A stretch of 64,000 nucleotides of DNA from Spirochaetota bacterium (lineage in GTDB: Bacteria > Spirochaetota > UBA4802 > UBA5550). A program made the position numbers and the translations under genes. Location: the NCBI GenBank assembly GCA_036848375.1, contig DAIUKG010000006.1, forward strand, positions 44,941 through 108,940. The letters run 5' to 3'. Position 1 is the stretch's first letter, and each line of letters starts with the position of its first letter. The notes beneath the pieces were generated by a model. The model was not told where the DNA came from. It was given only the letters and a program-made list of their open reading frames with translations, and made no database searches. This document shows positions 1 through 64,000 of this stretch, one piece after another.

Positions 1-845
1 ATATTAAGGTCTGATTTTAAATGCGATTCAATTATACGAAAGATTGTCAGATAGTTACTTTTCCCGTCTTTGAATGCCTGGTATTCTTTAGAAACAAGAA
101 TATCTTTAAGATGATCTCGAACGTACAATATTTTTTGTATAAATTCAGATTGCGTTACGGTGGATAATGTTTCTGCGTCTTCAACTAAACTTGTCAGGTC
201 CAGCAACAGTTGATAATATTTTTTTTCATTAAAAAGCTCTTCGCATCTTTTGATTTTACGTTCTGTATAATTACGTTCGGTATCAGTAAGATCTCTTTTC
301 CTCAATTCATAGGCAAATGCAAACCGCACGGCTTCAGTAAATATCTCGTCTAAAACCCTTTTTGAATAACAGGAAGGATCTTCGATACCTTTGATTTGAC
401 CTAAAAAAACAAAAGGGGTTCTTCGAATAATATCATGGCTTATTGAAAACAGTGGCTGCTGGATATACTCATACGTGGGAAGATATCGGTACAGTTCTCT
501 TGGCTGAGGAAATATAAAATTTTGCGCTTTTTCCTGTGCAATGTAGGGATTTTTATATTTATATAAATGTTTTAAGAACAAAATGTCTTCATCATCAAAA
601 TAGCCGTTTTGGTTTATATCTATTTTATGCTGGATCAGGCTGCTCTTCATGAAAGGATTATTTATAATGTTATTTAGCTCAGTTTCATCTAATTCATTCC
701 ATTGATTATCACTGTTTAAATCTCCAAGCATAATCAATTCTGAATTAATTTTAACTCGATTTACTGGAAGGTAATAGACTACTCCAGTAATTACACCTGC
801 CAATATAAAAATGATAGTAATGATTATTTTTTTTCTTTTATGCAC
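1..845 (-). CDS. hypothetical membrane-anchored protein, 3' end runs off the window (AT-rich, likely GTG start near 843-845)
   Basis: The minus-strand frame is open from ~845 to position 1. N-terminal K-rich segment plus hydrophobic helix (HKRKKIIITIIFILAGVITGVVYY). ~28% GC, unlike the rest of the window. The ORF track did not list it because it leaves the window. Confidence 0.4.
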   Translation of the reverse strand, partial: MHKRKKIIITIIFILAGVITGVVYYLPVNRVKINSELIMLGDLNSDNQWNELDETELNNIINNPFMKSSLIQHKIDINQNGYFDDEDILFLKHLYKYKNPYIAQEKAQNFIFPQPRELYRYLPTYEYIQQPLFSISHDIIRRTPFVFLGQIKGIEDPSCYSKRVLDEIFTEAVRFAFAYELRKRDLTDTERNYTERKIKRCEELFNEKKYYQLLLDLTSLVEDAETLSTVTQSEFIQKILYVRDHLKDILVSKEYQAFKDGKSNYLTIFRIIESHLKSDLN

Positions 846-1123
846 TTTAATTATCCTTAGCGAATTTAACGACTAAATGAGCTGACAACAGAAATAAAAA
901 AAATTTTAATTCCCATAACGAACAAATACCCCTAAATGATCCTTGACTTTTTGCTCATTAATTTCGATAATCTTACCAGTCATATGAGTCCTCCTTCTGA
1001 TTTAAAAAGTGTGGTTACTTAAATCGTCAGATCGAGGACTTTTTTATTATCTAAATGTGCGAAAGATATTTTCACTACCAGGGAGCGCAGTTGCTATGCT
1101 GAGCCAGGTGTCGTTTTTAATAT

Positions 1124-1243
1124 AAGGGAACCTCTATAAATTACATTTCGGATGTTCCCTTGTGGGCACAACCATTGGATAAATCAGGTTTTATCATTTT
1201 TCAATTAATGAAAAAACCTGATTTTTAGAGGTGCCCATAATTT
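1124..1243. repeat. structured ~120-bp repeat, copy 1 (family also at 4711-4828 inverted and 13115-13288)
   Basis: AAGGGAACCTCTATAAATTACATTTCGGATGTTCCCTTGTGGGCAC...AAATCAGGTTTT...AAAACCTGATTTTTAGAGGTGCCCATAAT. Nested inverted repeats: GGGAAC/GTTCCC, GGGCAC/GTGCCC, AAATCAGGTTTT/AAAACCTGATTT, and ACCTCTA/TAGAGGT between the two ends. Confidence 0.8.
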
Positions 1244-1648
1244 ATAGCCGTAGAAAATATAGATATTATTATTTTTCAAGTATTCAAATATTTTACCTGA
1301 TTCCAAGAAATCTAAATATTTTTCTGATTTAATTTTTAGCCATTCAATATCTTTATAATCTATATTACTTTGATCTCCAATATGCTCTATGAATGTTTCT
1401 TCATAAAATAAATTAGTGTTTTTATAGGATACTTTATTTTTATTATTATCATAGGAATAGAACTGACCAATTATTCTTGGTTTATCTTCATTAATTAATT
1501 TTATAGATAAAAACTCAACTTCAAAATCTACTTCATCTAATGAATCAAATAAATATTTCCATTTACTATTATTCATATAGCTATTTAGTTGTTTTTTCAT
1601 AATAAAATAATGAATATAAAAATGACGCTTAACTAAAATTAACCTCAT
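1205..1648 (-). CDS. hypothetical 147-aa protein, AT-rich; the last codons run into repeat copy 1
   Basis: Complete ORF in the six-frame track. ~27% GC and Asn/Lys/Tyr-rich. No recognisable domain. Confidence 0.45.
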   Translation of the reverse strand: MRLILVKRHFYIHYFIMKKQLNSYMNNSKWKYLFDSLDEVDFEVEFLSIKLINEDKPRIIGQFYSYDNNKNKVSYKNTNLFYEETFIEHIGDQSNIDYKDIEWLKIKSEKYLDFLESGKIFEYLKNNNIYIFYGYKLWAPLKIRFFH

Positions 1649-1649
1649 T

Positions 1650-2340
1650 TCATTTTATCACCACACACCCCATGAGGCACAACGCCAGCCCATCAATTAA
1701 CAGCGTTAGTTCTTCGCCAGCACAAACTGTAATCGACTCTATTGAATAGTCAAGGAAATAATGGGTCCCCCCTGTAGGGACCGGTCGCGACCGGTCCCTA
1801 CAGGGGGGACCCTCGACATCATATACCGGGCCCGCACTCTTCCCTCTCCCGATAGCGCGGTCATGGACGACCGTGCTGGGAAGCAACAGGATGTTGCACA
1901 TGCAGGCGCGTCCAGGATGGACAAAAAAGCGCCTGCCTAGTCTGTCAGGATGACAATACGAGCCCCGCACCATAGGTTCATGCCGCGGACGTGACGGAAG
2001 GTTCCGGTTACACTCTTTTCTGAATCCCGTCCGCCGTGAGGCGGACACCTGTCAGGCGTCTGTCTGAGCCGAAAGGAGCATAGCGACGTCGGCGAGTTTC
2101 GCCCGAAGCCCGTCGCGGCGTCTGAGCGACCGCCCTCTCTTTTCGGCCTTTTCTCTGGGCGATGCAGAGAAAAGGCCATCGTGTTCCCGGCCCCGGCAAC
2201 AACCCTCTCACGCCGGTAACGGCGTGCAACAAGCCGGAGGCTTATATTTTAGCTCGTTCCAAAAGCGGCAAACCCCCAACTCGTGTCACGAGTTAAAACA
2301 CCCCGGGCAGGCTGCCCGCATGATTTCCCACCCCTCTTTA
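1650..2340. other. GC-rich (~58%) non-coding block with many hairpins; candidate structured ncRNA or mobile-element remnant
   Basis: All six frames give Arg/Pro-rich nonsense ORFs. Perfect hairpins GTCCGCC-GTGA-GGCGGAC (2028-2045), GGCCTTTTCTCTG-N7-CAGAGAAAAGGCC (2145-2177), CACGCC-GGTAAC-GGCGTG and AACTCG-N5-CGAGTT. There is a sharp compositional jump against AT-rich flanks. Confidence 0.35.
1765..1810. repeat. 46-bp perfect palindrome GTCCCCCCTGTAGGGACCGGTC GC GACCGGTCCCTACAGGGGGGAC, followed by the conserved tail GGACCCTCGACATCAT
   Basis: Read directly from the sequence. The same C6-CTGCAG-G6 core recurs at 2939-2953 and 3636-3685. The tail recurs at 2952-2967. Confidence 0.9.
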
Positions 2341-2375
2341 TTAAACTTTAAGCGAGGAAGGCGAAAAGCAAAACT

Positions 2376-2780
2376 CTATATGAATACAGATGGTGATACC
2401 GAGAATTTTTTTGCTAATAATTTTATTTGTCTTATATTTAATTCTCTTTTGCCATGTAATATTTCAGATACAACACCCTGTGATCCTATTTCACGCAAAT
2501 CTGATTGTTTTAATCCATGTTCAGACATGAGTTCTTTTAAGATGGTCACAACGCCGGGCTGGTTAATTGTATATTTTTCCTCTTCATACTTTTCAATGAG
2601 CAAGCCAATGGTTTCCATGAGAAGAGCCAAAGGATGTTTATCATTATTGCCGACCTCATCGACGAGTTCATCTAATCTTTTACAAAGATTATTATAATCT
2701 TTTTTATTATGGGGCACGCTCAACAGTTCAGCTACTGAAGGCCACAATTTTTCAATGTTTTTTAATTCTGCACTTAACAT
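2376..2780 (-). CDS. higA: HigA-family antitoxin (C-terminal XRE-type helix-turn-helix)
   Basis: 134 aa. The C-terminus QSDLREIGSQGVVSEILHGKRELNIRQIKLLAKKFSVSPSVFI is a typical HTH_XRE. It lies 1 nt downstream of a higB-like reading frame, the HigBA gene order. Confidence 0.7.
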   Translation of the reverse strand: MLSAELKNIEKLWPSVAELLSVPHNKKDYNNLCKRLDELVDEVGNNDKHPLALLMETIGLLIEKYEEEKYTINQPGVVTILKELMSEHGLKQSDLREIGSQGVVSEILHGKRELNIRQIKLLAKKFSVSPSVFI

Positions 2781-2781
2781 T

Positions 2782-2938
2782 TTATTTTTTCCATTTGTTT
2801 TTATTATATTCAGTATGAGTCAAGACATGGCGAATGTATACTATTTTACGATTATAATGAATAGCCGCGATTAATCGATATTTATTACCTCCAATATTAA
2901 AAACGGTTAAATCATTAACAATATCAGCATATGGAAAT
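2782..2938 (-). pseudogene. higB: HigB (RelE/ParE-fold 'killer protein') toxin gene, missing its 5' end; only the C-terminal ~50 codons are recognisable
   Basis: The minus-strand translation ...YADIVNDLTVFNIGGNKYRLIAAIHYNRKIVYIRHVLTHTEYNKNKWKK* matches the HigB C-terminal motif (GGNKYRLI...Y[IV]R.[IL]GTHxEYDK). Upstream the frame runs into the palindromic element at 2939 with no start codon or toxin N-terminal domain. Confidence 0.6.
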
Positions 2939-3060
2939 ATCCCCCCTGCAGGGGGACCCTCGACATCATTTTTCGGCCTACACTCTTTCTCCCCCTTTAC
3001 GTAAAGGGGGCCGGGGGAATTTCTCCTCCACCTCCCCGGCGGCCCTGTGCGCCACTTTTA
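2939..3060. repeat. G/C-palindrome cluster inserted at the 5' end of higB: CCCCCCTGCAGGGGG + GGACCCTCGACATCAT tail, then CCCCCTTTACGTAAAGGGGG (2989-3008) and CCGGGG...CCCCGG
   Basis: The first ~55 nt (palindrome, ACCCTCGACATCAT, ~8 nt, CGGCCYRCACTCTTYC) are colinear with 1795-1850. This suggests a small palindrome-associated repeat or mobile sequence. Confidence 0.5.
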
Positions 3061-3162
3061 AAACTTTTTTTAATTATCCGGGAACCCCCTTCCTGTTCGC
3101 GGGTTAATTATATAAATTCCGGGAGATACGCCCGATTTCAGATAATAAAGGAAATAAATCCC

Positions 3163-3591
3163 ATGAAACACATGATATACCTGCTGTTCGCGCTGGTCCT
3201 TTTCGCGGTCGCCTGCACTGACGAGGAAAACGACGATTACCAGGTAAGGATCAAGACCTTCGGCTATCCGTGCCTTGGGTGGATCGACAGCGATGATGAA
3301 ACGATAACGTTCGCTGCAGACGATTTTGAGGGGGATGACGGCATCTATTACTACACGAAAAACCTCGACAGCCCCGACACGGTAAGCGTGATTGCCCAGG
3401 GATACTACAACAGCGAGTCAGAGTACACCGAAAGCATTTACGTGTCTATTTACGAGAACGACGAGAAGGTAGCGTCAGAAACCGATACCACGAGCATCAC
3501 CTATGACAACGGCGAGGTCGAATATGTGGAAAAGGCGTACGTTTCGCTTGATTACACCTTCGATGATGATGATGACGACGACGATGAGTGA
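3163..3591 (+). CDS. small acidic lipoprotein (signal peptide with AVAC lipobox; C-terminal poly-Asp tail)
   Basis: MKHMIYLLFALVLFAVAC|TDEEN... 142 aa. It ends ...FDDDDDDDDE. GGAAATAAATCCCATG provides a plausible RBS. Confidence 0.6.
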   Translation: MKHMIYLLFALVLFAVACTDEENDDYQVRIKTFGYPCLGWIDSDDETITFAADDFEGDDGIYYYTKNLDSPDTVSVIAQGYYNSESEYTESIYVSIYENDEKVASETDTTSITYDNGEVEYVEKAYVSLDYTFDDDDDDDDE

Positions 3592-3635
3592 AAGCAGTAA
3601 CACCACGGAATTGAGAGAACATGATGTTGGCAATA

Positions 3636-3695
3636 GAATCCCCCCTGCAGGGAACGGGCATGCCCGTTCCCTGCAGGGGGGATTCTATCTTTTTT
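3636..3695. terminator. 50-bp perfect palindrome (GAATCCCCCCTGCAGGGAACGGGC AT GCCCGTTCCCTGCAGGGGGGATTC) followed by a T-run; likely intrinsic terminator, possibly bidirectional
   Basis: A GC-rich stem is followed by TCTTTTTTACT, 45 nt downstream of the lipoprotein gene stop. Confidence 0.6.
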
Positions 3696-3774
3696 ACTAT
3701 TATTGAAACAGCAGGCGCAACCCGGCCTGTATGAGCCAGGCGTTGTCGAGCGAATATTTCACCCGGTACTCATC

Positions 3775-4644
3775 CTAGTATCTTTTAAACTCGCTTCTGC
3801 CGTAAATATATGACGCGCCGAACTGGTACCCGGCAAAAGCCACGAGGGCGATATTGCGGTGGATGTATGTGGAGATACGTTCGCCCGCGCGATGGTATTC
3901 ATAAAAGAGATTTTCTTTTTTGTTTTCCCTGCGGTTGAGCATGTACACGTCCTTGTCATAAGAATATTCCGTGCCCAGGATCAAAAACGAAAGCGGCCTG
4001 AACTCAAACGCGGTAAAGATTGACGCGACCGGAATATATCTGAACCGAAGGGTAAAATAGTCTTTCGGTTTCCAGACAAGCCGGGTTAACAACCCGAGGG
4101 TGAAGTCAACTTCATCATTTACAAACTTGTAACTGATCATGGGGATAGGTATGGGCAGGCCGATGTTGCGGGTTATCAGCGAAGAGTAGTTGACCCCGAA
4201 GCTGACCGAATGGGGCCCCTCCTGATAAATCTCATAGTACATCGTGGAAGTAATGGCAAAATCATCGAAACTTCTGAACGGCCTGTTGGTATTGTTGGAA
4301 AAACTGAAAAGAAAACTCACCTTGTCAAGATAAAAGCTGAAGGTCTCCTGTATCCGGTACAGCTCGACAGGCACAGGAATGTCCGTTTCGCGATTGGTGT
4401 AGGTAAAAAACAGATAGTTTTTGATTCTCGTGCCGCTGTTCACGTGAAACGTGTCAATGAACGAGGCGTCACAGGCATTGACATCCTCATCAGGGCCTTC
4501 ACTCTTGTGATACAGAAACGTGAGAATGTGGTCCGGCTGTTTTTCTTTTGGGGGGATGTTTTTGTTCTCGTCATCTGCCGTAACCCTGTGGGGAAAGAAA
4601 ATTATGCAGATGATCAGGGCTGTTGTGTAAAATATATGCTTCAT
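3775..4644 (-). CDS. hypothetical secreted protein, possibly an outer-membrane beta-barrel
   Basis: 289 aa from MKHIFYTTALIICIIFFPHRVTA (signal peptide). Alternating hydrophobic pattern with many aromatic residues. It ends ...GRSEFKRY. No family recognised. Confidence 0.5.
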   Translation of the reverse strand: MKHIFYTTALIICIIFFPHRVTADDENKNIPPKEKQPDHILTFLYHKSEGPDEDVNACDASFIDTFHVNSGTRIKNYLFFTYTNRETDIPVPVELYRIQETFSFYLDKVSFLFSFSNNTNRPFRSFDDFAITSTMYYEIYQEGPHSVSFGVNYSSLITRNIGLPIPIPMISYKFVNDEVDFTLGLLTRLVWKPKDYFTLRFRYIPVASIFTAFEFRPLSFLILGTEYSYDKDVYMLNRRENKKENLFYEYHRAGERISTYIHRNIALVAFAGYQFGASYIYGRSEFKRY

Positions 4645-4710
4645 TGACAAGCTCACCTCTCCACTGTCTCACGACTATTGTTACAAGACCCGGGAAGGGT
4701 CAAGATAATT

Positions 4711-4828
4711 TTAAGGGCACCTCTAAAAATCAGGTTTTTTCATTAATTGAAAAATGATAAAACCTGATTTATCCAATGGTTGTGCCCACAAGGGAACATC
4801 CGAAATGTAATTTATAGAGGTTCCCTTA
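4711..4828. repeat. structured repeat copy 2, reverse complement of copy 1
   Basis: AAGGGCACCTCTAAAAATCAGGTTTTTTCATTAATTGAAAAATGATAAAACCTGATTTATCCAATGGTTGTGCCCACAAGGGAACATCCGAAATGTAATTTATAGAGGTTCCCTT is a near-perfect reverse complement of 1124-1243. Confidence 0.8.
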
Positions 4829-4983
4829 AAATTCTGCTTTCACGATTTTCCAAAAGTACCGAAACCAGAACTTCAATTGCCGGGATGCGTGATGACGACG
4901 ACACAAGCCGTGCAGCAGATCAATGCCACGGATGTGACGGACGATACACGTGCACACGAGAGATGTCATCCCCCCTTGCACAT

Positions 4984-5012
4984 AAAAAAAAAGATGAACC
5001 GTGCGGTCCATC
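4984..5012 (-). terminator. hairpin (GATGGACC-GCAC-GGTTCATC on the minus strand) followed by a 9-nt U-run, downstream of the 5051-5788 gene
   Basis: The stem has one mismatch in 8 bp. It is followed by TTTTTTTTT on the transcribed strand. Confidence 0.4.
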
Positions 5013-5050
5013 TTAGCGAATGAACTTATTGAAACCCGGTTAGATGCCTG

Positions 5051-5788
5051 TTAAAACCGAATCCCGAAAAACACGGAAACCTCAACTCCGTTATAATCCG
5101 TGTTTTCAAAAATGTGGTAATACTTCGCCTCAACACCCACCGTGTATCGCTGCATAAACGTGTACATCACGTTAACGCCGCCGTCGATCATCATGTCCGC
5201 GGAAGCATCATTCATCACATTGTTCCGCTCTTCCATGTTCGCGATGATGACAGCAAGCCCCACTCCGGCCAGCAGCTGAAGGTCAAAGCCCTTTCCCAGG
5301 GGGAAGGTCAGGAACGGATGAGCGATAAAATACAGAAACCGGATGTTGCCGTCATACGTGTTGTCGTCAAGCTGGGTGAACCCCCCGTCAACTCCGAGCC
5401 CGAACCACCAGATGATGTCCTGGTACTGAAAGAATATCCTTCCGGACACCTGACCGTCGACGATGTCGCCCAGGTCCTGGAGGGGGACAAAGTAGCCCAG
5501 GTCAAACCCGAGGAGCATTTTCTTCTTCGGCACCGCAGCTGACTCGTCAAGTTTTTCATCCTTTGCCTGTTTTTCATCTTTAACCGCTTTTGCCGCCGCC
5601 TTTGACAAGGGCTTCGTTGTCTGCACGGTCTTTTTTACCGCGGTCTTTCCGGCCTGGGCTTTCTCGCCAGCGGCCCATGCCCGGCCAAAACCCGCGAAAA
5701 CAAGCATCGCGGCAAGGACGGCGGCGCATACCCACACAGGCCGGCGGCGCTCCGTGTATTTTTCAGAAGAAACATGCTTACTCATCAT
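5051..5788 (-). CDS. outer-membrane beta-barrel protein (OmpA-like barrel/OMP_b-brl type) with a Lys/Ala-rich linker; C-terminal Phe
   Basis: Start taken at MMSKH, where GAGG lies 7 nt upstream; the ORF track begins 21 codons earlier. Signal peptide VWVCAAVLAAMLVFAGFGRAWA. Amphipathic beta-strand patterning. It ends ...VSVFFGIRF. Confidence 0.55.
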   Translation of the reverse strand: MMSKHVSSEKYTERRRPVWVCAAVLAAMLVFAGFGRAWAAGEKAQAGKTAVKKTVQTTKPLSKAAAKAVKDEKQAKDEKLDESAAVPKKKMLLGFDLGYFVPLQDLGDIVDGQVSGRIFFQYQDIIWWFGLGVDGGFTQLDDNTYDGNIRFLYFIAHPFLTFPLGKGFDLQLLAGVGLAVIIANMEERNNVMNDASADMMIDGGVNVMYTFMQRYTVGVEAKYYHIFENTDYNGVEVSVFFGIRF

Positions 5789-5860
5789 CACCGGCCTCGC
5801 ATTCAAGTTCAGGTCACTTTTCATTGATTTTTTTCCATCCCTGTTATTCATAACCGCCTC

Positions 5861-8800
5861 CTACCAGTCAAACACGTCCTTGTCCCTGTTGTCATAAGCC
5901 GGGAATGATTTACTGATACTTGCAAAGGAATTGACCACCGAAATATCATCGATATCGATGACCTCGGTCGCTCCGGCAACCGTTATCGTTATCGCTTTCC
6001 ACAGGTACTTGCTGCCGGCGCCGCTCGGGAACGAGACCTCCCTGACCATGCCGTACTCGTTGTACACCCTCATGACCACATCAGAAGCATACCAGTTTGA
6101 CTCTGAGTAGTTGTGTACCGAGAACTTGTACACGCCGCCGGCATAATCGCCAACATTTTTGAAGATATTGATCGCCTCGGGCCCGTAGCCTTCGGTCGCG
6201 TCCTGCACCAGGCTCGTGGTCGAGCTGGTCCCGTTGGAATCTCCGCTTGAGCTGTAATACCCGCTGGTCACGGTCTCGTTGAACGACTTCTGGTTGCGGT
6301 AGAACACGTGGAACCGGTTGTTTGTCGGCCCGCCATAACTCGAATCCGTTTCCTGGACCGTATGGCTTGACGGCCCCACAACGTGCAGGTCAAGGTCCCG
6401 AGGATCTGATCCCCACTGCACGGTCACGCGTATCTGGTAGGGGGCGAGGTTCTGGCAGATCGCGATCCTTCCCTGTGCCTCGGCGCCGTCGCGGCCGTCG
6501 ACAACGACATTGTTCTTGGTAAAGGTGTAAAAACCGGATTTGGTCACGCGCAATGAATAGATCCCGGGGTCAACACTGGACATGGTGAAGGTCCCGGTTG
6601 AGGTTGTCGTGTACGTGAACTCGCTTACCTCGTCACCGCTGTAGTCAATGAGCTCAACGACTGCTCCTTCGACATTGTTTCCCCAGTTCGCGTCAACGAT
6701 CTGGCCGGTAATATTCGAAGCAGTGGCGCTGGTCTCGATAATGTAAATTGAACCGCAATCCGTTACTGCTCCATAGGTTACTGAAACGGAGTCCTTTTTA
6801 CCTGAATAGTATCCTGTTTTTTCAACCAGCAGGCTGTACCGGTTCGCGCCGATCGGAACGGTATCGGTAAAGCTGAATGAACCGTCGCTGAGCGTATCGT
6901 CAGTAGCGACAACGGTATCATCATCCGGGTCGTCAGGATCGTTGACGTCGATCAGCGAAACGGTCGCTGCTTCGATCATCTCGGAAGTGTTCAGGCCGTT
7001 CACCACGTGCCCGGTTATTGAGCCGACCACGTCAAGGCCGTCTGAACGATTTCCCCAGCCGCTCCAGTTCCCCAGGCTGTCGCTTACCCTGATGCGGGCG
7101 TAATACTGTGAACCGTCTTCGGTTGAAACCACGTACTGGTGGTGGCCCGCTTCGGTCACGCCGCCTTCGTATACAACACCTGAAAGGCTGAATGAATCAT
7201 CGGTTGAAACCTGGATTTCGGCTTCAGCTATGTCTGAATCGTCAGTCCAGTAAAAATCAACATAAAGGTCAGTGTTATATTCAACACCGTCGTCGTTGAC
7301 GTCCGGCACTGCCGGTGCTTCTTTGTCAACGGTCCAGGTGTAGGTCGCGATGTCCTCATCATCCACCCAGTTGCCCTGCGCGTCACGCCCTTTCACTTCA
7401 AGCACGTACTCGGTTTCAGGGTCGCCGGCAAGGTCGGTGAGAGTCAGGGCAGTCGCCACAGCCGTATCGGCTGACCAGCCAGTCCAGGTTGAACCGTCAG
7501 AGTAACGGTAACTGTAGTGTGAAACGTCAGTGCCGCTTACGCTGAAGGTAAAATCATCGTCAGCGGTGCTCCCGTTCTGGGGCACGGCAGGGTCAGGGGA
7601 TGTCATGGTCAGCGTTACCGACGCAGGCGGCGTCAGGTCAATGGACCATGAATATTCGGTGGCCATAAACTCAGGCTGCCAGTTCGCGCCGTCGTAGCCG
7701 ACTACCGCGATCTCATGGTCGCCTTCGGCCAGCGTTTCAACGATATAGTCGGCGATTTCATAGTCGGTGCTCCATGCGCCGCTGTCAATGCTGTACCTAT
7801 AATGGGTCACGCCGGTGCCGCCGACGCGGATGCCGGTCGAGCTGCTTCCGGTCGGGTCTGCCGGCTTGTTGAACAGTTCGGCAACGGGATACCCGGCAAG
7901 GCCCACGGTCCAGGTATGGGTCGTGGCGGATGACGGGTTCACCACGGAAGCGTCTCCCTGCCAGTTGCCCACGGCGTCTTTGCCGATCACTTCAAGATAA
8001 TAGGTCTCGTCAGGGGTCAGGTCGCTCAGTTCAATGTGCACTGAAACATCGGTCTCATCGCTCCATCCGTCAGCGTCGCCCCCGATCCATGAACCGCCGT
8101 CGATTTTGTACCGGTACTTGTAGGTTACGACCGAATCGCTCTCAGCGGTTTCGGCTTCAACCGTAATATCGGTAAAATTGAAAACACCGTCTTCAGGAAG
8201 GTCGCTCAGCACCGCGATCGGGGCAGTGACGTCCACGACCCAGGAACAGGATGTCGGGGATGAATCGCTCTGCCAGGTCCCGGCGCTGTTCAGGGCGATG
8301 ACGTCAACCTGGTATGATCCGTCTTCGAGGTCTTCAAGTGCGATGTGCTCCGATACCGCTGTCTGCGCGGACCACGATCCGCTGTTCACACGGTACTGGT
8401 ACGCAACGACATTCGTGCCGCCAACGGTAATGTCGGTTGTCTGTGATGCAGTGGATGATGCCGGTGTATTGGAAAGCACTGCCGTAGGGTCGGACGTATC
8501 GATCACCCATGAATACCACTGGGTCGTGTCCTCAAGGGGCTCTGAATACGGCGTTTCATTAAGGGCACGGTCAACACCGATCACGTAAAGGGTATAGGTC
8601 CCGTCACGGTCGAGCACCGCGCTCGTGAGGTTGATATCATCGCTCACCGGGTATCTTCCGGTCCAGGTTCCTTCATCGGTCTCGCCGCCGTAGGTGTAGT
8701 CCAGACGATATCGGTACCAGTACACATCATCCCCGCTCACCGCTATATTCGCGGTTGTCGTGTTCGTCGGGTCATTGGGTAAATTCGAAAGTATGATTGC

Positions 8801-10081
8801 GTCTTTTGATGGAGGCGTCATATCCACGGTCCAGGAATATGATGTCGGAGACAGGGGGTCCTGCTCCGTGCCCGCGCTGTTCCTTCCCAGGACTTCGATC
8901 GTGTGCTCATCTTCGGAAAGGCCGTCAACCTGAATCCGCTGTGCGATTGCGGTCCATCCGCTCCAGGAGGCGCTGTCGATCCGGTACTGGTAATGGGTTA
9001 TTTCCGTGCCGCCAACGGCGATGTCGATACTGTCACTGCTGGTGTATTCAGCCGGCTCGTCAGTGAGTTCCGCGACCGGGTTGTCCCGGTTTACCATCCA
9101 GGTGTAGGAATAGGCCGTCTCCTGCCAGTTCCCTGCGGTGTCCATTGCAAGGACCTCAAGTGTGTAGTCCGTGGGGGGTATGCCGGTGAGATCGCTCAGG
9201 GAAATGGGAACACTGGCCGCGGTTTCATCCGACCAGTCGCCGCCGGTTATGCGGTATTTATACGCGGAAATTTCAGTGCCGCTCACGGTTATGGTCGCGC
9301 TGTTTTCCGTGGTCACCGACGCGGGAAGACCTGACAGGGCCAGATCATCGCTTACCGGGCTTTTCCGGTCAATGCGCCAGGTAAACACCGTGGGCTCATC
9401 CTGCCACAGCCCGGCCTCACTTTTGCCGAGCACTGAAAGCGTGTGGGTTTCATCGCTGCCGGCAGGGGTCAGATCCGTGTCCACAATATCAGTTGAGGCG
9501 GAAATCTCTTCAGACCATCCGCCCCCGTCAAGATCGTATTTATAAAATCCGGCATCGTTGTCTTCGACCTCACCGTCGCCGTCTTCGTCTATGGACACAT
9601 CAATCTCGATGTCGCCGCTGTTCGTCAGCGCTGCCGGCGTGTTGGCAAGATACGCTGCCACAAGGCCCCTTCCTGAATAGTCAACGACCTGGCCTTTAAG
9701 CGTATTGCCTTTTTCATCCCTGATGCCGCTTGCGGACAGCTGATAAATTCGTCCGGTCACCATTCCCTGTGAAACCGTGAGAACAACGGTGTTCAAACCG
9801 GACAGTTCAGCGCCGGTTATCGTGATAACCGGTGATCCCTGTATAAAATAATTGCCGCTGTTTTCGGCAGTGGATTTGGTTATATTTTCTGAAAACTGGA
9901 CTTCAACCGTAGTATAGGACGAAGCCTGTACTGATGCTATCCTGGGCGGGGTCGTGTCCATCGAGGACCTGAAATCACTGTAGGACGAAATCGCCCCTTT
10001 ACATGACTGGATGAACCCAGCCAGAATGATGATTGCTATGATTTTCCCGTATTTTTTTGGAATTCCCTTTCCCGTTTTCAT
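5861..10081 (-). CDS. giant repetitive cell-surface lipoprotein: signal/lipobox, >=8 tandem ~95-aa beta-sandwich (Ig-like) repeats, then CarboxypepD_reg-like domains
   Basis: Start chosen at MKTGKGIPKKYGKIIAIIILAGFIQSC, where GGAGG lies 6 nt upstream. A repeated motif Y.Y[RK].D.G.WS...T.....L.DG.[HY].L.V.[GA].D.AGNWQ recurs about 9 times. The C-terminal part contains ...SDGSFSFTDTVPIGANRYSLLVEKTGYY... Confidence 0.7.
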   Translation of the reverse strand: MKTGKGIPKKYGKIIAIIILAGFIQSCKGAISSYSDFRSSMDTTPPRIASVQASSYTTVEVQFSENITKSTAENSGNYFIQGSPVITITGAELSGLNTVVLTVSQGMVTGRIYQLSASGIRDEKGNTLKGQVVDYSGRGLVAAYLANTPAALTNSGDIEIDVSIDEDGDGEVEDNDAGFYKYDLDGGGWSEEISASTDIVDTDLTPAGSDETHTLSVLGKSEAGLWQDEPTVFTWRIDRKSPVSDDLALSGLPASVTTENSATITVSGTEISAYKYRITGGDWSDETAASVPISLSDLTGIPPTDYTLEVLAMDTAGNWQETAYSYTWMVNRDNPVAELTDEPAEYTSSDSIDIAVGGTEITHYQYRIDSASWSGWTAIAQRIQVDGLSEDEHTIEVLGRNSAGTEQDPLSPTSYSWTVDMTPPSKDAIILSNLPNDPTNTTTANIAVSGDDVYWYRYRLDYTYGGETDEGTWTGRYPVSDDINLTSAVLDRDGTYTLYVIGVDRALNETPYSEPLEDTTQWYSWVIDTSDPTAVLSNTPASSTASQTTDITVGGTNVVAYQYRVNSGSWSAQTAVSEHIALEDLEDGSYQVDVIALNSAGTWQSDSSPTSCSWVVDVTAPIAVLSDLPEDGVFNFTDITVEAETAESDSVVTYKYRYKIDGGSWIGGDADGWSDETDVSVHIELSDLTPDETYYLEVIGKDAVGNWQGDASVVNPSSATTHTWTVGLAGYPVAELFNKPADPTGSSSTGIRVGGTGVTHYRYSIDSGAWSTDYEIADYIVETLAEGDHEIAVVGYDGANWQPEFMATEYSWSIDLTPPASVTLTMTSPDPAVPQNGSTADDDFTFSVSGTDVSHYSYRYSDGSTWTGWSADTAVATALTLTDLAGDPETEYVLEVKGRDAQGNWVDDEDIATYTWTVDKEAPAVPDVNDDGVEYNTDLYVDFYWTDDSDIAEAEIQVSTDDSFSLSGVVYEGGVTEAGHHQYVVSTEDGSQYYARIRVSDSLGNWSGWGNRSDGLDVVGSITGHVVNGLNTSEMIEAATVSLIDVNDPDDPDDDTVVATDDTLSDGSFSFTDTVPIGANRYSLLVEKTGYYSGKKDSVSVTYGAVTDCGSIYIIETSATASNITGQIVDANWGNNVEGAVVELIDYSGDEVSEFTYTTTSTGTFTMSSVDPGIYSLRVTKSGFYTFTKNNVVVDGRDGAEAQGRIAICQNLAPYQIRVTVQWGSDPRDLDLHVVGPSSHTVQETDSSYGGPTNNRFHVFYRNQKSFNETVTSGYYSSSGDSNGTSSTTSLVQDATEGYGPEAINIFKNVGDYAGGVYKFSVHNYSESNWYASDVVMRVYNEYGMVREVSFPSGAGSKYLWKAITITVAGATEVIDIDDISVVNSFASISKSFPAYDNRDKDVFDW

Positions 10082-10338
10082 AATCGCCTCCAAAATCTAT
10101 TAAGTTCATTCTCTCTTTTTCAAGCCCGCCCAGGTGGGCTTTATTTTTAAATTACTATTAATTGGCCGCATGGTCAAGAGTAATAATAAATTAATTGTGC
10201 CATTTATCATTTTTTTTGTAAATTTTATGCCGTTATATGACATAATAACGGTTATTCAAACGAATTAATGAATTAAAAAATGTTTGACATCTGCCCTTTT
10301 TTTCATGGGATTGATGAACACCAACAAAGGAAGACATT

Positions 10339-11766
10339 ATGCCTCTGAAAATTTACAACACCCTGTCATGCCGTATCGACGAGCTTATCCCGGGCGGAGA
10401 AAAAAAGGACCGGCTTGAGGACTATCCCCCGGTAACCATTTATTCATGCGGCCCTACCGTGTACAGTTACGCCCATATCGGCAATTTCAGGACCTTTATC
10501 TTTAATGACTTTCTCAGGCGGTACCTTAAATTCAGGGGCTTTAAGGTCAACCACGCCATGAACATAACCGATGTTGACGACAAAACCATTGCCGGCGCTG
10601 CCGCGGATCACATCACCCTGAAGGAATACACCGGGAAATACACTGATATCTTTTTTAATGACCTGGCGACCCTGAATATTGAGCCGGTTGAGCACAATCC
10701 CCGGGCGACTGAATCCGTTGACGCCATGATAGACATTATCGCGCACCTGGAGGAAAAGGGGCTCATGTACGAGAAGGAAGGGTCTCTGTATTTCAGCATC
10801 TCGAAATATGACCGCTACGGCAGGCTCAGCAATGTCGATTCGCGCGAGATCAAATCAGGCCTGCGCTATGATACTGATGAATACGAAAAGGACGATGTTC
10901 GCGATTTCGCGCTGTGGAAATCCTCAAAACCCGGCGAAATATCATGGGACACTCCCTGGGGAAAAGGAAGGCCCGGATGGCACATAGAATGCTCCGCCAT
11001 GATACGAAAAATTTTCGGCACCACGATCGACATCCACACCGGCGGCGTTGACCTTATTTTCCCGCATCACGAGAATGAAATCGCCCAGAGCGAGGCAGCG
11101 TACGGAGAGACCTTTGTGCGCCACTGGATCCACGCGGAGCACCTGCTTGTTGACGGCTCAAAGATGTCCAAGTCAAAAGGAAATTTTTACACCCTGCGCG
11201 ACCTGCTCGACCGCGGATTTTCACCCAGGGCGATACGGTACCTCCTCATATCGGCACACTATCGAAAACAGCTCAACTTCACCTTTGAAGGCATAGGCCA
11301 GGTTGACCAGGCCCTGTCGCGGCTGGACAACCTGCTGGTCAGGCTGAACGACATTAAAACCGTGAAAGAGCTTTCCCCTGAAACCGTGAAGCTCTCCGAA
11401 GAGCTGACGACGCGCTTTACCGAATCGCTTGATGACGACCTCAATATATCCGGCGGCATGGCCGCGCTTTTTGACTATGTTCACGCGGTAAACAGCCTTA
11501 TCGACCAGGACGCCATGGGCACGGCGGACGCGTCTCACGCGATTGACTGCCTGAAAAAAATCGATTCGGTCCTGGGCGTTATTTTCTTCCCGGTTGAAAA
11601 GAACGACGTGGATGAAAGCCGCATCGAAAATCTCGTAGAAGAACGCACGGAAGCTAAAAAGAACAAAAATTTCAAGCGGGCGGATGAAATACGCGACACG
11701 CTGCTCGCACAAGGCATTGTACTTGAAGACACCAAAGAAGGCACACGGTGGAAGATAAAGAAATAA
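10339..11766 (+). CDS. cysS: cysteine--tRNA ligase
   Basis: 475 aa. Class-I HIGH motif (YAHIGNFRT), KMSKSKGN and CGPTVYSY. Length and architecture are typical of CysRS. Confidence 0.95.
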   Translation: MPLKIYNTLSCRIDELIPGGEKKDRLEDYPPVTIYSCGPTVYSYAHIGNFRTFIFNDFLRRYLKFRGFKVNHAMNITDVDDKTIAGAAADHITLKEYTGKYTDIFFNDLATLNIEPVEHNPRATESVDAMIDIIAHLEEKGLMYEKEGSLYFSISKYDRYGRLSNVDSREIKSGLRYDTDEYEKDDVRDFALWKSSKPGEISWDTPWGKGRPGWHIECSAMIRKIFGTTIDIHTGGVDLIFPHHENEIAQSEAAYGETFVRHWIHAEHLLVDGSKMSKSKGNFYTLRDLLDRGFSPRAIRYLLISAHYRKQLNFTFEGIGQVDQALSRLDNLLVRLNDIKTVKELSPETVKLSEELTTRFTESLDDDLNISGGMAALFDYVHAVNSLIDQDAMGTADASHAIDCLKKIDSVLGVIFFPVEKNDVDESRIENLVEERTEAKKNKNFKRADEIRDTLLAQGIVLEDTKEGTRWKIKK

Positions 11767-12479
11767 TTTTCGGCCGCAATCCCGTTTTTGAATACCTCAA
11801 ATCGTCCGCGCATCAGGAAGGAGCCGAAGTCTATATCGCGGACCACGCTCACGGCAAAATAATCGACGAAATCAGGGCCGAGGCGGGCAGAAAAAAAATC
11901 CCCCTCGTCACGCGGGACAAAAATTTCTTTCACTCACTCGGCCCTTCATCCAGGCACCAGGGCGTGGCCATGAAGATACCCGGCAATGGCGGCAGGGGGG
12001 ATGCTGATCTGCTGCTGCATGCCGCGGCCCGGAAAGGGGTGCTGGTCATGCTCGACCAGATTACCGACCCGCACAACGCAGGGGCGATCATCCGCACGGC
12101 CGAGGCTCTGGGCTGCGACGGGATCGTGATTCCCAAAAGCCATTCATCAGGCATCACGCCGACCGTGATCAAGGCCGCGGCAGGGGCGACGGCCCATATC
12201 GGCATCGCCATGGTCCCCAACGCAGCCGCGTTTATTGACCGCGCCAAAGAAGCCGGGTTCTGGGTGATCGGGACCACTGACCACGGGGACAGGGTCCCGG
12301 ACGGGCTGAACAGTATCAGGCCCGCGCTGGTTATCATCGGAAGCGAAGGGGCCGGGATGCGCAGGCTCACCGAGGAGAAATGCGACTACCGGGTGCGCAT
12401 TCCCCTGAAGGGAAAGGTTTCGTCCCTTAACGCGTCAGTGGCGGCGGGAATTATCCTGTACGAAATAATGAAATCTTGA
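11748..12479 (+). CDS. rlmB: SpoU/TrmH-family RNA 2'-O-methyltransferase, RlmB-like (GTG start overlapping the cysS stop)
   Basis: Motifs VMLDQITDPHNAGAIIRTAEALGCDGIVI, LVIIGSEGAGMRRLTE and LNASVAAGIILYE. The N-terminal IFGRNPVFEYLKS is the RlmB-type substrate domain. Confidence 0.7.
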   Translation: MEDKEIIFGRNPVFEYLKSSAHQEGAEVYIADHAHGKIIDEIRAEAGRKKIPLVTRDKNFFHSLGPSSRHQGVAMKIPGNGGRGDADLLLHAAARKGVLVMLDQITDPHNAGAIIRTAEALGCDGIVIPKSHSSGITPTVIKAAAGATAHIGIAMVPNAAAFIDRAKEAGFWVIGTTDHGDRVPDGLNSIRPALVIIGSEGAGMRRLTEEKCDYRVRIPLKGKVSSLNASVAAGIILYEIMKS

Positions 12480-12875
12480 TTATTTCAGCATCACCAGCGA
12501 CAGTCCTTTAATTTCCTTAAAGTGCTTGTCTCGCGTTATGAGTTGCAGACCGTATTGAATTGCCAGTGCAGCAACCCAAATATCATTTTCGGGGATAGGT
12601 TTGCCTTTCTTTTTCAGTTCACTTTTAAGGCTGCCATATATTTTTGCTGTCTCGATATTATTTTCGAGGATTGAAGAACAGGCAATGAACTCTTCTAATC
12701 TTTTTTTATTCTCATTCTTTCGTAAAGAATTATGAATGCCATAGTACAATTCACCAATAACAGTATTACAAATAAAAATTTCTTTTGCTGTAGTAAGCTT
12801 TTTAATCACTTCCCGGTCATTATTAAAAAGAGCAATAATAATATTTGTATCGAGTAAATACTTACCACTCGCCAT
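12480..12875 (-). CDS. vapC: PIN-domain ribonuclease toxin (VapC family)
   Basis: MASGKYLLDTNIIIALFNND... carries the conserved PIN acidic residues. It overlaps the upstream small gene by ~14 nt. The stop codon abuts the rlmB stop with no intergenic space. Confidence 0.8.
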   Translation of the reverse strand: MASGKYLLDTNIIIALFNNDREVIKKLTTAKEIFICNTVIGELYYGIHNSLRKNENKKRLEEFIACSSILENNIETAKIYGSLKSELKKKGKPIPENDIWVAALAIQYGLQLITRDKHFKEIKGLSLVMLK

Positions 12876-13092
12876 TATCAACCTTCTCACAGCCATCTTC
12901 TATTACTTCAAGAATTTGGTGGGCCTCGGCATCACTTAATGTTCCTGCAAATTTCAATAAATCTTTACCGGATTTACCTTTCGTCTGAACGCTGGCCAAT
13001 GCATGGGCAAAATCCTGTACTTTTTTTTGCAGATCAAGAGGAAGCTTTTCCATATCATTTATCAGCTTCTTTTTAATTTCAGGTCTAATCAT
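12862..13092 (-). CDS. cognate antitoxin (DUF2281-like small protein)
   Basis: 76 aa, ...KLPLDLQKKVQDFAHAL... It sits immediately upstream of the PIN gene and overlaps it, as in type II TA operons. Confidence 0.55.
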   Translation of the reverse strand: MIRPEIKKKLINDMEKLPLDLQKKVQDFAHALASVQTKGKSGKDLLKFAGTLSDAEAHQILEVIEDGCEKVDNGEW

Positions 13093-13114
13093 AAAGCTCC
13101 TCCCGGATTAGAAT

Positions 13115-13288
13115 AAGGGAACCTCTCTAAATAACATTTTTGATGTTCCCTTGTGGGTATCCCGATTCCTTATAGCTATTTAATGAATCGGGAGATAAAT
13201 CAGGTTTTATACCCCTACTAACTCCCCCTATCAGGGGGAGAATAAAAGAGGGGGTTAAAAACCTAATTTTTAGAGGTACCCATAATAA
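13115..13288. repeat. structured repeat copy 3, same orientation as copy 1, expanded by two extra stem-loops
   Basis: It shares AAGGGAACCTCTCTAAATAACATTTTTGATGTTCCCTTGTGGGTA...ATAAATCAGGTTTTAT...AAAACCTAATTTTTAGAGGTACCCATAAT. Inserted hairpins are TCCCGATTC...GAATCGGGA and CTCCCCC-CTATCA-GGGGGAG. The GGGCAC/GTGCCC stem of copy 1 is replaced by GGGTA/TACCC, a compensatory change. Confidence 0.75.
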
Positions 13289-13423
13289 TTAATGTTTACT
13301 GTATTTTACGTTTCTAAAATGACAAATTAAAATTATTAAGTATAAGCTACTATCAGAATTGTTAGTAGTCACTTCTCCTTTTGTAAAGGATATTATTGAT
13401 CATAGAAAAAAATATTATCAGTC

Positions 13424-13468
13424 GCTGCGGGGATTGTGCTGTATGAAATAATGAAATCTTGATTATGC
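13424..13468. repeat. divergent direct duplicate of the last ~45 nt of rlmB (encodes SVAAGIVLYEIMKS*), about 0.95 kb downstream of the real gene end
   Basis: 43/50 identities with 12433-12482. The differences are mostly synonymous (I->V only). This gene-end duplication flanks the vapBC/repeat insert. Confidence 0.8.
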
Positions 13469-13504
13469 CTGCCGGACGGGATATATTTATGGAGAGGTGA
13501 TGTT

Positions 13505-13870
13505 ATGCTTCTCGTAAACAGAAATGTACGCCAGCACCCCGATTCAATTATACGGGGACGCAATATCATGGCCGGCCTGTGCGTCCTGATCTTGTTCGCC
13601 ATTATAATTATTGTGTCCCTTTCATGGCCCAGGGTGGGAACCATGTTTGACCGCCTGTATAAAACCATGGCAATTACCGGTCCCCTTGACAAAAAAATCA
13701 TCATCTACGCATTCTATCTTCTCCCTCCCCTGGGGCTGTTTTCGGTGATCGGCCTGGTATTGAATTCCATGCGCACGAAAAGAAAGTATGACCGCTGGAG
13801 CATGTCCCTGATCCTGGGGGCGGTGGTCGCTGCCGCGGGCGGGCTGGTGTATTTATTGGTGTTTATGTAA
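13505..13870 (+). CDS. small hypothetical membrane protein (3 predicted TM helices)
   Basis: 121-aa ORF with hydrophobic segments LCVLILFAIIIIVSL, IIIYAFYLLPPLGLFSVIGLVL and LILGAVVAAAGGLVYLLVF. Confidence 0.35.
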   Translation: MLLVNRNVRQHPDSIIRGRNIMAGLCVLILFAIIIIVSLSWPRVGTMFDRLYKTMAITGPLDKKIIIYAFYLLPPLGLFSVIGLVLNSMRTKRKYDRWSMSLILGAVVAAAGGLVYLLVFM

Positions 13871-13999
13871 GCAGTATAACATTTCCGGCATTAGAGGCAG
13901 TTTATTCATTTCTAAACTGCTTTTTCATCCCCCCTTTAATAAAAATTTATATCTGCCGGGTATTTTTTTGCAACGTTATCAAGTTAATAATGTGCAATA

Positions 14000-14941
14000 A
14001 TGTACCCGAACAACCATACCAACAACCGGCCCCTGCATAAAATATTTAGCGCAAGGGCGCTTCTCACTCTTATTCAGGTAGCAGTGATCACCGCCAGGCA
14101 TATTCGGCGTGCTGAAATTTCAAATCAAAAGACGGAACACATGCCCGGGACAGAGGTCCTTCACCACTGGGCCCGGGAGCTGATCATGGCTGGAAGAATC
14201 AGAGTTAAAGCCAGGGGTAACCATCCTGAAAAAAACGCACTTTATATATGCAACCACCGCTCATATCTTGACATTGTAGCGATTGGCAGTGTTCTGCCAG
14301 TCACTTTTCTGGCAAAAGATGAAGTCGCCTCATGGCCTTTGTTCGGGCGCGGCTGCAGGGTTGCGGATGTCGTTTTTGTCAAACGGAACGACTCCGAAAG
14401 CAGAACACGGAGCCGTGACAGCATTAGCCTGGTACTGGACAGAAAAATGAGTATCGCGGTGTTTCCCGAAGGGACTTCTTTTGCCGGCCCGGGGATACTT
14501 CCTTTTAAAAAAGGCCCCTTCTCTATCGCTGCAGAAAATAATTTCACCGTTGTTCCGGTAGCAATCGATTATGCCGATCCGGATGACGCGTGGGTGGGAA
14601 GCGACACGTTCATCAGGCATTTCTTCCAGACTTTCGCGAAGAAAAAAATAACCATACTTGTCAGTTTCGGCCCGTCGATACGAAGCGATGACCCGGACGC
14701 CCTGCAGGCATACTGCCGGCACTGGATACATCACGCACTTATAGATCAAAAGAATTCAGACAAAAACTATAATTTACTGGAGGTTTATAATGAACCACCC
14801 TACGGGAAGTCAAAAAGCATCCGGCAACATCCCGCCCGGAAAAGCGAAAGAAAAGAACCCCTACCGGTACCAGGTATTATTCAGGCCGGGATTACACATG
14901 AGCGACGAAAAGATAGCGCTCCTGGTCGAAAAAATCCGTGA
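14000..14941 (+). CDS. plsC: lysophospholipid (1-acyl-glycerol-3-phosphate) acyltransferase, PlsC family
   Basis: H(X)4D motif NHRSYLD and FPEGTSF motif. The ends are uncertain; it may start at 14187, and its C-terminal extension overlaps the next ORF. Confidence 0.7.
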   Translation: MYPNNHTNNRPLHKIFSARALLTLIQVAVITARHIRRAEISNQKTEHMPGTEVLHHWARELIMAGRIRVKARGNHPEKNALYICNHRSYLDIVAIGSVLPVTFLAKDEVASWPLFGRGCRVADVVFVKRNDSESRTRSRDSISLVLDRKMSIAVFPEGTSFAGPGILPFKKGPFSIAAENNFTVVPVAIDYADPDDAWVGSDTFIRHFFQTFAKKKITILVSFGPSIRSDDPDALQAYCRHWIHHALIDQKNSDKNYNLLEVYNEPPYGKSKSIRQHPARKSERKEPLPVPGIIQAGITHERRKDSAPGRKNP

Positions 14942-15641
14942 TACTGCATCAACAGCCTTTCACGAAATTCCCGATTACCAGGTCTTCAGAGGGACCCGTG
15001 ATGAACTCGCTGATAAAATAATCGCCATAGCATGGCGTGACGATGGGGAAATCGCCGGGTTCTGCTCAACGGTCATTCTTGAAGTGAAGGGAGTGGGAAA
15101 AGTGATTCACCTCGGCCTGACAATCGTCCGGCCTGAAGACAGAAGCGGCGGACTTACCCATATTCTCACTCACAAGGCAGTAGCGGCATTTCTTTTCAGG
15201 TACCGTCCCATTATTGGCAAACTCTGGATCACCAACTGCGCGGCTGTTCTGAGCAGCCTCGTCAATGTCTCGTTGTTTTTTGAAAAAGTCTATCCATCCC
15301 CGAAACCCGGAACAAAGATTACCAGGAAACACCAGATAATAGCCAGGGCAATTGACACATATTACAGAGATAAAATCTATATCAGCGACCAGGCGATGTT
15401 TGATCATGAGCACTTCGTTTTCAGGGGAAGCGTCAAAGACACAGTTTTCCAGAAAAAAGAAGAAGATACCAGCTACTATCACCGCAACATCCATTACAAC
15501 GAATATTTCAAACAGAAAATGAAATTCGAGAACGGGGACGAAGTGCTCCAGATAGGCTTTGCCAGCACTTTTGCGGCAATCAAGCACCTCTGGAGAAATG
15601 TACCATTGCCAAAGCCAAAGGTACAAAGCCAGAATTTATAG
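14897..15641 (+). CDS. hypothetical protein (start ambiguous; ORF open from 14790)
   Basis: Long ORF with ordinary codon usage. No confident domain. Confidence 0.4.
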
Positions 15642-15786
15642 CATCACCATAAAGGGCGGTACCTGTTAACGTCGTCCAGGTGCCGCCCGTACAACGTGAA
15701 TTTATTATATGCTTATATTAATTTTACTCATTCTTCATCTAAAAGTGATTATTTAAGTTTGAAACAATATCATAAGCAGGTCAAGA

Positions 15787-17400
15787 ATGAACGCTCCCAA
15801 GCTACAACAGAACAGTTTCAGTACAAGAAAGTCCCTCGTTGCCGGGCTTGTCCTTCTACTGGCCTTTATTATAACAGCGGGGATTATCGGACTCTACACA
15901 CTCAACAAGTCCTTCACCAACTCTGAAGAATACATTGACGCAATCGATTCCGCGCGTGAAACGCAGGTGCTCATCCAGAAACAGATACAGATATGGAAAA
16001 CAACAATACTTGAAAGTGATGATTATGACCAGTATCGTAAACTTTTTTACGAATTTTCACGGTATTCAACTGTTATACAGGATATGCTCTTCAACCTGAA
16101 AATAACCTGCTCATCGTTTGAAGAAACCCCTGACGAAATCATGAAATTGAGCGAGCTGCACAAACAACTATCAGAGGAATACATTCTCCTCCTGGTAAAT
16201 CTCGAGGAATCAGGATTCAGGAATAAAAAAACAATTATCGATGCCGCAAAAGGGAAAGACGCCCGGATCTTCGACAGCATCGACAGGATCGTCGGCAGAA
16301 TAAAAAATCATTCCCATTACATGATGGACCGTATAAACAAGTTTTATCTTGCAATCGTATTTGCAGTGCTCCTGATCATGATTTTCGCGGCAGTTTCCCT
16401 GAGTATTTACCTGAGCAGAAGAATTTTCAGGGCCCAGTACATTCTGGAAAAAAAAGTTTCCGAAAGAACAAAAGACCTTGTCGATGCGAACAGAAAGATC
16501 AAACTCTCCGAAGAAAAATACCGTCTTATAGTTGAAGGATCCCGTGATATCATTTTTTCACTTGATGAATCACTCAAATTCATCACCGTGAACAGGACTG
16601 TTTACGAGTTCTTTAAGGTGAAGCCAGAAAAAGTCGAAGGTAAAAACTTCTTCGATATTATCAACAGCGAAACACCGGAATCGCATTTCACCATAGGGCT
16701 TATCAAAGAAAAAATATCACATCTTATGGCCAACAGCGGCACAACCCAGTTCATTGCCGACATCAAGATCCCGGGGTTCATTGAATCAATTGCTCTTAAT
16801 GTAAAGCTGGAATCTCTTAACTTCGATGACAAAAAAGAAATTCTGGGACACGCCGCTCCGGCAGTCCAGGACACCATCGTGAACTATCTCGTAAGGGAAA
16901 GAAGAAAATTCCGCATCGACAATTCTCTCATTGCCGCTGACGACATGTCGCTGAAGCTCACTGCGGGTCTTTCAAAAATTCTGGACGATTCAGAAGTGAA
17001 AATCACCAGAATTGCGTTGAGGGAAATAATGATCAATGCAATTGAACACGGGAACCTGAATATCAGTTTCATGGAAAAAAGCACCGCGATGATAAAAGAT
17101 GAATACTTCAAGCTGCTTAAAAGCAGGCAGCTCGACCCGAAATACAGGGACAAAAAAATTGAAATTGAATACACCTTTGATCATGACAAAGTGGTTTACC
17201 GGATAACCGATGAAGGAAACGGCTTCGACCACAACAGTATGGTCAAACGCTCAATCAACAGGATTAACGACGGGATGATAACGCACGGAAGAGGCATAGC
17301 CATGGCCCGCCAGATATTTGACCACCTGCGCTACAACGAAAAAGGGAATGAAGTCCTTCTGGTAAAATATTTTAATCAGTGCGGGACGGCAGCGGGATGA
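15787..17400 (+). CDS. membrane-anchored sensor with a PAS domain and a C-terminal GHKL/HATPase-like (RsbW/SpoIIAB-type kinase) domain
   Basis: N-terminal TM segment, a second TM around aa 190-210, PAS-like KYRLIVEGSRDIIFSLDE..., then C-terminal EIMINAIEHGN...YRITDEGNGFD (ATP-lid G1 box). Confidence 0.55.
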   Translation: MNAPKLQQNSFSTRKSLVAGLVLLLAFIITAGIIGLYTLNKSFTNSEEYIDAIDSARETQVLIQKQIQIWKTTILESDDYDQYRKLFYEFSRYSTVIQDMLFNLKITCSSFEETPDEIMKLSELHKQLSEEYILLLVNLEESGFRNKKTIIDAAKGKDARIFDSIDRIVGRIKNHSHYMMDRINKFYLAIVFAVLLIMIFAAVSLSIYLSRRIFRAQYILEKKVSERTKDLVDANRKIKLSEEKYRLIVEGSRDIIFSLDESLKFITVNRTVYEFFKVKPEKVEGKNFFDIINSETPESHFTIGLIKEKISHLMANSGTTQFIADIKIPGFIESIALNVKLESLNFDDKKEILGHAAPAVQDTIVNYLVRERRKFRIDNSLIAADDMSLKLTAGLSKILDDSEVKITRIALREIMINAIEHGNLNISFMEKSTAMIKDEYFKLLKSRQLDPKYRDKKIEIEYTFDHDKVVYRITDEGNGFDHNSMVKRSINRINDGMITHGRGIAMARQIFDHLRYNEKGNEVLLVKYFNQCGTAAG

Positions 17401-18199
17401 ACCCGGCTTTACGGATGATATCCTGTCCCTGCCTGCTCAATAAAAATATAATGAATGACTTGACCTCTTTTTTTACGCTTCCATTTCGGGTGTACAGATA
17501 TAGCTCTCTCTGCAGGGGGTATGTTTCATCAGGATGTTCGATATCCGCGAGTTTCCCATCAACCGCAAGCGTTTTAACTTCACTGTTGATAAAGCTGCGG
17601 CTGACATAACCAATTGAACGCTGATTTTCTGAAACAAATCCCAGCACCGAACTGCTTGATGGTTTTCTTTCTACTGAAGCGCTCACAGTATCTTTTCCGA
17701 GGACCTTCCGGTTCCAGACAGTTCTGGTTCCTGAATTCGCATCACGGACCACAACAACAATCTCTCCGGCATCCCAGCCGAAGGTGGCCCATTGAGAATC
17801 CCTGCCGCTGAAAATCCGGTTAAGCTGGGATATTGAAAGGCCCTTTAAAGGATTCTTTTTATTCACCACGGGAACAATAAAATCACGCGCTATGGCATAC
17901 TCCTGCAACATGAGGCCTTTTTGCGCGGCCTTGGCACGCTCTTCATCGCTCAACGGGGATGACGATTCGGCAATATCACAATGACCATCAAGCAGGGAAT
18001 CAATGCCCGAATGTGAGCCATTCGCGTTGAGCACAATTTCAATCCCCTGCATCGCTTCAAAATTTTTCGCTGCCTGCATTACAATAGGCTCTATGGTGGT
18101 CGACCCCGCAATGACAAGGGTCCTGGTTTCCTTGATACATTTACAACCATTGAAGGAAAAAAGAACCATCAGTGCGCATATTAAAAAAATACGTTTCAT
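17372..18199 (-). CDS. PstS-like phosphate-binding periplasmic lipoprotein (PBP superfamily)
   Basis: MKRIFLICALMVLFSFNGC lipobox. IAGSTTIEPIV...NANGSHSGIDSLLDGHCDIAESSSPLSDEE resembles PstS-family binding proteins. Confidence 0.65.
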   Translation of the reverse strand: MKRIFLICALMVLFSFNGCKCIKETRTLVIAGSTTIEPIVMQAAKNFEAMQGIEIVLNANGSHSGIDSLLDGHCDIAESSSPLSDEERAKAAQKGLMLQEYAIARDFIVPVVNKKNPLKGLSISQLNRIFSGRDSQWATFGWDAGEIVVVVRDANSGTRTVWNRKVLGKDTVSASVERKPSSSSVLGFVSENQRSIGYVSRSFINSEVKTLAVDGKLADIEHPDETYPLQRELYLYTRNGSVKKEVKSFIIFLLSRQGQDIIRKAGFIPLPSRTD

Positions 18200-18524
18200 G
18201 TATACAGTCCTCCTCTCGCCAAGCAATGATAAAATATTAATGGAACTAATAATTCTTTCAACAAGTTTTCCTTTTTTTTATCATCACCACTTTTGGCGAA
18301 TTAACATTGAAATGCATAGTTATCAGTTCTTAACAATTTCTTTATAATGATCCTGATATTCCTTTAACCTTCTGCCTTGGCAAAACACTATTCATCTGAT
18401 TTACAATTTCTTTACAATTTCTTTAAAAAAAACCAATCACTTCAACCCATCTTAATAATTATTAAAAAACAGAAGGCGCCAATTGTTAATCTTCAAACCG
18501 GTGCCGGCATTATAGGGAAACTGC

Positions 18525-21203
18525 ATGGATTATTCACGGCCTTTTCACAATGAAATCATTAATCTCCTGGATGATTTTACATCCGGGGAGATGAAAAAAT
18601 ACCCGACTGAAGATCTTCTTACCATTGACCTCCACTGCCATGACCATAACAGCGACGTTCCGGATGAAATACTGGGACGAATCTTAAACATCCCCGAGAC
18701 ATGGCTTCAATCTGAAGACCTGATCGACTCACTGAAAAAACACAACTGCGACACGTTTACCGTGACCAACCACAACAACGCGCGCTCATGCTACATGCTG
18801 CGCGACATTATGGGCCTTGACATATTGACTGGCGCTGAATTCAGCTGCATGGTCCCCGATTTCAACACCGGGATTCACGTGCTCACCTACGGGTTCACCC
18901 CGTCACAGGAGGTCGAGCTTAACCGGCTCAGAAACGATCTTTACTCGTTCATGAGCTACACCCGAGAACACGACATCCCGACCATATGGGCGCACCCTCT
19001 GTACCACTATCACAGCAAAGGCATCCCGCCGGTTGACTTCTTCAATAAGATGGCGCTCGTATTCGAGCGATTTGAAGTGATCAACGGGCAGCGTGATTCA
19101 TGGCAAAACATGCTGGTCAAGCTGTGGGTCGAGAGCCTTGATCGTGAAAAGATCGACGCTCTTTCGGAAAAATACAGCATCCCCCCTGACCGCTACTGCC
19201 ATAACCCCTATAAAAAATCCATGGCAGGCGGATCGGACAGCCACATGGGCGTCTTCTCAGGTCTCACCGGGACCATGCTCTATGTTCCTGACCTCAAAGA
19301 AAAGCTTAAGATCATGCCGCGGTCGATGCTTGCCCTTGATGCCATTAAAAAAGGAAACATGCTTCCATTCGGATCGCACAACGACAGTGAAAAAATGACC
19401 GTGTCGTTTCTGGATTACTTCTGCCAGGTTGCCATGAACATCAAGGATCCCGGAGTGATCCGGCTGGTACTGCACAAGGGTGAGACACGGGACAAAGTAC
19501 TCGCCATGCTCATTGCTAACGGATTGAATGAGCTTAAGCGCCACAAGGTGACCATGAATTTTCTCCAGCTGTTTCACGAGTGTTTCTCAGGCAATGTTCC
19601 GGGGTTCACGAAAAAACTTTTCATTCCCCGGGTCTACAGGCCGATATTCAACCGCGCCACCGAAATGGCCGAAGTGAAGCGGGACAACCCCGAAGAAACC
19701 GCGACAAAATTCAAGGAATCAATCGATTCCATTTATACCAGCCTCAACGAGATTTTTTTCAGCAGGCTGCTGGTCAAACTCGAAGACATCACCCGAAAAA
19801 ATAATTTTGAGTCATTCGATATCAACGCTATTTTCGATTCGCTGGAATTCCCTTCGCAGATCAGGGGATATCTTGAAAATGACAAAAAGAAAATGAAAAA
19901 AGACCCGGGGGCCTATAATTCTCCGCACCTTAATGATTTTCTCGACGGTCTTTCATTTCCCTTTCTGGCTTCCGCAGTAATACTCAGCGCTACCTATGCC
20001 AGTGCCAGGGTAATGTATAATTCACGGAACCTGCTTAATGAGTTCTCCCGGGACCTGGGCATGCTGCAACATCCGGAGCGGATGCTGTGGCTTACCGATA
20101 CATTCGAGGACAACAACGGCGTTGCCATGGTGCTCCGGTCAATGCTGGATGAAATACGCGAAAGAAACCTCCCTATAGATATACTTATCTGCAGCAGCAC
20201 GGTCGCACCCGAAGACCACCTCATCGTGGTTCCGCCGCTCTTCGAATTCACGTTTCCGTTCTATGAGCAACAGCCGCTCAGAGTACCGAACATCATGGAC
20301 ATCCATAACATCTTCAAAGAAAGGGAATATGACCGTCTCATATGCTCAACTGAGGGCCCTATGGGATTTATTTCACTATTCCTGAAATCGGCATATTCCG
20401 TTCCCGCGTATTTTTATGTTCATACTGACTGGATGATGTTCGCCCGCCAGACCCTGAACCTGGATGAACATAACCTGAACCGGCTCAGGCGAATCATCAG
20501 GGCATATTACCGGGCATTTGACGGCCTTTTCGTGCTCAACAATGACCAGCGCAAGTGGCTCATTGGAAAGGACATGGGGTTCGACCGCTCTAAGGTTTTT
20601 CTCACCGCCCACTGGGTTGATAAATTCTTTACTCCCCTGAGCGGGAAAAAAACGGAACTCTTCGGCGTTGAAGAAAGCAGCCCGGTCCTTCTCTTTGCCG
20701 GGCGCATCAGCCATGAAAAAGGCGTTATGGAGCTGCCGGCAATTTACGAAAAAATAAAAAATGATTTTCCGCGTGCGAAAATGGTCATTGCCGGTACCGG
20801 CCCCAATGAAAAGGAACTGAAGAAAGCGCTGCCTGAAGGAATCTTCCTGGGCTGGGTCGACCATGACCGGATTCCGGAGATATACTCCGCTGCTGACATG
20901 CTTCTTCTCCCGTCAAAGTTTGACACCTTCGGATGTGTTGTGCTTGAAGCCCTTTCATGCGGGCTTCCGGTAACCGCATACAGGACCAAGGGGCCCAAGG
21001 ACATCATTATCCACAACGAGAACGGTTTCCTGGTGAAAAACAAAAATGAAATGGCATCCGCGGTACGGCTGTATCTGGGAGACAAAAAGCTCCAGAAGTC
21101 CTTTAAAAAAGCAGCGCTTAAACGCGCAGGGGAATACGACGCTGATTTAATTATTGGTCGACTTCTTGACGACCTCTCCCTTGGCCACCTTTCTGATGCT
21201 TGA
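18525..21203 (+). CDS. fusion protein: N-terminal PHP-family metal-dependent phosphoesterase domain + C-terminal GT4 (group 1) glycosyltransferase
   Basis: IDLHCHDHNSDVPDE ... TVTNHNN ... GSDSHM are PHP His motifs. The C-terminus LLFAGRISHEKGV...MVIAGTGP...FGCVVLEALSCGLPVTAYRTKGPKDII is a GT4 signature. Confidence 0.7.
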   Translation: MDYSRPFHNEIINLLDDFTSGEMKKYPTEDLLTIDLHCHDHNSDVPDEILGRILNIPETWLQSEDLIDSLKKHNCDTFTVTNHNNARSCYMLRDIMGLDILTGAEFSCMVPDFNTGIHVLTYGFTPSQEVELNRLRNDLYSFMSYTREHDIPTIWAHPLYHYHSKGIPPVDFFNKMALVFERFEVINGQRDSWQNMLVKLWVESLDREKIDALSEKYSIPPDRYCHNPYKKSMAGGSDSHMGVFSGLTGTMLYVPDLKEKLKIMPRSMLALDAIKKGNMLPFGSHNDSEKMTVSFLDYFCQVAMNIKDPGVIRLVLHKGETRDKVLAMLIANGLNELKRHKVTMNFLQLFHECFSGNVPGFTKKLFIPRVYRPIFNRATEMAEVKRDNPEETATKFKESIDSIYTSLNEIFFSRLLVKLEDITRKNNFESFDINAIFDSLEFPSQIRGYLENDKKKMKKDPGAYNSPHLNDFLDGLSFPFLASAVILSATYASARVMYNSRNLLNEFSRDLGMLQHPERMLWLTDTFEDNNGVAMVLRSMLDEIRERNLPIDILICSSTVAPEDHLIVVPPLFEFTFPFYEQQPLRVPNIMDIHNIFKEREYDRLICSTEGPMGFISLFLKSAYSVPAYFYVHTDWMMFARQTLNLDEHNLNRLRRIIRAYYRAFDGLFVLNNDQRKWLIGKDMGFDRSKVFLTAHWVDKFFTPLSGKKTELFGVEESSPVLLFAGRISHEKGVMELPAIYEKIKNDFPRAKMVIAGTGPNEKELKKALPEGIFLGWVDHDRIPEIYSAADMLLLPSKFDTFGCVVLEALSCGLPVTAYRTKGPKDIIIHNENGFLVKNKNEMASAVRLYLGDKKLQKSFKKAALKRAGEYDADLIIGRLLDDLSLGHLSDA

Positions 21204-21989
21204 GTCCATTATCATCTCGACCAGAGCCGGGAAAAGGCGCTTGACCAGGAAGGTAAGCTTGCCGTCAAAGCCGGGGATGATCATGAACTTTTTGCTGGCC
21301 ATTCCCTTGAAGAGCTCCCTGGCGACATCATCAGGCGACATCAGCTTCGCCCCGGCGGAAACAGCCCTGGTTTCTTCGGGCTTGGTGAGGTTTTCGGTCT
21401 GGAACCCGGGCGTGTCCGTATCGGGGGGGCAGAGCACGGACACGGTGATGCCGTATTTTTTCGCTTCGCTTTTAAGGGCCTCGGAAAAACCGATGACGCC
21501 GAACTTCGACGCGCTGTAGTCTGTGTATCCGAAAACACCGAGAAACCCGGCCATTGACGAAACATTGACGATATAGCCCCCGCGCTCCTTCATGGAAGGG
21601 AACAACGCTGCCACACAATTCCAGATGCCGTAGAGGTTGACCTTCATGGTATCGTCAAACTGTTCATAGGTTATCTCCTCGAAATAGGCGGGGAAGGCGC
21701 GGCCCGCACAGTTGATCAGGACATCGGGAACACCGAAAGAACGCACCGCGTCTTTCATCACGGAAATCACGTTTTTACTGTCAGTAATATCAAGGGACCT
21801 GCCTTCAAAACGCTGCAGCCTGTCGGATTTAGCTGCTTCAATTTCAACAAGCGCCTTCTTAATAACATCTTTTCTGCGCGCGAAAATGATCACGTGAGCC
21901 CCTTGTGCGGCGAAGAGTTTCGCGGCTGACAGGCCGATCCCGCTTGAGCCGCCTGTAATGTAAACGATTTTATTCCGGTAATTTTTCAT
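21147..21989 (-). CDS. short-chain dehydrogenase/reductase (SDR) oxidoreductase
   Basis: ITGGSSGIGLSAAKLF (TGxxxGxG Rossmann motif) and a YxxxK catalytic motif (YSASK). 280 aa. Confidence 0.85.
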   Translation of the reverse strand: MKNYRNKIVYITGGSSGIGLSAAKLFAAQGAHVIIFARRKDVIKKALVEIEAAKSDRLQRFEGRSLDITDSKNVISVMKDAVRSFGVPDVLINCAGRAFPAYFEEITYEQFDDTMKVNLYGIWNCVAALFPSMKERGGYIVNVSSMAGFLGVFGYTDYSASKFGVIGFSEALKSEAKKYGITVSVLCPPDTDTPGFQTENLTKPEETRAVSAGAKLMSPDDVARELFKGMASKKFMIIPGFDGKLTFLVKRLFPALVEMIMDSSIRKVAKGEVVKKSTNN

Positions 21990-22174
21990 GACACTCTGTT
22001 ATCCTGCAAAATATTTGATATGCTCATTGCATGTCCGTAATGCGTTCTGTGCTTATAAAGCTTCTCAATACGGTAAAATATACGGCATAAATTCACATCC
22101 CCGTATATAGGAAACATGCAACACCATGATAATGAAACTGTCAAGAAAAAGCGGTGTGACCGCGCCTTATTTAT

Positions 22175-23923
22175 CTACCGGAACAAGTACAGAAAGCGCA
22201 CGAAATCAAAAGACCCTCCCTGCACCGCGACCTTGCCCGAAGAGAACGCGATAACCGGGCTGGTCATACCGGCCGCGATCTCCTTCCACAGATTTGAATC
22301 AACCGTGACCGTGGTGTCAGCCCCTTTCATCCGCCCTCTGCTGATCTCGGCAACGCCCCGTCGCACGGTGACTGTCCAGTACTCACCCCGGTCAGGGAAA
22401 TGGAACACGACCGACCGGTTCACCTCAACCGATTTTTCAGGGTCAAGCCTGACCGCCATCCCCCTGAAGATCGCCTCAAGGGGAACTGAATGCACGACAT
22501 CACGCTCATGGATTTTCCTGTCCTTGATCGACAGTTTCCCCGACTCTTCAAGGCTGCTGGTCAGGTAGTAATTCCTGGCTGTCGCGGCCTTCTGGAGTTC
22601 ACCCAGCTTCCTGAGGCAATCGCTCCTCAGCTTTCTGGCGGCGCTGTCATCCGGATCAAGGGCGATAATATGGTCCGCCAGCTCCAGGGACCACTGAAAA
22701 TCTCCCTGCTCAAACGCTCTGTGGGCCCGGTCCATAAGGGCGCTCTCTCCACCGGCTAGATCGGCCATCCGTGCCGCCTTTTCTTTTCGCGGAAGCGGGA
22801 AAAGGTCAGTGGCATTGCCGCCGAACCAGCCAAGGTATCCGCTGAAGATCGCCCGCACTGACCACGCGACCGTGCCGTAAAATTCCTGGAGCCAGGGCTT
22901 TTGCGCGAGGTGTTCGGGCAGTTTCACGGCCTCAACGATCTCCTGCGGCGTCATCCCCCTGTTTATCAGCCTGATGGTCTGGTCATGGACATACTGTATG
23001 GCGTCACGGTAATCGGTAAGGGCCTGGTAAATCTGCTCACTGCCCGTCATCGGCCTGGTATGCGACGGCACCAGATATTCGGCGTTCAGCTGCCGCATCT
23101 CATCAAGGCTCGCGACCCATTTCATCACATCGCGGTAGGCCGTGCCCCGTATCGCGTAAAGATTGCGAAAAGACCGGTAAAAATTGTCCGCGGGAAGCAG
23201 CACGCGTTTATCGGGAAGCCAGATAAAGATCTGGTCGTCAGTCTCGCCGGGCGCGTGGACAACGACCATGCGGATTCCGGCAAGAACGAGTTCGGTTCTA
23301 TGCCCGGTAAACATTTTCGTCGGGCGTTTGAGCGCGACAGTGCTCTGCGCGTTGAAATCGAGGAAGGGGCCGATGCCTGAATTGACAAAGTCCTTCCGGG
23401 GCAGCATGGTCCCGAACTGGCGCGTGGCGCGGCGGAAGGTGGTCTCCCTGGTCACGCTGGTAATGCGGTCGAGAAATGCCACGGTGCTTTCGTGCGCATA
23501 GATATCGACGTTCCTGTTTTCAGTAAATACTCCCGCGCCGAAGGTGTGGTCTGAATGGAAGTGGGTGTATAGTATGGCCCTCAGCGGTTTGCCCTTCACA
23601 AGAGTATCAACATCCTTTTTAACCCTCGCCGCAGCCTCAGCGCTTTCCATGGTGTCGACCAGAACACAGGCGCCGGGACCTTCCAGAACAATGACATTCG
23701 CCAGGCCATAGCCGACCAGAACATGCACCCCTTCGGTAACCGTAATGATGTCCTTTTTAAACTCATCGCTGTGTTTCGCCAGCTCGCTTTGAGCAGGGCC
23801 TGTTCCCGCAGGCCTGTCCTGCTGTGAACACCCCGAAAGCAGGGCCGGCGCGAGGATGGTTACCGATAATAAAAGGCACAGGCGGGCGGATATTATACGT
23901 TCAGTGGCATGTTTTTGCATCAT
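22175..23923 (-). CDS. alkyl/aryl-sulfatase of the metallo-beta-lactamase superfamily (SdsA1/BDS1-like), lipoprotein signal
   Basis: HFHSDHTFG metal-binding motif. Dimerisation domain and C-terminal SCP2-like domain. Signal LLSVTILAPALLSGC. Confidence 0.75.
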   Translation of the reverse strand: MMQKHATERIISARLCLLLSVTILAPALLSGCSQQDRPAGTGPAQSELAKHSDEFKKDIITVTEGVHVLVGYGLANVIVLEGPGACVLVDTMESAEAAARVKKDVDTLVKGKPLRAILYTHFHSDHTFGAGVFTENRNVDIYAHESTVAFLDRITSVTRETTFRRATRQFGTMLPRKDFVNSGIGPFLDFNAQSTVALKRPTKMFTGHRTELVLAGIRMVVVHAPGETDDQIFIWLPDKRVLLPADNFYRSFRNLYAIRGTAYRDVMKWVASLDEMRQLNAEYLVPSHTRPMTGSEQIYQALTDYRDAIQYVHDQTIRLINRGMTPQEIVEAVKLPEHLAQKPWLQEFYGTVAWSVRAIFSGYLGWFGGNATDLFPLPRKEKAARMADLAGGESALMDRAHRAFEQGDFQWSLELADHIIALDPDDSAARKLRSDCLRKLGELQKAATARNYYLTSSLEESGKLSIKDRKIHERDVVHSVPLEAIFRGMAVRLDPEKSVEVNRSVVFHFPDRGEYWTVTVRRGVAEISRGRMKGADTTVTVDSNLWKEIAAGMTSPVIAFSSGKVAVQGGSFDFVRFLYLFR

Positions 23924-24132
23924 AAACCTTCCGCAAGGGATTATAGAAACGCGAGCAAGAAATATGCACCTATTAGTACATGCTTACCAGAACATGTCAA
24001 TAATGTTATACCGGGGCATTCAGGCACCCGATACAGAACATCCCCCTGAAAAAACAAATGCAATAAAAATTTTCTTGCAATATGGGGCGCCATAACTGTA
24101 ATAACCGCTATCAGCAGGGAATGTTAAACCAT

Positions 24133-25929
24133 ATGGATTTAAATCACATACGAAACTTTTCAATTATCGCCCATATCGACCATGGAAAATCGACCCTGGC
24201 GGACCGGATCATTGAAGCGTGCCACCTTGTCGGCGAGCGCGACCAGGTCGACCAGATGCTTGACACCATGGACATCGAACGCGAGCGGGGCATCACGATA
24301 AAATCAAACACCATCACCCTGGACTATGAGTCGAAAAGCGGCGACAAATACGTACTGAATCTCATTGACACCCCGGGCCATGTTGACTTTACCTACGAGG
24401 TTTCGCGGGCGCTCGCTGCCTGTGACGGGGTGCTGCTGCTCGTTGACGCGACCCAGGGTGTTGAGGCCCAGACCATCGCGAACCTTTACCTGGCCCTGGA
24501 GAATGATCTTCACATCGTACCAGTGATCAACAAGATAGACATGATAAGCGCGGATATCGAAGGCACCAAGGAAGGCATTGAAAAGAGCCTCGGGCTCGAC
24601 GGGGATGACGCGGTCCCCGTATCCGCGAAAACCGGCGCCGGGGTGGGAGACCTCCTTGAAAAAATAATCCAGGCGATCCCTCCGCCCACGGGAGACGAAA
24701 ACGCCCCCCTGAAGGCGCTGATCTTCGATTCCTACTTCGACAAATACCAGGGCGCGGTCATCAAGGTCAGGATATTTTCCGGGACCGTAAAAAAAGGCGA
24801 CGTGATAAAATTCATGTCAACCGGCAAGACTTTCGAAGTGACCGAGGTGGGCGTTTTCAGGCTTGATCTTGAAAAGAGAACATCTCTCATGCCCGGGGAT
24901 GTTGGATACATTATCGCCGGCATAAAAACGGTCGTTGACACGAAAATAGGCGATACCGTTACGCTGACGAAAAACCCGACACCCGAACCGCTCAAAGGCT
25001 TCAAGGACGTCAAGCCCATGGTCTTCGCCGGGCTCTACCCCATGTACAGCGACGATTATGACGACCTCAAAGACGCTCTGTATAAATTGAAACTCAACGA
25101 CGCGTCGCTTCTGTTCGAACCTGATAACTCGTTCGCGCTCGGGTTCGGGTTCCGCTGCGGGTACCTGGGGCTCCTGCACATGGAAATCGTGCAGGAACGC
25201 CTTGAACGCGAGTTCGACCTGGCCCTGGTCACCACCGCACCGAGCGTCAAATACCGCATCACCCTTACGAACGGCGAAGTCATAACCATCGACAACCCGG
25301 TCAAGATGCCGGACCTTTCCACGGTGGAAATGATCGAAGAACCGTTTGTCGACGCCACCATTGTCACTCCCACCGATTTCGTGGGCAACATCATGACCCT
25401 GGTAAGCGAGAACAGGGGCGTGCATAAAAACATGGAATACATCGACCAGCGCAGGGTGCAGCTTCACTACGAGCTGCCGCTTTCTGAAATCGTGTTCAAT
25501 TTCTACGACAAGCTCAAGTCAATATCCCGCGGCTACGCATCGTTCGATTATGAGCTGAAGGACTTCCGGCGCGCGGACATGGTCCGCGTCGATATCCTGG
25601 TAAACGCCGAGCCCGTTGACGCGCTTTCATTCATCGTGCACCGGGACAAGTCTCGATTGCGGGGCAAGGACATTATTTCGAAGCTCAAGGACATCATCCC
25701 CCGTCACCAGTTCAAAATCCCGCTCCAGGCGGCGATCGGGTCAACCATCATAGCGCGTGAAAACATTTCGCCCACACGAAAAGACGTTACCGCGAAATGT
25801 TACGGGGGCGACATCACCAGAAAGCGCAAACTTCTGGAAAAGCAGAAAGAAGGCAAAAAGCGGATGAAACAGATCGGTTCAGTAGAAGTTCCCCAGGAGG
25901 CCTTTCTGACGATTTTAAAGATCGAGTAG
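24133..25929 (+). CDS. lepA: elongation factor 4 (LepA)
   Basis: [30 protein letters not shown] and the LepA-specific C-terminal domain. Start set at MDLNHIRNF; the ORF track starts 17 codons earlier. Confidence 0.95.
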
Positions 25930-25931
25930 CC

Positions 25932-26588
25932 ATGGAACTCCATCAGAAAAAAATCATTGATACAGCGACTTCTTTCGCGCGTGAAAAGATGCGCGCTATG
26001 CATGCCAGCCACGGATGGGACCATGTCAGCCGCGTGGTCAACCTCGCGCACATGATCGCGCTGACCGAACCGCATGCCGACCCGTTTGTCGTTAAAATTT
26101 CCTCGCTGCTCCACGACATAGCACGCCCCGACGAGGCTCGCAGCGGCGGCTCGGTCTGCCACGCGGAGCTCGGAAGCAGAATGGCGTTTGATTTCCTCAT
26201 GGAGTCAGGCGTTGACCATGCGACCGCTTCCCATATCGCGCAGTGCATCCTCTCGCACCGGTACCGCAACAGCCATGCGCCCGAAACCATTGAGGCGAAA
26301 ATTCTTTATGACGCTGACAAGCTCGATTCCATCGGCGCGGTCGGCATCGGCAGGGCATTTCTGTTCTCCGGCGAGGTCGGCGCGAAACTTCACAATCCGG
26401 AAATCAACATCGACGCCACAAGCGCGTACAGCGAAGAAGACACCGCGTACCGCGAATACACGGTAAAACTCCGCTTTGTCAAGGAAAGGATGCTTACCGC
26501 CGAGGGAAAACGCATCGCCCTTGAGCGCGACCGGTTCATGGAACTTTTTTTCAAAAGAATCGATGAAGAAGTCAGGGGCCTTCTCTGA
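25932..26588 (+). CDS. HD-domain phosphohydrolase
   Basis: SHGWDHVSRV...LLHDIARP... are HD motifs. The start lies 2 nt after the lepA stop. Confidence 0.7.
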   Translation: MELHQKKIIDTATSFAREKMRAMHASHGWDHVSRVVNLAHMIALTEPHADPFVVKISSLLHDIARPDEARSGGSVCHAELGSRMAFDFLMESGVDHATASHIAQCILSHRYRNSHAPETIEAKILYDADKLDSIGAVGIGRAFLFSGEVGAKLHNPEINIDATSAYSEEDTAYREYTVKLRFVKERMLTAEGKRIALERDRFMELFFKRIDEEVRGLL

Positions 26589-26600
26589 AAAGGAGACCGC

Positions 26601-28304
26601 TTGTTCATACCCACGACAATCGATGACGTCAGGCAGCGCGGATGGAACGCGCTTGACGTAATAATCGTCACCGGCGACACCTATATTGACTCGCCCTTTT
26701 CCGGCGCCGCGATCATCGGCCACCTTCTCATAAAAAACGGATTCAGGACCGGCATCATCGCCCAGCCCGATACATCTTCCTCTGCCGATATCGGGCGTCT
26801 CGGAGAGCCTTCCCTGTTCTGGGGAGTCACCTCGGGCGCGGTTGATTCGATGATATCAAACTATACGTCATCCGGAAAAAAAAGAAACAAAGACGACCTG
26901 ACTCCCGGCGGGGCCAACAACCGCAGGCCTGACCGCGCGCTCATCGCCTATACCAACCTCATCCGCCGTTATCACAAGAACACCGCTCCTGTCGTTCTCG
27001 GCGGGATTGAAGCGAGCCTCAGGCGCGTTGCCCACTATGACGCGTGGGACGACCGCGTCCGGCGGTCTGTGCTTTTTGACGCGAAAGCGGACCTCATCCT
27101 TTACGGCATGGCCGAAAATTCAGTGCTAGCCCTTGCCCGGGCAATCAGGTCCGGTACCGATCACACATCCATTCCCGGAATCTGTTATGCCGTAAAATCA
27201 CAGCCTGATGGGCTCATCGAGCTCCCTTCGTTCGAGGAAGTCTCCGCTGACAAAAAAACTTTCGCTGCGATGTTCATGGCTTTCCTAAAAAATTCAGAAT
27301 CCGCCTCATCAAAGGGGATGTTCCAGAAGCATGGCGACCGGTATCTCATCCACAACCCGCCTTCTCCGCCACTTGCGCCCGACGAGCTTGACGCGGTCTA
27401 TACCCTTCCCTTTGAACGAAAAGTCCATCCGTTCTATGCCGCGATGGGCCGGGTCAGGGCAACTGAAACGACCGCTTTTTCAATAACAACGCACCGGGGA
27501 TGCTTCGGCGGATGCAGTTTCTGCTCGATTTCGATCCATCAGGGAAGGAAGGTCACCTCACGCAGCAGGGCATCGATCATCAAGGAGGCGCGCGCCCTGA
27601 CCGCGCACCCTGATTTCAAGGGGATCATCCCCGACCTTGGCGGGCCGACCGCCAATATGTACGGCATGGGCTGCGCCGCGCGAAAGGACGGATACTGCGG
27701 CAACCGTGACTGCCTGTATCCCTCACCCTGCCCTTCATTGAACGCATGCCATAAAAAGCTCATTGATCTTTTGGATGAAATAAAAAACATCCCCGGAATA
27801 AAAAAAGTATTTATCGCGTCTGGAGTGCGCCACGATCTCATCCTCCGTGATGAAACACACGGCGAAGCCTGCCTTGAAAAAATCATTGCCAGCCATATTT
27901 CCGGCCAGCTTAAAATCGCGCCGGAGCATTCAGAAAAAAAAATATTATCCCTGATGAAAAAACCCGGGCCCGAAATACTGCTGCGTTTTAAGAAACTGTT
28001 CGAGACGCTCAACCGTAAACACGGGAAAAAACAGTACCTGACCTATTATTTTATTGCCGCCCATCCCGGGTGCGGGGAACGGGACATGCTGTCGCTGGAA
28101 AAATTCATTGAGCGCAATCTTCACCTCGTTCCGGAGCAGGTGCAGATATTCACCCCGTCACCTTCCACACTGTCAACCCTGATGTATTACACGGGAAAAG
28201 ACCCTTTTACCGGAGAGACACTTTTCGTTGAAAAAAATGCCGCTAAAAAAGCCCGGCAGAAAAATATTATAACGCAGACCCATAAAAAAAGAACGGGCCG
28301 CTGA
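26601..28304 (+). CDS. ygiQ: YgiQ-family (UPF0313) radical SAM protein
   Basis: N-terminal MFIPTT...GWNALDVIIVTGDTYIDSPF and a radical-SAM cysteine-cluster region. ~567 aa, typical of the family. Confidence 0.8.
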   Translation: MFIPTTIDDVRQRGWNALDVIIVTGDTYIDSPFSGAAIIGHLLIKNGFRTGIIAQPDTSSSADIGRLGEPSLFWGVTSGAVDSMISNYTSSGKKRNKDDLTPGGANNRRPDRALIAYTNLIRRYHKNTAPVVLGGIEASLRRVAHYDAWDDRVRRSVLFDAKADLILYGMAENSVLALARAIRSGTDHTSIPGICYAVKSQPDGLIELPSFEEVSADKKTFAAMFMAFLKNSESASSKGMFQKHGDRYLIHNPPSPPLAPDELDAVYTLPFERKVHPFYAAMGRVRATETTAFSITTHRGCFGGCSFCSISIHQGRKVTSRSRASIIKEARALTAHPDFKGIIPDLGGPTANMYGMGCAARKDGYCGNRDCLYPSPCPSLNACHKKLIDLLDEIKNIPGIKKVFIASGVRHDLILRDETHGEACLEKIIASHISGQLKIAPEHSEKKILSLMKKPGPEILLRFKKLFETLNRKHGKKQYLTYYFIAAHPGCGERDMLSLEKFIERNLHLVPEQVQIFTPSPSTLSTLMYYTGKDPFTGETLFVEKNAAKKARQKNIITQTHKKRTGR

Positions 28305-28327
28305 CTGTCGCGGCCCCTGCTGAATAT

Positions 28328-30907
28328 TTACGTTGCCCAGGTGATCATCAGGTCAGGATCAAACTTTCTGGGAAGCAATTCACTCCTTGGCAGCACCCTT
28401 ACCGTGAAGCCGAACTGTCCGGCCCTCAGGCACAGCATCTGCCCTTCATAGATATAGATCCCGTCTTTATCTTTCGAAATATATCTCATGGGCATGGCAA
28501 CGCCCTCGACAATCTGCTGGTACTGGTTCAGTGAACCGAAATATAGTTCCACGCTGACATCATCAGGCTTGAAATCACCCAGCACGACTTCAGTCCTGAC
28601 AATAACACGGGACCCGACGGTAATTTCCTGTTTCTCATCAAAGATAATATTTTTAACAAGAACATTCCCCCATTTGTCGCACACCCGTTCTTTCCATTTT
28701 GTGTGGACCTTTATCTTTTCGTAGCTGTTTTCCTTAAACGCCATATAGTTTTTATGCGCTTTCTTGTAATACTTCTCCGTGTAGTCCTTGACCATCCTGT
28801 TCGTGTTAAATTCGGGATTCAACGACTTCATCGATTCGCGGATCAGGCCGAGCCACTCCCTGGGAAGCCCGTCAACACCCCGGTTGTAAAATATGGCCTT
28901 GACTTCCTTTTCAAGGATGTTATAAAGCGAAAAACTCTCGACATCATCCTGATAGGCGAGGTCAGTGTATTCCTCTCCCTTTCCTATGGCCCATCCGTTT
29001 TTTGAATTGTACGCCTCGTCCCACCATCCATCCAGCACGCTGATATTGAGACCGCCATTGGGGATTACCTTCATCCCGCTGGTTCCCGATGCCTCTTTGG
29101 GGCGTATGGGAGTGTTGAGCCAGACGTCAACCCCCTGAACCAGGTAGCGCGCAATATTTATGTTGTAGTCTTCGATAAAAACAATTTTATTCCTGAACCG
29201 ATCGTCATTGGTTATGTGGATGATTTGCTTTATCAGCTCTTTTCCCATGTTATCGCGCGGGTGGGCCTTGCCGGCAAAGATGATCTGCATCGGCCTTTCC
29301 CGGTCATGCAGAAGTTCTTTGAGCTTTTCGATATCGCGAAGAATCAGGTTCGCGCGCTTATACGTCGCGAAGCGCCTGGCAAAACCGATAGTCAGTGTAT
29401 CAGGATGAAGCACGGAATTCGCCTGCTCGGCCTCTTTCGGTGAAGCGCCGCGCGCCAGGAGCTGCTCTTTAAGCTTGCGCCGCGCGAATGCCACCAGCCG
29501 CTCTCTCAAACGCTCCCTGCACCGCCAGAGTTCCGAATCAGGAATCGCGTCAATGTTTTTCCAGATTGTGTTGTCACCGGGATTATCAATCCATCTCGGG
29601 CCAAGATACCGGTTGAAGAGGCGCATCATTTCATCCGATGTCCAGGACAGGGTCTGTACCCCGTTGGTGATATTGCCGATGGGGACCTCATGAACCGGAA
29701 GCGATGTCCAGATATTTTTCCACATGTTTTTCGAAACCTGGCCATGCAGTTTAGAAACGCCATTGCAGCCTGCGGATGTTTTGATGGCCAGCACCGTCAT
29801 GCAGAAGGGTTCTTTCCTGTCAGCAGGATTTTCCCTTCCCAGCGCGAGAAACTCATCCTCGCTCAGCCCGAGTTTTATATGGTAATTGTGAAAATATTTC
29901 TGAATGAGTTCCTGGCCAAAGCGATCATTCCCCGCAGGGACAGGCGTATGTGTCGTAAACACGTTGCTCGCCGTGACAAAATTCATTGCTTCTTTAAATG
30001 AAAGGCCTTCATTATGCATCATCTCCCTGATCCTTTCAAGCGCAAGAAACGCGGCATGCCCCTCGTTCATGTGAAACACCGTGATGTTTTTTTTCAACGT
30101 GCGCAGAGCCCGGAGGCCGCCTATCCCCAGGATCATTTCCTGTTTTATCCGCATTTCATTGTCACCGCCGTAAAGCTGGTCGGTGATGCTTTTATCCTCG
30201 TCACTGTTGCGGTCAATATTGGTGTCGAGAAGGTACAGGGAAATTTTCCCGACCTTGACTTCCCATATCTGCATGAATACATCCTTTCCGGGAAATTCGA
30301 CACTGACCTGCACCGGCTCCCCTTTGTCATCAAGAACAAGCGATGCGGGGATGTTATGAAAATCGGTTTCAGGAAAACGTTCGTTCTGCCATCCGTCAAG
30401 ATTCAGGTACTGCTGAAAATAACCAAGACGGTAAAGCAACCCGATGCCGGTAAAAGGGAGCCCCAACTCACTGGACGATTTAAGGTGGTCTCCGGCGAGC
30501 ACTCCCAGGCCTCCAGAATATATCGGGAGACATTCGTGTATGCCGAATTCCGCCGAAAAATAGGCGATCCCGGCATCTGCCACTTCCTTCATGTTTTCAT
30601 CATACCAGGTTTTTCTGGTCAGATGCCAGTCAAGTTCTTCTTCAACACGTTGCATATGGGCAATGAAGCTTTCTGATTCTGAAGCTTCATCCAGACTTTT
30701 CTGTGAAATGGCACCAAGTAATTTTAAAGGATTCTGATGAGTCTCGCGCCACAGCTCAACGTCAAGCCGCCTGAAAAGTTCAATTGCCTCAAAATTCCAT
30801 ACCCACCACATGTTCTTTACTATCTTCATGAGCGGTTTTAATTTATCTGGAAGGTAGGGCACAACTTTAAATCTTTTTATTTTTGTCATCAGTTCCTCTT
30901 TTACCAA
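28328..30907 (-). CDS. glgP: alpha-glucan (glycogen/maltodextrin) phosphorylase, GT35 with N-terminal DUF3417
   Basis: 859 aa. GISQKSLDEASE... Pyridoxal-phosphate Lys region ...TSGMKVIPNGGLNISVLDGWW... Confidence 0.85.
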   Translation of the reverse strand: MVKEELMTKIKRFKVVPYLPDKLKPLMKIVKNMWWVWNFEAIELFRRLDVELWRETHQNPLKLLGAISQKSLDEASESESFIAHMQRVEEELDWHLTRKTWYDENMKEVADAGIAYFSAEFGIHECLPIYSGGLGVLAGDHLKSSSELGLPFTGIGLLYRLGYFQQYLNLDGWQNERFPETDFHNIPASLVLDDKGEPVQVSVEFPGKDVFMQIWEVKVGKISLYLLDTNIDRNSDEDKSITDQLYGGDNEMRIKQEMILGIGGLRALRTLKKNITVFHMNEGHAAFLALERIREMMHNEGLSFKEAMNFVTASNVFTTHTPVPAGNDRFGQELIQKYFHNYHIKLGLSEDEFLALGRENPADRKEPFCMTVLAIKTSAGCNGVSKLHGQVSKNMWKNIWTSLPVHEVPIGNITNGVQTLSWTSDEMMRLFNRYLGPRWIDNPGDNTIWKNIDAIPDSELWRCRERLRERLVAFARRKLKEQLLARGASPKEAEQANSVLHPDTLTIGFARRFATYKRANLILRDIEKLKELLHDRERPMQIIFAGKAHPRDNMGKELIKQIIHITNDDRFRNKIVFIEDYNINIARYLVQGVDVWLNTPIRPKEASGTSGMKVIPNGGLNISVLDGWWDEAYNSKNGWAIGKGEEYTDLAYQDDVESFSLYNILEKEVKAIFYNRGVDGLPREWLGLIRESMKSLNPEFNTNRMVKDYTEKYYKKAHKNYMAFKENSYEKIKVHTKWKERVCDKWGNVLVKNIIFDEKQEITVGSRVIVRTEVVLGDFKPDDVSVELYFGSLNQYQQIVEGVAMPMRYISKDKDGIYIYEGQMLCLRAGQFGFTVRVLPRSELLPRKFDPDLMITWAT

Positions 30908-30940
30908 TAGTTATTGAAGCAATAATTGAAAGAAATGTTT

Positions 30941-32860
30941 CTATCCCTGGACCGGAAGATAAACATGAAATGTTGATCCTGATCCAGGCTCGGACTTGAC
31001 ATCAATATATCCGCGATGTCTTTTAATTATGGCATAGCTGGTCGCCAGCCCCATGCCGCTGGCAAATTCTTTGGTTGAAAAATACGGGTCAAATATATTT
31101 TCAATAATATCTGAAGAAATACCGGGACCGTTATCAGATATGCTGATAACGACATAATTCCCCGGCTGCAGGGTAATTTCATGGTGAGATTCTTCCTCAT
31201 ATATTTTCACGTTTTTGGCAGCAATTGTAATATAACCGTCATTATTGACCGCTTCTATTGCATTATTGATGATATGCTCAATGACATGACTTATCTGTAT
31301 CTCGTCAATTTCAACTTCCCAGAGATCATCGGGAATTGAAAACTCAAATCCCCCTTTATATTTATACAAAACCGAATCCGCCGTTTCCCTAATAAAAAAC
31401 GTCATCGGGATTAATTTTTTAATTGGTCTGCCGCCTTTGGAAAAATTACTCAGCCTTTTTGTGAGCTCCATCACCTTGAGGGAAGCCTTTTCCGCATCAT
31501 TTAAAATATCTGTGAGGCTCTGATTTTCCTCTGACTCCATTTTAGCCAGAGAAATGTTTCCCATGATAGCGGTCAGAGCATTATTATAATCATGTGCTAT
31601 GCCCCCGGCAAGTATCCCTATTGCCTCAAGTTTTCTGGCCCTGAGCAGTTCCTGCTCAATTTTCAATTTATCAGTCGAATCACGAACTATTCCCCGAAAA
31701 CCGGTTGAGCGTCCATTGAAGTCCTTTATGAGTGAGACGGATCCTTCAACATTTCTCCTTTTGCCGTCTTTCCGTATTATAATCCAGTTAAGCAGTTTAG
31801 CCTGGTCACCCGTACTGTATACCTCATGAAAAGTTTTATAAATTCTTTCAACATCGATCTTATCAAAAAGTTTGCGGTAATTATTGCCAATAATATCACC
31901 ATACTGGTAGCCAACCATATCACAGAAGGATTTATTGACAAAAACGAAATCACCCTCCAGGCCAACTTCATAATATCCATCTTCAAGGCTGTTCAATATT
32001 GAAACCCATTTTTCCTTGCTTTCAAAGAGCTCAAGCTCTATGTGCCTCTTCTTCGTGATATCACGCGCTATGCCCTGGGTGCCAATAAAAAAACTGGTAT
32101 CATTATCGCAGCTTATATATATACCCTCGGAATTTATCAAAAAAATCTGATCTCCCTCGATATCGCTGTCCTCAAATTCAAATGCGACCGCTTTTTTCTT
32201 ATTGGTCAGGAGCCTGATCTCGAATAATCGTGTTTTCCTCGGACCTGTCCTCCTTTCATTGATCCGGTACCGGGCTTTTTCCCTGTCTTCAGGATGTATC
32301 AGGTCCAGAATACTGGTGCCGACCAACTCATCGGGATGATAACCATATTCAATTATCGCGTTATTGATAAAAGTAATTGTTCCCTTGGGATCAACCCGGT
32401 AAACAATATCTGGAATGGTATCTACAATTGAAGAAAGCTTTTTCTGTGAGCGCCGCAAATCGATTTCACACTGCTTATGATCAGAGATGTTTCTCAGAAC
32501 AAAAAGATAACCGGTTATCTTATTCAGCTCCTGCTGGGGGAAAACATCAGCCAGCACCCAGCCTGTTGATTCATTGATATTTTCAACCTGTATTTCCTGA
32601 TTTTTCAGGAATTCCCCTGACAGGGCTTTTTGAAAGAGATCTTTACAGATTGAATTGATTTCGGCTATATTCTTTCCGACCAGTTCATCCGTATCTTCAT
32701 TCGCATATAACGATAGAAATATCTCCGAAGCACTTGAATTGGCGTATATTATTTTTCCTTCAATATCACAGTTGCATATAGCGATATTAACTGAATTCAA
32801 TGCATTATCTAGAGTATGGAAATAACTGTCCCCCCATTTTTTTTTATCTCTTTCAGGCAT
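30941..32860 (-). CDS. cytoplasmic multi-PAS sensor histidine kinase
   Basis: No TM segment. Several PAS blocks. H-box HDYNNALTAIMGNISLA. HATPase_c with G-boxes (DNGPGI, GMGLATSY). Confidence 0.8.
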   Translation of the reverse strand: MPERDKKKWGDSYFHTLDNALNSVNIAICNCDIEGKIIYANSSASEIFLSLYANEDTDELVGKNIAEINSICKDLFQKALSGEFLKNQEIQVENINESTGWVLADVFPQQELNKITGYLFVLRNISDHKQCEIDLRRSQKKLSSIVDTIPDIVYRVDPKGTITFINNAIIEYGYHPDELVGTSILDLIHPEDREKARYRINERRTGPRKTRLFEIRLLTNKKKAVAFEFEDSDIEGDQIFLINSEGIYISCDNDTSFFIGTQGIARDITKKRHIELELFESKEKWVSILNSLEDGYYEVGLEGDFVFVNKSFCDMVGYQYGDIIGNNYRKLFDKIDVERIYKTFHEVYSTGDQAKLLNWIIIRKDGKRRNVEGSVSLIKDFNGRSTGFRGIVRDSTDKLKIEQELLRARKLEAIGILAGGIAHDYNNALTAIMGNISLAKMESEENQSLTDILNDAEKASLKVMELTKRLSNFSKGGRPIKKLIPMTFFIRETADSVLYKYKGGFEFSIPDDLWEVEIDEIQISHVIEHIINNAIEAVNNDGYITIAAKNVKIYEEESHHEITLQPGNYVVISISDNGPGISSDIIENIFDPYFSTKEFASGMGLATSYAIIKRHRGYIDVKSEPGSGSTFHVYLPVQG

Positions 32861-33018
32861 TCCTGTCTCCTATTTAGATTACCACAAGTGCATTTTCACG
32901 GGTATTCCACATACTTTTTCACGTAAAAAAACATGTCTATATAGTATAGTAAAATTTTTGCAAAAAAGTCCAGCACTATATAATGCTGAACATAATAATA
33001 TGCGGATGAATTTTAATA

Positions 33019-33831
33019 TCAATTATTTTTTATGCCTGCGTGAGTAATATCTCCGGTGCAAAGTCTGAAACCATAAAAAGGGCTCCGTGCAGTCGGACAG
33101 CGCCTGAAACGATATTCTTTTATTTTTTGCGTTTCAGTGCTCATCAACGAGCCCCCTCTCAAAACCCGGTAGACATTTCCAAAGTCCTTATTGGGATATC
33201 CTCCAGGATAACCGTCATACCAGTCGGAAGTCCATTCCCAGACAAGGCCTGCTGGAGTGATCAGGCTGTTTTTCGTGCAGATTCGTTTAAGCGCAGTGAA
33301 ATACTCCTCCACCGTTAGTGCAGATACGCCCTTTGGAGAAGGAATTTTTTCAAAAACTGATGCAAAAATCTCCCACTCAGATTCCGCTGGAAGTCTGAAT
33401 CCGGTCCCGTGAACCCCGGTGATCCACTGGCAGTATGCATACGCATCATTCCAGCTGACCTGTAATACCGGCAACACTTCTTCATTATCACGGTAGTCAT
33501 CATCCAGAAAACTCTTAAACGGATTTTCCCATGTAAGGCCTTCAATTTTTTTCCATCCATTAATCCACGTCCATCCCCACCCTTCTTTTTCAGCGTCAGT
33601 GATATAATTCGTCGCGTTCATAAAATCCCTGAATTCTTTCAGCGAAACAGTTTTTTTTGCTATATAAAATTCCTGTTGTTCTATTTTCCGCGAAGGATAA
33701 GAGGCGTAGACATAATCACTTTTCAATTGATCATCACCTGTTTCAAGGATCTTCATCACAGCTTTGTCGTCTAGTCCGATGGTATATTTCCCGGACGGGA
33801 CATGAATATAGTTGTCATGAATGAATGGCAT
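33019..33831 (-). CDS. formylglycine-generating-enzyme (SUMF1/FGE) family protein
   Basis: WEWT.DWY... and RVLRGGSLMS motifs typical of the FGE-sulfatase fold. 270 aa. Confidence 0.7.
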   Translation of the reverse strand: MPFIHDNYIHVPSGKYTIGLDDKAVMKILETGDDQLKSDYVYASYPSRKIEQQEFYIAKKTVSLKEFRDFMNATNYITDAEKEGWGWTWINGWKKIEGLTWENPFKSFLDDDYRDNEEVLPVLQVSWNDAYAYCQWITGVHGTGFRLPAESEWEIFASVFEKIPSPKGVSALTVEEYFTALKRICTKNSLITPAGLVWEWTSDWYDGYPGGYPNKDFGNVYRVLRGGSLMSTETQKIKEYRFRRCPTARSPFYGFRLCTGDITHAGIKNN

Positions 33832-33867
33832 AATTATTTTTTCTCAACAGAAGAGGACCGGCAATTA

Positions 33868-35910
33868 TTAATCAATCGCGTCCATAAGACTATAAACGCT
33901 GTTTCCGTCTTCAGGATATTCGGCGGTTAAAAATGTCAGGAGGAGTTGTATTTCTTTTTTCTTGAAGCTTTGAACAATTTCATTTCTAATTGCGTTTGCG
34001 AGGGGGACGGCAAATTTTTTATCTTTCCCTGGAAGGACTATTAATATTTTGTGCCTGTCATACCTGACAGAAAAATCCCCATCAGAAAGCCTGCTTCTGA
34101 TAATTTTTTCAAAATGATCAAGCAGCTTCCTCGCCTCATCAATACCATAGAGATTATAATAACGCTTGTAATTTTTTATTGAAAAAAGAACAAGGGTCAA
34201 GGGAATATTGATATTCTTTGCGTTTGTGATTTCATCTTCAATTTTTTTATAGATCAATTCAACATTATCAATATATTTTTTCTTTTTCAGGTTTAGAGTT
34301 TCCATGCTTATGATCAGGGGAAATATCATTTCCGAAATTTTTTTTACTTTTATATCGATTTCATCCAGACGTTCATAGTCGGCTATTTTATTTATCATAA
34401 TAAATCCGGGGATTTCTCTGCCAAAACGAAAGGGATAGAGCCGTAACAGTAAAAAATGTGCGATCTGATTTTCATTGAAAACTTCTGAAATTAGCCGTGA
34501 ATGATTGATATTCTCAATTTTTAAGGGAACATCGCCTTCCTGCAAAAAGCTGATAAAATTTGATTTCGCTTTTATTCCGAAATCAAGTTCTCCATACAGA
34601 AGATAATCTTCCTTTTCATAAATCAAAGGAACATAACGGTCAAAATTTGTCGATCTGATATATACTCCGAAGCACTCGACCCCGAGACTCCTGAACTCGT
34701 TTTGAATTATCTCTCTGACTGTTTTTGCCTCTGGACTCAAATTGATTTGTGCGATTACCCGGTCAAGGTCTTTGGTATAACTGATATACTTTTCCAGCGT
34801 ATCATTGTCTTTCAAATCCTTTGCCTGTTTAAGAAGGAACATCAGATGAAACGCAGAGAACTCGGCAACAGCATAAAGATAATCCTGTTCCTCTTCACTG
34901 AAATTCTCAGCGGTAATTTTATCTCCGACCGTGATAATCGCAACTACTTCATCTCCCGAATGGAGAGGCACAAGAAGGCGAGCATCTATTGATATATATT
35001 TGTAAAACTCCTCAATAAATCTGTCGTCATCTTTAAAATCCTCGATATCGATTATCTGTTTTTCCCGTAAAACCTGAGAAAGGATAGCGCTGTATGATGT
35101 CAGATCGATGTCTTTATCTTCAATTATAATGCCCTTTGATTCTGCGATATACCATTTTCCCGGTTTGTTCGACTCTTGAAGAAGCAATGCTGATGATGAA
35201 ACACCAATCTGACCCATAATCAGAAAAGAAAGGACATCGAAAAAAGATTCAACAGTCGTCGTTTTCTCAATTTCTTTACAATTCTCATACAGTGCCATAT
35301 AATCGGAATACACACCCTTGAAATAACTCTGATATGCTTTATCATCTGCGTTTGACTCACCAGAAATTTTTAAGCCTGAATCATCCATTACGCCAAAATC
35401 CGAATGAATATCAGTATCAAAATCATCAAATTCTAAATTTTTAAAATCATCATCGCTTTTAACCGGTGACTCGTCTTCCACCCCGGTCAAATCAGCTTTA
35501 TCTGAAAAATGATCGTGTCCCGGAATCTCATGTTTATCTGCGTCAGCCTGTTTACTGATTCCATTTTCTATTTCATCAAGCTCATTTTCTGAGAGAAATA
35601 CAATATCTTCTTCAGAAGTTACGGGCATCTCTCCATCGTTGCTCTGTTCTTTCGAATCAAATTCTGAAAAAGTATCATCGCTTTCTAATGATACCTCTGA
35701 TTTTTTTATGGATTCCTGCTTATGAATGAATTCATCAATTTCAAGCTGATTTGACAGGCGCTCTGTCTTGTCGGAGTTTATGCCTTCCGGTGCCGGCTCA
35801 TCTTTAAGCATTACTGTTTCTGCGGGGCCGATTATCTTATCGATCAGGGTTTCTTTTCCCCGATTGTTTAACTGGTTTTTAAACTGTAAAGCCTTTTCAA
35901 GCAAACCCAT
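33868..35910 (-). CDS. large regulatory protein: acidic disordered N-terminal region, two GAF-like domains, C-terminal degenerate GGDEF-like domain
   Basis: The GGDEF position reads RYDRHKILIVLPG (no GG[DE]EF). Its start overlaps the upstream gene's stop (ATGA overlap at 35910-35915). Confidence 0.5.
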   Translation of the reverse strand: MGLLEKALQFKNQLNNRGKETLIDKIIGPAETVMLKDEPAPEGINSDKTERLSNQLEIDEFIHKQESIKKSEVSLESDDTFSEFDSKEQSNDGEMPVTSEEDIVFLSENELDEIENGISKQADADKHEIPGHDHFSDKADLTGVEDESPVKSDDDFKNLEFDDFDTDIHSDFGVMDDSGLKISGESNADDKAYQSYFKGVYSDYMALYENCKEIEKTTTVESFFDVLSFLIMGQIGVSSSALLLQESNKPGKWYIAESKGIIIEDKDIDLTSYSAILSQVLREKQIIDIEDFKDDDRFIEEFYKYISIDARLLVPLHSGDEVVAIITVGDKITAENFSEEEQDYLYAVAEFSAFHLMFLLKQAKDLKDNDTLEKYISYTKDLDRVIAQINLSPEAKTVREIIQNEFRSLGVECFGVYIRSTNFDRYVPLIYEKEDYLLYGELDFGIKAKSNFISFLQEGDVPLKIENINHSRLISEVFNENQIAHFLLLRLYPFRFGREIPGFIMINKIADYERLDEIDIKVKKISEMIFPLIISMETLNLKKKKYIDNVELIYKKIEDEITNAKNINIPLTLVLFSIKNYKRYYNLYGIDEARKLLDHFEKIIRSRLSDGDFSVRYDRHKILIVLPGKDKKFAVPLANAIRNEIVQSFKKKEIQLLLTFLTAEYPEDGNSVYSLMDAID

Positions 35911-35912
35911 TA

Positions 35913-37736
35913 TTAAACACCTAACTCCGTAAGAACTTTAATGTATAAATCAAAATATTCAGAATTTACAAATTTTCTTAATGTTTCTCTCGGAAGTTTT
36001 TCAAAGAGACCATCAAGATATTTCAGCAATCTTTTAACCTCAACCTGCCGTTTATCAGGAAATTCCCTGACGAACTGGTCAATATCATATTCATCTTCAA
36101 TAATAACAACTCTATCAGTGATATCATAAACTTCATCTATAACTTTAATTTTTTGTGCCCGCTCGCTCCCGGCTGTCTTGATAAAAAGATCCCTGATATC
36201 CTCGACATCTTCTTCAAAAATCAGGGCTGTTGAAGATGATATATCTCTTTCTATTGATTGTCTTTCTTCATCAAGAAGGCTTTCTGGCTCTGGCAGAATA
36301 TAGGTACAATCCTTACTTATTGAGGCTCGTTCTTCACCATCAGCATAATCAGTTTTAAAAAAATCAAATATTTCGTATAGATTTACATCCTTATATTCTT
36401 CATAAAAAAGCTTATCTTCGACCAGTCCAAGTTCATTTGTATTTAAACCAATTAATTCTATAGCGGCAGTTGAGTCTTTTTTGCTTTTAATTCCATAATA
36501 TTCATCAATATATTTAATATAATTTGAATAATCATCCTCTGTAAGCATTGAGTGAATAAATTCAATCTCTTCATCAACATATTTATACTCATCTTCAAAT
36601 TCAAGAAGGAGATCCTCAAAAACCGGAGCAATACCGGTTAAAACATGTGCAACAAGCTCTTTATCATCTTCGATTTCAGCTTCCTGAAGAACTTTTGTTT
36701 TCCCTTCAATAACCTCAACGATATCACTGGTAATCGCTTCAAGCTCATTATCTTCAAATATTTTCTCTGCAACAACATCATCCTTAACTACATAGCTGTC
36801 ATCTATAAAGCGGACATTGTCATATGATTTTTCCAGCTGTGTGAATTTTTCCGGAATTACTTCAACTTTTTTTTCATCAATAACGTCTTCTGGTTTTTCT
36901 TCATTTACTGTTTCTTTTTTATTTATAATTTTTGCAAATTCTTCATCATTGATTTGCTGCGTTTGTTTACTTTCTTTCTTTTCTTTTTTAGAACTGACTT
37001 TTAATTGTTCTTCTTGTAGCTTGTTTTCAAAAAGTTCATTTAAATCCAGTACTTCTTCGCTGGTGATTTCTTCAATTGTATCTTCCCTGGATGGAATAAG
37101 ATTTCGCGCGTCTACCGTTTTTTCCCTGGGTTTGACACTTTCATTCAAATTATCTACAGGAATAAAATCATGATCTCTATCTTCTTTTACTTTAACCGGT
37201 TTGTGCTTACGATCAAAAACGGCAGGCTTCTCGTCTAATCCTTTTCCAACATCCGGTTCACGGGCATCATCATTTACAGGAATTAAATCAAAATCTTCAA
37301 TCCCCTCAATTAAATCTTCTTCATTTAAAAAGAGTATTTCTTCATTTGCTATTTTTTCAGCTTCAAAAAGGTCAATTTTGCCGATTTCAGCAAAATCAAA
37401 ATTTTCAGGCAGCTTTGATTTCAGCAATGTTTTAATTTCACTGCTTGCCTGTTCCAGATTTTCAGAATCGCTCATATTTTGAAGTTCTTTTTCAGGCTTT
37501 ATTTCGTCTTTATCTTTATCTGAAGTAAGTTGAACAGTATAATCATCATCAATGTCTTTAGATAAATGATGTTTTTCCTGAATGCTGGTTATTTCCTCAA
37601 ATTTTCCATCCTGCATGTCATTTTGAAAATCTGGGGTACCAGTACCATGATCAATCCCCTTTGTATCGGCGATTTTTTCCGGGATGTCAGCAATTTCCTC
37701 AAACTGTTGTTCTTTAATTTCTTCCATTATAATCAA
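35913..37736 (-). CDS. 607-aa extremely acidic, low-complexity hypothetical protein
   Basis: Long ORF with Glu/Asp/Lys-rich repeats. No recognisable domain. Co-oriented with and overlapping the next gene. Confidence 0.5.
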   Translation of the reverse strand: MIIMEEIKEQQFEEIADIPEKIADTKGIDHGTGTPDFQNDMQDGKFEEITSIQEKHHLSKDIDDDYTVQLTSDKDKDEIKPEKELQNMSDSENLEQASSEIKTLLKSKLPENFDFAEIGKIDLFEAEKIANEEILFLNEEDLIEGIEDFDLIPVNDDAREPDVGKGLDEKPAVFDRKHKPVKVKEDRDHDFIPVDNLNESVKPREKTVDARNLIPSREDTIEEITSEEVLDLNELFENKLQEEQLKVSSKKEKKESKQTQQINDEEFAKIINKKETVNEEKPEDVIDEKKVEVIPEKFTQLEKSYDNVRFIDDSYVVKDDVVAEKIFEDNELEAITSDIVEVIEGKTKVLQEAEIEDDKELVAHVLTGIAPVFEDLLLEFEDEYKYVDEEIEFIHSMLTEDDYSNYIKYIDEYYGIKSKKDSTAAIELIGLNTNELGLVEDKLFYEEYKDVNLYEIFDFFKTDYADGEERASISKDCTYILPEPESLLDEERQSIERDISSSTALIFEEDVEDIRDLFIKTAGSERAQKIKVIDEVYDITDRVVIIEDEYDIDQFVREFPDKRQVEVKRLLKYLDGLFEKLPRETLRKFVNSEYFDLYIKVLTELGV

Positions 37737-37901
37737 TGTTCTATTACATTACTAATATATATCAATAATAAATCATAAGTATTATATTTTGAGGTTTTGT
37801 TCCATCGATCAATGCATAACTATAATATCAATTAATTATCGGTATTAATCAATTTTAATAATAATTAAAAATACCCGTACCACGAGATGATAATGATCAA
37901 T

Positions 37902-37936
37902 AAAAAAAGGGATGCATATATACTGCATCCCTTTTT
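37902..37936. terminator. intrinsic terminator of the atp operon (GGGATGCA-N7-TGCATCCC flanked by A-run/T-run; works on both strands)
   Basis: Perfect 8-bp stem at 37909-37931 with a 7-nt run on each side, 20 nt downstream of the atpC stop. Confidence 0.6.
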
Positions 37937-37955
37937 GTTTTACTTGTGTAATTAA

Positions 37956-38363
37956 CTATCTGTTTGCGACTTTAAGTCTTACTTTTAATTTCTTTTCTTC
38001 AAGTTGAATAAGAAATTTTTCGTTTGAAAAAGGCTTTGTTTCCTTTTCTTTCAAAACTTCCAGTTCTTTTAATTTCTTCTCTATATCTGCAGAATCCAAT
38101 TCACTCTTTCTATAGGCGTTCTCAGCAATAACGATCATTCGATTTTTGCATATTTCAACAATTCCGCCCTCAATTACAATATATTCTGTTCTATTTTCAT
38201 CTCGCAGTCTTAGTTCTCCGATTCCAAGCTCAGAAACCAGGGGAGCATGGTTATATAGAAATCCCATTTCACCATTATGAGCCTGAACAACCGCAAATCC
38301 AACAGATCCTTCATAAAGGGTTTTTTCAGGTGTCAATATGCTGCAGTCAATCTTTCTAATCAT
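37956..38363 (-). CDS. atpC: F0F1 ATP synthase subunit epsilon
   Basis: 135 aa. It follows atpD at a 2-nt gap in the canonical operon position. Confidence 0.85.
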   Translation of the reverse strand: MIRKIDCSILTPEKTLYEGSVGFAVVQAHNGEMGFLYNHAPLVSELGIGELRLRDENRTEYIVIEGGIVEICKNRMIVIAENAYRKSELDSADIEKKLKELEVLKEKETKPFSNEKFLIQLEEKKLKVRLKVANR

Positions 38364-38365
38364 TG

Positions 38366-39799
<1,434 letters not shown>

Positions 39800-39832
39800 T
39801 TATGAATAATCTCATATGTCTTTTTGTCGATA

Positions 39833-40717
39833 TCAACCCAGAGCAGCAGCACCACCAACGATCTCAGCGATTTCGTTAGTGATCTTCGCCTGTCGCGCTC
39901 TGTTATAACTGATCGTAAGTTCTTTTATCATTTCATCAGATGCATCAGTTGCGTTCTTCATAGCGACGCGCCTGGCAAACTGCTCAGAAAATGCTGATTC
40001 CAAAAAGCAGGAAAATATTTTTACCTTTAAATAAAGAGGTATTAAATATGAAAAGACTCTTCCTACATTCGGTTCATAAATATACTCAGTTACTTCGGTT
40101 TCTTTCACCGGATCTTTCCCAAAATAGGTATCGGCTGAAATTGGAAGTAATCGAATTATCTCAGGTTGTTGAGATGATGAACTGACCACTTTTGTATACG
40201 ATATATATACTTCATGTACTTCACCACTCAAAAAAAGTTCTTCCAACTCGTTACTGATTTTTGCTGTATCTTCTGAACTTAACTTGTCTTCAGGATTTGG
40301 CATTGATTTGTAAAAAGGAAGTTTTATAAACTTAAAGTAGTTTATTCCCTTTTTACCAACAACATAGTTTAATACTTCTTTACCTTCATCAACAAACTTA
40401 TCCCGAAAATTTACCGTATTATCAATAACGTTCGAGTTGAAACTGCCGCAAAGTCCCCGATTACCGGTTATTGAAAGTATCAGAATCCTTGAAGGATCAG
40501 CTACCTCCCGAAAAAGAGGATGTTGCAAAGCGGTAACACCAGTGTTCATGAGATTAGCAATGATCTCGTTGATCTTCAAATTTGCAGGCATCGACATTTC
40601 AAGTCTCTGCTGCATTTTTTTCATCTTTGAAGTAGAAACCATCTCCATCGTGCTGGTTATTTTTCTGGTGTTCTTGATTGAACTTATTCTGTTTTTAATG
40701 TCTCTTTGATTAGCCAC
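39833..40717 (-). CDS. atpG: F0F1 ATP synthase subunit gamma
   Basis: 294 aa. MANQRDIKNRISSIKNTRKITSTMEMVSTSK is a typical gamma N-terminus. Confidence 0.9.
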   Translation of the reverse strand: MANQRDIKNRISSIKNTRKITSTMEMVSTSKMKKMQQRLEMSMPANLKINEIIANLMNTGVTALQHPLFREVADPSRILILSITGNRGLCGSFNSNVIDNTVNFRDKFVDEGKEVLNYVVGKKGINYFKFIKLPFYKSMPNPEDKLSSEDTAKISNELEELFLSGEVHEVYISYTKVVSSSSQQPEIIRLLPISADTYFGKDPVKETEVTEYIYEPNVGRVFSYLIPLYLKVKIFSCFLESAFSEQFARRVAMKNATDASDEMIKELTISYNRARQAKITNEIAEIVGGAAALG

Positions 40718-40738
40718 GACATTTTCCTTTTAACCGTA

Positions 40739-42812
<2,074 letters not shown>

Positions 42813-42858
42813 TTTCTTTAACCCTTATCTTATAATTATAGTTGAAGGACAGTTCAGA

Positions 42859-43368
42859 TTACTGAACTGTCCTCATTTTATTAAGAGCCTCTTGAACGAG
42901 GGCCTTTTGGTCATCAGGATTAATGTTTTTGCTAATAATTTTCGATGCAATTTCTGTAGACAGAAGAACTACTTCATTCTTAATTTCCGCAAGTGCGTTT
43001 TCTTTTGCCAGATCAACTTCTTTTCGAGCTCTTTCCACTACCATTGAAGCTTCTTTGTTAGCTTTTTCAACTATTTCGTTCTTTATCTTTTCTGCTTCTT
43101 CTCTGCCTTTCGAAATTATCTCAGCAGCATCATCCTTGGCTTTCGCCATTTCCTGTCTGTGGGCATTGAGCACCTTTTCAGCCTCTTCACGGGCCTTTTC
43201 GGCGTTCTCAATATCGCCACGAACCTTTTCTGCCCTTGCATCAAGTGCATCAACTATAGGTCTCCAGGCCGTTTTCCAGAGGAGCAACACCAAGACAGCA
43301 AATGTAATGATAGTCCAGAGGAGTAGTCCTGGATCAACCTTGAGCAAACCTTCTTTTATTATAGCCAT
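42859..43368 (-). CDS. atpF: F0F1 ATP synthase subunit b
   Basis: 169 aa. N-terminal TM helix plus a long charged coiled coil. Confidence 0.8.
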   Translation of the reverse strand: MAIIKEGLLKVDPGLLLWTIITFAVLVLLLWKTAWRPIVDALDARAEKVRGDIENAEKAREEAEKVLNAHRQEMAKAKDDAAEIISKGREEAEKIKNEIVEKANKEASMVVERARKEVDLAKENALAEIKNEVVLLSTEIASKIISKNINPDDQKALVQEALNKMRTVQ

Positions 43369-43394
43369 AGCTAACCTTTAATAAACCTTTAAAA

Positions 43395-43682
43395 TTAGTG
43401 TGCTGCTTCTTCAGCTGCAGGAGCTACCGCAGCGCCCTGAGGAACAGCTTTCGGCGTTTGTGTTGCAAGCATGAAAGTAATAACAAGCGCAAAAAACGTG
43501 AAACCTTCGATCAGAGCTGCAGCAATAATCATAGCAGTTCTCAGGTCACCGCTCAGTTCCGGCTGACGAGCCATACCTTCAAGAGCACCGGCTGCCAATC
43601 TACCGATACCAAGAGCTGCTCCAAGAACAACCAGACCAGCACCAAAACCTGCTCCCAGATACGAAAGACCTAAATATTCCAT
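43395..43682 (-). CDS. atpE: F0F1 ATP synthase subunit c
   Basis: 95 aa. Two TM helices, with the conserved carboxylate in ...IAAALIEGF... Confidence 0.9.
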   Translation of the reverse strand: MEYLGLSYLGAGFGAGLVVLGAALGIGRLAAGALEGMARQPELSGDLRTAMIIAAALIEGFTFFALVITFMLATQTPKAVPQGAAVAPAAEEAAH

Positions 43683-43842
43683 TGAATCCTCCTAAAGTTT
43701 TTGTAATGTTCTTTAATATCAATTTACATACTAAGAATAATTTTTAAAGAACATTTTTTAATATTGTTTTTTATTTTTGAGCACCTTTAAATAAAACTTA
43801 AAACAAATCCTCTTTATCATCCAATCAGACAAGCCCATTTTC

Positions 43843-44703
43843 TTAGTGAGCGTGCATGGACTGACCGACAAACATTGAAGAAAGAGTCGCGAAAATATAC
43901 GCCTGGATAAACGCCACCAGGAGTTCAAGAAGGTATATCATCAGTGAACCAACAACTGAACCTATACCAACCCAGGGGTTCTGAAACATCATTACAAGAT
44001 ACAGGAATATTATAATAACAATGTGACCTGCTGTCATGTTTGCAAAAAGTCGGACGGTGAGAGCAAAAGGCTTAATGATCAATCCCATAATCTCTATCGG
44101 CCACAGGAGAAAATACATTACGAACGGGATCCCATGAGGAACTATACCTTTAAATATCCAGAGCGGCCCCTGCCTGATCATCCCTACAATTATCATTAAT
44201 GAAAGCGTGAACAGAGCAAGACCGAGTGTAACACCAAGGTTGCCTGTTGCAGTAGATGAACCCGGAATCAGACCTGCAAAGTTGCAGAAAAGGATATAAA
44301 AGAAAACCGTCGAAAAATAAGGCATCGCGGTTTTAATATGCTTGTGGTCGTAATAAGGTTCAACAATCTCGTCATGAACAAAACCGATCAACGCTTCCCA
44401 CATGTTGACCCATCGTGACTTGGAACCCATTTTAGCTTTCTTGAGTTTCCTTCCGAGAGGAACAAAAACAAGAACCATAAGTATAAAAGATACCCAGAGC
44501 ATAAAAACCCATTTGGTAATTCTCATGTCGAAAATACCGAAGAGTTTTTCATTTAAGACAGTTTCATTGATTTTGCCTATAAATCCGCCTGTTAATACAT
44601 GGTCACACATGTGGTGCATAACAACATCATACATCGTTTCTTTTTCACCACTTCCATGCCCCGAGGTAATGTAGGTATTAAAAAATTGCATTAAGTTGAT
44701 CAT
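43843..44703 (-). CDS. atpB: F0F1 ATP synthase subunit a
   Basis: 286 aa polytopic protein with the conserved Arg in ...LTVRLFANMTAGH... Confidence 0.9.
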   Translation of the reverse strand: MINLMQFFNTYITSGHGSGEKETMYDVVMHHMCDHVLTGGFIGKINETVLNEKLFGIFDMRITKWVFMLWVSFILMVLVFVPLGRKLKKAKMGSKSRWVNMWEALIGFVHDEIVEPYYDHKHIKTAMPYFSTVFFYILFCNFAGLIPGSSTATGNLGVTLGLALFTLSLMIIVGMIRQGPLWIFKGIVPHGIPFVMYFLLWPIEIMGLIIKPFALTVRLFANMTAGHIVIIIFLYLVMMFQNPWVGIGSVVGSLMIYLLELLVAFIQAYIFATLSSMFVGQSMHAH

Positions 44704-44845
44704 GCTTTATCCCCTGAAATTATCATTTATGTACAAGTTTTAAATTGATTTATATTCAAACTTCAATATCTTATTTTTTCTGTAGCCAATCTAAAATGAT
44801 ACCATTTATTAATCAAATAATTTTCAACTATGACTGAATTTTTTT

Positions 44846-45115
44846 TCACATCCATCGAACTCTTTTCTTTGGATTCTCTTTTTCCTCCTTTTCATGCCTG
44901 GTTTCAGTGTTTAACTGCTTGATAAGATGATAAAAACCCAGAACCATCCCTATAACAGCGCCAATGGTAACAAAAAGTGGCGATTTTCCATAATGCTCAT
45001 CGAGCCGGTACCCGCCATAGACAAAAATCAATACTGTCATTGCGAGTTCTAACCCAATTGTTATGTGCGTAAAAAGCACCTTTGATGTTTTCTGGTTGGC
45101 CACGTTTCTGTTCAA
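44846..45115 (-). CDS. atpI: AtpI/AtpZ-like small membrane protein preceding atpB
   Basis: 89 aa with two TM helices, at the first position of the operon. Confidence 0.5.
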   Translation of the reverse strand: MNRNVANQKTSKVLFTHITIGLELAMTVLIFVYGGYRLDEHYGKSPLFVTIGAVIGMVLGFYHLIKQLNTETRHEKEEKENPKKRVRWM

Positions 45116-45271
45116 ACTTTAATTTTTATTCATTGAAATCACCGGATACCCGGAGTCAAGTTTTTTTTGCTCACTCCAAATGATAACTTATTAGCGGGCA
45201 TTTAATAAAGCATTATTCCGTGGTTGACGATAATATTAACGCTGGAGTGATAAAATCCCTGATTCTGAGGC

Positions 45272-45532
45272 TTGATAATGAAGATTTCAATTAAACTGAT
45301 AGAAAATAACAATGAAATAATTGCTAATTGTCCTGAACTGGATATCAATTGCTATGGATCAAATAAAGATGAAGCCATCCGCAGAATTGGAAGCGTCATT
45401 AACTTTTATATTAACTCGGCCAAAGAACTCGGGCTGGATGTTGAAAACCTCAGCGAAATAGTTATCGATGGCGAGAAAAAAAGTATCATCCTGCATGAAT
45501 CTGAATGCCTGGCCAATGAAACCATAAACTAA
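45272..45532 (+). CDS. HicB-like antitoxin-fold protein (UPF0150), apparently orphan
   Basis: IIANCPELDINCYGSNKDEAIRRIGSVINFYI matches the HicB N-terminal domain. No hicA-sized ORF is adjacent. Confidence 0.45.
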   Translation: MIMKISIKLIENNNEIIANCPELDINCYGSNKDEAIRRIGSVINFYINSAKELGLDVENLSEIVIDGEKKSIILHESECLANETIN

Positions 45533-45590
45533 AGCCCCGGTTTTGTACCGGGGCTTCGAGCTCATAAGACATTCTTAATTATATCTAAGT

Positions 45591-46991
45591 TTATTCACCC
45601 TCAAGTTCTGATTCAATAATTTTGACATCATTTACTTTAAAGAGATTATCTTCCCATTCCTTCCTTTTTTGTGATTTCTTTTTATTGGATAAAATGTACT
45701 CGATTCGTCCCTTGACTTCACTGAAGGGCATAACGGTTTTTACTGTTTTACCGCCTACTTTTTTCTTTCTCGTATACAGCCTGTCTTTATTTTTATCATA
45801 CTCATCCCTGACTTCCTTTGGAGTTACCGTAATTCCTTCCATGAGGACATCACTTTTATAGGCACCGGAAAGAGAATTGATCTCAAAAACTTTCCAGCTG
45901 TTCATAAAAGCCTCATCCTTATCCAGACCCGTCTTTATTGCTTCCCGGTATAACAGTTTTTCATTAAAGAGCTTCTGGAGCATCTGTTTTTTGATATTAT
46001 CATCGACTTTCGATTTATCTGTTTTATTTTTTCTTTTTTTATCAATATAAACAATAAGCTTATTTAAATCTGCAACCGTATACGCATCATTGCCTATTTT
46101 AAAAAGAACAGTTGCCGGATTTTTACTTGAAACCAGATCAATATGGTCTTCAACATCCGCGGCTTTGCTTAATTTTTCCTCAATGCCTTTTGATTTGTTA
46201 CGCTGAATCGCCCTCATCATCCTCTGGGCTTTTGTCTTGTCTTCAACAACATCCTCAATCGAATCTTCAGTCACTTCACGTCTTTCATTAAGCTGGATGA
46301 TATAGATACTGTTGCCGATCTTAACCGGTTCCCTGGTGTATTCCCCTTTTTTCAGGGAAAATGCCGCTGCAGAAAACTCGGGCCCCTTCATATCACTGCT
46401 GATATAGCCGATATCGCCCCCGTCCTTCTTCGAATAATCATCAGAATATTTCTTCGCAAGGTCCGAGAATGATCCGCCTCTTTCAAGCTCCTGAATGATT
46501 GAGCGCGCGTTGTTCATCTTTTCATCAACGACCCTTTGAACTTCAGCAGCGGAAAGTTTTATTCTGCGGTTTTTATCTATTTTATAATCCTTTACATAAA
46601 GCTTTATCATGCTTATTTTTGCGATTTCTTCTTTAAATGTCGCATCTTCAGTAAGTTTTTTCTTCAAATAGCCGCCATAAAAATTCGGCTTCAGCAGACT
46701 GAACAGAAACAGGTAATCTTCGGATTTATCATATCCCGCTTTTTTCGCTTCTTCGGCAGCGAGAATATCGAGAACCATTTTTTTCAATTTATTCTGCTGC
46801 TGTGATTTTTTCTTTAAAATGTTCTCTCTGGGAAAGCGGTTGGCATCAAGCCAGTCATAGAACTGGCCCCGTGTTACCGTGCCGGATTTATACGTGACAA
46901 TAACATCATTCTTCCCTTTACAGCCAAAGGAAAAAAGCAAAACAAAAACTATAAAAGAGGATAAAACGATATTTTTTTTCATACTCTCCAC
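45591..46991 (-). CDS. parvulin-type peptidyl-prolyl isomerase (SurA/PrsA-like) lipoprotein
   Basis: Lipobox LLFSFGC. PpiC domain ...GGDIGYISSDMKGPEFSAAAFSLKKGEYTREPVKIGNSIYIIQL... Confidence 0.7.
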   Translation of the reverse strand: MESMKKNIVLSSFIVFVLLFSFGCKGKNDVIVTYKSGTVTRGQFYDWLDANRFPRENILKKKSQQQNKLKKMVLDILAAEEAKKAGYDKSEDYLFLFSLLKPNFYGGYLKKKLTEDATFKEEIAKISMIKLYVKDYKIDKNRRIKLSAAEVQRVVDEKMNNARSIIQELERGGSFSDLAKKYSDDYSKKDGGDIGYISSDMKGPEFSAAAFSLKKGEYTREPVKIGNSIYIIQLNERREVTEDSIEDVVEDKTKAQRMMRAIQRNKSKGIEEKLSKAADVEDHIDLVSSKNPATVLFKIGNDAYTVADLNKLIVYIDKKRKNKTDKSKVDDNIKKQMLQKLFNEKLLYREAIKTGLDKDEAFMNSWKVFEINSLSGAYKSDVLMEGITVTPKEVRDEYDKNKDRLYTRKKKVGGKTVKTVMPFSEVKGRIEYILSNKKKSQKRKEWEDNLFKVNDVKIIESELEGE

Positions 46992-47200
46992 TCCACAAAA
47001 TAATATAGACCGGTTTCAGGTTTTTTCACTTTACGAAGATGAGGTCTATCAAAAACGCGATAATCAGTAATGACGCATTCTTTCAGAACCATCCACCGCT
47101 TAAAACAAACACCATTATTCCAACAATTTCCAAATGTCAATTGTATTTTTACTATTTAATTGTTATAAGGGGCCTAACGTCAAAAAGAGGGACGATACAT

Positions 47201-48322
47201 CTATATCTGTATTCTGAAAGCAAGCTGCATGTTGATATCTTCCCTGTTGATCAGGTTGACATTGGTTTCAAAGGACAAATACACTTTCCACAGCGCAAGT
47301 TCAAGGCCGAGCACGAGAACCGGCATAAACACCATGGGTGCATATTCGCTGCTTGTTTTAATATTGACTGTTCCGATCGGGTCGGGCCCGGTGTATGCGG
47401 GGTCGTCAGTACTTGCTTCCCCGTTGCCATCCACATTGACTTCAAAAGATCCGAAATTGACCGGGAACGCAAAGCCGAGATACGCGTTAAATATCCATAA
47501 AACATTAAAATAAGTGAGGATCTCCGGAGTAATAGAAATAATATACCATTCGACTTTTGCGGTATATTCAGGTTCAAAATCCATATCGACCGATATCGGG
47601 TCCGACCCTCCTGCCCCGTCCGGGTCCACTTCAATTTCAGTCAGGGGATATGACTGGCTCCCGGAAAAACCGATAATCCCGTATAGGAAATCAACACCGA
47701 AGCTTACGTTCATCCCCCCGAACTTCAGCAGGCCCGGAATGATCTTCTTTTCTTTCAAAAAACAATACCGTGCTTTTGCTCCAAACGAATAAAAACTGAA
47801 ACTGGTAAGGGTCGCTGACTCGAATTTGAACTCAGGCAGATAAAAATCATCGCTGTACACGAATATCTTGCCAATAAAATCGAAGCTTTTACTCAGGCCC
47901 ATTCCAAAATAAAGAAGCGGATTGATGCCGCCGACCGGGACAACGCCCTGGCCGACTTCTTTTTCATGATCAAAATAGTCAAGATTCGAAAGGCCCACGC
48001 CCCCGGCTGCACCGACAAAAAAAGACGGAAACTTACCGAGGGTCGCAACACCCAGAGGGTAACCGGAAATGTTTGTCATCGCGAACGCATTCGCGATCGC
48101 TTTGCCGTTTTTCTGCAGAATATCATCGAACTGGTTCCCGACTTCATAACTACCGGTATCGGTAAACGGGCCGGTAAACGTAACCCGTGTTCTCGAGAGG
48201 GCAGAATGAGTATCAAAAACAATCAGTATCACAACAAGACACAAAATTATCGCATATACTCGCGATATCATTGAAAGAGATAGTGTTGACGACATTGCCA
48301 GATGTTTTCTGTTTTTAATCAC
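47201..48322 (-). CDS. hypothetical outer-membrane/secreted protein
   Basis: 373 aa. N-terminal signal/anchor, Gly/aromatic-rich beta-strand patterning. Confidence 0.4.
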   Translation of the reverse strand: MIKNRKHLAMSSTLSLSMISRVYAIILCLVVILIVFDTHSALSRTRVTFTGPFTDTGSYEVGNQFDDILQKNGKAIANAFAMTNISGYPLGVATLGKFPSFFVGAAGGVGLSNLDYFDHEKEVGQGVVPVGGINPLLYFGMGLSKSFDFIGKIFVYSDDFYLPEFKFESATLTSFSFYSFGAKARYCFLKEKKIIPGLLKFGGMNVSFGVDFLYGIIGFSGSQSYPLTEIEVDPDGAGGSDPISVDMDFEPEYTAKVEWYIISITPEILTYFNVLWIFNAYLGFAFPVNFGSFEVNVDGNGEASTDDPAYTGPDPIGTVNIKTSSEYAPMVFMPVLVLGLELALWKVYLSFETNVNLINREDINMQLAFRIQI

Positions 48323-48524
48323 GCCAAATTTCGAATCCGTATTTTAAACTTCGTATTTCCGTGTGTGCCTTATATTATTGTCGGATATGTCCGTTAAGGT
48401 CATTATCCAACTTGCCACTTAAATGCTATTGTACAATAGTATATCGCTGAAAATCCAGAAAAATCAGTTTTAATTCTCTTTTTTTGCTTAAATATCAAAG
48501 GCGGGGATGATAAAAGATTAAGAA

Positions 48525-49307
48525 TTACGGCAAATCCTTTTCAATTTGCGCGTAAGCTGAGTGATTGTGAATGGATTCAATATTCTCCGATTCAACCGAA
48601 AACCATAGCAGGCCCTTTAACTGCATCAGCCGCTGGGCCGCATTCCGCACCATGTCTTCGACAAAAACCGGGTTTTCGTATGATCTTTCCGTGATGAATT
48701 TTTCATCCTCGCGTTTCAGAATAGAATAAATATCGCTGCTGGCCGAAGCCTCTGCGACAGCGATGATATCCTCGATCCATATTCTGTCGTGGGCCTTTAT
48801 TTTCACTGACATGATCGACCGCTGGTTGTGGGCGCCGTATTTGCTGATCTCACGCGAACAGGGGCACAGCGAAAGCACCGGGACCCTGACCTCAAGCTGG
48901 TAAAAATCCTCATCTGAATTGGCGGTAAGGCGGCAGGTGTACTCCATCTTTGCCTCTTCACCGGATACCGGCGCCTTTTTGGTGACAAAATAGGGAAACT
49001 CAATCTCAAAATGCGCTGTTTCAGCATCAAGCTGCACCTTCATCTCATCGAGTATTTCGCGGATGTTTGTTGTGCTGATGCCTTTGCGGTAGCGGTTGAG
49101 GATCTCGACAAAGCGGCTCATATGGGTGCCGCGGAAATGATGGGGAAGGTTCACATACATATTGACCCGCGCCACCGTATGCTGGATTCCTTCATCCCTG
49201 TCCAGAACAACAACAGGATACGAGATGTCCTTGACCCCGACCTTGTTGATGGGAATATTCCGTGTATCCGGTTCAGACTGGATGTCTTTAAGCTTCTTCT
49301 TTTCCAT
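48525..49307 (-). CDS. folE2: GTP cyclohydrolase FolE2/MptA family
   Basis: 260 aa. N-terminal ...IPINKVGVKDISYPVVV... and conserved Cys/His region CPCSREISKYGAHNQRS. Confidence 0.8.
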   Translation of the reverse strand: MEKKKLKDIQSEPDTRNIPINKVGVKDISYPVVVLDRDEGIQHTVARVNMYVNLPHHFRGTHMSRFVEILNRYRKGISTTNIREILDEMKVQLDAETAHFEIEFPYFVTKKAPVSGEEAKMEYTCRLTANSDEDFYQLEVRVPVLSLCPCSREISKYGAHNQRSIMSVKIKAHDRIWIEDIIAVAEASASSDIYSILKREDEKFITERSYENPVFVEDMVRNAAQRLMQLKGLLWFSVESENIESIHNHSAYAQIEKDLP

Positions 49308-49349
49308 GGCGCACTTTTTAGTCCATGATACCGTGACCGTGTATTTTTA

Positions 49350-50108
49350 TCAACCAGTTAATATCAGGGGGCCGGCATCGGTTACCGCGATCGTGTGCTC
49401 ACAATGCGCCGAGAGCTTCCCGTCAACAGTTACCGAGGTCCATCCGTCAGGGAGACGGACGATATCTGCGGCGCCCTCGTTTACAATGGGTTCAACCGCG
49501 AGCACCATTCCGGGAACAAGGGGCCGTCCCAAACCCGGCATGCCCCAGTTCGGCACAACCGGCGGCTCATGCAGGGCGAATCCCGTTCCATGGCCGCTAA
49601 AATGTTTCACCACGGAAAAGCCGCCAAATTCGGCGGCTGTTTGAATGCTGTGGCCGAGGTCACCGATGGTGTTTCCCGGCACCATGCGCGCTATTGCGCT
49701 GTCAAGTGCGTGCTGCGCGGTCATCACCAGTTTTTCAGCTGTTTGCGAGACCGGCAGCACCGGAAAGATACGGCACGCGTCAGAAAAAAAACCGTTCATG
49801 ACCACGCCGATATCTATTTTAACGATATCACCGGTGGTGAATTTTTTTCTTTTTAAAGGAATTCCATGAACAACTTCATTGTTCACCGAAATACAGGAAG
49901 CGTAATCATATCCGCGTATGGTTTTAAAAGCCGGCCTGGCCTGTTTTTTAACAATGCAGGAATCTATGAAAGAATCAAGTTCCCATGCCGTTGCGGAACA
50001 AAAATCAACCGCCTCAAGCGCTTTAAAAATCCCGGCTAGAACCAGGCCGCATTCCCTGATCCTTTTGATATCATCCGCGCTCTTTAGAGCAAGATCCTTC
50101 GCTGTCAT
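49350..50108 (-). CDS. map: type I methionine aminopeptidase
   Basis: 252 aa. Metal-ligand motifs D..D...H...E..E of the M24A fold (FSDACRIF, GHGTGFALHEPP, EPIVNEG). Confidence 0.9.
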   Translation of the reverse strand: MTAKDLALKSADDIKRIRECGLVLAGIFKALEAVDFCSATAWELDSFIDSCIVKKQARPAFKTIRGYDYASCISVNNEVVHGIPLKRKKFTTGDIVKIDIGVVMNGFFSDACRIFPVLPVSQTAEKLVMTAQHALDSAIARMVPGNTIGDLGHSIQTAAEFGGFSVVKHFSGHGTGFALHEPPVVPNWGMPGLGRPLVPGMVLAVEPIVNEGAADIVRLPDGWTSVTVDGKLSAHCEHTIAVTDAGPLILTG

Positions 50109-50156
50109 CTGAGAATTTCATGCCGCAGAAGTCATTCCCCGCGGCAGATACGGGCC

Positions 50157-51251
50157 CTATGCTTCAGCTAACTTGATCTCTTTGGCGGAATCGCCCTTCT
50201 CCTGTTTCGCCTCGCCTTTGCCGGTTTTGGCTTCGCGGCTGTCAGTGATGAGGCCCACTGCCTGTTTGACTTTCATCTCAACTTCGGCAGCGATTCTCGG
50301 GTTCTCCCTGATATAATTCTTCGCGTTCTCCCGGCCCTGGCCTATGCGCTCATCCCCGTAGGAAAACCAGGTGCCTGCTTTTTTAATGATATCGTATTTC
50401 ACGCCCATATCGAGAATGCCGCCTTCACGGGAAATGCCGCCGTTGAACATGATATCAAACTCGGCCTGCTTAAACGGAGGCGCGACCTTGTTCTTGACGA
50501 CTTTAACACGCACCCTGTTGCCGATGGCATCTTCGCCGCTTTTAATGGTTTCGATTCTGCGGATGTCAAGGCGCACTGAGGAATAAAACTTCAGGGCATT
50601 GCCGCCGGTCGTTGTTTCGGGAGAGCCGAACATGACGCCGATCTTGTGACGTATCTGGTTGATAAAAATGACGCAGGTCTTGGACTTGGCGATAACGCCG
50701 GTGAGTTTGCGCAGCGCCTGGCTCATGAGCCGCGCCTGGAGCCCCATGTGAGAATCGCCCATGTCGCCGTCAATCTCGGCCTTGGGCACCAGCGCCGCGA
50801 CCGAATCGATAACGATCACGTCAATCGCTCCCGAACGGACCAGGGCCTCGGTGATCTCCAGGGCCTCTTCGCCCGTGTCCGGCTGTGAAACCAGAAGCTC
50901 ATCGGTGTTCACCCCGAGTTTTGCCGCATAAACCGGGTCAAGGGCGTGTTCCGCGTCGACAAAGGCCGCGACCCCGCCGAGCTTCTGGGCTTCGCCCACG
51001 ATATGGAGAGTAAGTGTTGTTTTACCGCTTGATTCAGGTCCGTATATTTCCACAACGCGGCCGCGGGGAACACCGCCCAGGCCCAGGGCCACATCCAGTT
51101 CAATGGACCCGGTTGATATACAGGGGATCTGTATCCTGCTGGATTCATCCCCCAGTTTCATGATCGACCCCTTGCCGAACTGTTTTTCGATCTGCATTAT
51201 GGCAGACTCAAGGGCCTGGCTTCTCTGGTTCAGTTCCTTCTGCTCTGACAT
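50157..51251 (-). CDS. recA: recombinase RecA
   Basis: GPESSGKTT Walker [30 protein letters not shown]. Confidence 0.97.
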
Positions 51252-51499
51252 TGTTTTACCTCGCGTTAACCGTGTTTTACCTTATATACGAATGAAACTA
51301 CTCGATTTAAAAATTTTTTCGTATCCGGCTTAAAATCCGGAAAGAAGCCTGCTCCCGAACATATGGGCATCATCCTCTTCCCGGAGTCCCGTGATCTAAT
51401 GTCACATAATACCTGATCGGAATAAATATCAAGTAAAATTAGCAAAATACTTAAATTTTGTTAAGTATTTTGCTTTTTCATACCGGATCACGCTACGGT

Positions 51500-53083
51500 T
51501 TACAACGCCACGTTCTTGACCTTTTCCTTCAGCCGGTCAAGGCCCTTGCGGTATTCAAGCTTGTTCAGCGCATCGACATAGCAGAGGATCCCGGCAATCG
51601 TTATATCGATATGGATGCCGTTGCCGAACACCTTGTATTCGTCGCCATTGATGTTCTCGATGACCTCGGCCGACACTTCGGAGAGCGCGTCAGAGCCGCC
51701 GGTGATGGCCACGAGGTTAAAAGAGACCAGCCGCGCTTCGCTGCCGGTGATCTTTCTCACCGCGGTAATGCCCGCGTCAACGCCGCCGCTCCCGTGCGCG
51801 ACCTCAAAAACAACCTCATTGCCTTTGGCGCGGTCCTTGAGCGTAACCATGGTCATCGGGGGAGAATGCATACCGGTGGAAACCTGAATATTTTCGACCT
51901 TGAAGCGCCTCTTTTCATCCTCGCGGTACATCGACTCGCTGATAAGCGCGATGAGGTCTTCATCAAAGATCTCTTTCTTCTTGTCGGCCAGGGACTTGTA
52001 GTATTTGAAGAAGCGCTCCATTTCCTCGTGGTCCAGCTTAAAGCCCAGGGACTCGAGCCTGGACAGGATCGCGTGCCTTCCCGAATGCTTGCCCAGCACC
52101 AGAAGAGACTTCTTGATCCCGACATCCGCGGGCTTCATGATCTCGTAGGTCATGGAATTTTTCAGCAGGCCGTCCTGGTGGATACCCGATTCATGCGCGA
52201 ACGCGTTCGCCCCCACAATGGCCTTGTTCGGCTGCACCGACACGCCCGTTATCCTGGTGAGGAGCTTGCTCGTGGGCATGATCTGCTCGGTCCTGATGTC
52301 AGTGAACACGCCGAAAAAGTCACTGCGCGTCTTGATGCCCATCACGATCTCTTCCATCGCGGTGTTGCCCGCGCGCTCGCCGATACCGTTGACCGTGCAC
52401 TCGATCTGCCGCGCGCCCGCTTCAATGGCGGCGAGTGAATTGGCAACCGCCAGGCCGAGGTCGTTATGACAGTGCACCGAGATGATGGCCCGGTCAATGC
52501 CTGATACATGGGCGAAGAGGTGGCTGATGATCCGGTGAAACTCAGAGGGGACGGTATAGCCCACGGTATCGGGGATGTTTACCGTTGTCGCGCCCGCGTC
52601 AATCACTGCCTGGACCATCATGGTAAGAAAGTCAAGGTCGCTCCTGGTAGCGTCCATGGGCGAAAATTCCACGTCATCCACGTGGCTGCGGGCGCGTTTG
52701 ACCGCGGCGACCGCCATTTCGAGCACTTCATCCCTCGATTTTTTAAGCTGGTGTTCGATATGAATGTCAGAACTTGAAACAAAAGTATGGATGCGGGGAC
52801 GCTTGGCCTTCTCAATCGCCCGCGCCGCGGTATCGATGTCAGTGTTATTGGCCCTGGCAAGTCCGGCAACGGTGATGCCCCGCACCTTTTCTGCAATCCT
52901 GGCCACGGCCTCAAAGTCGCCGTCCGAGATAACGGGAAACCCCGCCTCGACAACATCCACCCCGAGCCGTGAAAGCTGTTCGGCAAAGATGATCTTCTCT
53001 TCTATATTCATGCTGAATCCCGGGGACTGTTCGCCGTCCCTGAGTGTCGTATCAAAAATAACTATTTTATTCTTTTTATTCAT
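51500..53083 (-). CDS. leuA: 2-isopropylmalate synthase (long form with C-terminal regulatory domain)
   Basis: FDTTLRDGEQSPG and HCHNDLGLAVANSLAAIEAGA. 527 aa. A Leu-rich leader lies upstream. Confidence 0.85.
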   Translation of the reverse strand: MNKKNKIVIFDTTLRDGEQSPGFSMNIEEKIIFAEQLSRLGVDVVEAGFPVISDGDFEAVARIAEKVRGITVAGLARANNTDIDTAARAIEKAKRPRIHTFVSSSDIHIEHQLKKSRDEVLEMAVAAVKRARSHVDDVEFSPMDATRSDLDFLTMMVQAVIDAGATTVNIPDTVGYTVPSEFHRIISHLFAHVSGIDRAIISVHCHNDLGLAVANSLAAIEAGARQIECTVNGIGERAGNTAMEEIVMGIKTRSDFFGVFTDIRTEQIMPTSKLLTRITGVSVQPNKAIVGANAFAHESGIHQDGLLKNSMTYEIMKPADVGIKKSLLVLGKHSGRHAILSRLESLGFKLDHEEMERFFKYYKSLADKKKEIFDEDLIALISESMYREDEKRRFKVENIQVSTGMHSPPMTMVTLKDRAKGNEVVFEVAHGSGGVDAGITAVRKITGSEARLVSFNLVAITGGSDALSEVSAEVIENINGDEYKVFGNGIHIDITIAGILCYVDALNKLEYRKGLDRLKEKVKNVAL

Positions 53084-53191
53084 GGTTTTCTCCTCTTTAT
53101 CACAGAATGCGGCCGAAACGGCCGGTAAAAACTATTCCCGTGAAAGAGAGCCAAGCATACATGGGAAAAACATCCCCGCACCTCCTGATAC

Positions 53192-53226
53192 AAAAAAGGC
53201 CGTCAGAATCTGGTTCGTGACGGCCT
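53192..53226 (-). terminator. attenuator/terminator hairpin in the leuA leader (AAGGCCGTCA-N12-TGACGGCCTT + UUUUUU on the minus strand)
   Basis: 10-bp perfect stem then a T6 run, ~110 nt upstream of the leuA start. The loop is complementary to the end of the leader ORF. Confidence 0.45.
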
Positions 53227-53252
53227 TACAGTATATTCGTTTTCTGTTGACA

Positions 53253-53330
53253 TCACGAACCAGCGCCAGGTTTTAGCAGGCTAAGAAGGAGGCCTAATAA
53301 AAGGGTGCTGTTGTGTTCGAATGACGTCAT
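53253..53330 (-). CDS. candidate leucine-rich leader peptide MTSFEHNSTLLLGLLLSLLKPGAGS (25 aa)
   Basis: 8 Leu in a 10-codon stretch. The stop codon is embedded in CTGGTTCGTGA, which is perfectly complementary to TCACGAACCAG in the downstream terminator. Confidence 0.4.
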   Translation of the reverse strand: MTSFEHNSTLLLGLLLSLLKPGAGS

Positions 53331-53443
53331 GATGTATTATCGTAAATTTTAAAAAAGTGAAATCAACCTATAAAGTATATCGATCTGTGTCAATATAATA
53401 TTTCAGTTTTTTCTAAAAAAGATGTAATTATTGGGGATGTTAT

Positions 53444-53507
53444 GTGCTCTGACCCCAGGCAGGTTGGAAACCTGCCCCTCTAGACCACATTATTGTGCTC
53501 TGACCCC
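53444..53507. repeat. intergenic repeat module: 2x GTGCTCTGACCCC flanking the GNRA-loop hairpin GGCAGGTT-GGAA-AACCTGCC
   Basis: Direct reading of the sequence. The same module occurs at 57661-57800. Confidence 0.8.
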
Positions 53508-53595
53508 AAAATCCCACCTTAACAACAGGCTTATATTCGACCATATAAAAATCGCTTGACGTTACTATAGAACATACAACAATTTCGCAGACACT

Positions 53596-54441
53596 ATGCC
53601 CCGGAGCCCAGAAATGAACAAAGTCTCTGCAGTTATCGCTTCACTTTTCATGCTTATCACAGTAACCGTATCCCTTGCACAGGAACAACAACCCAGCACC
53701 GAGCTAAAAGAAGAAATAACTACTGTCGAAATCGGGGAACACGGGAACACCGCAGGCACTCCTCAGACAAAAAATGAAAACACGGTTAAAATCCACTCTG
53801 TCCCGGGGGAAAAATGCATCACTGATACCGGCGACCTGCTCCTGAGCATAGGTAATTTTCTGGCCTTTAGGAGTTTTTCAGGTGAGCTTTATGAAGATTA
53901 TAATAAGGATTTTTCCTTCAATCCTTCGGTAAAGATGTCTCTTGAAGTATTCTTATATAAAGGACTGGCCCTTGGCGGAATAATAAATTTTGATTTTAAA
54001 AATTACAGCGGTTATTATGAATCAACATGGGGATGGTTCTATGAAACCAACACCGACGACTTTTCATTTCAGATTGGACCCTCTCTGAATTACTACCTTA
54101 ACTTTTATAACAAATATATCCCGTATTTCGGCATAAATTTTTTATATTCTCAGAGGGGAATAGAGATTAAAACAAAAGAAGACGATGATGTTGTCCTTTC
54201 ATACAAGCGGCATTATTTTAACTATGAAGGGTCGATTGGTTTCATGTATGTCATAAAAACATACTTGGGCATCTATATCAACTACACATACACGATCAGC
54301 ATGAGTAAAGTGGATGATGAAAAAATACGATCGGATGCTACAGATGCTTTATTGGCAGATATAAAATACTATCATAAAGAACACTGGGGCTACTGCCATA
54401 CTCTGAGCATCGGATTTAAAGTTTTTTTCGATATACTCTGA
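53596..54441 (+). CDS. hypothetical outer-membrane beta-barrel protein with signal peptide
   Basis: MNKVSAVIASLFMLITVTVSLA signal. Tyr/Gly-rich alternating strands. Confidence 0.45.
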   Translation: MPRSPEMNKVSAVIASLFMLITVTVSLAQEQQPSTELKEEITTVEIGEHGNTAGTPQTKNENTVKIHSVPGEKCITDTGDLLLSIGNFLAFRSFSGELYEDYNKDFSFNPSVKMSLEVFLYKGLALGGIINFDFKNYSGYYESTWGWFYETNTDDFSFQIGPSLNYYLNFYNKYIPYFGINFLYSQRGIEIKTKEDDDVVLSYKRHYFNYEGSIGFMYVIKTYLGIYINYTYTISMSKVDDEKIRSDATDALLADIKYYHKEHWGYCHTLSIGFKVFFDIL

Positions 54442-54661
54442 TATGGCTGTCTCCTCACGGGGACAAAACAGTCATCCAATTCCCCGAGACATTATATAGC
54501 ACACCGTCATGCATTGCGTAAAATTCCCATAATAAACGTCTTTTCGGAAAAAAAGATGACAGGATAAACCGCTTCTGTAAAATCACCCCCATGCGCTTGC
54601 GGCGGTTCTGCTCCCGAAAAGGCCCCTGCCGCAGGACATACCACCCGAAAGGAGAACCGAT

Positions 54662-55561
54662 ATGGACGCTTTTTTTTCCAGTGAGCTCTTCTTCAGCGAA
54701 GAGACCCTGAACGCGATTCATCTGTACGCCGGGCCGCTCATGGACTATTTCATGAGAGGCGTGACCGCGCTCGGAGGGCACTGGTTCTTCTACCTGGCCC
54801 TGCCCCTGGTTTACTGGTGCATTGATACCAGGACCGCGGTAAAGATCGGCGCGGTGTTCTTCTTTTCGGCCATATTCAACACCCTGGCCAAAGACCTGTT
54901 CAACAACCCGCGGCCCGACCCTGAAAAGCTCGCACCGCCGATACGGGACCTGTTCCTGATATACTCACCGCGCAGCCCCGGCTTTCCCAGCGGGCATACC
55001 CAGGGAACGATCGCGTTCTGGGGAGCGGCCATGGCCTTTACCCGGAAAAAAAGAGTGCTCATCGCCGGGGCACTGCTGTTTGTTCTGATGCCCTACTCCC
55101 GCATGTATCTCGGCGTGCATTTCCTCGGCGACGTGCTGGGGGGATATGTTTTCGGCGTGCTGTGCCTGCTTGTCATGCTCCCGGTGGTTTTCCGGTGCGA
55201 ACATAAACAGTTCCCTTCGCATGACATCATCGCGCTCCTGCTCACGGCAGCGCCCTGGGCCGTGTACGCGGCATACCCGCAGCGCTTTCTGTTTATGAAC
55301 CTTTCCCTGCTCGCGGGCCTGGCAGCGGGCCTGATCATGGCAAAGGAAAGAATAAGCTTTAACGCGCGAAACAGCACTGCAGCACAGGTAATCAAGGCCG
55401 CGATCGGGTTTGCGGGCCTCGCGGCCATTATCTTCGGGCTGAACGTTTCGGGGAGAAACCCGGGCATGGTCTTCTTTCAGAACTGGGTGAGCGGCTTCTG
55501 GGTCACGTTTATCGCGCCGCTCCTGTTCAGCAGAGTTCCCCACCTAAAAGGCGCGGACTGA
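54662..55561 (+). CDS. PAP2-family membrane phosphatase
   Basis: KDLFNNPRP, PSGHT and SRMYLGVHFLGDVLGG are the three PAP2 motifs. Multiple TM helices. Confidence 0.75.
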   Translation: MDAFFSSELFFSEETLNAIHLYAGPLMDYFMRGVTALGGHWFFYLALPLVYWCIDTRTAVKIGAVFFFSAIFNTLAKDLFNNPRPDPEKLAPPIRDLFLIYSPRSPGFPSGHTQGTIAFWGAAMAFTRKKRVLIAGALLFVLMPYSRMYLGVHFLGDVLGGYVFGVLCLLVMLPVVFRCEHKQFPSHDIIALLLTAAPWAVYAAYPQRFLFMNLSLLAGLAAGLIMAKERISFNARNSTAAQVIKAAIGFAGLAAIIFGLNVSGRNPGMVFFQNWVSGFWVTFIAPLLFSRVPHLKGAD

Positions 55562-56416
55562 AACGATCACGTGGCGGCCTTCCCGGTCGCGGTTAACGGC
55601 CATGAGCCGGTCCGGGCCGCCTGTCTTTTTGAGGAAGCTGCTCAGGCCGCAGGGAGCGATTGAATCATTGTACCCCAGCATGCTTATGTGATCGAACTCG
55701 CCGCGCGGAAACAGCTTCTTCCATTCATCCTTTTCGCTGCCTGAAATGAGCATGCCGAAAGAAACAGCGCATTCAGACAGCCCTTCCTGCCCGGCGAGCC
55801 ACTCGCGCGCTTCATCCGCGCCGGTGAACGATTTCACCGCGTCAATAGACCCGATCGCGCCCTGTTCCTCGGTTGACAGTAAAAGCCATCCGCTCGCCTC
55901 AACCAGACGCACCCCTGATGAGGCGGCGCCGAACCTGCTTTCGAAGAGTTCGCGCGAAAACACCGCCTCATCCACACTGCCCACCAGGCCCGTGCGCGCC
56001 GTGCCCGAGACAAACTCCGACTGCATGAGCTGCAGTGCCCGCTCGAACGAAAGGTGCTTGCCCGAGACCATGATGTTTCGTCCCGTGATCTTCATGCTCT
56101 GCGCGATGTAAAACGCGGCAACGTTGCTCATGGTGTTGATGAAGTTGATCGGCTTGGGAAACGAATGCGCGCGGTATATCTGGCCCAGCACGATCTCGGT
56201 GTCATGCAGATTGCCGTTCTCCGTGGCGAAATAAACCGGCATGTCGTCAGGGAAAGGATGACCCTTCACGCACGCATGGGCCCCCAGAAGCGCGAGCATG
56301 ATGAACTTGTTCGTCCGGCGCAGGTAAAAATCGGTCAGCTTTTTCAGCTCCCCCTGGTACGTGCCGGGGTCAGCGAAGGGCTCGGCGATAAAATGTTCAG
56401 CAGCGTGTATATACAT
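55544..56416 (-). CDS. beta-ketoacyl-synthase-like protein lacking the catalytic Cys (chain-length-factor-like partner)
   Basis: 290 aa with thiolase-fold-like segments. It starts 4 nt after the stop of the upstream KS gene. Confidence 0.45.
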   Translation of the reverse strand: MYIHAAEHFIAEPFADPGTYQGELKKLTDFYLRRTNKFIMLALLGAHACVKGHPFPDDMPVYFATENGNLHDTEIVLGQIYRAHSFPKPINFINTMSNVAAFYIAQSMKITGRNIMVSGKHLSFERALQLMQSEFVSGTARTGLVGSVDEAVFSRELFESRFGAASSGVRLVEASGWLLLSTEEQGAIGSIDAVKSFTGADEAREWLAGQEGLSECAVSFGMLISGSEKDEWKKLFPRGEFDHISMLGYNDSIAPCGLSSFLKKTGGPDRLMAVNRDREGRHVIVSVRAF

Positions 56417-56419
56417 GGT

Positions 56420-57580
56420 TCATTCCCTGTTCGTGACCGTCATGGACGTGCAGTTGCCGCCGAAGCCGAAATAGTTGAGCATGATGTTCCCATCGGCAAA
56501 CGGCATGTTTTCTCTCAGCGGCTCCACGCCGAGCTCGGGGTCGACCTCCTCGAAGCCGGGAGTCGCGGGTATAAACCCGGCCCTGGCGCACTCCGTTATC
56601 AGGATGAGCTCAGTCGCGCCGGCTGCCCCCACGGTGTGGCCCATGAACGGCTTGATTCCCGTGACCGGGGGAAGCGAGCTCCCGAACACGCGCTTCATGC
56701 CATTGGACTCGGTCTTATCGTTGTACACGGTCCCGGTCGCGTGCGCCTTGATCACTGAAACGTCAGACGGCGCGAGCCCCGAGTTCTTCAGCGACAGGCC
56801 TATCACTTTTTCAATGACCGGTCCTTCGACGTCATGCGTGGTCACGTTGTTGGTGTCACACAGGTTCGCGCCGCCCAGAACCCTGAACGGGTTGCCGCGA
56901 CTGTTCCGGTCGAGTACCACGGCGCCGCACGCCTCGCCCATGACAATGCCCTTGCGGTTTTTGTCAAAGGGGCGGTACGGGCCCTGCGTTATCAGGATGA
57001 GCGACTCGAAGCCGAAAAAGCCCAGGTCGTTGTACAGGTCATAGCCCACGACCAGGGCCCGGTCGATCATGCCGGCGCGAATCATGGCCGCGGCGTATAT
57101 CATGGCGTTCGCGGTCGAGGTGCACGCGGTGGTGAAGGTGAAGCACGGCCCCTTAAGGCCGAACCTGCGGGCGACCGTGTCTGCGATCTTTCCGTACCCT
57201 GGCGAGTCAGCTGAAAAGATGTTTTTCACCTCAGGGCCGGTATTGCGGTAGCGGTTTTCGTAAAGGGGGATGTCTATGGACGTTGACCCGAAAAACAGGG
57301 CGCACGCCCCGGTCTCACCGGAGGAAAGGCCCGCGTCCTCAAGGGCCCGGGCCACAGTGGTGTTCAGCACGTCGTAGAAATAGTCGTCGCAGCTGAAGTC
57401 GGTAAAGGTCTCCTGTTCGCGGTGGATGCGGTAGTACGGACGGGTGTAGTCAACGCCGCCGAACGACAGGGGAAGCTGGTCCACGGCCACCTTTCCCTGT
57501 TTAACTGAAGATACAATGGAATCGATATCGGTCCCCAGGGAGCAGGCGATTCCCCTGCCCCGGATAAACACGTCCTTCAC
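56420..57580 (-). CDS. beta-ketoacyl-ACP synthase (FabF/FabB-like)
   Basis: Active-site Cys in FTFTTACTSTANAM, KAHATGTVYND and GHTVGAAG His motifs. 386 aa. Confidence 0.85.
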   Translation of the reverse strand: MKDVFIRGRGIACSLGTDIDSIVSSVKQGKVAVDQLPLSFGGVDYTRPYYRIHREQETFTDFSCDDYFYDVLNTTVARALEDAGLSSGETGACALFFGSTSIDIPLYENRYRNTGPEVKNIFSADSPGYGKIADTVARRFGLKGPCFTFTTACTSTANAMIYAAAMIRAGMIDRALVVGYDLYNDLGFFGFESLILITQGPYRPFDKNRKGIVMGEACGAVVLDRNSRGNPFRVLGGANLCDTNNVTTHDVEGPVIEKVIGLSLKNSGLAPSDVSVIKAHATGTVYNDKTESNGMKRVFGSSLPPVTGIKPFMGHTVGAAGATELILITECARAGFIPATPGFEEVDPELGVEPLRENMPFADGNIMLNYFGFGGNCTSMTVTNRE

Positions 57581-57660
57581 ACTAACATCCCCGCGCCTGG
57601 ATTTTCAGCAACAGGGTTCACTTAAGCGCGAGGAGGATTATTCGTCAACCGACATTTTTA

Positions 57661-57800
57661 GGGGCTGGCTGGGAACCTGCCCCTGCAGGCCCCATATATT
57701 ATGCTCTGACCCCCTGAAACGGTGCTCTGACCCCCGATTATCCGCACGAATGATTTGCTCTGACCCCAGGGCAGGTTGAAAACCTGCCCCTACGGACCCC
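57661..57800. repeat. intergenic repeat module: 3x (G)TGCTCTGACCCC plus GNRA hairpin GGCAGGTT-GAAA-AACCTGCC and a related GGGAACCTGCCCCTGCAGG
   Basis: Direct reading. It lies in the divergent promoter region between the KS gene and the 57978 gene. Confidence 0.8.
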
Positions 57801-57827
57801 CATTATCTGCTGTTTTTTACCTCTTTC

Positions 57828-57871
57828 CCTTCGTTACACCTTCGTTACACCTTCGATACACCTTCGTTACT
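57828..57871. repeat. 11-bp tandem repeat x4 (CCTTCGTTACA, CCTTCGTTACA, CCTTCGATACA, CCTTCGTTACT)
   Basis: Direct reading. It ends ~105 bp upstream of the 57978 start codon. Confidence 0.85.
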
Positions 57872-57977
57872 GTACCTAACTTCGCTTTTTCCCGCCAGGA
57901 CGCAATATAATTCCAGCAAGAGTGTCCCCACCCCCGAAATTCTTGACAGGCGCAGGGCATTGTGCCAATAATCCCCG

Positions 57978-59039
57978 GTGATCAAAAAAACACTACACCG
58001 CTTTTCAGAAGGCTTCCGGCCACGGAAAGAATTCCCTCCGGGAATGACGGGGTTTTTTCGATGGGTCGAGGAAATCCTGGTAAACACTCCCCCGGGCCTG
58101 GCGCGCCTGATGAAAATACAGCCCGTGTTCGCGCTCGTATCCAGTTTTTTTGTCCTGTTCCTGTTTGAAAAAGGCTTCGAAAAAGCGCCCCTGATCATAG
58201 CCCTGTGCCTGTTCGCGGTTTTTTACATCACCTCAAAGCTGTATTTCATTAAAGACCCTAAAGGCGTCTTTACCATGCTGCTTGACACCGCGCTGGTTTT
58301 CGCGCTGAGCAGCATGCTCCTGTTCGTGACGCCCTTTTACCTTGAATCGATGAGCATCCCGTCCCGCAACATGCTGTTCACGCCGCTCATCCTCGTCCTG
58401 GCGGTCATAGCGAGCTGGTACGAGCTGTACCTGAAAATCATCGCGCCGCACCCCCTGCGCAGTTCGCTGTTTTACGCGCTCACGTTTTTCTGCGTGCTGA
58501 ACTTTCTGCTCCCCGTGATCTTCGGCGTGCGCAACATATGGAGCCTCATGATCGCGGGCGCGGCAAGCGCGCTCATGGCGCTCGTGTTCGTGTATCCCAA
58601 GGCGGAGTTCATGAAAAGCGGCAGGAACACGGCGATGTTCTTCGCGGGCATAGCCCTGTTTCTGGCGTTTCTCTGGGCAGGGAGAAGTTTCATCCCCCCG
58701 GCGCCGCTCAGGCTCACCAGGGCGACAGCGTGCAAAGCGATAGAGGCTTACCGGCCAGCAGGCGCCTTTTCGTCCGCCCCGCTTGAAGAAAACCCCGAGG
58801 TTTATTTTTACTCCGCGATCTTCGCGCCCCGGGGCCTTGCGGAAAAGATAAACCACGTGTGGCGCCACAACGGCAGGCGGCTGTTCACGGTTTACCTGAG
58901 CGAGATCCGCGGCGGCAGGAAAGCGGGCTTCGGCACCTGGTCAAAGCACCGCATACTCGAGGGCGCCGGCACCTACACGGTCGAAGTGTGGACCGCGGGC
59001 GGCCAGTATCTGGGAAGCGAAAAATTTGTGTTGCGCTGA
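57978..59039 (+). CDS. hypothetical polytopic membrane protein with a C-terminal soluble domain
   Basis: 353 aa. ~7 hydrophobic helices then ...RHNGRRLFTVYLSEIRGGRKAGFGTWSKHRILEGAGTYTVEVWTAGGQYLGSEKFVLR. Confidence 0.5.
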   Translation: MIKKTLHRFSEGFRPRKEFPPGMTGFFRWVEEILVNTPPGLARLMKIQPVFALVSSFFVLFLFEKGFEKAPLIIALCLFAVFYITSKLYFIKDPKGVFTMLLDTALVFALSSMLLFVTPFYLESMSIPSRNMLFTPLILVLAVIASWYELYLKIIAPHPLRSSLFYALTFFCVLNFLLPVIFGVRNIWSLMIAGAASALMALVFVYPKAEFMKSGRNTAMFFAGIALFLAFLWAGRSFIPPAPLRLTRATACKAIEAYRPAGAFSSAPLEENPEVYFYSAIFAPRGLAEKINHVWRHNGRRLFTVYLSEIRGGRKAGFGTWSKHRILEGAGTYTVEVWTAGGQYLGSEKFVLR

Positions 59040-59104
59040 GACGCGCACATGGCCATAATCAGGGTATCCGCGCAGGCAAAGCTCGGCGCGCCGGGGAGGT
59101 CACC

Positions 59105-59605
59105 ATGGAAATAATCGATAGAAGGCGCAGCATACGCGTATATACGAATGAACCGGTCGGCATGAACGACCTTGACGGGATTATAAGGGCGGGGATGAAG
59201 GCCCCTTCCGCGCGCAACCAGCAGCCCTGGCATTTCATCATCATCACGGACAGGGCGACCCTTGACCGCATCCCGTCCATACATCCCCATTCGTCAATGA
59301 TCAGACAGGCTCCGGCAGCGATACTGGTCTGCGCAGACCACTCGCTTGAACAGAGCGAAGGGTACTGGGTCCAGGACTGCGCCGCCGCAATGGAAAACAT
59401 GCTCCTTGAAACGGTCAGCCGCGGGCTCGGGGCCGTATGGCTCGGCGTTTATCCGAGAGATGAACGGGTACAGGGGCTTAAAAAACTGCTGAACATTCCG
59501 GAACACGTGACGCCCTTTTCGCTCATGCCGGTCGGGCACCCGGGCGAGGCAAAGCCGACCAAGGACGATTACAGACCGGAAAGAATACACATGAACGGAT
59601 GGTAA
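59105..59605 (+). CDS. nitroreductase-family protein
   Basis: RRSIRVYT...APSARNQQPWHFIII is the FMN-binding signature. The ORF track starts earlier, but that N-terminal extension is Arg-rich non-coding-like sequence. Confidence 0.8.
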   Translation: MEIIDRRRSIRVYTNEPVGMNDLDGIIRAGMKAPSARNQQPWHFIIITDRATLDRIPSIHPHSSMIRQAPAAILVCADHSLEQSEGYWVQDCAAAMENMLLETVSRGLGAVWLGVYPRDERVQGLKKLLNIPEHVTPFSLMPVGHPGEAKPTKDDYRPERIHMNGW

Positions 59606-59613
59606 AGGCGGGT

Positions 59614-60195
59614 TTAATCCTGGACCGAGCCGCGCAGGCCGATAGCGTCCGCGACAGCGCGCATGCCGGCAATCGCATCCGTGATCAGTTCGCCGAGCTC
59701 AATGCCGAGCATGTCCGCGCCCTTTTCGATCACTGAACGGTCAACTCCAGCGGAGAACCCGCGGTCCTTCCATTTTTTCTTCACCGATTTCGCGTCCATG
59801 TCCAGAACGCTCTTCGAGGGCCGCACCAGGGCGGTCGCGGTCACCAGGCCGGTGAGCTCATCAACCGCGTACAGCACCTTTTCCATGAACTCAACAGGCT
59901 CAACGTCCGAACAGATGCCCCAGCCGTGGCTCACCACCGCGCGGACGTATTCTTCGGGCCAGGCCTGTTCGCGCAGTATTTCGGCGGTCTTTGTGCAGTG
60001 CTGGTCAGGATACATTTCATAGTCAAGGTCATGCACCAGGCCGATCACGCCCCATTTGTCCTGGTCTTCACCGTGCTTTGCGGCGAAGTGCCGCATCACC
60101 GCCTCAACTGCCAGGGCGTGCCGGATCAGGGCGTCATTGCAGGTGTATTTCTTCAGCAGGGTAAAAGCTTCTTCGCGAGTCGGCCGGGATGGCAT
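59614..60195 (-). CDS. HD/HDIG-domain phosphohydrolase
   Basis: ...IGLVHDLDYEMYPDQHCTKTAEIL... 193 aa. Confidence 0.65.
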   Translation of the reverse strand: MPSRPTREEAFTLLKKYTCNDALIRHALAVEAVMRHFAAKHGEDQDKWGVIGLVHDLDYEMYPDQHCTKTAEILREQAWPEEYVRAVVSHGWGICSDVEPVEFMEKVLYAVDELTGLVTATALVRPSKSVLDMDAKSVKKKWKDRGFSAGVDRSVIEKGADMLGIELGELITDAIAGMRAVADAIGLRGSVQD

Positions 60196-60231
60196 GGGAA
60201 CTCCCTCCTTGAACTGACAGAGCGCGCCCTG

Positions 60232-60603
60232 TCAGGATCTGGTATAAGCTACAGCGTCTTCAACAGAATGGAAGACAGCGTAAAAATCAAACATCTGCGG
60301 ATGGGCAAGCATGATCTCCTGCAGCAGGGCTTCGGTGATCACCAGGATCATGTACCCCTTGGTCTTTTTCACCAGGCCCAGGGACTTCATCAGGTAGCCT
60401 ATTGCCGGATTGGATACTTTAGTCACGTTCAGTGCGTCGAGGATGAAATGCTCGTATGAAGGCTGCTTGTCTTTTTCAGTTTCAACGTAATCGTATATCT
60501 GCGCCCCCTCTTCTTTATCAAGGACATCCGGAAGAACTTTTCCGATAAGGATTTTGTCTTTTTCGTGAAAGTTGAACTCGAACATGGCTCCTTTCTGTGT
60601 CAT
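60232..60603 (-). CDS. STAS-domain protein (anti-sigma-factor-antagonist-like)
   Basis: 123 aa, alpha/beta pattern ...FILDALNVTKVSNPAIGYLMKSLGLVKK.. Weak assignment. Confidence 0.4.
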   Translation of the reverse strand: MTQKGAMFEFNFHEKDKILIGKVLPDVLDKEEGAQIYDYVETEKDKQPSYEHFILDALNVTKVSNPAIGYLMKSLGLVKKTKGYMILVITEALLQEIMLAHPQMFDFYAVFHSVEDAVAYTRS

Positions 60604-60767
60604 GTACCCCTCTCAGGTGTTGATTATTATGCCGGAAAAATTCCAGACCGGCAAAATATAGTAACTCTTCAGCATGCTGTCAATAACATTATGAAAACGG
60701 CGTTAACGGATACGTGAAGAGGATGCCGTTTTTTATTTGTATAATTTTCCTGCTTTTATAATAAATC

Positions 60768-60827
60768 CACTCTTTCCGAATTTTTGGGAAAGACCGCCAC
60801 GGAGACACAGAGAACACAGAGGTTTTT
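60768..60827. repeat. ~58-bp direct repeat copy 1 (CACTCTTTCCGAA...CCACGGAGACACAGAGAACACAGAGGTTTTT)
   Basis: Matches 60909-60967 with CACAGAG iterations and a terminal T-run. Confidence 0.7.
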
Positions 60828-60908
60828 ATTATTTTTTTAACATTCCGGGTTTTACTGTGTGACTTTTTTGGCCGCGTACCCCGCGATTCAGCCTGAACAT
60901 CTTCTTTT

Positions 60909-60967
60909 CACTCTTTCCGAAATGCGTAAAAGACAGCCACAGAGACACAGAGGCACAGAGGTTTTTT
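60909..60967. repeat. ~58-bp direct repeat copy 2 (CACTCTTTCCGAAATGCGTAAAAGACAGCCACAGAGACACAGAGGCACAGAGGTTTTTT)
   Basis: See copy 1. Followed by hairpins ATTCCCG-CTTTC-CGGGAAT and GGCCCGGGCC. Confidence 0.7.
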
Positions 60968-61303
60968 ATGCATTGATATGGATTCCCGCTTTCGCGGGAA
61001 TGACAGGGCCCAGATGCGCACCGGTTATGACAGATTGGCCCGGGCCCTTTCCCATCCATATAATTATCTTTCTCCGCGAGCTTCGCGCCTCCGCGTGAAC
61101 ATCTCTGTCTTTATACATAATTCAATCCGATCGCATCCCTGTTTATCTGTGTCAATGCTTCGACCGGGCTCAGCACAGGTCTGTGTTAAAATCTTTCATC
61201 TTTCTCTGTGTACTCTGTGACTTAGTGGCCATCTTTTTCACAGTGCTTTTGCCATTTAAATCCCAACATTCCGGAATGAGCCATATTTTTCAGGATATCG
61301 GTA

Positions 61304-63193
61304 TTAAAATTCCTCAAACCCTTCATGGTGGAGGAGTTGTTTAATTTTTACTGCATGATCGTGCGCTGACGGCACAGCTTTTTTCTGGCGATTCCCGTTT
61401 CCATTGCCGTCAGAGGATTCTTTCGCCGTTTTTTCGTGCGCGATGCTGTTTTCAACTCTGTGGACATTAAAGCTGTTTTTTCTGAATTGATTGCTGATTT
61501 TGAATTTTTGTACGGTCTCCATAAGGCCCTGGGCCTGGTTTGCCATCTCTTCACTGGCTGATGCTGTTTCTTCAACCAGGGCCGCGTTTTGCTGGGTCAT
61601 GTTGTCCATTTCAGTCACGGCAATATTGATCTGGTTTATGCCCTGTTTCTGTTCTATGCTCGCCTGAGCTATTTCGGTGATGATCTGTACCGTGGTCTTT
61701 GATGATTTTTCAATTTCATCCAGAGCTATGCTCGTTTTGTTGACCAGGTCGGTGCTTTTTTCCACCTTGCTTACGGTCTCCTTGATCAGGGTTTCGATTT
61801 CTTTTGCGGCATTGCCGGAACGCTGTGCGAGGTTTCTTACTTCTCCGGCTACAACTGCGAAGCCCCGGCCCTGTTCGCCCGCCCGGGCCGCTTCGACTGC
61901 CGCGTTCAGGGCAAGCAGGTTGGTCTGAAAGGCTATTTCATTGATCAATGATATGATTTCCACGACTTTTTTGCTTGAGTCATTCATCTCGTTCATCGAA
62001 TTCACGGTTTCGAGTGCAAGCGTATTCCCTTCTGATGATTTTCCCGCTCCTTGCTCGATGAGTTTCTGGGCTTTAGTCGCGTTTTCTGAATTCTGGTTAA
62101 TTGCCGCTGCCGCTTCTTCAATCGTTGACGCGATTTCTTCTAACGAAGAGGCCTGCTCCGATGTTCGCTGTGACAGATTTTCGTTTCCGCTCGCGATCTG
62201 CTCAACTGCCTGAGAAAGGTTTTCTGATGCCAGTATCAGGTCGGAAATAAGTTTTTCCAGGTTGTCCGCCGAGTCGTTAAGGGCCTCTGCCACTGTTCCG
62301 AGCATCCCCATTTCTCCCAGGTTGTCGGTCTTGATTCTGTTGGTCAGATCGCCCCGGGCCATGTTTTCCGAAAAGTTCTGTATCTGCGTGATGATGTTTT
62401 CCAGCTTCTGGGCAGAGTCATTAAGGGCCATCCCCAGCATCCCGAGTTCGTCGGTCTGGTTTAAATTGATGCGTTGCGTAAAGTCACCTTCAGCAATTTT
62501 TTTGGCGAACGCGAGTCCCATTCCAACCGGCCGTGAAACAGCACGCGACAAGATCATCGTAATAATCATTCCGAATATGATGGAGATAATGAGAAGTCCT
62601 ATGGTTATTTTTATTACATCTGCTGTTTCCTGTTTTTGTTTATTTGAAATTTCTTCGCCGCGTTTCTGCTGGATCTGGAGCAGCGAATCGGTCAAATCGC
62701 GTACTTCGCGGTATGCCTCGGCCCACTGGCCCAGAGTCAGTGCTGATTTCTTCAGATCGTGTTCCGTAAGTGTTTTTTCAAACTCAGCCTCAATTTTCTC
62801 CTGTTTTTCCAGGATGGTCTCCCATTTGTTTATTATCGCTATTTCTTCGTCACTGTGCTCATGGGCCTTGAACTGGCCCCAGCGGTCAATGTATACTTTC
62901 TCGAGTTCTTTAGAATCATCCAGCCTTTTTGAGACTTCAGCCCACTCGCCTTTCCCGGCAGAAATATATGCCTGTATCATATTGACCCTGGTCTGCAGCA
63001 TGTTTCTCATGATTCTGTTAAGTTGCCTGACGGCCATAAACTTTTCCTGATAAAATGATTCGAAATTATTTTCCATCTGTTTTATGGTGAATAGTCCCTG
63101 CAGTGATATGCCAATAATGATGAGAATGAAGATCGTTGCCGCCAGCATCACTTTTTTGGCGACCTTTAGATTATTGAACCAGTTAGCTTTCAT
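61304..63193 (-). CDS. methyl-accepting chemotaxis protein (two TM segments, HAMP, MCP signalling domain)
   Basis: Highly conserved MCP core ...[38 protein letters not shown]... Confidence 0.9.
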
Positions 63194-63451
63194 TTATCCC
63201 TCCGATGAGTTTGAATAAGTTCTATTTTTTTAAAAATGGATGAGTAATTGCTGTGCTATTTATTTTTATGCGAACACTTCCCAAGATATCACCATATTTA
63301 AAAAATATAATTAAGTGTAGGTGTGAAATTTAATTTGAACAATAAAAGAATGGTGATTTATTGGGTAACTGATAAATTTATGGATTGAAATCTCGTATGT
63401 GATTTTTCGTCACATATAATGTGATAAATTTTGGGCGTGAGGTTGAAGGTG

Positions 63452-64000
63452 TCAGGCCTGGGGGCTCGTCTCCCCGTTATTGTGGGTATCGTTGTTATTA
63501 TAGCCTTTTAACTGGTAGAATAAAACCGCCCTGCGTACGAGGTCGCTGTGGTTTTTTATGCCGAGTTTTTCTTTAATGTGCCTTTTATATGTCTGGACAG
63601 TGTTAATGCTTATCCCGGTTTTCTGGGCTATCTCAGTAGTCTCGAGGCCGTTGCCGATCATTTGAAAAATTTCAAATTCCCGGTTGCTGAGGTTGTCCGA
63701 AATATTGTCATGCTGATTGTTTTCTTTAACGTAGGTTTTATGGATGAGCTGCTTTGACATCGCTTCGCTTAAATAAAGTTCACCGCTCAGAACTTTATTT
63801 ATCGCGTCAATGATGGTGTCATAAGCATTTTTTTTCGCTACATAGCCCCGTGCTCCTGCGCGGATGGCCCGTTCAACATACATGATATCATTATGCATTG
63901 ATAAAACCAGTGTTTTAATGCCTGAAAACCGGTTTTTTACCGCTTTAATGAGCTCAAGTCCGCTCATGTCATCATCAAGAGATATGTCCACAAGCACCAG
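63452..64000 (-). CDS. NarL/FixJ-family response regulator (receiver + LuxR HTH), N-terminus beyond the window
   Basis: C-terminal LuxR HTH EFEIFQMIGNGLETTEIAQKTGISINTVQTYKRHIKEKLG. The receiver domain continues off the window edge. Confidence 0.8.
   Translation of the reverse strand: MVLVDISLDDDMSGLELIKAVKNRFSGIKTLVLSMHNDIMYVERAIRAGARGYVAKKNAYDTIIDAINKVLSGELYLSEAMSKQLIHKTYVKENNQHDNISDNLSNREFEIFQMIGNGLETTEIAQKTGISINTVQTYKRHIKEKLGIKNHSDLVRRAVLFYQLKGYNNNDTHNNGETSPQA

Follow-up and report, generated by a model that had tools for sequence, protein, structure and literature searches.

The repeat at positions 13117–13281 of the window (the whole stretch of 64,000 nucleotides analysed here) is best explained as the third local copy of a MITE that duplicates the tetranucleotide WTAA at its insertion site, is moved in trans, and keeps its internal hairpins most likely because they serve its own propagation. 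We assign this reading as a whole a probability of about 0.78. The combination of terminal inverted repeats, a WTAA duplication and identical copies dispersed over many sites identifies the family as a MITE rather than as an sRNA gene, an attC site or an IS200-type element. MITEs are defined by terminal inverted repeats of at least 10–15 bp, target-site duplications of 2–10 bp, a length of 50–800 bp and a mostly intergenic location, and they are abundant in the genomes of Spirochaetes (PMC11602168); stable folding is one of their classic features (PMC3184786). The family described here has terminal repeats, a 4-bp duplication and a small size without a transposase gene, and it occupies many unrelated intergenic sites. 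It has no match in Rfam or in plasmid and phage records and appears to be undescribed.

Three copies of the repeat in the window

By profile search, the window contains three copies and no more, at 1126–1236 (plus strand), 4715–4825 (minus strand) and 13117–13281 (plus strand). An earlier reading made from the sequence alone (hereafter, the sequence-only reading) had described positions 13115–13288 as a third repeat copy, and alignment with the two other copies bears this out. Copies 1 and 2 align as identical 111-nt cores in opposite orientation, the former flanked by ATAA (1122–1125 and 1237–1240) and the latter by TTAA (4711–4714 and 4826–4829). Copy 3, whose profile match covers model positions 1–110, measures 165 nt and consists of the same 111-nt core with two substituted hairpin modules; it is flanked by ATAA at 13113–13116 and 13282–13285. 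Its left terminal inverted repeat reads GGGAACCTCTCTAAAT (13117–13132, plus strand) and its right one, on the minus strand, GGGTACCTCTAAAAAT (13266–13281); both ends of all three copies follow the pattern GGGNACCTCTNNAAAT. The 12-mers and the terminal 16-mer of the repeat are strongly over-represented within the window.

Read along the plus strand, copy 3 begins with the hairpin H1 (13117–13150) of the family consensus, in which GGGAAC (13117–13122) pairs with GTTCCC (13145–13150). It is followed by the 5' strand of helix H2 (13155–13160), by a private extra hairpin (13160–13193) and by the long helix H3 (13197–13269), which encloses an apical module termed G5 (13211–13255); the 3' strand of H2 (13276–13281) is at the same time the right terminus of the element. 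The H3 stem AAATCAGGTTTT (13197–13208) / AAAACCTAATTT (13258–13269) forms 11 of 12 pairs, with a single C.A mismatch. The H2 strands read GGGTAT and GTACCC, as opposed to GGGCAC and GTGCCC in copies 1 and 2, so that one pair has changed from C-G to T-A on both sides and the sixth pair is a T.G wobble. The two-sided replacement of GGGCAC/GTGCCC by GGGTA/TACCC, which the sequence-only reading had put forward as covariation, is therefore real in copy 3, and it recurs at another insertion site (s26) as GGGTAC/GTACCC.

The two additional perfect hairpins that had been described at loop positions are likewise present, one with 9 bp in the internal loop and one with 7 bp in the apical loop. In the first, TCCCGATTC (13160–13168) and GAATCGGGA (13185–13193) enclose a 16-nt loop and stand in place of the internal-loop sequence CAACCATTG; this hairpin is confined to one locus, represented by the window and by contigs of the same strain, and a resemblance to it at another locus (L074) turned out to be a chance match within coding sequence. 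In the second, CTCCCCC (13222–13228) and GGGGGAG (13234–13240) enclose TATCA within an outer CCCCT/GGGGG stem and replace the apical loop; this module recurs in 13 elements. Compared with shuffled sequences, copy 3 folds with z-scores of −6.0 and −7.3, one for each strand, and the z-scores of the elements range from −5.5 to −7.3 over both strands.

Terminal repeats and target-site duplication

The element ends in imperfect 16-nt terminal inverted repeats, GGGAACCTCTATAAAT on the left and ATTTTTAGAGGTGCCC on the right (which reads GGGCACCTCTAAAAAT on the other strand). They match at 14 of 16 positions in each window copy and are conserved across the 73 distinct insertion sites collected here. 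Immediately outside these repeats, 59 sites carry ATAA on both sides and 11 carry TTAA on both sides, while the remaining three are discordant by a single base; the variable base W is identical on the left and on the right in 71 of the 72 sites with A or T (Fisher's test, p = 4e-12). TTAA flanks are present in every subfamily, next to ATAA-flanked siblings with an identical interior, and the WTAA flank is therefore duplicated target DNA and not element sequence. Since the flank and the terminal repeat on the right side lie outside both patterns with which the copies were retrieved, their conservation is not an artefact of ascertainment. The target extends further outwards in a loosely palindromic manner, with T at −4 in 53 and A at +4 in 55 of the 73 sites, corresponding to a symmetric TnnnWTAAnnnA. 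At about six sites, the upstream gene has its stop codon in the TAA of the duplication.

ATAA is found at about 83% of the sites and TTAT never, even among 13 copies that were retrieved without the flank in the search pattern. This fixed orientation is not predicted by a symmetric DDE insertion and counts against the MITE explanation. Empty insertion sites were sought with junction queries against all retrieved loci, and none was recovered: the contigs that carry the genes adjoining copies 2 and 3 all belong to the same strain and contain all three copies, and homologues of the VapC encoded next to copy 3 share at most 69% identity beyond the self-match, which leaves no close relative of the vapBC cassette for such a comparison. 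Because no empty site was recovered, we infer the exact boundary between element and duplication, and the invariant TAA could formally belong to either.

Distribution of the family

Copies outside the window were retrieved by scanning a genome collection with an internal pattern and a metagenome collection with a left-end pattern. The former yielded 10 copies on nine contigs of the MAG 'Spirochaetes bacterium RA.bin95', the latter 112 stretches, mostly from anaerobic-digester samples. A profile search of all retrieved DNA gave 146 matches, which, after removal of the same locus recurring in several samples, represent 73 distinct insertion sites with unrelated flanks. These belong to Spirochaetota MAGs and anaerobic-digester metagenomes (the window itself is 100% identical to a 271-kb contig, Ga0116244_10000023), and the element's host is a digester-derived lineage of Spirochaetota. 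No match to the element was obtained by BLAST against plasmid and phage records or in a scan of viral contigs. All 73 insertions are intergenic, in AT-rich surroundings, and none lies inside an ORF. In size, the elements comprise the 111-nt core and variants of 139 to 319 nt, without any ORF or coding capacity.

One identical 111-nt sequence is found at at least 10 unrelated sites and a second variant at eight, which points to recent bursts. The sequence-only reading had held that the family is selected for structure rather than being a decaying remnant. As a description of a recently active MITE, this stands; as a statement about every copy, it does not, since truncated and decayed copies occur as well. 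In the RA.bin95 MAG, two copies in the same orientation lie 225 bp apart (L002, 3656–3996), one flanked by ATAA and the other by TTAA. Several independent assemblies (L137, L138 and L139) end inside or right at copy 2, so the repeat fragments metagenome assemblies of this organism.

Two helices are kept by paired substitutions

For an analysis of the fold, 42 distinct core sequences were aligned, a consensus was derived with RNAalifold, and pair counts were compared with those in 500 column shuffles and in slid registers. The consensus consists of two adjacent hairpins: H1, formed by GGGAAC/GTTCCC, and a second one, in which H2, formed by GGGCAC/GTGCCC, closes H3, a 16-bp helix built on AAATCAGGTTTT/AAAACCTGATTT. 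Over the 42 sequences, 98% of the cells are paired, and seven of the 28 pairs show two-sided changes, in 35 cells. This was matched in none of the 500 shuffles, and no slid register came close. The earlier claim that the family's structure is conserved by base-pair-preserving substitutions thus holds, and the covariation is real for two helices, H2 and H3, which are kept by paired substitutions between subfamilies.

In H2, columns 43/111 change from C-G to U-A in site s26, resulting in a perfect GGGTAC/GTACCC helix by the same change as in copy 3, and columns 45/109 hold C-G in 33 sequences, U.G in five, U-A in four and C.A in none. H3 contains five co-varying pairs, two of which are adjacent and separate family A (TTTT/AAAA) from family B (AGTT/AACT); the other two-sided changes are independent and occur in s30, s36 and s71. 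In total, we count about six or seven independent covariation events. H1 is invariant across the alignment and never co-varies, so that covariation neither supports nor refutes it; its conservation is partly an effect of ascertainment, given that both search patterns lie within the H1 region.

The sequence-only reading had further proposed two long-range pairings, ACCTCT/AGAGGT between the two ends of the element and AAATCAGGTTTT/AAAACCTAATTT. Both complementarities are present in copy 3, the former with ACCTCT at 13121–13126 and AGAGGT at 13271–13276, but only the latter is part of a co-varying helix. When the end-to-end pairing is scored as a 16-pair helix, 477 of the 500 shuffles do as well, and its six ACCTCT/AGAGGT pairs show no two-sided change and are broken in exactly the four sequences in which a G to A change restores H2. 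We therefore rejected it as a selected helix; the similarity is the inner part of the 16-nt terminal inverted repeat. As AGAGGT overlaps the GTGCCC strand by two bases, the two pairings cannot form simultaneously. Substitutions in the right terminus are accompanied by matching ones in the internal GGGCAC but by none in the left terminus, whose GGGAAC is unchanged, and it follows that a real intrastrand complementarity is maintained there. Such pairing of a terminus with the interior has no known need in a cut-and-paste MITE, and this, too, counts against the MITE explanation.

Paired substitutions could also accumulate in a MITE whose helices are not under selection, if one arm of an extruded hairpin templates the correction of the other, i.e. 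by quasi-palindrome correction or gene conversion, with neutral outcome. H1 and the G5 module are in keeping with such a process, as they are only ever broken and never compensated, and most of the two-sided changes trace back to a few subfamily-founding events. The loops and internal loops, however, diverge freely, while 98% of the stem cells remain paired across subfamilies that each multiplied, and in several independent lineages the stems have persisted although unrelated modules took the place of their loops. Arm correction alone leaves unexplained why only variants that kept their stems proliferated, and we consider this account rather unlikely. The co-varying differences separate subfamilies, each of which has multiplied. 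Where selection is invoked, the most economical account is that the helices contribute to the propagation of the element.

DNA or RNA

The elements fold about equally well on either strand. Likewise, the mismatches within their helices are distributed evenly, with 14 G.T cells (of five kinds) and 13 A.C cells (of ten kinds), the latter being the wobbles of the other strand; this balance and the equal folding of the strands would fit a strand-symmetric process at the DNA level, such as the neutral correction of hairpin arms discussed above. Relative to the neighbouring genes, 18 copies are co-directional, 19 anti-directional, 17 between divergent and seven between convergent genes, and relative to the local GC skew, the two orientations are found 30 and 31 times. 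No sigma-70-type promoter or intrinsic-terminator consensus was found inside the copies. The covariance-model search of Rfam, which the sequence-only reading had suggested as a check, was run on the window and on the elements and gave no family at the gathering score (Rfam 15, with zero matches over the whole window). At permissive E-values, the elements and positions 1500–3300 of the window returned nothing credible, and on the elements only hairpin matches at chance level; the best score there was 25.4 bits for Bacillaceae-1, against a threshold of 35, and fell within a module of the long variant L105.

These results bear on the possibility that the repeat is primarily a structured RNA, either an sRNA gene or a cis-acting processing site, stabilizer or terminator, which is selected at the RNA level and was dispersed secondarily. 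It would account for covariation with G.U intermediates, as observed at columns 45/109 and 71/87, and for the very stable predicted folds; the long variants contain hairpins with CAUCCUG/CAGGAUG loops, and there is a precedent in bcr1, which is transcribed and has a cruciform-like RNA structure (PMC3184786). It is at odds, however, with the random orientation towards genes, the equal frequency of G.T and A.C mismatches, the lack of promoter or terminator consensus inside the copies and of an Rfam family at threshold, and with the target duplications and identical copies, which show dispersal by transposition. In the absence of a strand signal, of a promoter or terminator consensus and of an Rfam match, neither an sRNA gene nor a cis-RNA element of fixed orientation is supported, and the sRNA identity that had been among the suggestions is not borne out. 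We regard the structured-RNA explanation as improbable; to judge from the sequences, an RNA role of the element is unproven.

Propagation and the missing partner

In the MITE explanation, a transposase supplied in trans would cut with a 4-bp stagger at WTAA within TnnnWTAAnnnA; it would behave in an IS5-like manner, with its gene residing elsewhere in the genome. Since every subfamily that multiplied keeps the helices, propagation itself most likely depends on the hairpins, which might serve, for example, in end recognition, in synapsis or in a folded single-stranded stage, whereas any effect on neighbouring genes upon co-transcription would be a by-product.

The sequence-only reading had also considered a structured recombination substrate following IS200/HUH or integron attC logic. 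Hairpins could indeed mark a substrate for single-strand or site-specific recombination, be it an IS200/IS605-derived palindrome, a REPIN moved by an HUH enzyme or an attC-like site: the element has subterminal hairpins, its right terminus pairs with an internal segment, and it inserts in an orientation-specific manner at an asymmetric tetranucleotide, ATAA and never TTAT. Against this stand the terminal inverted repeats and the true 4-bp flank duplication, both of which are absent from IS200/IS605 and REP elements, the lack of a GTAG/CGTC head, and the lack of bias towards either the gene strand or, as judged by GC skew, the replication strand (30:31). IS200/IS605-derived elements insert 3' of a fixed tetra- or pentanucleotide and do show such a replication-strand bias. 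In regard to attC, the RYYYAAC/GTTRRRY core sites are absent from both strands of the consensus, and the copies are single and dispersed in both orientations instead of forming arrays of like-oriented cassettes adjoining intI. Both suggestions thus fail, and we consider a recombination substrate of any of these kinds highly improbable.

The autonomous partner expected of a WTAA-duplicating MITE would carry GGGNACCTCTAWAAAT at its inverted ends. In 1.18 Mb of retrieved loci, no element of 0.7–3 kb between matching terminal repeats was found, and an all-against-all BLAST of the same loci revealed no IS-like bounded repeat. A low-GC stretch at 30–47 kb of the window encodes an ATP synthase operon, sensor kinases and other housekeeping genes, and no transposase. 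The sole transposase noticed near a copy belongs to an IS3-family insertion, which was rejected as a partner because its ends are unrelated. This element, with HTH_Tnp_1 and rve ORFs, is located at 6729–7882 of locus L133 in another MAG of the same strain (GCA_040774325.1, JAXGUN010000054.1), where it splits the orthologue of a 293-aa ORF of the window (3775–4656).

Loop modules and long variants

The loops of the element vary freely and tolerate swapped-in hairpin modules, two of which are carried by copy 3. The G5 module (CTCCCCC-N5-GGGGGAG) replaces the apical loop in its 13 elements across several subfamilies; it is only ever found inside elements, in both orientations (reversed in L032). 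Longer variants of 175–319 nt contain further hairpin cassettes, which end in CAGCAG and are placed either behind TGG in the loop of H1 or in the interval from H1 to H2. These variants (L059, 2190–2364; L096, 299–561; L074, 9359–9677; L105, 123–371; L032 and L061) have cassettes of a common shape: many consist of an outer stem and an inner hairpin whose loop reads C-ATCCT-G (CAGGATG in the complementary strand), followed by an A/T run of 4–6. One cassette stem shows a compensatory change of its own (TCGAAACC/GGTTTCGA versus TCGAAGCC/GGCTTCGA), and hairpins with the C-ATCCT-G pentaloop are 5–15 times more common in the retrieved loci than hairpins with control loops. We presume a resemblance of the CAGGAUG/CAUCCUG cassette loops to CsrA-type GGA sites.

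A more far-reaching idea is that the hairpins act in an asymmetric transposition pathway, for which the fixed orientation of ATAA and the terminus-to-interior pairing would be signs, and that the element is a mobile scaffold that acquires small hairpin cassettes and spreads them. We judge this decidedly improbable. If it were true, and if the elements are transcribed, the CAGGAUG/CAUCCUG cassettes would seed sites for RNA-binding proteins across the intergenic regions of these spirochaetes.

Comparison with known systems

The closest parallel is bcr1 of the Bacillus cereus group, a transcribed repeat with a cruciform-like structure that is kept by compensatory changes (Klevan et al. 2007, reviewed in PMC3184786). 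Like the spirochaete element, it is small (about 155 bp), non-coding and dispersed, is flanked by short direct repeats, and has a distribution that is not conserved between relatives; in both, compensatory changes maintain a multi-hairpin structure. They differ in that bcr1 has 5-bp direct repeats and is transcribed, whereas in the spirochaete element the duplicated WTAA measures 4 bp, and the two sequences are not similar. Structured MITEs with compensatory changes are thus already on record, and the present family adds to a known class.

Correia elements possess repeats of 26 bp as well as an IHF site and promoters; in the spirochaete element, the search for a promoter consensus was negative. 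The Correia/NEMIS elements of Neisseria and ERIC-type elements share with it an intergenic location, a length of 100–160 bp, terminal inverted repeats, multiple copies and strong folding, and they also form size variants through internal segments (PMC3184786), but they have TA flanks in place of the 4-bp WTAA duplication and the 16-nt repeats found here.

IS5 duplicates the 4-bp sequence 5'-YTAR-3', which includes TTAA (PMC5009759), and a 4-bp, TA-centred target duplication is common to the IS5 group and the present family. However, ATAA, the target at 83% of the sites, falls outside YTAR, and no IS5-type transposase or matching full-length element was found in the retrieved loci, so that the link to IS5 is an analogy only. 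REPs are 20–40 nt long with a GTAG/CGTC head and without target duplication (PMC3733652). With these RAYT-mobilized REPs and REPINs, the spirochaete element shares the character of a short, intergenic palindromic repeat with evolutionarily kept hairpins; it differs from them in its terminal repeats and duplication and in having no GTAG/CGTC head.

Consequences and genomic surroundings

In annotation, the appropriate treatment of the copies is to mask them as MITEs instead of predicting sRNA genes. They can also alter the ends of genes. An ORF of the DUF6678 family (1205–1648, minus strand) extends 36 nt into copy 1, which provides its last 11 codons and stop; the reconstructed empty site would end this ORF two codons past the insertion point (...KLY*), and the insertion therefore rewrote its C-terminus. 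As a clean natural data set, the family offers over 70 sites in several subfamilies, together with paired substitutions and exchangeable loop modules, and it lends itself to asking whether internal hairpins are required for the propagation of a MITE and why it inserts in a fixed orientation at an asymmetric 4-bp target. Specialists may find its orientation-specific target, the pairing of a terminus with the interior and the swappable hairpin cassettes of interest; by itself, the family opens no long-standing question.

Copies 1 and 2 enclose 3.5 kb with the DUF6678 ORF, an HTH_3 gene, a lipoprotein gene and the 293-aa ORF. As the flanks match within each copy (ATAA/ATAA for copy 1, TTAA/TTAA for copy 2), the two are independent insertions without a later inversion between them. 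Copy 3, in turn, lies within a 983-bp segment that is bracketed by a 49-nt direct repeat (12435–12483 and 13418–13466, 88% identical), which comprises the last 45 nt of a SpoU/rlmB-like gene and four further nucleotides. Besides the copy, the segment holds a vapBC-like toxin-antitoxin pair (12480–13092, minus strand), whose nearest VapC elsewhere is only 69% identical, and no recombinase; it looks like a cassette that entered the methylase gene at its 3' end and duplicated that end.

Other small repeats occur between copies 1 and 2. Positions 1650–2330 and 2930–3100 are GC-rich, lack a convincing ORF or a matching Rfam family, and contain small repeats in common with loci L098, L028/L079, L024, L017 and L065. 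They include a perfect palindrome with a 25-bp stem (1762–1813) and, at about 1885–1955 on the plus strand, three successive hairpins with CAGGATG loops (GCAACAGGATGTTGC, GTCCAGGATGGAC and TGTCAGGATGACA), which we likewise take to resemble CsrA-type GGA sites. Between convergent genes, positions 3633–3688 form a perfect, GC-rich palindrome of 56 nt with a run of T behind it, which probably serves as a bidirectional terminator. Its similarity (82%) to the palindrome at 1762–1813 and to another in L017 suggests that it may be a member of a further family of small repeats. Yet another short palindromic repeat, consisting of GGCAGGTTGGAAACCTGCCCC and a tail, is present in three copies at 53453–53499, 57663–57695 and 57765–57811 of the window (families D4 and D9).

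Follow-up and report, generated by a model that had tools for sequence, protein, structure and literature searches.

Leader-peptide control of leuA has been described in E. coli and Streptococcus (PMC5314783) and in S. aureus (PMC5794164), and Leu-rich leader ORFs are part of the actinobacterial LEU element (PMC1262725). An earlier note on the DNA analyzed here, which proposed attenuation upstream of leuA, held that this logic is known mainly from enterobacteria; these examples show that this understates its spread. In the leuL leader of E. coli and Salmonella (Rfam Leu_leader, RF00512), a short ORF with a run of Leu codons controls 2-isopropylmalate synthase, and the position of the ribosome sets transcription by way of mutually exclusive protector, pre-emptor, and terminator helices (PMC5314783). 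The LeuA leaders of Streptococcus (Millman et al., PASIFIC; PMC5314783) and the ilv-leu leader of S. aureus (PMC5794164) combine a Leu-rich uORF with a terminator and an antiterminator at BCAA genes. The actinobacterial LEU element also has a Leu-run uORF before leuA, but folds as a pseudoknot, in whose base stem the Leu codons are paired to the Shine-Dalgarno (SD) sequence of leuA, and has no classical terminator (Seliverstov et al. 2005, PMC1262725). Our literature search found no description of leader peptides or attenuation at leuA in spirochaetes or Leptospira; one paper mentioning Spirochaetales covers leader-gene spacing statistics only.

The locus described here lies on the minus strand of the window, by which we mean the whole 64-kb stretch of spirochaete DNA that was analyzed. 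It shares the general plan of leuL, with no detectable homology to it in sequence or structure: a search of the whole window against Rfam at the gathering score returned no family, and a search of 53000..53600 at E ≤ 10 returned no leader family, so that neither Leu_leader (RF00512) nor Leu/phe leader (RF01743) was matched, and no T-box leader was matched at either threshold. The spirochaete leader carries eight interrupted Leu codons (LLLxLLLxLL), whereas leuL carries four consecutive ones. Its region 1 lies at the start of the ORF and includes the start codon, while that of leuL is the Leu-codon region; the antiterminator strand contains its stop codon; it would control a monocistronic leuA instead of leuABCD; and, unlike in leuL, a second mini-ORF (uORF2) lies behind the terminator. 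The Streptococcus and S. aureus leaders belong to a different phylum, are unrelated in sequence, and evolved independently, the principle recurring without sequence similarity. Their anti-antiterminator overlaps the Leu codons (PMC5314783), whereas in the spirochaete leader these codons lie between regions 1 and 2. Compared with the LEU element, the spirochaete leader has a strong terminator, and its Leu codons are unpaired with the leuA SD in a fold of the full 5′ UTR. Finally, the mgtM and mgtP ORFs of Salmonella mgtCBR (PMC3641672) offer a precedent for two successive short ORFs in one 5′ leader, each apparently read by ribosomes; those ORFs each have an alternative stem-loop and respond to different signals, whereas both spirochaete ORFs carry Leu codons.

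A Leu-rich ORF and alternative RNA helices upstream of leuA

The following features of the window make up the leader and its gene:

51500..53083, minus: leuA, 2-isopropylmalate synthase, 527 aa (NCBIfam NF002086, 731 bits against a cut-off of 532)
53363..53391, minus: putative sigma-70-type promoter, with −35 TTGACA at 53391..53386, a 17-nt spacer, and −10 TAGGTT at 53368..53363
53330..53253, minus: leader ORF of 25 codons plus UGA, with translation MTSFEHNSTLLLGLLLSLLKPGAGS and 8 Leu
53274..53303, minus: putative regulatory Leu codons, eight in codons 10-19 (CUU UUA UUA. CUC CUU CUU. CUG CUA)
53315..53330, minus: region 1, 5′ strand of the anti-antiterminator, AUGACGUCAUUCGAAC, comprising the start codon and first codons (16 nt; MFE folds)
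53248..53263, minus: region 2, CUGGUUCGUGAUGUCA, which holds the leader UGA (53255..53253) and has region 1 or region 3 as alternative partners
53210..53222, minus: region 3, CGUCACGAACCAG, inner 5′ arm and loop of the terminator, forming a 13-bp antiterminator with 53263..53251
53227..53192, minus: intrinsic terminator (regions 3:4), with a 10-bp stem, a 3-bp upper stem, and U6 (−18.1 kcal/mol, z = −6.7)

The earlier note had described a 25-codon Leu-rich ORF whose stop codon falls inside a stretch perfectly complementary to a downstream hairpin, and translation of 53330..53253 (minus strand) bears this out. The 11-nt complementarity is exact as given, CTGGTTCGTGA (53263..53253) being the reverse complement of TCACGAACCAG (53220..53210) on the minus strand. 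It moreover extends through the stop codon, with CUGGUUCGUGAUG (53263..53251) pairing CGUCACGAACCAG (53222..53210) over 13 bp with one G-U. The 10-bp GC-rich hairpin with U6 that the note placed before leuA was also found: its main stem pairs AAGGCCGUCA (53227..53218) with UGACGGCCUU (53205..53196), its inner pairing is GAA/UUC, and its U6 ends at 53192, leaving 109 nt to leuA. A simple terminator scanner missed this hairpin because of its loop rule of 3-8 nt. The overlap of antiterminator and terminator had been counted as a weakness, at only 3 bp of the stem; this was overstated, because the 13-bp pairing takes in 5 nt of the main 10-bp stem together with all 3 bp of the upper one.

Folding yielded the mutually exclusive structures that the note had anticipated. 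The antiterminator hairpin, folded as far as the loop, reached −24.2 kcal/mol (z = −4.25, with 1 of 200 shuffles equal) and exceeds the terminator in stability in the window. Region 1 pairs with GUUCGUGAUGUCA around the stop codon (53260..53248; MFE folds), and a fold of the entire leader ORF gave this 1:2 structure at −30 kcal/mol (z = −5.0). The window holds all four segments of a classical attenuator.

With regard to expression of the leader, TTGACA lies 55-65 nt 5′ of the leader AUG in most related loci, and this promoter element is kept among the window and the related loci L081 and L001. We infer the −10 element TAGGTT and the transcription start of the leader from sequence. No recognizable SD was found 5′ of the leader AUG in the window (53331..53356, minus strand), and the leader ORFs of L081 and L001 likewise have none; the SDs of leuA and uORF2 are strong. 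AAGGA- or GGGAG-like motifs precede the leader AUG in many other family members. A leaderless mRNA beginning at the leader AUG, with GATAAT as its −10 element, was considered and rejected because of the conserved upstream TTGACA and these SD-like motifs in many relatives.

The leuA gene is monocistronic, being followed by recA (TIGR02012 match), map, and folE2 instead of leuBCD (window 50157..53083, minus strand), and the 96%-identical L081 contig has the same gene order at leuA. The gene 5′ of the leader region is divergent, so the terminator serves no preceding gene. When both strands of the 64-kb window were scanned, the leuA leader was the sole Leu-run mini-ORF with a downstream terminator; one further match was a weak Ile-run ORF. 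Separately, we observed a dispersed repeat in two intergenic regions of the window (53443..53507 and 57660..57800, minus strand), in which copies of GGGGUCAGAGCACA adjoin a GGGGCAGGUU(U/C)C(A/C)A(A/G)CC(U/A)GCC hairpin. It has 7 matches at ≤2 mismatches against 0.22 expected by chance, and from its sequence it looks REP- or MITE-like.

Distribution and conservation of the leader family

Relatives were collected by a LeuA protein scan with one genome per species, which gave 28 Spirochaetota or Leptospirales MAGs (68-83% identity) and, at 52-57% identity, 52 loci outside that group, most of them from Desulfobacterota and Nitrospirota. The closest LeuA protein matches were all from uncultured Spirochaetota. 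A Leu-rich ORF of 20-30 codons with the motif LLLxLLL is present 100-400 nt 5′ of leuA in all 27 spirochaete genome loci having upstream DNA. At the 52 non-spirochaete leuA loci we sought the same leader and found none, merely 3 weak chance ORFs. As an independent sample, metagenome contigs were collected with the pattern GTGATGYC...GCCGTCAC...GTGRCGGCYTTTT, which comprises the stop region and terminator only. A Leu-rich ORF terminates at the patterned UGA in 26 of these 26 loci, and leuA (66-78% identity) lies 25-400 nt downstream in every one. The equivalent leader ORFs span 20-32 codons throughout both samples (27/27 genome loci and 26/26 metagenome loci), and the downstream gene is leuA in 54 of the 54 loci carrying the leader element. 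A covariance model (R1) gave exactly one match per spirochaete locus, at 55-87 bits, and nothing significant on the non-spirochaete loci.

Conservation at the nucleotide level is strong in the terminator and in the 1:2 and 2:3 helices (GCCGUCAC, GUGAUG). The stop codon is always UGA within GUGA, which is invariant in the 28 genome-derived sequences, and all 28 have a terminator, its hairpin at −18 to −27 kcal/mol and followed by a U-run. The Leu-run region is part of no conserved helix. Conservation of the Leu run in relatives, on which the earlier note had made its proposal depend, was found across 49 distinct leaders: Leu accounts for 33% of residues, or 8.4 Leu per leader, and the densest 10-codon window has a median of 8 Leu across the family. 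All six Leu codons are in use in these leaders (CUU 110, CUG 75, CUC 69, CUA 61, UUA 55, UUG 41). This free use of synonymous codons indicates, at the level of sequence, that selection acts on leucine decoding rather than on the RNA sequence.

Pairing of the two competing helices was then assessed in a MAFFT alignment (A1) and in a model-based alignment (A5). The latter was fitted to the terminator alone and therefore carries no bias toward the antiterminator. The counts below were set against slid-partner controls, and the shuffle controls for covariation take no account of phylogeny:

Antiterminator, alignment A1, 27 distinct sequences: 85.8% of cells paired, against 28-50% in slid-partner controls; 5 pairs changed on both sides
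Antiterminator, alignment A5, 50 distinct sequences: 89.4% of cells paired, against 28-49% in slid-partner controls; 6 pairs changed on both sides
Terminator, alignment A1, 27 distinct sequences: 97.8% of cells paired, against 19-64% in slid-partner controls; 4 pairs changed on both sides

For example, one C-G pair in A5 is replaced by U-A in 10 sequences. For the 1:2 duplex, cognate strands paired with a mean of −17.0 kcal/mol, compared with −11.0 ± 0.44 kcal/mol when region 1 was shuffled and −13.4 kcal/mol for non-cognate pairs. These data show directly the ORF, its three alternative helices, how those helices are conserved and covary, and the association of the element with leuA alone.

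Folding under ribosome constraints

We folded the leaders with ribosomes placed as modelled footprints, rather than at measured positions. Full transcripts without a ribosome formed the terminator in 28 of 28 sequences and the 1:2 helix in 25 of 28, and with a modelled ribosome on the stop codon the terminator again formed in 28 of 28. Transcripts were also cut just before the 3′ arm of the terminator, the point at which the choice between the two helices falls. Here an antiterminator of ≥7 bp formed in 43 of 49 leaders when the ribosome sat on the run's first Leu codon, and in 0 of 49 when it sat on the stop codon. These modelled folds agree with the expectation in the earlier note that a stall at the Leu codons frees the antiterminator and that a ribosome at the stop codon masks it. 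The last Leu of the run lies a median of 8 codons ahead of the stop.

At equilibrium, with the ribosome at the first Leu, the antiterminator wins in 4 of 28 sequences, the window included, and the terminator stays the MFE structure in the other 24. We therefore rejected equilibrium folding as proof of the switch. The note had asked whether the antiterminator can compete with the terminator at all: in the window it can (−24.2 against −18.1 kcal/mol), but in 24 of the 28 relatives it does not at equilibrium. Since the terminator is favored there despite a stalled ribosome, the switch must be kinetic in most relatives. The switch of the E. coli trp attenuator is likewise kinetic and not an equilibrium one. 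Because region 1 is upstream of the Leu run, a ribosome that stalls late leaves it physically uncovered. That such a ribosome would still exclude the 1:2 helix is argued on steric or topological grounds, or by invoking a second ribosome behind it.

Proposed mechanism and alternative explanations

Together, these results lead us to propose that the leuA leader is a classical ribosome-mediated transcription attenuator tuned to the supply of charged tRNA-Leu, a reading to which we give a probability of roughly 0.85 on the basis of sequence comparison and modelled folds. Transcription would start ~25 nt 5′ of the 25-codon leader ORF. When leucine is plentiful, the ribosome on this ORF would reach the UGA inside region 2 (CUGGUUCGUGAUG) and cover that strand; region 3 would then pair with region 4, forming the terminator with its U6, and RNA polymerase would halt 109 nt before leuA. 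With scarce Leu-tRNA, the ribosome would stall among the eight Leu codons (codons 10-19), covering or sterically blocking region 1 and leaving region 2 free. Region 2 would pair with the emerging region 3, the terminator would be prevented, and leuA would be transcribed. Without translation, region 1 would pair with region 2, and termination would be the default. We infer the ribosome positions, the kinetics, and the response to leucine from these models.

Every testable sequence-level prediction of the leu-leader model was borne out. The locus has the features of the attenuator class: a Leu-enriched ORF, an intrinsic terminator, a covarying antiterminator, the geometry of stop and stall, a 1:2 helix, and the cognate gene. 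The classical leu-leader logic put forward in the earlier note is accordingly the reading that the conserved Leu run, the conserved and covarying terminator and antiterminator, and the identity of the gene as leuA support.

We considered three other explanations. The element might be a riboregulator that works through structure alone, recognized by a protein or small ligand, or a constitutive terminator, with the Leu-rich ORF incidental. The strong nucleotide-level conservation of the terminator and of the 1:2 and 2:3 helices would suit such an element, as would the want of a clear SD before the leader ORF in the window. It would leave unexplained, however, that each of 49 distinct sequences has an AUG ORF, 20-32 codons long, with its end at the same UGA, and that a third of the encoded residues are Leu encoded by six interchangeable codons, which points to selection on decoding. 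The Leu run also lies outside any conserved helix, and no riboswitch or T-box in Rfam was matched. We regard this explanation as very unlikely. It is less probable still that the mini-ORF encodes a functional small hydrophobic peptide with a terminator of its own, leuA being expressed from a separate downstream promoter; we give this idea hardly any weight. The segment LLLGLLLSLL is indeed hydrophobic and conserved in outline, but the peptide is poorly conserved outside the Leu run and the C-terminal residues that the helices dictate, and the element is found before leuA alone (54/54 loci). Covariation of the 2:3 helix would have no purpose in a plain small-protein gene, and the gap of just 24-50 nt between terminator and leuA in several relatives would hardly accommodate a promoter.

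The remaining explanation, that the terminated leader of ~165 nt also acts in trans as a small RNA, is compatible with attenuation in cis. Small RNAs derived from attenuators are documented, with rnTrpL in Sinorhizobium as an example (PMC6614838), and the whole leader fold is very stable (−58.7 kcal/mol, z = −4.85). Against this, the data indicate no trans target, and the three overlapping helices already explain the strong nucleotide conservation; we consider an additional role of this kind unlikely. Attenuation in cis, tuned to charged tRNA-Leu, is the reading we retain for the leader.

A second mini-ORF between the terminator and leuA

Two further features of the window lie between the terminator and leuA:

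53132..53185, minus: uORF2 module, with a perfect SD, GGAGGUG, at 53185..53179, an AUG hairpin at 53177..53163, and the ORF MFFPCMLGSLSRE plus stop at 53173..53132
53150..53140 with 53103..53090, minus: lineage-specific helix between an anti-SD in uORF2, CUCUCUUUCAC, and the leuA SD region, GUGAUAAAGAGGAG (MFE folds)

The uORF2 module is present in ~38 of 54 loci (~70%), as a single copy and always between the terminator and leuA; further copies include those in L001 (3865-3906), L011 (2165-2207), and L018 (3765-3807), among others. In loci without the module, the distance from terminator to leuA is short. Its consensus is M-x-F-P-x-x-L, often in an ORF of just 7-9 codons, and one subgroup has a longer ORF with a start further upstream and the same frame, ...CP(L/W)LLG. 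The seventh codon, at 53155..53153 in the window (minus strand), encodes Leu; this is the sole invariant at the coding level, and length changes that offset one another hold it in frame. Nucleotides 19-20 counted from the AUG are C-U in 30 of 30 distinct copies, and the wobble position is free (U 18, A 10, C 2). Spacing from AUG to Leu is fixed at 18 nt though the position of the hairpin moves by −1 to +1 nt, and in the L087 variant the Leu is displaced by exactly one codon. The AUG hairpin shows modest covariation. Judging from these sequence patterns, uORF2 is apparently translated and conserves Leu at codon 7.

In the window, L081, and L001, the anti-SD lies directly after Leu7 and has the leuA SD as its pairing partner; L001 retains the helix with different bases (CAUCCUC/GAGGAUG). 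Conservation of this helix across the wider family was not found. With the footprint of a ribosome paused at Leu7 masked, the leuA initiation region of the window became more accessible (0.80, up from 0.52), and such unmasking holds in the window and a few other loci. As a family-wide feature it was rejected: across 29 loci, the unpaired probability changed only from 0.64 to 0.66, with control masks at 0.68. We also sought a conserved alternative structure for uORF2 and found none. A further idea, that GGAGG of the uORF2 SD pairs with a CCUCC within the Leu run, was rejected because CCUCC, read by eye, is not conserved.

A second terminator after uORF2 was likewise rejected as a general feature, being present in L088 and L095 only. 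In L088 (~6700-6725 of the oriented sequence, and the same in L095), a terminator-like hairpin, GGCACGAGGUGUGCC, followed by U5 lies after uORF2 and, in that lineage, may act as a further step of attenuation. Three loci carry long GC-rich inverted-repeat insertions between uORF2 and leuA: L018 (~3830-3960), L027 (~3720-3990), and L096. The insertions are MITE-like, that of L027 holding two copies of UAUUCGGGUGAGAAAUCUGUUU in the 5′ UTR, and they lengthen the 5′ UTR to 250-400 nt with the attenuator and uORF2 both intact.

We tentatively suggest that the leuA 5′ leader of this clade could be a two-stage leucine sensor, in which the attenuator is followed by uORF2 with a pause at Leu7 as a second checkpoint, though we think this somewhat doubtful. 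If it is true, the Leu7 pause would represent a type of checkpoint without a described precedent at leuA. In the sub-lineage of the window, the pause would make the leuA SD accessible; in other members, it might instead hide an entry site for Rho or stabilize the mRNA.

Significance

The leader is a new sequence family of a known mechanism, ribosome-mediated attenuation, and apparently a further case in which the same attenuation logic evolved independently. It would extend leader-peptide attenuation of leucine biosynthesis to the Spirochaetota, in an uncultured Leptospirales-like clade. As an RNA family it is new, well populated, and absent from Rfam; it comprises 50 or more distinct members and has a covariance model that works. 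As predicted from sequence and modelled folds, the leader would be a compact natural leucine-responsive switch, and it would provide an annotation rule for these MAGs. Of all its parts, only the second mini-ORF, with its Leu codon, could offer a new lesson on the construction of such leaders.
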